From Girardia tigrina (lineage: Eukaryota), in contig MQRK01230274.1 in assembly GCA_001938485.1 (NCBI GenBank), positions 1 through 49,437 of the forward strand: a stretch of 49,437 nt of DNA. Direction: 5' to 3'. Shown here in pieces: positions 1 to 49,437 of this stretch. The notes beneath the pieces were generated by a model. That model ran no database searches. It saw only the letters and a program-made list of their open reading frames with translations, and was not told the origin of the DNA. Position 1 is the first letter of the stretch. Each line of letters begins with the position of its first letter. The translations under genes were made by a program, and so were the position numbers.

Positions 1-472
1 TTTAATTTAAAGGGTAAAATATTTTAATGTTAATATGCTTATTCAATATTTTAAAATTAAAAATGATATAATAAAACAACTATTAAAAAATCAAAAACGT
101 TTTTAAAAATAAAATATTTATTTAAAAATAAAAAAAATATCTTTTAATGTATCTATTAAATATCTTAAAATTAAAAATGTCAAGAAAACAAAAATATTAA
201 ATATGTATTTATAAATAAAAATATTTTTAATAAGCAATTTTAAAAATTGATTTTGAAAATAAAGTTTAAATAAATTTTGAAATAAATTTTCGAAATAAAT
301 TTTCAGGATTTTAAAAATTAAATCGAAAAGAATTTAATAGATTAATTTGGGTCGAGATAATTAAATTAAATTAACAGGAAAATTTGTTTTAGAAATGTGA
401 ATTGTTATAGTAATAAATTTTGGTGTTTAAAAAAAATGAATTCTGATATCGACGTTGCAACCACTTCTCACA
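1..472 (-). repeat. TGTGAG-terminated short repeat family A, partial copy running off the window start
   Basis: Reverse complement of 32560-33110; ends in ...GTTGCAACCACTTCTCACA at 472. Confidence 0.85.
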
Positions 473-999
473 TCGATCATTGACAATAATGATGTAGGTC
501 AAAAATTAGTATGGTCGTAATAACAAGTTAATTTTTATTCACTCAGCAATATTGCTTTTGAAAATTTTAATTTTAACTTTAGAATTAATTATTTCTGCTA
601 TTGCTATTTAATTTTAATTCGATTGTTAATTTGAAATTTTAATAATTGTCTTTTAATTATTAACTTGCTGGAAGGGGGGGATTATTTATTCTGTTTTACT
701 TGTTCTTTCTTTTATTTTTTTGAATTTTCTATGATTTTAGTTTTCTTCTTTGCGACTTGAATTAACTTGTATTATTTTACCAACCTGAAAAATATAAAAC
801 AGACTTTATACACAAATAAAGGAAATTAATAAATAAATAAAATACAAATTCGTTCGTTTAAATACAGAGTCTACAAAGGTACTTTAACATAAAGATGAAA
901 TATAATTAACTTTTAATTTATTAGTAAAAAATTCATTTAGCGAAATAAAATAAATGGATTTGTATTAATAAAGATATGTGGGAACTTCAATATTCAATC

Positions 1000-1362
1000 A
1001 AAATAATTCCATTTTTATCTGCATAAACTGGAATACAAAAATTTCCTTTTAGTATGTATTAATTTTTTTCTGAAATTGTAAATGAAGAGGAATTATACGT
1101 TTAATAGGTGATTATATCACATAACCATAAAAATGGATGGTCAAATAGTGAAATAATGAAAATATGGATACAAAAAAATTTTTTTTATATATTTATAAAT
1201 TTTATATATTTATTTTATATATATATATATATATTATATTGTTTTTATATATTGATGTTTTTATTTTTATATAAGTCGCACACTCGTATAAGTCTAACCA
1301 TTTTTTTTAATTTTCATACTTTTTTTTCATATAAGCCGCGGTTTATAGTCTGATAAATGAGG
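1000..1362 (+). mobile_element. Decayed pogo/Tc2-like DNA transposon fragment
   Basis: Peptide HKNGWSNSEIMKIWI (~1126-1170) resembles the pogo DDE_1 'N.KGWM...M..W' motif; TATAAGTCGCAC and TATAAGCCGCGGTTTATAGTCTGATAAATGAGG-TA resemble Tc2/pogo ends. Confidence 0.5.
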
Positions 1363-2142
1363 TATATATATATATATATACCAAATACATACTCCAAGGC
1401 GATGGCTGTATGAATCATTCACAAAAAAAATCAAAAAATGTACACAGAATACTTTTTTTATCAAATCTGAATTTAGTTAAATATTTGAAAAAATTAAATC
1501 ATTTAATTGTCCTGATTTATTAATATTATTAATAAAGATTAGTTGTTTTACATAAAAGACAATTCCATCAGAAACATAGATGAATTAATTAATTTGTTTT
1601 TTTTTCAGGGAAACGTTTTCTTAATAATCCAGACTATTTTTTTTCAATTTATTTATTTAATTAAAAGAGAAGATTACAAAGAAGAAATAGAACTTGTATT
1701 TTTTATAACAATATTAAAAAGGAAAATAATTTTGGGAATTTTTAATTATGGAAATAGAGTCCGTTTTGAGACATTTTATTTATAATTTCCGAAGAATTTT
1801 TCCCATTGTAAAATTAGTATTATAAATTCTATTGTTCTATGTTATTATTATATTATATTTTAAATGATTTATATGATCAATGAGTTATATGATATCAGAA
1901 TTTTGGAATATTTTATGGTTATAATAATTGGTTAATTCCGATGGCAAAACTGTTTGAGATAAAACAATTATAATAATCAGTTTGTTCATTGGTAAGATTA
2001 ATTTCTTTCCTGTATTTTATTTCCCATAAAATAATTAAATAAATGATTATAAAACATAATCATTGTTTGTCATATCACTTTCCAAATGTCTATTTTATTG
2101 TCTAATGTATTTACGAATTCCTGTTGTAAAATTTTAATATTA

Positions 2143-3466
2143 AATCATGACCAAAAGTATTGCATAAATGCGAAGGACTAAATTACATACAATGTTCCCC
2201 TTTATTTTTCATCACACCATTTCAGCTGGTCATTTAATGATATTTAATAAAATTACCAATAAGAACATATTTTATTAGTTGACCTATGACATCAAATCTT
2301 TTCAGACTTTGAGGCTTAACTGTTTGTATTGTACTAAAATCGGCATTTTAAAATTCATTTTCTAAAGAATTGTGAAACAAGACAAAATATAAAATGAAAC
2401 TAGACATAGGATAGTACTTATGTATAAAGAACAATACGCCCAACAATGAATATCGGCCCGTCTTGGTATCCACAAAAGTTCTGTTTCAAGTATTTTTAAG
2501 AAACAGTCTCTATTTCACCCTACGAGCAATTGATCAAGATCTGGAAGACGCAGAATCATAATAGGACAATATGATACAAAGACATGTTGTAAGAGATCCA
2601 TTTGCTTCTTCCCATACCATTCATTATCTCCTACTCGCCACAGTTCCGAGTACACCAACGTTTATGCGTTTTCTCCAGTCTGAAAATTTGCTCTGAAATT
2701 GTCATCCTGCAAGCAAATCATTCCATACATTAAAGCAACAGCGTCAGTGGATGAAATTCTGTCAAGAACATCAAACGTGGACTGCATTCGATTGGAATAA
2801 AATTTTGTGGTCTAATGATTTCACTTTATGTCTGTGGAGCAACTATCAATTACAATATTGATGCTTTAAAGGAACACATTTTCAAGCGAGATACTGGCTA
2901 CTATCAGTCAAACACTCGCATAGTGTGATTGTTCAAGTCGTTTTCTCGACACAAGATGTTGGGCCTTTATGGTTTCTACCTTCAGCTCAAACAGTGGGAG
3001 CTGGAAAATACTTGTAGGTGCTCGAGAACAACCTTCCACATTTCATGTGTTACCTTGAATGTGATGTTTTTCAACACGGCGGTACACCGTACCATCAGGC
3101 AACGAAGGTGAAACAATGACTAACTGAAAACAACTACAGAACTCTACGATGTCGAGCCAACAGCTCGAATCTCAATCTGATCGAAAATTTCTGGCGATTT
3201 ACCAAAGTGAAGTTATCTAGAATGCAGCAGCTTTTTCTAAAAGACTTGCAGTGTTGTATCAAGCATGTGTGGGAAAATGAGTTTGATGAGGATTTCTGTA
3301 AACACCTCGTTCATTCCAAGTCAAAATGCATTAACATTGTTTTAAAAAGCAGTGTGGTACAATTAAATATTAATTAGCTTGAGTCATATTCTTTCGACTG
3401 CTTAAAGTACGAGGAAAAACATAATAATGGAAACGTAAAATTATGCATTCTTTTTGGCCACGTCTG
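2143..3466 (+). mobile_element. Tc1-like transposon with pseudogenised transposase
   Basis: Right TIR TTATGCATTCTTTTTGGCCACGTCTG; degenerate left TIR CATGACCAAAAGTATTGCATAA; broken motifs ILWSND, SVKHSHSVIV, FFQHGGTPYH, SSNLNLIENFW (cf. WSDE, TVKH, FQQDGAPCH, SPDLNPIENLW). Confidence 0.85.
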
Positions 3467-5222
3467 TTTATTAAAAAATTTTAGAAGAAATGTATTTATT
3501 GTTTGTAGAAAATAATTGTATCCCCTGTTTCCTTTATGACCTAAATTTAGAGAATTAAGTGTTAAAACTTTGTATCACTAATGTATATTATTATTAATAT
3601 TTTCTTCAAAATGCAGAATTATTCTTTAATAAGACCCTATTTTCTAAATCACACATTGATAATGTTTTTATGCTCTAACAAGGTGGTTTCATCTAAAACA
3701 CAAAATATTGAAATTAATTATTTAAATAAAGATATGTCTGTCTATCATACATAGTTTTCCACTTTTATCAGTACACTTAGTAATTTTACTCAATCTTTTT
3801 ATATTTCCTGTGACAATAAATGATTATATGGACATTTGATCGAAGAAGATTTTTAAGGTGCCAAAATAGGAAAAAAACGGAAAATTCTGAGTTACTGAAC
3901 AATATTAATTGAAAAAGATCTACTTATGAATTATAAGTAGCTTATATATATAAAATAAAATTTATTTTCGTTTTTCCATTCTTTTTTTATTAGCTTACTT
4001 TCTATATATGTATCCATGGAATTTAGAAACCTATTTTTGAAGGCTTTTGTATCCAATCAAATTTCTCAAAACTTTGCATATTTATTCACTTTTGATGACA
4101 ATAAATGATGATGTGAAAATTTTATCAAACAACTTATTCAAAAAATTGTTTTTGCAAAAAACGTTTTACGATTATCCACAAATGTTTAATCTGTTTTATA
4201 TAGAAATATTTTGATTTTTTTCTTTCGATGCTTTACAATAAATTAGATTAGTAACTATTTAATTGCATAATGGAGTTGTAAACATTTTTTGTATGAAATT
4301 TTCCATTCTACAAAACATTCAAATAGTTGCTAATAACATAATTAATTTTTTTAAAAATGAAATAGTAATTTTCCCTTCTATAAAAGATAACAAAATAAAT
4401 TCTGTTGACCAAATATTGTTCTGTCCGCGTTAAGAAGGAATATGAAAAGAATTTTTGATTGACTAGTTTAATACAGTGATCGCACTCTAAATTAAAACCT
4501 TTTTCACGTTCAAGAGTTGGAATGTATAATCTTTTGGGAGCGACCACTATATGTTCATTCTTCTATTTCCCTCTTTTCCTTTTTATAGCCAAAATCTGTT
4601 ACTAAAACATAATCTCTCTTTAATTATTTTCTGATATATTGAAACATATTTAATTCATCTTACAAAATATATCGATGTGCTTTAAAATGTGAATTGCAAA
4701 TGTGAAAAACATAGTGCAACATAGTGAACTTTCAACTAAGAAAATATATATTAAAAAGTAACCGAAGTAATTAATTTTTAATATTTTTTTTATAAATAGA
4801 AGAACAAAATCCATCTAAAAATATTCAATACATAAATCAAACAGAAAACATACAAAAAATAATACAACTGTGACACTTAATAATTCCAACGGTGATTAGG
4901 TGGAAACTGGCTTTTCATAATGTTACGTTGTAGGAAGATTTTAAAACAATCCACAAATTCACTTATAATATTTGACTTAAATGTCCAAAGAACCTTCAGA
5001 CTATTTAATGAACTTGATGTGGCAGTTGAAAAAAGCCAATGTGATCCCGAACTAATGCGATCTTAGCTAATGTAGACAGTCTGTCTAATTTTTCAATGTT
5101 TTTTAATTGACACTAATTGTGATTTAAATAATACAAAATTTTATAATTAATACTTTAATACTCTTTTAAGGCGTATTTTATATTTTTAATATATAATAAT
5201 AATTTTACCATATTTTAATATA

Positions 5223-5801
5223 AAGGGTGGGCCAAAAGTAACTACACAATTTATTTAACCTATAGTTTCTTTTCCCTTTATTAAATTTAACAAACAATAA
5301 AACAAAAATAAAATTTAAAAGTTATATTTTATTAATATATCCGGTTTATTTTCGATGAATGGTAAAACAATCTCTCTGATCATTTGACGATATCTTATTC
5401 CATTCACATTGATTTGGTGACCATCAGTATCTTCGAAAAAATAAGGCCCAATTATTGTTTCAGAAGTAATACCGCACCACACTGTGCATTTTTGGGGATT
5501 TGAAGTTCGTTCAATAACCTCCATGGGATTTTCTGAACCCCAGAACATCCAATTTTGCTTATTTATATACCCGTCCATCCAAAAGTGAGCTTCATCAGTC
5601 ATTATCATTTTGTCAGAAATAATTGAATTATTGAATTTTATTGAAGATTTGATCATAATTATTCCTTTCTCCGTTGTGTATCTTGGCATGATAAAAATTC
5701 AAGGCCCGTGGAATAAAATAATTTTAAAAATTTTAAACAAAAGTAAACCTGAAAAAAATTTTAAACAGAATAAATTGTGTAGTTACTTTTGGCCCACCCT
5801 T
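5223..5801 (-). mobile_element. Internally deleted Tc1/mariner-superfamily element (DD37D/maT-like)
   Basis: Perfect ~31-bp TIRs AAGGGTGGGCCAAAAGTAACTACACAATTTA, TA on both sides; ORF 5315-5689 has TDEAHF..GYINKQN..FWGSENP..TVWCG...IIGPYFF, with HTH and C-terminal catalytic part missing. Confidence 0.9.
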
Positions 5802-7479
5802 TATTTAATGTATTAATATTCAATAAATACATAATTAACATGTATTATCCTCTTCTTGGAGTTAAAAAAGGTGTAGATATAAAAATAACTGTTGTCCTCC
5901 TTTTTAATATTTTGGCCTTCATTGAGATCCGTGAATTCTAATATTTTCATTTACGTATTGATATTTTTCTTCTTAAAGGAATTAAACGTCCTTGGTATCG
6001 GGATTCTAGCGGCTTGAAGCGTGACCTGTTTCTTAAGCAGTCTAAAGTATTTCATGAAAGAATTGTACGTTAATGTCAAAATATTCGTTTCTTTTGTTTT
6101 CCTTAAATTGGATTTGTTGAATATGATTCGATTTGATTATAGTTTGACTGTTGCGAGTCCGAAAGCCTATAGCTAGAGTGACCGGCATTCATGGCGTATC
6201 GGTCTTAAACGATTTCGAATAATGATTTTTTTAAGATATGACAATGGAGAATAATAATTAGCAGCCTTTTTTACATTTTTCACATAAGTTTTTTTAATGA
6301 GCTTTTTCCTTTTAACAGATAAGTTATATCATTCTTTTGTTTAAACCTGTGTATTCTTTATTGTCTTTTCGTTTTTCGCTTTTATTCTTATTTAATAACT
6401 TTAAACATAAAAAAAACATTATTTTCGAATTTTTGAGCTACAAAGTAATTGGAACTTTTTTGAAAGTAATAATATTTAGTTGTAAAAACGATTGAATGAA
6501 TGAGCTGCCGATCCGTCAACAATCGGTTTTTTATATAGAAACAAATGATCAGAAAAAAAGTCCTAAAATACCTGAAACATTATTCTTGGGTACCATAAGT
6601 AAGAAAATAAAATTATTGCTTATTAAATAAATGAATTTAAAAATGTATTTTACTCGACTCAAAAGGAAAATATTTTATAAATAGTCACACAGATTTTAAT
6701 AAATTAGTTTTTCTCAACTAGTTTTATAAAGTCTCATACAGGGATACAAGATTATTTGGTTTTATTTTACTTTAATCTTATGATCTTTTTTATAATATGA
6801 ATAATATTTTAGTACTTTTTACACCAATTATAATTATTTCTTTTTTTCTAATACAAGAATAATGGGACAATTGCTTAAAATTTTTTCAATACACTTTGTA
6901 TCTTTTGGGATTTCCCTGATAACAAAATGGACACTTTCTTTTTTATCTTTTATAAATGTATAAAACATTCTTTTACTCTTGAGATAAATAATACTCAGAG
7001 AAATCTCACAACAAAAATGGAAAACAACCTTTTGTAAACTTTTAAATTACCTTTAACATTAAACAAAAATATCTATTTACTTTTATATTTTTTTAACAAG
7101 TGAGTGTATTTGAGTGTAAATGATAAAATAATCTTAAATTATTTAATAATACTTTTGTATTATTAAATAATTTTGTGTTACCATTTAATTTTGAAACTTC
7201 TAAGACTATTATTTATTTTAATAATATTTGTTTCAAATATTATTTTTTATATCGAAGGGCATTTAATTTCTATAAATTGTAAATGTAAAAATATATTCAA
7301 AGGAAATTTTAGACAACCTAAATACTCTTCATACAAAGTTTATTTAAAATTAGTATAAATGTTAATTCAAACATACAAATAAAGATTATATATCCTTAAC
7401 ATTTTCACTGTAGTCAATGAGGTATGTCTTTCTGCTTACATCTTTTAGGAATACAAATCTTAAAGTCTTTTCTGCATTA

Positions 7480-8520
7480 AAGATGAAAACTGCGTTTTCA
7501 ACAAAGAATGGTCAATATTGTTTTAAAAGAATGCCTTTTGGAATTGCAGCGGCTCCAGCTACCTTTCAGGAATTAATGGTGAAAGTTCTAGGAGATTTGA
7601 ATTGGAAAGAAGCAGTTGTATATTTGGATGATATTTTGATTTTTGCAAAAGATAGAGAAGAACATCTTCAAAGAATACATAACGTATTTGAGAAAATTAA
7701 AGAATCCGGCTTGAGAATAAATCCAGAGAAATGTCAATTCCTAGTAGAAAAAACGAAATTTTTAGGATATGTCATAAGTAAAGAAGGTATTGAGACAGAT
7801 AAAACAAAGATTGATGCAATTAGAAAATTTCAAAACCCATCATGTATCAAACATTTAAGAAGCCTTTTGGGTTTGACGAATTACTACAGGAAATTCATAA
7901 AAGATTACTCTAGATATGCAAAGGTTTTAGAAGGCTTATGTGGTAATACATGTGATGACGCTTTTCTAAATTAAAAGAAAGAATGATTAAGACACCAATT
8001 TTGGCATACCCTGATTTTTCAAGAGACTTTATACTCGATACAGATGCAAGTTTTGATACAATAGGAGCGGTGCTATCACAGAATATATGGAAGAGAAAGA
8101 GTAATTGCATATGGTTCCCATAAAATGAATAAACATGAACTTGGTTATTGCATTACAAGGAAAGAACTGCTTGCAATTTATTATTTCACTCAACATTTTA
8201 AACATTTTTTGTATGGGAAAATATTTTTGTTACGAACGGATCATAAAGCTGTCACTTTTATGATGACTACGAAAAACGCTATTACACCACAGTTTCAAAC
8301 ATGGATAAATTTTCTTAGTGGTCTTGACATAAAAATAGAATATCGAAAAGGTTAGAAACATACAAATGCTGACGCGATATCTAGAAATTCTTGCGAATTG
8401 TGTAGCCAATGTCAGACGATGCATGAAGAAGCCGAGAAAGGAAAGATCAAGACGAGAATTCTTGCATTGAACGAAGAGTCAGAGGGTTTCAAATGGCTAA
8501 AGAATAATGAAGAAGTAATC
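7480..8520 (+). mobile_element. Ty3/Gypsy pol fragment (RT C-terminal half + RNase H), frameshifted
   Basis: KTAFST..RMPFGIAAAPATFQ, YLDDILIF, FLGY, LGLTNYYRKFI; then FILDTDASFDTIGAVLSQ, KELLAIYY, RTDHKA, YRKG*KHTNADAISR; no LTRs or integrase visible. Confidence 0.95.
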
Positions 8521-9629
8521 TTATCTTAGAAATATTCTTCTAAAGTAAATTGGTTTTAAAATATTTTTTCTGTGTCAAGTCTGATAATATACGAAATGCT
8601 ATACAATTAGTAAAAGGATACATTTCCAAAATCAAATTTATATTTAAATAGCTTCTACCCTTTATGTACGTTTTTACTAGGGATTAAAATTTTGTTTAAT
8701 TCGTTTTATAAGGGCTTTTTGACGGAAAATACATAAAGTAATAAATATTCTAATTAATAAAATAGAACTAACAAAACCTAGAAATAATTTAAACATACTA
8801 CTGTCAATTTCCATAATAAATAATGTCATCATGCTCATTTAATAACTGTTCTGATAACGAAATATTGACTTGACAGGTTTTCATGTTAAGTATGACACCT
8901 ATCAATCATTCTAAAAGTAATTGTTGGGCTTTAATAATCAAAAAACCTCAGAACAAATGTTTGGTACGGTCTCCAGGTTGCCTTAGAGACTGCCAGTGGT
9001 AGCAGAATTATGGGTCTGATGTTGATGCTGATAGTTTTAAATGCTCTTTTGATGCTCTTTTTAAATTTGTTGTTAATAGTATTTTCGCTCACTCCGTCAT
9101 TTTATAGTAATCGTCTCCGTCAATAATTTAAAATTTAACAGTTTAATTATCTAATTGTTTTTTTCTGATAATTATTAAATCAGATAACAAATATATTTAA
9201 TTTAAAATAATTTTCAATCGAGAATAAATTGGTTCAAATAAACGAAACAGAAATTAAACATATAAAAATTGAAATGTGAATTCAGAAACAGTAAATTATT
9301 ATTCGTTCAAAAAAAATAAATATCAGAGATTAATAAAAAAATATTTAAGAACTTTAGTCACAGAAGTTCGTTCATACCAAAAATATTTAATGACCGAAAA
9401 TTCGGCCATAAAAAAATCATTAACTACAAATTTATAATTGAAATTAGTAAATAGTGATTTTCAAAATCACCGGAACTTCCAACTCGCTCTGATTGGTTAA
9501 CCAATCAAAAATATAAATATTTTTTTTAATTCCGAAACAACAGATCTAAACAGCAGTTCATATATTTCGAATAAAAGTATAATAATAGAAATGTATAATA
9601 ATAGATATGTCAAACGGTTGAAAAATATT

Positions 9630-10060
9630 TCACCAATATTGTGTATTAACAACATCAATATGAGTTTTACAACATTTATTAATATCACAAGCCAATTCAC
9701 TATTTGATATTTTTCTAGATCGATATATTTCTGAGCTTATACTAATTATTTTCAATAAATGAAAATCTATTAATAAAAATTATTAATTATAAAGAATCTA
9801 ATTGGTTAAAATTAAATCTAAACATTTTTTTTAAAAAAAGAACATATTAAATTAATATATTAAAATTTTAAATTACATTAAAAAATAAATAATACATTCA
9901 AAAATTATTTTAAATCTTTTTACTTTAAAATTAAATTAAATTATTTTTAATTAGTAGGAATCAAAGAAAATACCAATCATCCATCTGTGTAGGAGAGGCA
10001 CAATCCGAATCAACATACAATATGCACAATATCAACACGCAATTCAAAACATTCCTCACA
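9630..10060 (-). repeat. TGTGAG-terminated family B, terminal fragment
   Basis: Ends ATTCCTCACA at 10060; motif CCATCTGTGTAGGAGAGGCACA at ~9982; reverse complement matches 21507-21811 plus 23001-23100. Confidence 0.85.
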
Positions 10061-11565
10061 TTGTGCAAACGTAAAAACACGTAATTTATAGATTCTATAT
10101 ATTTTAGTAATAGAATAAACAAAAGATAAAAAAACGAAGACAATAATTAACAACCTCTGCAAAAATGACAAATTAATTTACGTACTGAAGAAAATATTCT
10201 TTCAAAAATGAACTTAACTCTAAAATTACATAAAATGTATTCTAAATATTATGTAGAAATATGTTTTTTTCTATTTTTTAATATAAATATATACACATAT
10301 CATTTATAAATTTATAATAAAATATTCGTAAAACATTAATCTATTTTTGAATCTTGAGTCTTAATCATCTTACTGGCAATAAAAGGAATACTAGTTTGAA
10401 GACATCGTAAACTGCATTAAACTGACACTAATTTCATGATGGAATCTATACAATTTTAAAGAGATATTTTGCTATTAGATTTTTACAACATAAAGCAATA
10501 TTTCACGCTAATTATATTAAAAACATACAAGTATTTCCATTTTCTTCAGTTGATTAATAAACGTTTCTCCATAGAGATTTCTCGTATAAAAAATTGTAAA
10601 TAGTGTGTATTATTAGTAGTGTTATAGAAAGGTTACCAACAATACTCACTACTTAACTTTTCGACGAAAGAAGCTTTTCGCAAGAATATTCTATCAACTT
10701 CAAATGTGACTTGAAATGATTTTTCAGGATCGATTTCCATCGGAAAGACTCTGTTGCTGCTGAGTGTGGAACTAATACATCAGTAGTTAAAAGAATAATA
10801 ATAATCCATTATTAATTTTTAAATATTTTATATCGGTTTTTCTTTAATTGTAAACGAATAAAATATTATAAATTAAAAAAAAAATAAATATTTATTTATT
10901 AACAAAAAATATATGTAATGAAGAAATTATTTTTTGAAATAAAATGACCCCTCTAAATAAATACAAAATTGTACCTTCTTATACCAAAATGTTGATAGTA
11001 AAATTAACTTGTATAAGAGCAGCAAATTTTAAAACAAACTGGAAGAGTGAGTAGTTTGAACGTCAACTTATGGTGCTTTGATCTAGAACTAATCCGGGAT
11101 CGAACCAAAGATAAATGAAATGTAGGAAAATTGTAAAAATAAAGTAAAAGAAAATTGAAAAATTTTTATGTTTTATGGGACGAAAAATTGTAATTAAAAC
11201 TTGAAGAATGTTTTAAAATAAATGATTATGTACTTCTCTTCTTCATAATGTAAATGAAGTTGAAAGAAAATTATGTCAATACTTGGAAGTTGGTGTATGA
11301 TAATAATTTGATAAAGAATGTGAAAGTTACAAAATCATAGGATATTCAAAAAGACTTTATGACGAAAATATTAATTTTATGGAGGTATACTTTCAATTTG
11401 TGCAGAATGGTTTTCTGTGAAATCAAAATTTTGTATTAAATTATTGTAATAGTTGAAAATCTAATTTTTCTTTTAGTTCTAGTGGACATCCTTTTTTTTC
11501 TTCATTTTCTGGGTTTCTGTTCTCAACTATACAATTATTGTTTTCAATAGTTTTACTGATGTAAT

Positions 11566-12202
11566 TATTGTGGCCATTAAGTACTCGGAAGAAGGCTCTA
11601 ATAATGTAACAATTTATTTGATTTTTCGTGATATATTCTTCGAGTATTATGGCTAACTGAAATACAATTTGTTTTACTGTGGTTTCTGAATTTGGTCTAA
11701 TTTTTGCAGAATTTCAATATTTCTTCATAAATTTGTATTTTCATGAAGGTTTTTGTTTTAAAGAAGTTATCGGCGAAGGAAGTCATTGAGGGGTAGAGGA
11801 ATGTATGCCAAGATGAAAGCCCATACAAATCTGCCTAGAATAGTGAAAGAGAAAAGTATCAGAAGACCTTTGAAAAAGGGTGAAAAAACGAGAGAAAAAT
11901 TACAGAATATTGTGAAATTCGAACATCGTATCACAACAAGAATGCTTCTCCATCTCAAGGAACACATTTTACCTCAAAAGCAGAATTAAAAGATGTGGTG
12001 GAAGAATCTGTAGAGAATCAACCCGCCATTTTCTGCTAAAATGTCTTCTTGCAGCTGGTAAGATGCTTGAAACATTGTGTACAAAATGGTGGATCTTATT
12101 TTGAAAAATAAATACCTATACATACTCATCAATACTTGTTAAAAATTATTCATATTTCATGTTCTTTTCTACTTCATTCCGGGTATTTAATGGGCCACCA
12201 AG
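11566..12202 (+). mobile_element. Internally deleted mariner-like element
   Basis: Degenerate TIR pair GTGGCCATTAAGTACTCGGAAGAAG / CTTCATTCCGGGTATTTAATGGGCCACC; C-terminal CVQNGGSYFEK* typical of mariner transposases. Confidence 0.7.
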
Positions 12203-13004
12203 TACCTAACCATTATTTGCAGTATAACAGATTTAAAAATTTGTATTTTTTATCAAATGATTTGTAAATCACAGATCAAATGCATATTTTGAAGAAAAAT
12301 TATTTGAAAATCATTATATAATTTAATATTTATTTAAATACTGACGTAAAAACATATTTTTGTCGGCAATTAATTAAAAGGGACGAAAATTGTCGGGCAA
12401 AAACAAACCAGCATTAAATTTTCCCTAAAGTCGATTTTGTTTTTTGATTCCAGATCATTACGAATGCCACAAATAAACGAATATTTCATTAATTTCCATT
12501 AACGAAATTAAATTTATTTGTCAAAAATGATTTTCGAATTTATATAATAATTAATTTCTTAATATATAATTTCTGTTTTATTAAAAAAATTTTATTTCAT
12601 GAAAGATATTATTTTATTTATTTTAAAAATAAATAAATTCATTTATTTTAACGATTATATATAGACTAATCTAATAAATTTTATTCAAATATAATTAATT
12701 TATTTTCAAATTTTATTACATGAAAAATATTTATTCAATTTCATGAGTGTTTTTAATTTTAAATTAATATTGTTAGTAATATTTAGATATTATATTTTTA
12801 TACCAAATTATTCCTTTAATTTTATTTACCATTATATTATTTTTGGTTTTTTTAAGCAAAACATTTTCCAACAATTTTTTAAATGATAAAACTTAGAAAA
12901 TATAAAAAAACAGAAAATATTTACGCTATAAATTCTCAACGAACTTATTGAGAATTTTGGATTAGGGTGATTTCATGCAATCGATTATATAATCTTTATT
13001 TTTG

Positions 13005-13035
<31 letters not shown>

Positions 13036-13075
13036 TAAGAAAATGAATAACAAACGCCATTTAAAAAGTTTTTTA

Positions 13076-13119
13076 TTTGTCAAAACATTTTTCGCCATTA
13101 CGGCATCATAAGTTGTGAA
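13076..13119 (-). ncRNA. Minimal hammerhead ribozyme, family 1, core-mutated
   Basis: Minus strand TTCACAA-CTTATGA-T-GCC-GTAAT-GGC-GAAA-AATG-TT-TTGACAA; CUGAUGA changed to CUUAUGA. Confidence 0.7.
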
Positions 13120-13283
13120 GTAAATTTCAAATTACAAGTCATTTATATGCCAGATTGACTATTACGCAATTAATCTTTTTTTTAATTAATATTAAAAGAT
13201 TTTAATATTTAAAAGATTAAAAAAAATGATTAATTGTGTAATAGGCAATGCGCCATATAAATGACTTGTAACTTGAAATTTAC

Positions 13284-13327
13284 TTCACAACTGATGATGC
13301 CGTAATGGCGAAAAATGTTTTTACAAA
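13284..13327 (+). ncRNA. Minimal hammerhead ribozyme, family 1
   Basis: TTCACAA-CTGATGA-T-GCC-GTAAT-GGC-GAAA-AATG-TT; core intact, stems I and III degraded. Confidence 0.75.
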
Positions 13328-13474
13328 TAAAAAACTTTTTAAATAGCGTTTGTTATTCATTTTCTTTACAAATAAATTGCCATTAAATCTAAATGTTATA
13401 TATATATATATATATATATATATANNNNNNNNNNNNNNNNNNNNNNNNNNNNNNNNNNNNNNNNNNNNNNNNNN

Positions 13475-13509
<35 letters not shown>

Positions 13510-13539
13510 GAGGTAAATTAATAAACAATTATTAATGAG

Positions 13540-13580
13540 TGACCTGAAGATGATGTTTGATCCGCCGAAAAATATTGTCT
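13540..13580 (+). ncRNA. Minimal hammerhead ribozyme, family 2
   Basis: TGAC-CTGAAGA-T-GAT-GTTTGATCC-GCC-GAAA-AATA-TT-GTC; stem I GAC/GTC. Confidence 0.7.
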
Positions 13581-14087
13581 TGAAGCATATTTTTAAATGG
13601 ATGAATTTTGTTTTTAATAAATAATTTTCATCCGGATTTAAGCTAATTCAATAAACAAAATTTAAATAAACAAAAATGAGCAAATATCAACTTTGAAGTG
13701 TGAAATTAAGAAAACTGAGAGATAATAATAAAAAAAACAGTTATGTCAAAATTACAAAAAACGAAGCTGAAGAAAGAATATGAGGAATAAATCAAAAGAT
13801 TATTTTTAATACAGAGATTACTTTTTGAAAAATTGAACAATTTATGAAACTTCAAAGGAGATTGTAACCAGGATTTACAACAGATTTAACGAAAGAAAAG
13901 GTTGTAAAAGAATAATTATTGTGTTTTTGTAAATTTAACCTTCAATTATCTAATTTAATTAGAATGAAAAAAGTAAATAACTACTTTTTATATATAAAAA
14001 TAAATATTTTGAAACTGGGATCTATAGAAAGAAAACTGGTTATATACAACCCCTACCAGTTTTTGTGAACTTATATATAAAAGAAAT

Positions 14088-14785
14088 ATGATAAAAGGTT
14101 TGATCTATAGATCTTGGACACTTTCGTCTACGTACGCTAAAGGTAATGAAAGTATTGATAAGTTAATGAATTTACTTCATAAAAATGGATATTCCAAATC
14201 GATAGTTGAAAAATTAACTCGTGAAACTGTCGATAAATTCATTAAATCGGAAAATGAAAAATCAAATACAATAAATAGCGACAACTACAAAAATCAGATA
14301 AATAATAATTATGATAATGTTGGTTTTGTTTTGATTGTTCCCTACTCTGAGGGTTTCAGGAAATTCAAAAACTCTATTTTGAAACATAATGAAAATAATT
14401 TATTAAATTTAAAAATTGTATGTAGATCATGTAAAATAGGAAGTTTGTTTAGTAGTAAATCTATCACTCCAACTGGGTTATGTTCCAATTTAGTTTATCA
14501 ATATAAATGTAATGGATGTGACGCCACATACATCGGAGAGACTTGTCGTCATCTCTGTAAACGGATTCTGGAACATAATCACAGGGAAAGTGATAGCAAT
14601 ATGCTCAACATAAGAAGAACTGTTTGAAGAGTAAAGTTGATGTAAGTAATTTTAAGATTTTGAGTTCACAATTTGATAATTACTGGGAGAGGGTGATGTG
14701 TGAAGCATTGTTGATCAAATCTTTTGATCCTAAAATCAATGTCCAAACACCATCCTCTTCAACTTTATTGAAAGTATTTTCATGA
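14088..14785 (+). pseudogene. Penelope-like RT C-terminus + GIY-YIG endonuclease, frameshifted
   Basis: VY..C..C...YIGET.R.L..R..EH motif; frameshift near 14610. Confidence 0.9.
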
Positions 14786-14850
14786 TTTACATGACATAAT
14801 GATTACATAAACATTGCTTTGATATATATATATATATATATTGTTAATTC

Positions 14851-14880
14851 AGTCTAATGATGATGGTTGATCCGTCGAAG
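14851..14880 (+). ncRNA. Degenerate, truncated hammerhead relic, family 2
   Basis: CTAATGA-T-GAT-GGTTGATCC-GTC-GAAG just downstream of the Penelope stop codon and (TA)n. Confidence 0.5.
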
Positions 14881-14899
14881 TTAATAACAATATATTTTG

Positions 14900-15497
14900 A
14901 TGAAATTTTTTTGTTTTTTTAAAATAATATATTTAATAATTACCATTTTACCGAAATATGTATTTTTTGATTTTAAATTTATTATAATTATTAAGAAGAT
15001 TGAGACAATTATTGTTTGAAAATTTATTATTATAACATTTGAGTCCTCACAACTCTCGGAAGATCGTTTACAGTTTGACACGATTCTCTAATTGGTTTTT
15101 TATTTCTATATTTTTATAATGATTATTCGAACAACTTATCTAAATCTTTCTAAAATATTTAATATTCGAAACTATTTATTAAAATCAGTTATTTTAACCA
15201 TTTTGTTATAAGAACTCTAAATAATAAAAAATATATTATCAAATTGTAAAAAATAAATAGAAATTTAAATTTTATTAGTTTATTTTATATCTAGTTAAAT
15301 ACTTTTCTTTATTTTTCAAAAACATTTAAAGTTTATTTTAATTACTAATTTCAAAAATTTTAACTTATCAGATTATTATCATTTTGTTATTGTTATTTTA
15401 ATTATTTTCGAATAGTCAATCACTGTAAATACAAAAAATACCAATTTCCATCTCGGTGGGAGAAACACGATTTATTCCTCAACATATATTCCTCATA
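14900..15497 (-). repeat. TGTGAG-terminated family B, terminal fragment
   Basis: Ends ATTCCTCATA at 15497; motif CCATCTCGGTGGGAGAAACAC; ORF start MSNCKRSSESCEDSNV at 15081. Confidence 0.75.
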
Positions 15498-15679
15498 GTA
15501 ATATTTTTTAAGAATTTCGATTTTAAATATATCGAATGTTTTTTAAAAAAGATTCATCAATTTTTGTTAAATATTTTAAATTCAGTCGGAAGACTTAGTG
15601 AAAAGGTCAAAATAAAATAAACTACGTGCTAAAAATGTTTCAACGATCATTTTCCAAAAGCCTGAGTAATCTATTTGTT

Positions 15680-16550
15680 TACTTTTTATTTCAATAAGCA
15701 ATATGTATTTGTGTCAACCACCTTCTGCTATAAACAAAGAAGCAAATTCATGTTGCCTGAATATAAATCTAAATTTTGGGAAGCAAAAACTGATCCGATT
15801 CTATTTTGACATAATTATTATCATCTGTTGAGTGTTGGATAATCTGGGAATTGGGTAATGATCGAAAAATCTGTTTCAGAGATGATTAAGATACATGGCG
15901 AGTGTGATAAAATCTCAAAGCCAACTTTTTTCAACTTGCCACTGGACTTGTTTGTAATATACGGTCGTACATTATAGTGGAACAGTAGAATTTTCTTTCT
16001 ATTTGTCAAAGAAACTCATGTTTCTAGGAAGCTTTTGTTATCTATAGTACATCAATCAAAATTTCTTAGCTTCAAGAAATATCTATATGGTCTTTTCCCG
16101 TGAAATCCACAAAACTGACACCATAATCTTTCACTTAGAAATAATTGTCTTTGCAATTGTTCCTGGATTTGCCTGTGCTCAATGTAGTACCTTGATCTTC
16201 TGGAATTACGAATGGTATCACCCTTTTTATCACAGATTACAATTGGATCAACGAAAGGATCACTGACTACTCGGACAAGTAAACAATTTCAGAATGCGAA
16301 ATGAATCAATGTGTTGTCTTTTATTGAAAATGTTTCGTAGACATTAATCAACCTTTAGTGTAAACAATGTCAAATAAATGTTTCCTTATACTTTCCAATT
16401 TATTTACAAGTTGCATGTGGATTTTTATCCAAAAACGTAATAATATCTTATTTTTCATATAAAAATGACCCCTGAGCATGATTCGTTTTATAGGCTTTTA
16501 TTTCTTTATTTAAAACGACGAAACCCAAAACATGCCACTTGATCTGTTAC
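15680..16550 (-). mobile_element. Decayed mariner transposase
   Basis: PIVICDKKG (cf. RIVTCDEKW) ~16230; LLFHYNVRPY..GFEILSHSP (cf. LHDNARPH..GWEVLPHPPYSP) ~15900-15990; TIRs not identified. Confidence 0.8.
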
Positions 16551-16810
16551 AGTGTCTTCACTAAAAGCATTTTGAATTTCGTTATAAATTTAGAGATTTA
16601 TTTAAAAATTGTTTTTTTATTCATAAAGTAAAAGAGTTCGAACCTGAAAACTTTAATACGCCATTGAAGATGAAATATACTCAATAATGAAATTGTGCTT
16701 TGATTGAAACATTTTTTTATTAAAACAAGCAAGACACACGTTATCGGAAAATACAAATAAAGTTTAAAGTAAATTATTATGATTTCAATTTTTAATAGTG
16801 TAAAAAAATG

Positions 16811-16890
16811 ACCGCAGTTGGCTACACCGGATTTCGTCCGATCTCCGAAGTTAAACAAGCAAGGACCGCGTAAGTATTTATACAAAGGTG
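16811..16890 (+). pseudogene. 5S rRNA-derived segment (pseudogene or SINE/LINE head)
   Basis: ACACCGGATTTCGTCCGATCTCCGAAGTTAAACAAGCAAGGACCGCGTAAGTATT matches the metazoan 5S core (ACACCGGTTCTCGTCCGATCACCGAAGTTAAGCA...GTTAGTACTT); box A recognisable, box C decayed. Confidence 0.8.
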
Positions 16891-18429
16891 AATATAGGTC
16901 AGGTCAGGTAAACTGTCTGCTACAGGTACCATGTAAACCTGTAATACTTGTCCCATGGTTGAATGGGTGGCGACTAAACCTACTCCCTCACCCAGAGAAA
17001 CCTGGGTGAAGAGGGTGTACGGACACCTGACAGGATGAAAAACAAAACATAGCAAAGGGCGGATGAACTCCTCGGAGCTATCGGCCATTCATGCACGGAG
17101 AGGAGATAGGCGCCACCAGATAACTTGTCTACTGAGACACTCAAAAATATGTAGTGTGAAACGTAGATAGAAAACGTTAATTTCCTTTTGCTGCTTCTGA
17201 TATTTAAATTCTTAAACAATTTCAAGCTTCAATTCTATAATTGATCAAGTAACATGATACTCTAACAAACAACCACAACAGTAGCAATTACTTGAGGAAC
17301 GCTATCTAAAATTTATCAAGATTAAGATGAAACCTTATAAAAAGCAATAATGACCGATAATAAATCTTCTGAAGCAATATATTCGCAAACAATTTACTTC
17401 TTACCATTAATTCTAGCCGACACTTGTAATTGTATTTTGAGTTATTTTAGAAAGAAATGATCAAACTTTCGTTGCGAACTGAAGCGGTACAAGATTCCAA
17501 AGCAAAGAAAAAGCTCTACACAATTGAAAAACAAACAAGATTAAAGAGATGTGTACGTCAAATGAAAGACGATTCAATTTGATATTCCATAAAGATGGTT
17601 ACATCCGTTTCGTATATTTTTTTGTTCTTAATATTCAAAAGAACGCCAATTCAATGGGTTCGCTCAATTTTGTCTGGTAAATGTCAAATCCTAAAGAAAA
17701 AAATTTTTTAAAAGAAATAAATTCCAAAGAAAAAATTCTTAAATGAAGCTAATTCCAAATAAACTGCGTAATAAAAATATTATAACTATAAAATTAATAT
17801 TGCTATTATATTAATTGCTTATTGTTGTAAATAAAATTATTTTCCCGTTCGACTAATATAACTCTCATGAGATGGAAGAAATACACCAATTATTCATCCA
17901 AAATAGTGTTTTAATTATTTGCCTCAGTGTTAACATAATTATATAAATAAACAAATAAATTGATTTGACAGCGACAAAATTCTTAAAATGTTAATATACC
18001 AAGGAAATTTCGATACAAACATGATTAAGGACTGAAGTAATTTTCTTGTTGTAATAGTTAAAAATTACCGGAAAATTGGTTAAAACAGATAAAATAATTA
18101 TTTCTTATTAAACATTAGTTTAGCAGTCATTGAAAGATGGGCCTGTGATCATTATGTAACAGATCTTTAGATCCTAAGAATTAATGTGCAAACGGGTCTC
18201 TCGACAACCTTGTTCAGCGTTTGTAGACCACACAACTATTCATTGATTACACAATCACTGCTTGCCTATATAAGCAAAATTCCAATTCATTTTTTTTATT
18301 TTATACGTCAATAAAAATAAAAAATATTTCGTTAAATGGTTTGTTTAGGTTTTAAAAACTAAATCGACACAATTTTATTATTTGAATGTATAAAGTTACT
18401 TTGTGTTCGATAATTATTTGTGAAATATA

Positions 18430-18730
18430 AAACAATATTCATCCATTTAAAATAAATATTTATTGACAATATATTTCGACGGATCTACTGTCATCTTCAG
18501 GTTACTGATTAATAATTTAATTCCCCTGTAGATAATACAAAAACAATGATTATGTTACCGATTGCATAAAATCACGCTTATCAATAATTCTCAATAAGCT
18601 GGTTGTGACTGTATATTGAACATTAATTTAAAGCCAATGTGACATAGTTAACAATGCTTCATACTACACTCTCTCCAAACAACTATCGAAATACTTACTC
18701 AGAATTATCATATTTTTAATGTTTAACTTT
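18430..18730 (-). mobile_element. Penelope-like 3' end/pLTR fragment
   Basis: Minus-strand ILSKYFDSCLERV*YEALL....INVQ matches the C-terminus at 14660-14750; followed by a hammerhead. Confidence 0.8.
18464..18504 (-). ncRNA. Minimal hammerhead ribozyme, family 2
   Basis: TAAC-CTGAAGA-T-GAC-AGTAGATCC-GTC-GAAA-TATA-TT-GTCA; stem II GAC/GTC; palindromic AATATATT stem III. Confidence 0.8.
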
Positions 18731-19186
18731 AAAAATTAATCAAAATTTTTAGAATTATCGAGGATTTAAAAAATAAAGATTGGCAAATTGATTATTAAAT
18801 TTACAAAGGAAAGTGAAAAGTTTTTTGAATTTCATTTATAAGAAAAATCATTAATTGTGTTATTTATTACTTCAAATATTAATGCAACTAACAGTATATT
18901 AAATTAATAATAAGATATCTAGTATTTTATGTTTTTACTTTTTATGATAGAGTCTACTAAGCGAATAAAAAATAAATAATCAAAGTTATATTATATATTT
19001 TATCATTGTTAGTTGTTTTGGTGAGTTCATAAAATTTTAAAATTTAAAATCTAATCAATTTAACAATGAAATAATTACATTTCTGAATGTCGATCTATAG
19101 ATTATATTAAAATAAGATTTTCATAAAATAGCGTTAAAATTTAATTTATATAACAATAAATTCTAAAGTAGATTTTTAAGGTTTAA

Positions 19187-19436
19187 GGACCGTCCATAAA
19201 TGAAGTCACGTAAGAAATGGGGACGAAAACAGAATTTTGTGACGAGTTGTGACGTGCGGGGCAGGGGGTCTTGGAAATGTGACGTCAAATCGAAATGCTG
19301 ATGTATTTAGTGAAATAATTCTGCGACGATGTGTAACGAGAGGGGGAGGGGATCAGGCTTTTTGTGACAAAATGTGACGAGGGGCAAGGGGGTGGAAATC
19401 TGCTAAAATTGCGTGACGTCATTTATGGACAGCCCC
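19187..19436. mobile_element. 250-bp GC-richer MITE
   Basis: TIRs GGACCGTCCATAAATGAAGTCACG / CGTGACGTCATTTATGGACAGCCCC, TTAA on both flanks, internal TGTGAC(G) repeats; superfamily (Harbinger-like TWA target vs TTAA-specific) unresolved. Confidence 0.9.
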
Positions 19437-19899
19437 TTAACACAAAATCCATAAACAGATTTATTAATAAAGTAAATTTTTAATTCTATATAAAACGTCA
19501 TATTTAAAATTTGAAAAGATAATAAACTTACAAATTATTTTGTAACTTTAATCTAAATATAAAACCAATCAAACATCATATGAATTCATAAATTTTAAAA
19601 TTAAAATATAATTGTTTGGAGACAAAATGCAAATGTAATTTTTATTTTATTTTTGTGAAAATGTAATTTTATTGAAATGAAAATGTACGTTACAATGGTA
19701 GTTAAAAGGTAATTGTGTTCAAATGTGAATAATAATAAAAATAAAATTTAATAAAAGACCTTTATAATTTTAAAGACGATTATAAATTAAAATTCGTAAT
19801 TTTATAAAATAACAAAATTAGAATTTATATTTATTTTTATTTATAATGGTTTGTGTAAAGAATAGGAAGTGCTTAAATTCCTCAAAAATATTTGTTTGA

Positions 19900-20429
19900 A
19901 AAATCGTTAATGTGATATAAATAAAATTTTGTGTCATGAGTATTAAGAACATTTAAACAAGTCTCGTTTAAATCTTTATTGCAATTACATTTAGAGTCAT
20001 TATGACTCTCAGAAAGTCTTTCATCGTTTGTCATCATTCTAATTAGTTTTCTTATTTCTGTTTATAATCATGATTATTCGAACAATTTATCTAAATTATT
20101 TTTTTAAATATTTAACCTCTAAAAAAATATTAATTAAAAAATATTAATTTTTACCATTTTTAATAAATCCCAAAATAATAAAAATGACATCAAATTATTA
20201 AAAATGCATTTAATTTAAATTTTACTAAAAATTATTAAACTTAATTTGAATTCTGAAATTAAAGATATGAACTTATAAAATGATTATTTTAATTATCTTC
20301 GAAAAGTCAATGACTTTAAACTTAATAAAAAAATACCAATTTCCATCTGGGTGGGAGAATCACCATTCTAAATTCAACATACAGCTTCAATACATTCACA
20401 CATTCAAACAATTTAAAATATTCCTCACA
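19900..20429 (-). repeat. TGTGAG-terminated family B, terminal fragment
   Basis: Ends ATTCCTCACA at 20429; motif CCATCTGGGTGGGAGAATCAC; ORF start MMTNDERLSESHNDSKC at 20037. Confidence 0.8.
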
Positions 20430-20549
20430 ATGAACTTGAATTCTGAATTCGAACCCAATAATCATTATTTGTCGCAATTTGTTGATTATTGTAAATTAAG
20501 GGAAAATGTGTGTGGAAGTTCTAGAAGATTAAAGATATTGATATCAGGA

Positions 20550-21060
20550 AGTATACGTATTCATTATTGATCTTGAGAAAAAGTTTGACAGTGTTCGTGA
20601 AGAACTGGGAATTACTGAAAAGGTACTCGATTTGATCAAACATGTTCAAGAAGGATTTACAGCATCTCTCGGAATAAGTGAGTTTTAGAAACATTGATGC
20701 ACTAAACTTTGTTTATTCAAAATTGCATTTGATAAAATGAAAAACAATGCTGTTTCATAAATTTGCTGGCGGAGTTTAGCTGACAGAGCACGAAATATAT
20801 AATTATCAAATCAATTGATTAGCATATGCTGATGACCTCTGTAACTGATGATAATTGCTGATGATATATCGCGAAAAATCCTGAGATACTAGATTCACAT
20901 TTTTTTATTTTGGACTGAAAATAAATAAAAATAAGTCCAAAATTATGTAGATTATGGTTTATTCAAAAAAATATCACTAAAAAATAAAATAGTGAGGTGA
21001 ATATATTGTAGAATGGCTAAATAAATATTAAAGGTATCTTGGAAGTATATTGATATCTAC
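20550..21060 (+). mobile_element. Decayed non-LTR retrotransposon reverse transcriptase
   Basis: Ordered motifs FIIDLEKKFDSVR (20560), LAYADDL (20819), FGLKINKNKSKIM (~20909), RYLGS (~21032). Confidence 0.8.
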
Positions 21061-21813
21061 AATGTTTTATGTGTTATTTGCGTAAACAGGGATTTGCAAC
21101 CAGTATTACAAAGTTTTTTCGTTCATATCGTACTAAAGACTAACCGAAAAGAGTCTAATATAAAACTGATAATTTATTATGGGTAACTACCAAATGGATA
21201 TGACCTTATTAGAAGTCTTTCTAAATAACTACATAAACGTACATCATGATATATTAGAGTTACTTAGATCTAATGGAGATTTAGAAGAGTTTAAAAAGAC
21301 TTTATTTTGAAACAGTGGTGGATTCAAACAGCATCCTAAATGTTTTAAATGGAAAAGAATACATGATATATAAGAGCACAATATTACTTATCTGAACATG
21401 CTACAAATGCGTGAAGCTTTGATTGCTTGTGCCATCCTATTGTATTTTAAAATAATGTGAAGAGCAAAAAAAACTGAAAGCATGAGACAAAATACACTAA
21501 TGCCCTTGTGAGGAATGTTTTGAATTGTGTGTTGATATTGTGCACGTTTTATGTTGATTCGGAATGTGCCTCTCCTACACAGATGGATGATTGGTATTTT
21601 CTTTGATTCTTACTAATTAAAAATAATTTAATTTTAAAGTAAAAAGATTTAAAAGAATTTTTGAATGTAATATTTAATTTTTCATGTAATTTAAAATTTT
21701 AATACATTAATTTAATATGTACTTCTTAAAAATGTTTAAAATTAATTTTAACCAATTACAATCTTTATAATTAATAATTTTTAATAAATGTTTTTCATTT
21801 ATTGAAAAAAATA

Positions 21814-22998
21814 TTAGGTTGTTCGATATGAAACGGGTCAAACTTCACACCTTACATTTCAATCGCGTATAACTTAACTTTGAACTATCGTATGAAAATA
21901 AATAAGGTATTTCTTGACAGATANNNNNNNNNNNNNNNNNNNNNNNNNNNNNNNNNNNNNNNNNNNNNNNNNNNNNNNNNNNNNNNNNNNNNNNNNNNNN
22001 NNNNNNNNNNNNNNNNNNNNNNNNNNNNNNNNNNNNNNNNNNNNNNNNNNNNNNNNNNNNNNNNNNNNNNNNNNNNNNNNNNNNNNNNNNNNNNNNNNNN
22101 NNNNNNNNNNNNNNNNNNNNNNNNNNNNNNNNNNNNNNNNNNNNNNNNNNNNNNNNNNNNNNNNNNNNNNNNNNNNNNNNNNNNNNNNNNNNNNNNNNNN
22201 NNNNNNNNNNNNNNNNNNNNNNNNNNNNNNNNNNNNNNNNNNNNNNNNNNNNNNNNNNNNNNNNNNNNNNNNNNNNNNNNNNNNNNNNNNNNNNNNNNNN
22301 NNNNNNNNNNNNNNNNNNNNNNNNNNNNNNNNNNNNNNNNNNNNNNNNNNNNNNNNNNNNNNNNNNNNNNNNNNNNNNNNNNNNNNNNNNNNNNNNNNNN
22401 NNNNNNNNNNNNNNNNNNNNNNNNNNNNNNNNNNNNNNNNNNNNNNNNNNNNNNNNNNNNNNNNNNNNNNNNNNNNNNNNNNNNNNNNNNNNNNNNNNNN
22501 NNNNNNNNNNNNNNNNNNNNNNNNNNNNNNNNNNNNNNNNNNNNNNNNNNNNNNNNNNNNNNNNNNNNNNNNNNNNNNNNNNNNNNNNNNNNNNNNNNNN
22601 NNNNNNNNNNNNNNNNNNNNNNNNNNNNNNNNNNNNNNNNNNNNNNNNNNNNNNNNNNNNNNNNNNNNNNNNNNNNNNNNNNNNNNNNNNNNNNNNNNNN
22701 NNNNNNNNNNNNNNNNNNNNNNNNNNNNNNNNNNNNNNNNNNNNNNNNNNNNNNNNNNNNNNNNNNNNNNNNNNNNNNNNNNNNNNNNNNNNNNNNNNNN
22801 NNNNNNNNNNNNNNNNNNNNNNNNNNNNNNNNNNNNNNNNNNNNNNNNNNNNNNNNNNNNNNNNNNNNNNNNNNNNNNNNNNNNNNGTGTGTTGACAACA
22901 TGGGGGGATATTTTGATTAAAAATAAAATGTTATTATTTAAAAAAAATCGATTTACATTTTACTTTAATTTTGACCCGTTTCATATCGAACAACCTAA
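21814..22998 (+). mobile_element. Young mariner element, interior unassembled
   Basis: Perfect 29-bp TIRs TTAGGTTGTTCGATATGAAACGGGTCAAA, TA TSD, transposase C-terminus CVDNMGGYFD* right after the N gap 21923-22886. Confidence 0.92.
21923..22886. other. Assembly gap (further gaps at 13425-13474 and 29390-29439)
   Basis: Runs of N. Confidence 1.
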
Positions 22999-23109
22999 TA
23001 GTATGAATTTAAAAATATATTAATCAAGAAAAATGTCAAATAGTGTAGGCAATTGTGATGCTAATAAATGTTAAAAAAACTCATATTTATGTTGTTAATA
23101 ACCCTATTT

Positions 23110-23637
23110 ATAATGGAATTCAGAGTTTAAAAAATAGGCGGTTAATGAAGCAATTGAATGTAGATCATAGGACAAGAATGTAGGACTACAGAGAGAAGAA
23201 CACTTCAATATAACTCCATTATTAAGAACACCAATTTGAGTTTTCATATTTTTATTTAAACAACAATTTTGATTGTCAAAGCTTTCGTAAGATTGCATTC
23301 TAAACTAAATTGATTAATAAATTAATTCTTATTATTTTTTTAGCCAATGGAGAAATAAATATTTTATTAAAATATTTACTCAAAACTTATTGGATAATAA
23401 TTAAAATGATAATGAATTATTTAAAAAAATATTAATTTGATTTATTTATTAAAAAATGTAAAAAGTAATTAACTTATTTAAAATTGTAAAATTATTTGAA
23501 TTAAAAATAAATTTAAACATAACATATTTTCAGATAATAATAATTAAAATATCCTCCATCTGGGTAGGAGAGGCACAATTCCAAATCAGCATACACATTC
23601 AAACACAAAACATCAAACATTCAAAATATTACTCACA
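23110..23637 (-). repeat. TGTGAG-terminated family B, terminal fragment
   Basis: Ends ATTACTCACA at 23637; motif CCATCTGGGTAGGAGAGGCACA; ORF MQSYESFDNQNCCLNK..IGVLNN at 23298. Confidence 0.8.
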
Positions 23638-24169
23638 TCCATAAATAAAGATTGATTAGCAATGAATATATCTGGTAAAGTGAAAGCTTTTTGGGTGTCA
23701 CACATGAAATGGAGAGATGCACGTTCATTTTCTTTTCCTTATTAGTTAAAAAATTAAAAAATATTTTTATTCGCATATTAAAATGTTGCTGAATCATCAT
23801 TCATATGCAGTATATGAAAATAATTGAAAAAGAGAAATATATTGAATGAAAGAAAGTAATTAAAAATAAACCGTTTTATCATTTAATGATAATCGCAATT
23901 ACCTAAAACATGATATTAAGTTTCGAGTTTTAACTTTCCTTATTGTTATTATTTATCACTTTTACTAAATTTCAATACCACTTGCAACACCTCTTTACTT
24001 AATCTCCCATTTCCTCAACGGATGGTGCGATTTGTTACCCTGTTTTTCCGAGTTCATGTCATTTCGGCATCGATATAGGTAATCTTCTTAAGGATGCTCA
24101 TTCTTTCTGTTTGTTTGGGGTGGTTTTCAAAACTGTCAGCATCAAATGAATTCTTGGTATTATCAAAAG

Positions 24170-24420
24170 TTTGTTGTTCAAGAATTAAATCCGATACAGA
24201 CAAATATTATAATTAATTGCCTTTAAAAAATACTAGAAAGCTCAAATCGAAGCGACTTAATGGAAGACTGAGAGTGGTGTTGTTTGTTGTTATCGATTCA
24301 GTAACATCATACTTGCCTTTTGGATTTTTTGCCACTAAAACTGTCCATTATGTTTTTAAAATATCCACAATTCCAGGTTTGCCAACACTAATGGTTTGAT
24401 GTGCCATTGCTTTATGATTA
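24170..24420 (-). pseudogene. MCM9: MCM-family helicase (MCM9-like) AAA+ fragment with in-frame stops
   Basis: One frame reads HKAMAHQTISVGKPGIVDILKT*WTVLVAKNPKGKYDVTESITTNNTTLSLPLSRFDL..N*L*YLSVSDLILE, colinear with MCM9 HEAMEQQTISVAKAG....LNTR..ILAA.NPKG.YD.......PLLSRFDL. Confidence 0.82.
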
Positions 24421-24659
24421 GGTACTCTACCACAGCGAGCCATTTTCACCGTCAAATTACATAAAAATTCGTCTACTGATTCCGAATATGAATTGTCGAT
24501 ATTAACCACTTTAGAACAAATCACAAACATTTTTATATATCAATACAAATACATTTTTTAGCAAAAAAAACACTCTTTATCGAAATGAACACTTCATTTA
24601 TTATTTTATTTTTATTTAAAATCTCAATCCAGAACAATATTAGTAATAATAATAATAAT

Positions 24660-25157
24660 TGCGAGAAGTGGTTGCAACATCAATATCAGAATTCATTATT
24701 TTTAACACCAAAATTTATTAAATGATCAAAAATTCACATACTTAAACAAATTTTTATGTTAATTCAATTATCTCGCCATAAATTAATCTATTAAATTCTT
24801 TTCCATTCAATTTTTTAAATCTTGCAAATTTATTAAATAATTTTCACATTAGAAACTAAAAATTTATTTTTAAATTTATTCAAAATCTTGAAAATTTATT
24901 AAAATAATTTTCACATTAAAACTAAAAAAAATATTTTAACATTTATTTAAAATTGTTTCATACTTCTATTAAAATATATAAATTGTTATGACTGTAAAAA
25001 TATTTTTATTTATAAATAAATATTTAATATTTAATGGTTTTCTTATCATTTTTAATTTTAAGATATTTAATAGATACATTAAAAAGATATTTTTTTACTT
25101 TTAAATTAAAAAAATAATAAATTATTCTGGGGAGATACAAATTTAAATTAACCCCTC

Positions 25158-25160
<3 letters not shown>
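24660..25160 (+). repeat. TGTGAG family A, complete short copy
   Basis: TGCGAGAAGTGGTTGCAAC...AAATTAACCCCTCATA, flanked by ATAAT on both sides (within AAT-rich sequence). Confidence 0.85.
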
Positions 25161-25190
<30 letters not shown>

Positions 25191-27812
25191 GTAGTAATAA
25201 TCATAACTGAATATAAAAGACAGGAAAAAGATAGATTATCGTAGCATATCTTGGGCGTGGCTTCGTTCGTTTTATGAGATGAAATAGTATAATATTTGTT
25301 AGTTTATTATCTATTTTATTAAAACAACATTTTAATATTTTGTCATGGATAAAGTTACAAACAAAACATATTTTTCCTAAGGCCTCAAAATGAGTGAATT
25401 CTAAATCCATTATTATTTTCTGCTATCTTCCTTGATGATGTTTTCAGGGAATATTAATTTTTTTGTTTAAATGTTACCTACAGTATTTTAGTATGAATAT
25501 ACAAAGGATAGAAGGAATTATCTTCGGATAAAACATTTTGTTTGTAACGGGTTTTAAAGATTTTAATCACGTTTTCTTTACTTTAATTTAGTTATTGACA
25601 GAGATTTCTGTTTACATTCTTTCTAATAATGTTTTTCTTTAATGTTATTGTTAGGATTTTTTTATGAAATGTTTTTTAAAATATTTGAAATAATAATTGA
25701 ATTCAGTGTCATTTTAAAAAAAAAAATCTCTATCGGGATATTTTGGCGGTATCGCTGTTATTGTTGTTGTTGAAGAAGATTTTTGTGATTTGCGACGAGA
25801 AGAACGTAAAGCTGTTACGGGTGGCGGTCGTCTCGCGGAGCGGGATCACACGGGATCACATTTTCTTTTCCATAGTTGCTCGAGACAAGGGCAGATGGCC
25901 GCCGTGACAGACTACTCAACGGCGGTGGGCTAAACCACTCTGCGATCAAGGAATTCATTTAAGCTTATTTGTTTTCGATAAGATCATTTTGTAATTTTAA
26001 TAATAAAACAATGAAACAAAATATATTTTTAATTAGTATTTTTAAAAAAATTAAAAGGTTATTTAAGATTATGATAAAAAAATTTAATTATATGTATAAA
26101 AGAAAGAAAAAAGCAAAGTTAATAATTACAGAAGAGAAAATGATTGAAAACAATAACAAATGACGATGGAAAAATTAATGATGTTTGTTTTATTCCTTAA
26201 TTCGAGGCAGTTCTGAAGGATATTTAAATTACACTAAATTTCGAGAGTAAATTATTTATTATTATAATATTTCTCTTAGTCTTAAGAGAGAAAAAAACAA
26301 ATTGAAATAAAATTTTTTAAATAATATTTTTTTGTACTTTTATTCTATTTATTTTGCGTTGCATTTTGCTTCAAAATATTTACCTACATTTTGGGAATAA
26401 AATTTAGACAAACTAAAATACTTTCATGAACATTTACTTTAATATTCTAAATTTATGGACTCATTGGTTTCTGCCCTCAAAAATAAAGAACATCAATAAT
26501 GTTTTCAATATCTACTTGTAAAAATTAGAAAATAATTAAAGATAAGAAAACACACTTATTTTTTATTAAAAATTTTAATTTAATGATAGATGGGAATCAC
26601 CAGTCACCAAACGAAATTACCCCTATCGGACTTGATGGCTGAAAGATGGGGCCAGTCAAGTCTCTCGAACAATATTTTCACCTGGGTGCTCCTGGGTTCG
26701 ATAGTGACTGTTTTTGCCATCGGTTGTTTTGATTACCGGGTCGATCGTTCTATATCGATGTGTGGATTATTTAAAATTGAAGTTCAGTGGATAAAAAAAC
26801 CGTCTATTGTTTTCATCAGAGTACATCGATTAAACTTGATCGATAAGAGTAAATTCAAAAAATTCCAACGAAAATGATTTATTAAAACAAAACTATTGTG
26901 TTTCTCTATCAAACAAATCTTTCATTAAAAAAGGAATTTTTTTACACAGATCAGAAATTCTAACAGAGAAAAAAATATACACAATACCAATTTTGGAATT
27001 TAAATAATATTTTAATTTCGTTACGGATATGTTAAAATTGTCGTCTGTGAGATTTATTTTGTGTGCTAATTTTTAAAATTTTTTCCTTATTTATGTGAGT
27101 GGAAATGTGGTGGTGCAAGACAACCCCCAACAAATGTTCCAAATGTTAAAAACACCCTTAAAAATTAGGAACCAAATTTTGGAAAACATCCCTCAATATT
27201 CAAAATCGAATAACATTTGAAAAGAGCAATATTGGAATAAAATAGAATCTGAAAGTTGTGCAGTCGCGGATGTCAAAGATTAGAAGCTTTAAAATAAAAA
27301 TATGTACACATTTACAGATACAGAAATTAACAGAAACTTTTAATCAAAATAATATTATAAATTATCTATGAGGATATATGAACAAATTACAAAACACCAG
27401 AAGTCAAAAATTACAAATCAACAAGGAAGCATCCAATTGAAATCTTGTCACTAGTTATGTAAATGAAGACCAAAAGATGGTGAAAGAATAATGATGTTTG
27501 GATAAACAGATTTCCCAAAAAATTCTGTTTTCTAGTAATTTAACTTATTTTGGAAATTTTCCAAAAGAATTGAACTGACACACGGCATCGATTACAATAG
27601 TTGATATTCTAAACAATAAATATACACTCAATCAATACCCTTTCAAGATACTAAAAAGGACATTATCAGTTCAGTGCCTTTGAAGGTATTGGTTTTCCTA
27701 AAAGAGATTTCTATGAAAAACAAAATAAATACATCCTGGAACAACAAAACCAATTTTTTCATCACATGACTTAGATTACGATTTAGATTTTTGCTAAGTC
27801 TGACTTTATTAA

Positions 27813-28235
27813 CGTGAGGAATATTTTTGAATGGTGTTTATTGTATGTTGTTTGGTATGTTGTTTTAGGATTGTGTTTCTCCCACCCAGATGGAAGATTG
27901 ATATTTTAAATATTTTAAAACGTCGGGTTGTTTAATCAAGTATTAAAATTTAAATAATCACTTTAAAATTAAACTAATATTTCATAAATAATATTTTAAT
28001 AATATTTTCTTAAAATAAATAAAAATTATTTCAAATTTAAAGTAGAAATTATTTTTGTAATAATTAAATTGTAATTTAAATTTGTTTGAATAATAAGACG
28101 ATAAAGAATATTATTAAAGATTATCAATCAAGAACGATGACGAGCTACGCAAGTTTTGAGGAGAATTGTTCTAGTGGCAATTCAAATTGTTATGTAAATA
28201 AATATAAAGAAAACACAACTAATTTTCTTAATAAT
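27813..28235 (+). repeat. TGTGAG-terminated family B, terminal fragment
   Basis: CGTGAGGAATAT start; motif TGTGTTTCTCCCACCCAGATGGA; ORF start MTSYASFEENCSSGNSNCYVNK..FLNN at 28137. Confidence 0.75.
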
Positions 28236-29305
28236 TAAAATAAATTAAAATTGAAAATATTAAATTATTTAACTGAAAATCAAAACTTACGATGTAGATT
28301 AATGATATAGTAAAAATAGTATTAAATTTTTTGGAAGTGGTTTCATTCAGTTTATTCGTTTTACAAACATGAAATCAGCTCGTTAATTTGAACAATTTGA
28401 AAGATAATTGTGCATTTGATCGAAAGGATGTTAATGTAAATCCTGAATTGATAACTATGGGACTAAAGTGTTTCTTTTCAAAAAATCACCTGGTAAATTT
28501 ATAAAGCCTTATATTAGCTTGAGGTATAAAATACCCGCTGTTTTATTGCTATAAACACTGCTTCAAAACATCGCTTATCTTTTCTTAAACCTAATTTCAA
28601 AAACAAATTTTGAAAAATTTAAAAGTATTTAAAGATTAAAAAATTGTTTCAATTTCGTTATTTAAATTGAGATGGCTAATCAATCACCAGCAGAACGATT
28701 CGCAGACTTCCTATGAATAAATGCTTGTTTCCAAGGTCTGATATTCCTTGTTGCTACGGCAGACACGTGTGTGCACGTCAGAGTGTTGTGTTGTACATGT
28801 TTGTGTGTTTGTATGCATGTAGTGATGGTCATCAGTCGGTTAATAACATGTTATAAAAACAACATATGTTTTGAAATATTTAAAATAAATTAATTAGATA
28901 AATAACTTGTTTTTTAAGCTATTATAAAATTATTTTTATTATTTTTTTCCTATAAAAATATTTGGTTGAATGTTTATAGAATATATTAAATTCAATTAAT
29001 GATTCTGAAATAGAGTTTTCCTGTGACTTTACTGATAGTTAAGCTTATATTGTTGTTCGTAATAAAAATGGGGGTTTTGTCAACAGAGAAAACCAATTTT
29101 ATTAAGAAAAAAGTAAAAGAATGTTTTCTATTTCCGTATTTTTTTTCTTTTATTTAAATCCCGTAATTTTTCAATTATTTATTTATTATTTTTTTGATAT
29201 AAATTTTAATTTTTTTTAACTTTAAATGATTGAGAAATAATTTTTAAATTTAAAAAATAATTTTAAAAAATTAATTTAAAAATTATTTCTCAATCATTTA
29301 AAGTT

Positions 29306-29558
29306 GAGAATATGTTTTGCAATAAATCACATACTCCTTTAGGATTGTGTTCGGACATTGTTTATCAATACACATGTAATGGGTGCAATNNNNNNNNNNN
29401 NNNNNNNNNNNNNNNNNNNNNNNNNNNNNNNNNNNNNNNGCAATAAATCACATACTCCTTTAGGATTGTGTTCGGACATTGTTTATCAATACACATGTAA
29501 TGGGTGCAATGCCACATACATCGGAGAGACTGCCCGTCATCTCTGCAAACGAGTCCAT
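29306..29558 (+). mobile_element. Penelope-like GIY-YIG fragment (partly duplicated around an N gap)
   Basis: TPLGLCSDIVYQYTCNGCNATYIGETARHLCKRV, similar to 14465-14575. Confidence 0.9.
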
Positions 29559-29592
<34 letters not shown>

Positions 29593-29603
29593 TATCAATT
29601 TAA

Positions 29604-30002
29604 ATGTCACAAGTGTGTCGTCATCTCCGCACTAGAATAGCTGAACACACCCAATTGAGTAGGAATAGCTCGATTCTAGATCACATTACAAAATGCAGAA
29701 ATAGAGATAAAGTTAACTATGAAACTGAATTTACAGTTTTGAAGAAAAATTTTGAGACGTATCATGAGAGGGTAGTCACAGAGGCATTATTAAACCATGC
29801 TTAAATGTTCAAAGTGAATTATCCAATCATATTAAAATCTTTTAATATTAATTTAAAAAAAAGAAAAAAAGATTAATTGCGTAATAATCAATGTGCCATA
29901 TAAATGACTTGTGATTTGAAATTTACTTCACAACTGATGATGCCGTAATGGCGAAACATGTTTTGAGAAATAAAACTTTTAAAATGGCGTTTGTTATTCA
30001 TT
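29604..30002 (+). mobile_element. 5'-truncated Penelope-like element: GIY-YIG C-terminus + pLTR
   Basis: CRHLRTRIAEH..SILDHITKC..ERVVTEALL..LNVQ, then a 3' UTR with hammerhead; (TA)n on both sides. Confidence 0.88.
29927..29969 (+). ncRNA. Minimal type I hammerhead ribozyme, family 1, best-preserved copy
   Basis: TTCACAA-CTGATGA-T-GCC-GTAAT-GGC-GAAA-CATG-TT-TTGAGAA: stem I 6/7 pairs, stem II GCC/GGC, palindromic AACATGTT stem III, GUU triplet. Confidence 0.88.
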
Positions 30003-31120
30003 ATATATATATATATATATATATTAAAATCGCTAAATAAAATCTATACACAAATCTATGTACAAGAAATAAAAAGAAAACAATTTAAAAACATCTTACC
30101 AATAAAGCATTGGATTAAAATAAATTTATTTTATCTTCCTTAAAGCAATTTACATCAAACACAATGACTTCAATTCTCGCAAACTAACCATTGGCAGCTA
30201 TCGATTGTCGTTTGAGAAAACAGTACATTACGAGGTAACGGTTTTGATAAAGATAACAATTAACACCCAACCAAAAGCTAATCTTTGAGATGAAACTTCT
30301 GACACTCAATGTAATACACTATATCTATTTTATATTCATAAAAATATATAAAAATTATATAAATTTCTGAATAAATACTTAAGTTTTATTTTGATTTAGA
30401 TCACGAAGTTATTAGTATTCTAAATCCAAAATTAAATAGAAAGGTCGTATTTTCCAGCATTATTATTTTCCAAATAAAATGAGTCGAAGAAAACCAGAAA
30501 TTATTTATAAAAACATGATTTTGTAGTTTTAAAAAATTTTTATTGATTTTTTTTCTGTACTTTGATTAAAAATATTTTAAAGGTTAATCAATATTTTACA
30601 GAAATAAATGAGACAATTAATTTCTTTTTGAATCAAGAAAATGTTTTAAAAGAAAAAGAGATAAAACTTATAAATATTTCATTAGATTGATTCATATTGT
30701 TTTAACTAAACTTAGTTTATCATAAAAATCATTTAAAATATAATATAATAAAAAGAATAAATAAAAAACATATAAATATCTTTTCGTAATAACTAAAAAT
30801 AAAAAAAAATCCATACCAAATTTATAATAAATGTATTGAATGATTTAAATAAATTAAAAAAAAACTTACTAATCAATTTTGTTTATATAAGTAAACCATG
30901 AATAATTTATGGCCTGTTTATGTATCTACTTTTTATATATTATTCTAATTTATAATTCGTGGACAATATCAACCTGCCAAACAAGACGGAATTTTCAGAT
31001 AAAATTTTATAAATTCATACTTTTAAATTAATAATAATTAAATAACTTTTGAATATTAAATAAATATAGCTTATTTAATTATAAAAAATAAATTATTGTT
31101 AATAAAATGGGGATGATGAC

Positions 31121-31121
<1 letters not shown>

Positions 31122-31187
<66 letters not shown>

Positions 31188-31216
31188 TAATATTATTATT
31201 ATTATTATTATTATTA
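31122..31216. repeat. (AAT)n microsatellite switching to (ATT)n
   Basis: Direct reading of the sequence. Confidence 0.95.
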
Positions 31217-32559
31217 TCGTTTTGATTTTGTTATGATTAGGACAACTTAAAGTCAATAAATTCAATTTGAAAAATATATTACCAAATATGTTAAATACCT
31301 TTAAAAAAGCGTTATTTTTAGGACATTATTTTTTAGTCAATAATTTCCATTTTGAATCATAAAACATTAATACATGATGACATTGTAAAATTGTAAATAA
31401 TTTTGAGTCGTCCTTTTTATTGTAAAACACATTTTAATTTTTTGTTTAAATAAAACCTTTAATGCAAAACTTTGACATTGACACATTGAAAATTCTTCTA
31501 CAAATACATAAGGTAATTTTTAATTTTAGAATTTTCCGTTAATTTCAGTAAATTTCCGAAATTTTTAAAATGCCAAAATTTTCAAAAAGGGAATCAAAAA
31601 AAGTAAATGGTTACGTGAAATAGTTCCATAAATAGTTTTCCAAATCCTTTGCTGGAGATTTGAAGAGCGCACTTTGAAGAGCGAAGACAGTAGGGTACCC
31701 TGGAAGACTCAAATCATAACTTATGATTTAAAAATTGAAATAAATTTTTATTGTATTTGATTAAAACAAACTATTTCAAGTGTTTATTATCTAAAATTGT
31801 TACATCAATTGAATTATCATTTTAGATGAAATGACAACATTATTTTGATAACATATGAAAAATTACGATTTTAAATAATTTAAATAATAATATAATGGTT
31901 TAATTATTAAATAAGAATCGGTGAGATCAAAAACATGTATTCATAGTCCGTAAATGGTGTCTCATTTTAGATAGGGGTCCTGGAAATATGTGGCCCTCAC
32001 TTCATATCCTCAGCGATGAAGATATGACAATTTAATAACACTTTAGAATTATTTATTATTTGGCGGAACGCAATTAACATTACAATTCTCGTTTTTTATT
32101 TTGCCTATTTTTCTCATTTGAAATTTGTTACATATACACAGAATAAGTTTTTAAAAGGAAACCTGGTAACAACTTTGTCTCTGTTAGGTTCGATAGCAAA
32201 AGTTAAAGTCGCAACACCAAAGTTTAATAATATAACATAATAACTTTTTTTCACTTGAGATTTATCTCTTGGTCATCCTGAAATATCCTTATTTTAGTCA
32301 TAACTAAGTAAGTGATATACTAACTTTGCACGCTGAAGCCGAGTATAACCTTCATTTTAGTCGATTGGCTACCGATTTTTCTATGGTCACAGTTTTTGAT
32401 GTTTTATAATAAAAACAGTAAAATTATTTGTTATGTAAATAAAATATTAAAAAAATTTTAAAAATTTTAATTATTGTTCAATACTGGAATCTCTTTTATT
32501 TGTTAAGATGCTAGTTATTTCTAAATTGTTTAAATCAGTATTTATCTGTGCACTCACTA

Positions 32560-33163
32560 TGTGAGAGGTGGTTGCAACATCAATATCCGAATTCATTTTT
32601 TAACACCAAACTTTATTTATATAACAACAATTCACATATTTTAAACAAATATTTTCTGTTAATTTAATTATCTCGCCACAAATTAATCTATTAAATTCTT
32701 TTCGATTCAATTTTTAAAATCTTGCAAATTTATTAAATACATTTCACATTAAAACCAAAAATTTATTTTAAAATTTATTTAAATAATACTTCTATTAAAA
32801 TATATAAATTGTTTTGACAATAAAAAGATTTATTTATAAATAAATATTTAATACTTAATGGTTTTTTATTATTTTTAATTTTAAGATATTTAATAGATAC
32901 ATTAAAAAGATATTTTTTTATTTTTAAATAGATATTTATTTTTTTATGATTTTCTTTTATTATATCATTTTTATTTTTTTTCAAAATATTTAAAAAACAC
33001 ATTAAAAACATGTTATTTTTAAATAAGTATTTGATTTTTAATAGTTGTTTTATTATTTTTAATTTTAAAATATTGAATAAGCATATTAACATTAAAATAT
33101 TTTACCTTTTAAAAAAATAATAAATTATTCTGGCGAGATAAAAATTTAAATTAACCCCTCATA
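32560..33163 (+). repeat. TGTGAG family A, complete short copy
   Basis: TGTGAGAGGTGGTTGCAAC...AAATTAACCCCTCATA; flanks CACTA/TACTA. Confidence 0.88.
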
Positions 33164-33169
33164 TACTAG

Positions 33170-34418
33170 AAATATTGATGTAAAATATGAGCTAAATTTA
33201 TTATTCTTGGTATGTAGTAGGCAATTATTATATATTTACTATTATGTAATTTTTAGCATAAAAAGAAAATGCATAAATGATCTCATTAAATTTTGCTGTG
33301 TTCGGGGAAGTTATCTTAGTGAGCCGTAAGACCAAGAATCATCCGCCCAAAATTATTGCATTTGTAAAGAATAGTAGTATTTAGGAATGAAACTAGGCGA
33401 CCAAGATAAGGTCTTTGCTCTTCACTTATGCTGCAAGTTGTGCTCTGAAAATCTGTGGCTATGGTGGAATATAAAATTGAAGTCTTTACCATTTGAGGTA
33501 CCTATGGTGTTGAGAGAAAACATGGATCATTCAACAGACTGCTATTTTTGTATGACAGACACAAGGAATTTTATAAGAAAGAGGGTAGAACAAGCGCATT
33601 CTTAAAGACGAAATTTTCTCGTGTCAGCGAGGCTAAGCTCAAAAATGGTATATTTGGCGGGTTTCAGATTCTGGAATTATTGCATGATTCCAAATTTGAT
33701 GACATTCTTGAGAGAAAGGAGTAGAAGAAATGTTTATCATTGAAGTCAATTGTCACAAACGTCTTAGGAAATCATCGCAGTGATGTATACGAACAATTTG
33801 TAAAGGATCTTTTAAGTAGTCTTAATGCCCTTGGCGCGCATATGTCTATTAAAATGCATTTTCTTAGCTCCCATTTAGAACACTTCCCTGAAAACTGCGG
33901 TGATATCAGCGAGGAACAGGGTAAAATGTTCCATCATGACATTCGTGTGATGTAAGAGAGATATCAAAATCGATGGGATATAAACGTGTTGTCTGACTTT
34001 TGTTGGTTTCTCAAACAAGATTCTACGACTACCTCACACGCTCGAAAGGCATTAAAAAGACCATTCATTCCCTCTTGATATATTATATTATTATTTGTTA
34101 TGCTATTTATACTCCTGACAATTTGATGATTTTGTATTCATTAAATAATTATAATTTGTTTGCATTACCTCCTTCCCATCATGGGATTAGCTGTCACTAA
34201 GGACAATGGAGGATTAGCTACCATGTCCTTTTAAACTTCTTGGGGATAAGCACAAGAAGTGTCAATGACATTTTTTAAATAACAAAACATGATTGGAATG
34301 AAAACGGAAGCCAATCAAGAATAATGCTTGAAATATTTGAGATCAGCGTGCATAAATTAACTATAATCTGTTGAAAAACCGTTGGCCTTTTGAAAATAAT
34401 ATTTTTTGTAGATCACTG
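33170..34418 (+). mobile_element. Chapaev3/CMC-like DNA transposon relic, internally deleted
   Basis: KLGDQDK..HLCC..C..LPF.VPMV.RE..DH.TDCYFC; SEAKLKNGIF.G.QI; LGNHR..MSIKMHFL.SHL.HFPENCG.ISEEQG..FHHDI; end TTTGTAGATCACTG-TA. Family name is from recalled motif similarity. Confidence 0.7.
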
Positions 34419-36966
34419 TAATTGATATAATAAAGGAAGTCAAGTGAACGAATTCAGTTCAATTATCAATTGTCTGAAGAATAAGTTCAATTTGGGGATG
34501 AATTCATTTAAAAATCTTTGTATCAACTAAAGTTTGATTCTTCGTAAACTTCTATTATTTTTGTGTCAGTATTTACAGTTTAAAAGAAATCGATTTTGCA
34601 TTAAGTTCTTCGTTCCCTCCGATTGTGAAACCAAATTTGTTCTCAATTTTCTTGCAAGAATATCAAACGCAAATACATTATTCTTCCATAACAAAAATGC
34701 TCTAGTACTTAAATAGGGTAATAAATGAGATGTTTTTATGCTTACAATATCTCATACTCCCCCGAGATGGTTGCCTATTATAAAAAGGATTATAAGACTG
34801 GTGAAAGAATGATAAAACATTAATGTGTTGTGGACTATAATTATGATCTGAACGCAGATGACCAATTTTCGGAGATTGTCGGTAAAAAACAAAAGAATTT
34901 GTTTTTTTAACTTATTGAAAGTTAAAATACGCAATAATTTTGATATATATAAAATTCGAAATCCAATCAAGATTTCACTGACTGGTTTCAAGATAAGTAT
35001 CGATTATAAGTAGTTTGATGTTGAGCTATATAATCATGGTTGTCTCGAAAGATATCACACTTTAACCAAATATTAACATATTATAAAAATTGAAATTTCG
35101 TATTTAGAAAAGCCAGTCCTGAAAGATTTACATAAAAGTATATAGAACTCAAAGTAGTAGTTCTATTCTGGCCTTCATTAAGCTCACCTAAATTTCCAGA
35201 CCCATTTATATTTTTCTTACATCCATAAGTTAGCATCGGGACTACCTTGAGATTCATTGACATAGAAGACGATACATAGACTACTAAAAGTATATGTTAA
35301 GTTTTCATCATCTCAGTTACTTCAAACAAACAGCAGACCGATAAAAACATAAACAAATAAGACAAGAATGTATTTCAGTCCCACTTTAACTTCCTCATGA
35401 TTTTTGATTTTTCGTATATTTAAACAAAAAATTACTCAATTTTTCTAATATATTTTTTTGTTAATTTAAATTTTTTTGTTGGTTAAATTTATTTTTTGAT
35501 TATTATTGTGAGTAGGAATAGTTATGTAATAAATATTGTTTGTTACTAACAGAAATAACTAAGGTTTATTACGTAATAATTTTTGTGTGATTGTTGATGA
35601 AGTTGATTGTGTAAAGTCAGTTGTGATAATACAATAAAATGGGTTACTTGTCTGATGTTGAATTTATGCTGAATGTATGTTAAATGTATGTTGAATGTAT
35701 GTGTGTGTTTGAGAGTGTAAACCAATGAAAAGGCTTTGAAAATGTGAGTCATTATAACATTAATATTTTCCCCATTAAATAGTCGAGATTATGGATATTG
35801 TGTTAAAAATTAATAAATCTTAGAATCGGATTTAGTCATTTTATTTTAAATGGATAACAATTATTATTATCATTATTATTATTATTATTGTAAGATGTTT
35901 TTGGAAAATCTTCCACGATATCAATATTAAAAGCAGACATCAGTTTTTCAAGTTTATTATTTTCTACAAAAAAATGTTTAATATATAGAAAAACAAATTT
36001 AATGAAAATTAAATTCATTTATTTTTTTCAATTTTGAGGAACTATTTATTTCATAAATCTCATACCGGCATAATAAAAATAAATATAGTGTTAATAATCC
36101 ATTTGACTTTTTTTAATTTCCGACAATTAAATTATTTCATTTTCTTTAATTAAATTTACGAAATTTTTTCATAGTTAACATAACTTTCTTTAGTTCTTGA
36201 TTTTTTTGATTTTAAAATGACACTTTGAATTCAATTATTATTTAAAAAATTTTAAAAAATATTTCCTCAAAAATTCCTAACAATTATTATTATTATTATA
36301 TAATTTTAGTATGTATATAAGTAATTATGAAGTAGATGTGATTTGGTTTTGTTCCTACAATCCCTAATATTTTTTTATGAAAACAAAAAAATTTAATTCT
36401 ATTATTAAGTGAAAGAATGATGTTATATCTTTTACGGTAATGACTGCTTGTACTAATGAATCTCTAAAGTAGTGCATCTGTGAACTAGTATATTAAAAAT
36501 AACGTGTACAACAGATCAAATATCTAGATCGATTATCTCAAAAAAAAGAAATATTTATTACAAGGGGAAATGCACAAAATAATGAACATCGTTAATAGGA
36601 AAGTTACTGTCGACCCTGTTGTACGCGCTGCAGAAGGAGGGACGATCGTTTGATGATAATCCGAGAATGATTTTTTTTATTGAACGACGATTATTAGGAA
36701 ACTATCAACGGTTGAGTTACTGAATAATTTAACGTTTGACGTCGAAATCATTCTGTATGAACTGAATTTTGTTGTCGGCATTGTTGTCGAATAGATTTTG
36801 TTTAGGATGATTTCATTATGGGTTTCATAGATGCAAAGTAGATAGAATTTTTGCTCTTTTAAATATCTTCTTTATTGATAAAAACTCGGTAAGTTTTCAA
36901 TTAGTCGTTCAATTATTAATCCAAATTTTTATTGATTACTTTAACGTAATAATAATTATTAATATA

Positions 36967-37136
36967 CAGTAAAATCTCTCTATATAAGAAAAGTTGCTTA
37001 TAGAGAGGGAATGAATATAAATTAAATTAATGAATAATAGAAAAAAATAATGCTTTGAATCTGTTTTAATTTTCAATTTAACAAATAAATACAAAATAGA
37101 CTAATTAAAAACAGACTTTATAGAGAGGTTTTACTG
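36967..37136. mobile_element. 170-bp Tc1/pogo-type MITE
   Basis: TIRs CAGTAAAATCTCTCTATA / TATAGAGAGGTTTTACTG, TA TSD. Confidence 0.88.
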
Positions 37137-37899
37137 TAGTACTTTTTGAACTTTTTTTATTTCTTTCCTTCAAATTACTGATCTAGCGATAAATGACGGT
37201 CCTTCAGAGGGAGAAGCGACGATGATAATAGATAAAATTTTAATATAAATAAAAAAATATATTTTATTTTTGGATAAATAACAAGGTTTTCTTTATGTAG
37301 ACACAATACTTATTATTATATTTATTTATTTAATCTTTTAGAAACATTTTAAAAACGTAGTTGTACTACTTAACACAATTATTTACAATATTTAGCAGTA
37401 AAAGCTCAAATTATTATCCATTACAAAATATCATTTTGGCAATTAACAAAAGCGGAAACTGCCAACTCAGCTTATTTGAACAGTTTTGTAAATAAAATAA
37501 TAAATGTTTATTGCTTTTTACTTTACAGCGAAGTTTATTGGGAGACTCAATGTTTTCATGTTTTAGGAAAGTTATATTATTTTATTAAAATGAATACCCA
37601 CTCTTGAAACATAAGTAACAAAAAGTTGAAAAATATTTGCACAGGTCTTAAGTTAGGTTTATTGTTTCAGTTTCATACAAAGATTTTAGTACACCTATAG
37701 GTGAGTTATGTTTGAAAAGAAGTTTGACTGAAGGTTAACTTAATTGATTAAAAAATTGAATAAAATAAATTGAATACAAACACAGTTAATAAAACGGTAA
37801 TAATCATATCAATGATATAACATGCTCCTCATTTTTGATCACAATACATATAAGAATACTGGACACACTGTTGAGAAGGAATGTAGTAAAGTCTTAAAA

Positions 37900-39060
37900 A
37901 TCCTTCGATTTTCGAAACGGCTTTGTGGTTTTACTCTGGGATTTAGGTTTTTACTCTCATTTCGTAATCGAGGAAACGTCATTTTGGAATAAAAAAACAA
38001 AACAAATAAAGTTAAACTATTCATTGATAAACTGCATACAATTTCAACATAAAATAAAAAAGTCACAATACTTGATATAAAATTTGTATTTAGTTTCCAT
38101 CAATAATTGGTTCCGAACGTAGATATTTTGGAAAAAAATCATCATATTGCTATAATAAACATTACAATTCACCTCACTTATTAGGCTTGCGAAATTCCTC
38201 ATACTATTCAATAATTGCTCTTCATTATTAGGAAGAGATTCTGCAACTAGTAATTTCCACTTTGCAAACACAAGCTCGATAGGATTCACTTCTGTTTTCA
38301 AAGGGCTTATCTGGAACTAAATATTTTACAATACCATGCTTATTCATGGCACAACAGACTGCAATATTCTTAGATCTCATACCTGGCTCAATATAACAAG
38401 CAGGTGTTCCTTTAATGAGCGCCAATCTTATTCCTCATCATCACATTAAAACCCAATTCGTCAATGAATATTATATCGGATCTGATTGAGTAAGTATTTC
38501 ATAAAAATTTGCTGCTTATTTTTGTGTTTGATCAACAACTTCCGGTTTACGTCTTCTCGCAGATATAACTGTCACTCTTTTTAAAGTGTATGAGAAGTTT
38601 TTAATATATTTACTGGTAATTTTATTTTTATTAGTAATTTTTTTATTGGTAATTTTAAAGGTGATGCCGCAGTCATCATCAATACATAAATGCTGTTTGC
38701 TCTGAATTTAATGATTTTTTTTCTTTTGTTCAACTTTTAAATTTTTCTCATAGCGGCCTTCTTCTTTATATATCGTAATGATCGACGCAACGGTAGTGTA
38801 TGGGTTATTAAAAATATCTGCAATCGATTTAATAGATTTTCCTGAATCGTAAGCATCCACTATTAATTTTCTCATTTCGTTTGATATTGCCATTAAGGAT
38901 ATCTAAAATGTAACAAAAAAATTAATTTAAATTTTGTAAAAAAAATTTTATACATATAAAGTCACTTTTATTATCTTTATTTTAGAAATTGTATAACTTT
39001 TTTTATTACGAAATGACGTTTCCTCTATTACGAAATGAGAGGTAAAACCATGTATCAGTG
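37900..39060 (-). mobile_element. IS630/Tc1-like transposon with broken transposase
   Basis: HTH ORF 38708-38893; DIIFIDELGFN (~38450-38480); NPIELVFAKWK (~38255-38285); inverted repeats TCTCATTTCGTAATCGAGGAAACGTCATTT (~37955) / AAATGACGTTTCCTCTATTACGAAATGAGA (~39011). Confidence 0.88.
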
Positions 39061-39152
39061 CAAAAATTGGGATTATGGAAAAATTCGAAAAGACATTTAC
39101 AATTAAAAATTGTTTTAAATATTCATCGTTTCATGTATTACCCTAAACTATT

Positions 39153-39800
39153 TGTGAGTAATATATTTAATTGTGTAAGCACGTGATGTGTTTATTTGAC
39201 TGTGCTGAAGTCGTAATTGTGATTATCGAACCAAGTTGAGAAATTGGTACTTTATTGTGTTTGCGATAACTGATCATTCAAACAAAATTTATATTTTTTA
39301 ATTAATGAAAATTTAATAAATTAATAAAATTAAAAATTAATAATATATGGTAATTTCTAATATAAGTAATATTTTTCAAAATTAAAATTAATGTTTCAAT
39401 TAAAGACATTTTGGAGATTTGAATAATTTAAAAATTAGTTTAATTATCTTTTTATAATTTAATAAAATATTTTAAAGTTAAAATAATAATTTATTTGCAA
39501 ATGAGGATTTTTTTTGAATAACCATTATTATAAATTCAAAGGTTATATTAATTAGAATGATGACAAATGATGAAAGAACTTCCGAGAGTTGTGATGACTC
39601 TAAATGTGATATTAATAAATTTTTGCAGAGTAATTGTGTATGTGCTCTTAACACTATGAACTATAATAAATACTTTAAAAAATTGTAATAAAGATTCATC
39701 TATACATATAAATGTATACAATTGGCTCTATGTAAATCAACAAGTCTCTCATACAATATTATTAAAAATATATTTACACAACCAATTATTCTTCAGAATA
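39153..39800 (+). repeat. TGTGAG-terminated family B, diverged terminal fragment
   Basis: TGTGAGTAATAT start; degenerate motif ending GAAATTGGTAC; ORF start MMTNDERTSESCDDSKC at 39557, close to the 20037 copy. Confidence 0.72.
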
Positions 39801-41296
39801 GTGACTGAGACAACTTCTATTTTTTCAAAAAATATTTATATTTGCATATAAATAAAACCAAATTAAAAATCAATTAAAATATTCATTTTCAACAGTGTAA
39901 TTTGATATATGAAATAAAAAATTATCTCAATATTAAAATAATTTTATTTATATTTTTGAAAAATATAAATCAAGCATAAAATTATTTTTTTATAAAATAA
40001 TATAGAAAACAATAAAACAAATCAACTGACGAACTTGATATTATTATTATTAAAAATAATAATATTTATATTATAATATCAAATTTGTTATATTTTAATA
40101 TTTTTATGCAATTTTTTTTTCTTTTTAAAATTATTGTAAATTTTCTTTTGTAATAAAATATTTACTAATTTTCGTAGTGTAAAAATGTAGTACTCCATTG
40201 GGTGTTTGAATGCCTTTCATGTATTTTCAGATCTGTCTATTCCAATCTTCACGAATGCCATTCAGTAGGCTGTTAGTTCTGGGACAATAATAATTTCGAA
40301 TAATAATCGAATATAGTGCCTGTAAATCGGTCTCACAGAGCGATTTATATAGGAAAGCAAAGTACGGTGTCAATGAATCCATGAATATTTTTGCACCGTT
40401 CCAATCACCAGTTTTATAAAGAAATGACACTGTTGTAATTAAGGATTATCTAAATAATCACTAGTCAATTTTTACTTCCTCAACGTGATCAACAATCAAG
40501 TTTCCGTTCTCTTTTAGTTTCGGTGATAAATTTGGTAACTTTTTAATCAGTACACTATTTTTATAAACTTTCACCTTCGCTAAGATCGTTATCTTCGATT
40601 TTCTGAGAACCCCCAAAACACTCCAATACGACATCACCGCCACCGCGATTCCACACTGACTTGGCGATCAACATGACTAATTTTATAATTTTATTAATTG
40701 TAAAAATCAAATATTTTTTTCCAAATTTCCAATTGTCGGATGGAAAATAGTGAAAAAGACTTATTTTATTGTTAATGAATGAAGACAGTATTTACCAAAA
40801 GAGACAAGGTTAAAGAAACATAAAGAATTACGCAACGATAAAATGCTAAGTATTTATTGAGGATTAATATTAAAAGTGAATGTACATCTAAATAATATAC
40901 TTCCTTTTTCCTTTAAGATAAAAAAATATATATATTTTTAAATAATAAATTATGAAATATTAAAAATTTGATATAAATGATTTCCTAATTTATCAGTGAG
41001 ATCTTTCATTTAGCTTCTGTTTTTCTGTGAAAAGATGAAAGGGAGAGTAATTATTTACCAAAATTATTCAAAAACAGCGACCATTTTCTATCAAAATCTC
41101 TGAAAGAAATATCGGTATAAAAATAATAATTTTATAACAAAAAAAGAGAAGACATTAAAAATCATACTGAAAATTAATCTCATCTTTCTGCACGCCGCGT
41201 GTTGTTTATGTGGAAATGCATTGGAATTATTATATGGAATTATTTCTGGATAATCGTTATTTTATAAGATTCCTTTTAGTTTTTATTTATTGATAT

Positions 41297-41625
41297 AATC
41301 AGATCCGAAAAATATAATATTCATTGACGAAGTGGGTTTTAATGTGATAATGAGGAATAAGATTGGGTGCTCATTGAAAGGTACACCTGCTAGTTATATT
41401 GAGCCAGATATGAGATCTAAGAATATTGTAGTCTGTTGTGCCATGAATAAGCATGGTATTGTAAAATATTTAGTTCAAGATAAGCCCTTTGAAAACAGAC
41501 GTTTTTGCATCTTTATTAAGCAGTTATTTAAAGAAAATTTAGCACACAAAGCCATAATAGTAATGGATTACGCATCTTTCCATAAGCATGCCAATACCAA
41601 AGAAATTTTTAACGCGAATGTCTCA
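41297..41625 (+). mobile_element. Second fragment of the IS630/Tc1-like transposase
   Basis: IIFIDEVGFN..GTPASYIEP..KNIVVCCAMNKHG..IIVMDYASFHK; close to 38290-38490(-) and retains the second Asp region deleted there. Confidence 0.9.
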
Positions 41626-42272
41626 AAACACGGGCTCCGATGACTTGTCTCAGACTTCATTTTCTTTGGAAGTTATTCACACAGAAGCCGCTATTCTGAT
41701 AAATTTCCCTTACTATCAAATAGATAGAGAATTTTCAATGTCTCGTTTATAGTCGTAATATTTAATTGAAGCTGTTCTTTATATTTTTGTCACAAATTTA
41801 GGTTTTCTTAAGAATGTTTCGAATAGAAGTCACATGTCTACCTGGAAAAAATGTGGCTAATTATTTTTTCCAGCTTTCTTGTGTTAATGGATTAAAACAC
41901 TTGATAGGCTTTTTTACTGACATTCGTAGCATTTATCAATGCTTTTTTGATGTTCTTTCTCTCTATTGTTGAGATTTCAAGCATTATTTCTTGTAACTGT
42001 CTTGATAAATTTTTTCTTGTATTCCTGATCTCTACATCAAAAGCGTAAGTCTTTCCATGTTTAATTCGAGCAATCTGATCATAGACTGTCGGATTGAAGG
42101 CACATTTATGCCAAAATAATCTTTAATTGCTTTAAAGATTTGAAACTCATTTGAGAAAATGACAAAATTAGCGAAATGTTTATTCACTGCATGCAATACA
42201 TACGGAAAATAATACACTAAAATGAATGGCATAACATATTTAGTTTCAAAATTAATCATAGCGAAAAAAATT

Positions 42273-43594
42273 GACCCTGTTTTTTTGACCCTGCTTTGTT
42301 TTGACCTGAGTTTTAGTTTAATTTTCAGTTTAGTTTAATTTAATTATTTTTTTTTATTTTTGATGGTTTTGAACCCATTTTTTAGTTTAAGTTAATTACA
42401 TTTTTCTTTTAAACGGTTTTGGTCCTATTTTTTTATAATTTAATTTTATGAACTTTTTAGGGGCATTAAGAAAACACGAACCTTTTTTATAACAATTGGA
42501 AAACACGAACATTTCGTATAAAAATTGGACAACATGAACTTTGATTATAAAAATTGGAAAATACGAAGTTTTTTTTAAAAATTGGAAAACACATTAACTT
42601 TTTCTTCAAAATTGGACAAACTAACTTTTCTTTGATAAATGAATTGATAAAAAAATTAATGAAAATTTAAAACACGATTTTGAATATTTTTATTTTAGAC
42701 GGTGTCGACTCCTATTTTTAAATTTTTTAAATTTAAATGAATTACTTTTTTTTATTTTAGATAATTTTTTACTTAATTTTATTATTGTTGTTTAAGCAAA
42801 GACTTTTCGGTAAAATTTTTAATTAATTTAATTTAACTATTAGGCTAAATTATTTTTCAAAAATGGACTAGATTTTATCCAAACAAGGGAAAAGAATGTA
42901 CGCACATGAAGAGTATTTGTACTCTTTCACAAAGAATTTTGCCGACAACAGTCAAATTACTGTAAGGGCAGAATTTGAACAAAGGTAGAAAATGGTGAGT
43001 TTTTAACTATTGTAACAGTCCATTGCCACGACTCTTGTGTAACAAACGTAAAAAGTAGCTCGACGAATTACAAAAATTAAAGAACGTGCTGTTGCAACTC
43101 AAGAAATTCTATCCCAAAATATGAATGAATGTTCACAAAATATTCTACTGTCAGTACAAGGGATTTTTCCAAGACATAATGTAATACGTCAAGTGATCCA
43201 GCGCATCAGAAATGCCTATAACACGGTCCCGGTTCAGCCAATTAATAGAGAATCCATTGAATTACCTGAATCATTTACTCTTTTTGAGAAGTTTCCGAAC
43301 CATTTTGAGAAATTCTTGTTGACTGACTCTGGGTTAGGAGACCATGATATAATTTTAATTTTCGGACGCGAAAGCATTGAACTTTGGTTAGATCATGTTC
43401 GAAAAATCTATGTTGACGGAACTTTTAGCTAGAAGCCACATATGTTTTCTCAAGTGTTTGTTATTTTGGCTGAACGTGGAGAGTTTGTTTTACCAATTAT
43501 GTATGCTCTTTTGCCACACAAAACTGCTGAGACGTATGTAGAATGCAGAGAAACAACCGGAGTCAAAACGGTAGGGTCAAAACAAACTGCTTCC
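42273..43594 (+). mobile_element. Mutator-like element (MULE) with truncated transposase
   Basis: 42863-43540: KQGKRMYAHEEYLY (FLYWCH-like start), IFG..IYVDGTFS*KPHMFSQVFVI..PIMYALLPHKTAETY; inverted termini built of TTTTGACCC repeats; AAAAATT on both flanks. Confidence 0.88.
42468..42630 (+). repeat. ~30-bp subterminal tandem repeat (AAAATTGGAAAACACGAAC...) in the MULE
   Basis: Five to six degenerate units readable directly. Confidence 0.8.
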
Positions 43595-43878
43595 AAAAAT
43601 TATATATAACATTTTCAATCTCTCCACTGACTTTGCATACGAGTAATCAGGAAACATGGTTTTTGTAGGGAAGTCAACTCTAAATAGTTTATAACTCAAA
43701 TCAATTAAACTTAAATCAATACAACTGTAGATATCAAACCTTTTTAAATCAACTTAAAAACATTTAACACTTTATAATCATAATTTATTTTTAAAATAAC
43801 AAATATTTATAAAATAAAAATTAACTTTTCTTAAATCTAATTTTTTTTAATATTTTTGTATTCTAAAAATGATGACCG

Positions 43879-43982
43879 TTTAGGGTTTAGGGTTAGTGTT
43901 TAGCTAGGATTAAGGTTAGGGTTATTGTGAGGGTTAGGGTTAGGGTTAGAGTTAGGGGTTTTGATTAGGGGTTATGGTTAGG
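43879..43982 (+). repeat. Degenerate interstitial (TTAGGG)n tract
   Basis: Several exact TTAGGG units among single-base variants. Confidence 0.85.
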
Positions 43983-44429
43983 ATACTGAAACGTATGGAA
44001 TTTACATTTAAATAAAATTAATTTCAGATAATAATAACATCTAATTTTAAATGTTTAAAATATATTGCAATAATTTCATTTGTAATACTTAGCAATTGTT
44101 ATATTTTGTCCTAGTTATGTTTTGTTATGGAAGGTCTAATAATATATACACAAATATATCAAATTAGTCAACATTCAGTCCTAATTAACCCTCTGAACAA
44201 ATAATACTTTCTTCAAAATGTTTTCGCTGATCGGAAATGTGAAAGTTTTAATATTATGATCCAATATGACATTACAATATATGAATGTAGCAGGAGCCTC
44301 ATATTCAAATGAGTACTTGGACCAGAATGCAATGTTATGAATATTGTAAGTAGCGTTTATGCTATCTTCATTATTATCATATTCAGAAGTCATAATTTAC
44401 AACCACAAAATTGAATAGTATCACATCTC

Positions 44430-45036
44430 CCACTTTTCAAACAAATTTTCATTAATTAAAATTCTCGACTCGCCTCATAAATTTTATTTTACTTTCAATT
44501 TGTAAAAAAAACATAATTTATTATATTCTATAACTTATTTTTGACATTTTTCTATTTAAAATTTTTATTATTTTTAAAAAAATATTTTTTTAATTATATG
44601 ACAAATAAAATTAATTTATTTCATAAAATCCAATGAATGTGTAAAAACTTCAAAAATATTCATTATTAAACACATTTTATTTGCTTAAAATTTTATTTAA
44701 ACTAAGTTTTTATTATGTATTTTTAAAAAATATTCTAAACACATTAAAACTAATTTTACATTTATAAACATCTAATTATAAAATTAATTTGTAAAAAAAC
44801 TATTTAATTTCGTAAAAACTTTTGTAGCAGCTTGATATATAAATTTACGCAAAACCTTTATTTATTATATTATTTCTTTTAAAATTTTTATTTTAAAATT
44901 TTCAACTGAAATATATCAACTTTTAAATATTTTTGATTTTAAAACTCTGTTTTTAATTATTTAATTTTTGCAAAATTTTTAAATTAAAAACATTTAATTA
45001 TTCTGCGAATCGAAAATTTAAACTAACCCCTCTTAA
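44430..45036 (+). repeat. Diverged relative of family A
   Basis: Right end AATTATTCTGCGAATCGAAAATTTAAACTAACCCCTCTTA resembles 33124-33163; weak internal similarity at 44440-44485. Confidence 0.55.
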
Positions 45037-45219
45037 ATATCTTACCCAGTTCTGCCGCTGAAGGAAAACAAAACATCGGGATCTCATTTTTGACACTACT
45101 TTCACTATTGTATTACATTTTGTATACTTCATTTTTTACGCAACAACTTTTAAAACAATTGTTTTTTTATATACAATATAAACAATTCCAATATTATACT
45201 TGTATAATAAATCAGATTA

Positions 45220-46304
45220 TTAGGTTGTCAAGTATTAAATTCGTATGTATGACTACAAATAATTGAAATAGTTATATAATTTGACCATGACTCAGTTCTT
45301 TTTGTTTGATTGCTGCATATCTTGGTTATTGAACACATCAATAAAAATTAATTAAAAATATTAATAACTTGTTTTAAAAATCAGTATTTTAAAAAGTGGA
45401 AAAGGTATAAATTCGAATTATTAGGAAATATGAGTTCCTGTAGGTTAACTCAGCATCAGGAACCATACACAACAGCAATAGTGTATAGAAATACAATGCT
45501 TCAGTGCAGCAGACAGTCTCAAATTGGTTCAGGAAATTCTTAAAAGGTAATTTTAACCTAAATAATGAGTCTCAGGGTCGTCCAGACAATAAGAACTGAA
45601 GGTAACCGAGCAGTCGGATCACAAAGTGCTCATGATTTATTGCTCACGTTTGATGTTACAAAGCAAGGAATATTGAATAATTTGGCTGAAATTGGTAAAG
45701 TTACTTAAATGTTAAGAAAAAACAAAAGCGTTTGGATACTTATTTGATGATGCATTCTCGTTATAATTATTATCGCTTTTTAAATCGAATCGTTACTTGT
45801 GATGAAAAGTTGATCCAATGTGATAATCGCAAACGTTTAGCAAGTACCAAAAACATAGTACAAAGTACAATATTCATCAAAAAAGGCTGATGGTGAGTGT
45901 TTGGTGGTCTGCTGTAATTGTAATTCATTATGGCTTCATGTAAACTGGTTCATTGATTACAGCTGATGTCCAATGCAAACCAATTGTAATATATGATACA
46001 AAAACTCAAAGAAAAACAGCTACGTTTGGTAAACAGATAGACTCCAATCTTTCTCCACGACATTTGAACAAATTTTTGATAGGAAAAAAATTAATTTCGA
46101 GGATACCGTGAAGATGGCTGTCTAATAATTTATTGATTCTCGTCCACCAATTTTTTATTTAAAGGGGATCAACAAGCTGTAGCTCCAATGACAAGTTTGT
46201 CGATAATATGGGTGTATACTTTGATGAATGACATAAATATTTGTATTGGTAAATTATCAATAAACTTTACTTTATTTCTACAAATTTCATACTTGACGAC
46301 CTAA
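45220..46304 (+). mobile_element. Mariner element with decayed transposase
   Basis: TIRs TTAGGTTGTCAAGTAT(T/G)AAATT / AATTTCATACTTGACGACCTAA, TA TSD; RIVTCDEK at ~45786. Confidence 0.9.
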
Positions 46305-46781
46305 TACAATGGGAGTCATAGAAAATATTCTTATTACAACAATTTTATACCAAAATTATTTGTTCAAATCAATAAAACTTGACCAAGCTGAATGTATTTC
46401 GTTTATGATAATTTAATTGATCGTAACAGATCGGAAATCGTGGTCCAATAAATCATTGAACAGATCAGGAGGTTAAAAAGTTACATATTTTTCTTATAGT
46501 AATAATTTAGAAAAAATAAATAAAATTAATAAAATATCACATTATAAATTAAATGTTTAATGCGATTTTCAAAAAAAATTGTCATAGTTTCAGTTAACCT
46601 AACAATTCATAAATTTAATTACAACTCGAATTTGTGAAAGAAATATAATCATAAATAATATATAAAAAATTTTAATTGAAACTAAATGATTAATTAAAGA
46701 AAGTAATTTTTGTTTTAACCACAAAGTGAAAACAATTAATTCTTTTTGATTTTTTTATCGGTAAGATAAATTAAGAAAATT

Positions 46782-46820
<39 letters not shown>

Positions 46821-48204
46821 TTTTATTAAAAACAAATTAAATAATTAAAATTTTATTTTTAAAAAAGTATTAAAAAATTTAAAAAAACATTTTTCTGGCA
46901 AAATAATTTGTTTTATTCAGTTACAAATTTTAAAAATAAAAATTAGAAAAAAATGATTTAATTAAAATAATTAATAATTACTTTTTAATTAAATTTATAA
47001 TTGATTCAAACATTTTTTTATAATTTATTATCATCATTAGCCCTTTTTTATTTTATTATTATTATTATTATAGTTATTTTTCAATATAATAATATTATTT
47101 TTAAAGTTTTTTTTACTAAAAATTATATTTTTTTATTATATATAAAATCGGAAAGCAACTCACCGAGAAACTGGTATGAAAAATTTTTTTACACAATTTA
47201 TTGCACAATTCCATTTCTTATAAATGAGTTTGAAATGGGAATCCGATTGGTCAAAATCGACATGAATATCTGATCAGATCATAAACGATTCTGTCCGAGG
47301 ATGATCTGTTCTATTATCAAATTCAATTTGTCAGTAAATTGCGTTCATTTCACTCTTTCTGCCACGACGAGAGAACTCCACCTATTAACGCTGCAGATTG
47401 AGATGGAGAGAGGAAACTCTAATTTCTATGAGAAATATTTGTTCTAATCCACAATGAAAGCAAAAATGGTTACTACAGTAACGAAAATAAGCTAGATGAT
47501 AATACGACAGTCATGAAATTCTAATTTTGTCATCAATAAATGAATATAATTAGTGTGTTAATAGCAGACACAACATGGCATACTTGGACCGTCAAGCTTA
47601 TATCGTTTAGTTTTAGGCGTAAGGCGTTGGCTTTTTTGGGAAAGACAGAACGGTATTCAAATTACCACTATGTTTTTATAGAAGATATGCAGAATCGACT
47701 TCGGTCATTGCAAAATATATTATTTATATTTTTAGTTTGTTTATAAAATTTTGTGAGTAGTATATGATGTTGTTTATATATAATATTTATTTTATATAAT
47801 TACGTGAGATTCTATCATATGGTCGTTTGGTGACAAATCAAACATTAATTATAGAACGAGATAAAATATTTGATAACTCAAAACAAGGGTTAAGTATAAA
47901 CTATCGGTTTTTGCCGAGTAATTTGATATTTATATTCGTTAGATAAAATTTATTGAATTTTGAAGGAGTTTTAGTTTTTTAGTGTGTTTTATTTATAAAT
48001 TAAAAATAAAAATAATAATAATAATAATAATAATTCCGACAGATTTTGATTTTCTTGACAAGAATTATTTTATTAATTATAAAAAAATCGTCATCATGTT
48101 TTTTTATAATTAATTTATAATAAAAAATATTAGAGGAGCCAATAAGTAATCGATTATTTAAATGGCAACAAAAAGAGTATAATTACATTTCATTTTATTT
48201 TTAA

Positions 48205-48290
48205 TCAATAGAATGGTGTTTCTCCCACCCAGATGGAAATTGGTATTTTTTAAAATTTAAAGTGATTGACTATTCGAACATAATTTTCAT
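48205..48290 (+). repeat. Family B internal motif fragment
   Basis: GGTGTTTCTCCCACCCAGATGGAAATTGGTATT...GTGATTGACTATTCGAA matches 15408-15470(-) and 20298-20370(-). Confidence 0.75.
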
Positions 48291-48370
48291 CTTTTTTTCA
48301 TCTTTTGAGAGAGTTTTAATTCCTTGTTTATAAATTTTAGTTTCTTATTCGAAAAAATATTCTTCTAGGT

Positions 48371-48403
48371 CAGCGGCTCCCAAACCAAGCTTGCAAACCG
48401 CTG
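48371..48403. mobile_element. 33-bp hAT remnant (TIRs only)
   Basis: CAGCGGCTCCCAA ... TTGCAAACCGCTG flanked by TTCTAGGT / TTCTATGT (8-bp TSD, 7/8 match). Confidence 0.7.
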
Positions 48404-48904
48404 TTCTATGTCAATTCGAACCTCAATGAAATTTTAAAAAATTTTATTTTTCAGGAATAAATGAAAATTGGATAGTTCTATGTCTGGTTAAAATGGAGTG
48501 TTAGGATTTCTGGTAAATTTAAAAATTTTGAATATTTCATTTTTTAACATCTAAAATATTTTAACTCCAGTATTTAATTAAAATGCAGTGAAGCAAAATT
48601 TAAATCTAAGTTAAAAATAAACAAGTGTTATTTAATTAAATTATAATAAATAATTAAACTTAAGTTTTTTTTAACAAATTTAAAAATTAATTATTAAATT
48701 CTATGTTTAAAATCAAGAATTAAGTTCTAACAAAAGTTTTCGAAAATAACGAATTATGTTACAAATAAATTTAAATGGAAGATTAAATTAAAATACAAAT
48801 AATAAAATTGTACAATATTAAAGAAACGAAAATTTTGTAAATCCTTTGAAAAGGTAGTATTAAAAAAGTTATGAAAAGAATTATGAATTTTGATTTTAAT
48901 CTCG

Positions 48905-49125
48905 AACCCAATATGGAGGATGTAGTAAAACTTCCCAGTTTAGGTGCCTTATTTTTTCTTATGTTAATTTGTCTGCTACCTGCAAAACATCGTCATGTTG
49001 CAATATGGCTCCTTTTCAGTTGACCAGACCTTGTCGTTTTAACAACAATTGCTTGTGCAATCTATGCAATTTTTGGCAATACAATTAAGTGGTCGCGTTG
49101 CGATTCCATTTTTGCCCATTTTTTG
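48905..49125 (-). mobile_element. Mariner transposase fragment
   Basis: GLVN*KGAILQHDD...LNWEVLLHPPYW (cf. LVNRKGVILQHDNA..WEVLPHPPYS). Confidence 0.8.
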
Positions 49126-49437
49126 AACCCATTTGTTAAAATAAAATCAATATTTTTAAATAATTTAATTAAAATAATTAATAAGGAAAACTAATTAAAA
49201 ATAAAAATTAAATTAAAAATTATAAAATTAACTTAATTAAATAAAATATATAATTATATATATATAAATAAATATACATGTGGTCATCGCGTTCATATGG
49301 TTTTGCGATGATGTATCCACCATTTGGAGTCAGCTTTCTTTTCTCTGTTTGTCATTTAAAGTAAAAAACACAACGGTTCCATTATTCGTACTCTCACAAA
49401 ATTATTATTATTACTACTTCAACGCGCTAATATTAGA

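Follow-up and report, generated by a model that had tools for sequence, protein, structure and literature searches.

Introduction

Penelope copies with an inverted pLTR have been described before, among others in rotifers. The excerpts of PMC3846280 on which we draw report Penelope copies in which a head-to-head inverted pLTR shares a 15-bp overlap with the direct one, with palindromes located at the inverted junction, a tail of 31 bp on one of the pLTRs and insertion into another Penelope; the route proposed there is self-priming on an antisense template. In the excerpted text of PMC8557442, an inverted 5'-truncated copy, a one-sided tail of 30-40 bp and microsatellite targets are presented as general PLE features, and the mechanism that generates inverted pLTRs is called open. 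The excerpts of PMC12910113 contain nothing on inverted pLTRs.

Two further lines of work bear on such structures. Dual minimal hammerheads, 100-700 bp apart and on opposite strands, were reported in 2014, and the same source, again in excerpt, states that minimal PLE hammerheads cleave only as same-sense dimers, and weakly (PMC4209133). At the level of the enzyme, a Poseidon protein cleaves AT-rich DNA on both strands and extends each of them, two reverse transcription start sites bound the tail, and cleavage by the ribozyme is not needed in vitro (PMC11167929). Here we analyze a palindrome that is the known inverted-pLTR Penelope structure, with both of its copies truncated to the pLTR.

Results

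A Palindrome of Two Family-1 pLTRs Splits an Older pLTR

The window, that is, the whole 49-kb stretch of DNA that was analyzed, is AT-rich eukaryotic DNA with three assembly gaps, and the neighborhood contains pieces of at least four Penelope families. The longest inverted repeat in the window has its arms at 13026-13183 and 13220-13377, which are 91% complementary. When the arms are scored without their TA flanks, the palindrome spans 13037-13366, with 125 of 134 core positions identical between the two arms, and it sits as a whole within one contig. On each strand, the 371 nt of 13030-13400 fold as a single hairpin (-188.8 and -197.8 kcal/mol), the former value corresponding to a z of -27.7, with none of 100 shuffles as stable. 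A sequence-only reading of this DNA had described a hairpin made of two inverted copies of the family-1 pLTR, and the complementarity of the arms, the fold and the shuffles all bear this out, as does the fact that both arms copy sequence found at 29829-30001. The features of the locus, and of the copies elsewhere in the window with which it is compared, are as follows.

12930-13004 (+): left half of the host family-2 pLTR, comprising the last Penelope ORF codons and the start of the 3' UTR
13005-13035: (TA)n, left target flank
13037-13208 (-): left arm, inverted family-1 pLTR
13084-13112 (-): left minimal type I hammerhead relic
13186-13218 (+): 17-bp tandem duplication at the junction
13188-13209: apex, a 10-bp perfect hairpin with a 2-nt loop
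~13217-13366 (+): right arm, direct family-1 pLTR (3' UTR with hammerhead)
13291-13319 (+): right minimal type I hammerhead relic, core intact
13367-13396 (+): 30-nt extension, on the right arm only
13397-13424: (TA)14 at the contig end, right target flank
13425-13474: 50-N assembly gap between two TA runs
13475-13506: (AT)16 after the gap
13507-13640 (+): right half of the host family-2 pLTR, with a degenerate hammerhead at 13544-13576
13981-14910 (+): third-family Penelope copy, 5'-truncated and frameshifted
18400-18745 (-): family-2 paralog without insert, used as empty-site reference; hammerhead at 18500-18468
29273-29560: fourth-family Penelope piece, 82% identical to P0003 over 39 aa
29590-30001 (+): family-1 reference, with the GIY-YIG C-terminus, a hairpin at 29829-29848, a hammerhead at 29934-29962 and (TA)n on both sides

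The left arm contains the last four ORF codons and the stop codon and carries no tail, and the right arm overlaps it via the apex hairpin. That this insert splits a family-2 pLTR, as had been claimed, is confirmed by comparison with the paralog. Once the insert and the TA tracts are removed, the two host halves give an unbroken, in-register alignment to the 18429-18609 copy (147 of 180 positions), and each half outscores all 300 shuffles against the family-2 paralog. Comparison with this empty site reveals no loss of host sequence and no duplication of flanking DNA. Since the flanks align in register and nothing of the host is lost, the geometry given by the sequence-only reading is correct: an ORF-less inverted pair of Penelope pLTRs, nested inside another pLTR. 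Its remark that inverted pLTRs are a known Penelope feature also agrees with the excerpted PMC3846280. It had overlooked the 30-nt extension of the right arm, the native apex hairpin and the 17-bp tandem duplication at the junction.

Within the (TA)n flanks, no target-site duplication can be made out, and one of them adjoins a gap. Both family-1 insertions have (TA)n on each side, and six of the nine TA tracts of at least eight units, which are not independent of one another, lie within 15 bp of Penelope pieces, while these pieces cover about 6% of the window. TA is thus the usual neighborhood of family 1 in the window. The tracts may grow during or after insertion, since long TA runs are lacking at the equivalent positions of the family-2 paralog and of the related proteins.

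As for the gap, the right arm stops 28 nt before its 50 Ns. The other 50-N gap of the window has a 71-nt exact overlap on both sides (29319-29510) and is an assembly duplication; the gap at 13425-13474 is therefore probably a placeholder. Rfam matches to mir-297 and mir-3149 at 13393-13510 correspond to the TA repeats around this gap and were discarded. The host pLTR itself begins with a perfect 10-bp hairpin (12930-12957), which is absent at the matching site in the 18500 paralog and is marginal, 3.3% of background positions scoring as high.

Family 1 Points to a Penelope/Poseidon-Type Element

The family-1 reference is an ordinary 5'-truncated, non-palindromic copy. It lies between (TA)14 and (TA)11 (29561-30025) and directly follows the GIY-YIG frame of another family, the rest of which was not found downstream. 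Upstream of the 29953 motif, the 29590-29845 frame shows 95% identity to database protein P0007 and has its last C-terminal residues in common with it. P0007, a fragment of 280 aa, begins at the end of the reverse transcriptase (RT), without an N-terminus. It ends in a GIY-YIG domain with CCHH, two cysteines being inside the motif and two histidines later, for which the Pfam match is below the gathering cut-off (E 0.0011).

Among P0001-P0006, six relatives of the third-family frame, RVT_1 is above the cut-off in all and GIY-YIG in one. In the 70 residues before the GIY-YIG motif, none of the seven proteins has a CX2-5CxxC or CxCX5C linker. The excerpted text of PMC8557442 uses the absence of this cysteine linker, together with CCHH, as the criterion for the Penelope/Poseidon clade. 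With no cysteine linker, with CCHH present and with a C-terminal GIY-YIG endonuclease lying upstream of the 3' UTR, the protein sequence points to family 1 being a Penelope/Poseidon-type element.

The third-family copy comprises the end of the RT, a GIY-YIG endonuclease that extends to 14782 and its own pLTR with (TA)10, in which a decayed hammerhead is found near 14854-14880. Its frame (13981-14782) shows 89-95% identity to P0001, and P0007 is 42% identical to it. The pLTRs of families 1 and 2 have no significant DNA similarity, 228 of 300 shuffles reaching the alignment score. The window frames were identified as Penelope via database relatives and not by direct Pfam matches: the 199-aa frame at 14028 gives only a sub-threshold DUF2172 match and the 32-aa piece at 29464 gives none. 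A PDB search with P0003 returned only weak matches to retron and group II RTs.

We also considered 12930-14910 as a single pLTR-ORF-pLTR element and rejected this, the ORF C-terminus and pLTR being different from the host pLTR. When the host 5' pLTR is aligned to the 3' pLTR of this stretch, 6 of 300 shuffles reach the alignment score, and 13640-13980, taken as a possible Penelope N-terminus, has no significant match to P0001-P0006.

Both Arm Hammerheads Are Damaged

The hammerhead-core pattern occurs three times in the window (13090-13117 on the minus strand, 13286-13313 and 29929-29956 on the plus strand), with zero expected from 100 shuffles, and the core starts of the two arm hammerheads are 179 nt apart. 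Since the window has no Rfam match to a hammerhead family at E<=1, the assignments are based on pattern scans and on the published minimal PLE hammerheads. The motif at 29934-29962 has an intact core, an unpaired U before helix II, a palindromic helix III (6/6) and 10 of 13 helix I pairs. Judged by its sequence, the 29953 copy is a typical minimal type I Penelope hammerhead and the best preserved in family 1.

The cores in the two arms face outward, as the sequence-only reading had noted; its description of a hammerhead on each strand goes too far. The left core reads CTTATGA, with a G5 to U change at 13110, and fails the strict core scan, being found by the scan that tolerates one mismatch. 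G5 is an essential base of the hammerhead. The left relic has in addition a C to A change at helix III position 15.2 (13089) and retains 9 of 13 helix I pairs, and the right relic has the same change at 13314 and 8 of 13 pairs. In neither arm does the helix III hexamer remain self-complementary, one G-C pair of helix I is gone from both, and the helix III self-duplex is at +1.8 kcal/mol in each, versus -4.6 kcal/mol in the 29953 copy.

Predicted folding goes in the same direction. The helix II probability is 0.83 in the 29953 copy versus 0.0 in the full hairpin on either strand, and it is also 0.0 in the predicted nascent transcript of the palindrome. With outward-facing motifs, the antisense arm comes first in every transcript, and this arm, on either strand, is modeled to pair with the ribozyme. 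By these predictions, the palindrome is no working double ribozyme and should not self-cleave. The host hammerhead at 13544-13576 is damaged too, with a mismatch in helix II and a non-palindromic helix III. Elsewhere in the window, 20829-20876 (+) has three CTGATGA words before one GAAA; it is found by the loose core scan only, fails the helix scan and is probably not a hammerhead. The hammerhead core had 0 matches in a scan of prokaryotic genomes, a result that says nothing on a eukaryotic repeat.

The Arms Share Changes That Support a Common Source

The two arms differ from each other at 9 of 134 core positions (~7%), the left arm from the 29953 copy at 8 of 132 and the right arm at 11 of 132, with three changes private to the left arm and six to the right. 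Compared with this third copy, both arms have five substitutions and one 2-nt indel in common, and they both read GAAAAATG where the 29953 copy reads GAAACATG, exactly as had been reported. Two of the five common substitutions break ribozyme helices III and I. The three sequences form a star, in which private changes of the third copy would mimic states common to the arms, and only the changes that damage helix III and helix I can be polarized as derived. Because both of them damage ribozyme helices, they are probably derived and inherited from one source RNA or locus.

The common changes therefore support a shared source RNA or source locus, not specifically one molecule. The proposal that both arms came from a single template stands to this extent only: two ribozyme-damaging changes are common to the arms, but the arms resemble each other no more than they resemble the 29953 copy. 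Each of the nine differences between the arms is on one side only, the pattern that decay after insertion should give, and two of the nine are of the RNA-editing type.

The Apex Lies on a Native Hairpin and One Arm Carries a Putative Tail

The apex coincides with a hairpin that the family has natively. In the reference copy, 29829-29848 forms a perfect 9-bp stem with a 2-nt loop over the last family-1 ORF codons and the stop codon, and it is the only perfect stem of at least 9 bp in 29440-29999; window-wide there are 20 such stems (0.41 per kb). The apex hairpin of the palindrome is this native hairpin plus one base, and the left arm ends at 13208, the equivalent of 29829, which is the first base of the native stem. 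Taken alone, this position of the apex is suggestive and not decisive, since a hairpin matching the native one in strength lies within 20 nt of 8.5% of background positions. The observed center corresponds to a clean fold-back at the native hairpin plus 6 extra nt, which are part of the 17-bp tandem duplication. The apex loop is oriented as in the left arm, so that it was the left-arm strand that ran through the hairpin. The junction as a whole (13186-13218) is present in one copy in the 49-kb window.

At the outer ends, a distance of 5-6 nt separates the terminus of the left arm from the 29953 copy's 3' end, and the right arm reaches 30 nt further. Since these 30 nt are absent from the left arm, the right arm is no plain copy of it. 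We infer that 13367-13396 is a Penelope "tail," its size and position being as in the excerpted PMC3846280 and PMC8557442. There is no second copy of this extension in the window, and its alignment to the ORF ends of families 1 and 2 is not significant (168 and 25 of 300 shuffles, respectively, reach the score).

Five other Penelope 5' ends were compared: one shows a clear fold-back, one a marginal one and two show none, while the last is unscorable in TA. Four non-microsatellite hairpins score at least 14, and the top two are this palindrome and 29218-29305, where sequence from inside the ORF is duplicated in inverted orientation, as a perfect 33-bp repeat, at the point of 5' truncation of the fourth family. 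The latter looks like a snap-back at a 5' junction, and it may be of assembly origin, since its arms are identical and a gap is 85 bp away.

Discussion

Comparison with Described Systems

The locus is most readily set beside Pen2a_Av and Pen2_Av of Adineta vaga (PMC3846280, excerpted). As in these elements, there is a head-to-head inverted pLTR with an overlap at a short palindrome, a one-sided stretch at the outer end (a tail of ~31 nt there and a putative tail of 30 nt here), insertion into a Penelope and an AT-rich target; the inverted copy is 5'-truncated, and the palindrome is at the junction of the two copies. Unlike in these elements, there is neither an ORF nor a second direct pLTR, two inverted pLTRs being all that remains, and a target-site duplication is unreadable inside the (TA)n flanks of the palindrome.

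The Cercyon PLEs of Schistosoma mansoni (PMC4209133, excerpted) likewise have two minimal type I hammerheads on opposite strands (179 nt apart here), with an unpaired base before helix II and a palindromic helix III, which here is found in the intact copy. However, helix II is 3-4 bp here versus 7-8 bp in Cercyon, and both arm copies are damaged. PAc, the Poseidon of Anolis carolinensis (PMC11167929), shares the Penelope/Poseidon domain order and the AT-rich target, and it has two 3' end points approximately one tail length apart, as does our locus. A further likeness is that PAc does not require its ribozyme for insertion. In PAc, the ribozyme overlaps the start of the ORF and the tail lies in the ORF.

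Finally, the palindrome resembles the non-LTR retrozymes of animals, as described in the excerpted texts of PMC7229834 and bioRxiv 10.64898/2026.07.22.740005, in being ORF-less, within 150-450 bp, low in GC, equipped with a type I hammerhead and derived from or related to Penelope pLTRs. In contrast to the palindrome, which is head-to-head and damaged, retrozymes are head-to-tail, with same-sense active ribozymes and circular monomers (PMC7229834, excerpted). No tandem array of the unit is present, its two cores are on opposite strands, and neither arm is modeled to provide a complete hammerhead (the left arm has G5U, and helix III is disrupted in both). With the arm ribozymes on opposite strands, no transcript carries two sense ribozymes, as retrozymes need. 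The suggestion of a ribozyme-flanked non-autonomous unit thus finds no support in a locus where the ribozymes are on opposite strands, an invariant base is changed in one core and the junction is seen once in the window.

Origin of the Palindrome

Very probably, the palindrome is a single, heavily 5'-truncated insertion of a family-1 Penelope/Poseidon-type element in the TA-rich site of an older pLTR, joined head to head and now decaying. That it was a one-off event is the best reading of one junction copy in 49 kb. We infer the following order of enzymatic steps. The family-1 GIY-YIG endonuclease would cut a TA site within the older family-2 pLTR, and the family-1 reverse transcriptase would make two short copies of the 3' end of the element, beginning at a near and a far start site 30 nt apart. 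The copies would then be joined head to head via the 9-bp hairpin over the ORF stop codon. The likeliest route to this joining, which takes up about half of the weight of the explanation, would be for synthesis to be primed at each of the cut strands and for the two cDNA ends to anneal at the self-complementary hairpin. Alternatively, the antisense strand might fold back at the hairpin and prime itself, as in the published model, or the cDNA might snap back. A pure snap-back of the left arm was rejected as sole route, because the extension of the right arm could not have come from the left arm. After insertion, the arms would have drifted ~7% apart. The unit encodes no protein, and outside read-through transcription would yield a double-stranded hairpin of ~165 bp as a by-product.

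As one more example of a described Penelope insertion structure, the palindrome matters little as such. It has modest value as a minimal and legible example of the making of inverted pLTRs by Penelope elements, for which two features can be scored per locus: the arm that retains the loop in its native orientation and the arm with the tail. Here, loop and tail are on different arms, which speaks against one arm being simply a copy of the other. Counted genome-wide, this pattern would help to choose between two-strand priming and self-priming. Were the junction to prove multi-copy, the palindrome would be a new kind of non-autonomous Penelope derivative.

Some of these findings could also be read in the light of amplification. 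Both ends of the palindrome are family-1 3' ends, which are thought to be recognized by the proteins of the element, the two ribozyme-damaging changes are common to both arms, and in-trans integration of sequence between pLTRs is reported in the excerpted PMC3846280; the palindrome might then be a mobile non-autonomous unit that is copied whole by the family-1 proteins, a fold-back counterpart of the retrozymes. We regard this as very unlikely, given that the junction is seen once in 49 kb, that the other family-1 copy is an ordinary 5'-truncated one and that the nine arm differences are one-sided, as in neutral decay. Moreover, opposite-strand ribozymes cannot release a monomer, and a hairpin of -189 kcal/mol would presumably be a poor template for reverse transcription. 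Equally little credence goes to the fuller version in which an amplifying, ORF-less fold-back Penelope derivative, trans-copied into (TA)n and with self-silenced ribozymes, acts as a hairpin source of small RNAs against its parent family. Our literature search, which covered listings and some of the papers in them, met no amplified ORF-less palindromic Penelope family. That the hairpin of the locus now supplies siRNA or piRNA against family 1, an idea close to the dsRNA/piRNA source proposed by the sequence-only reading, would be compatible with the single-insertion reading and is unlikely, the nine arm differences bearing no sign of selection for pairing. In its favor, a stable hairpin of ~165 bp is available on both strands, the locus is within a cluster of three Penelope families, and siRNAs at inverted regions of rearranged Penelope copies are described for transgenic Drosophila in the excerpted PMC3681739.

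The palindrome could also owe nothing to retrotransposition, if a single copy had later been duplicated at the DNA level by fold-back repair. Such events are reported to use an apex on a short inverted repeat too, and the common ribozyme-damaging changes could predate a duplication. Yet the host halves are collinear, with flanking DNA neither lost nor duplicated, and both arms stop at family 3' ends. Furthermore, the extension is on the arm without the native loop orientation and, for this reason, cannot be copied from the other arm, which leaves fold-back repair highly improbable. We find it scarcely more credible that the palindrome or its nesting is an assembly artifact, created by joins via TA repeats or by a longer element hidden in the gap. 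The right arm does end close to a 50-N gap bounded by TA runs, and inverted Penelope structures trouble short-read assembly (PMC8557442, excerpted). However, the differences at 9 of 134 arm positions and the unequal arm lengths are unlike a read-level fold-back, the unit is within one contig, the host sequence resumes in register past the gap, and the other 50-N gap is an overlap with no missing sequence.

Other Repeats and Fragments

The window contains several other mobile-element fragments. A reverse transcriptase fragment (Pfam RVT_1, E 2.8e-24) is found at 7414-7974 (+), which we take, by its motifs, to resemble an LTR retrotransposon. A DDE_3 transposase fragment (E 1.1e-15) has an inverted copy with 95-96% identity ~2.9 kb upstream (38288-38476, 41299-41643). 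Two other frames have no Pfam matches, 5315-5698 (-) and 43052-43432 (+); going by motifs, the former resembles a Tc1/mariner-type and the latter a Mutator-type transposase. Two dispersed repeat families have members in opposite orientations, one at 9745-10060 and 21507-21812 and the other at 1-500, 24632-25160 and 32635-33163.

A full-length but weak match to 5S rRNA is present at 16807-16909 (+) (30.2 bits, below the gathering threshold of 38; E 0.026), which is probably a 5S pseudogene or a 5S-derived repeat. Lastly, 43880-43982 is a degenerate TTAGGG array of ~17 units with 66% matches, telomere-like but internal in position.
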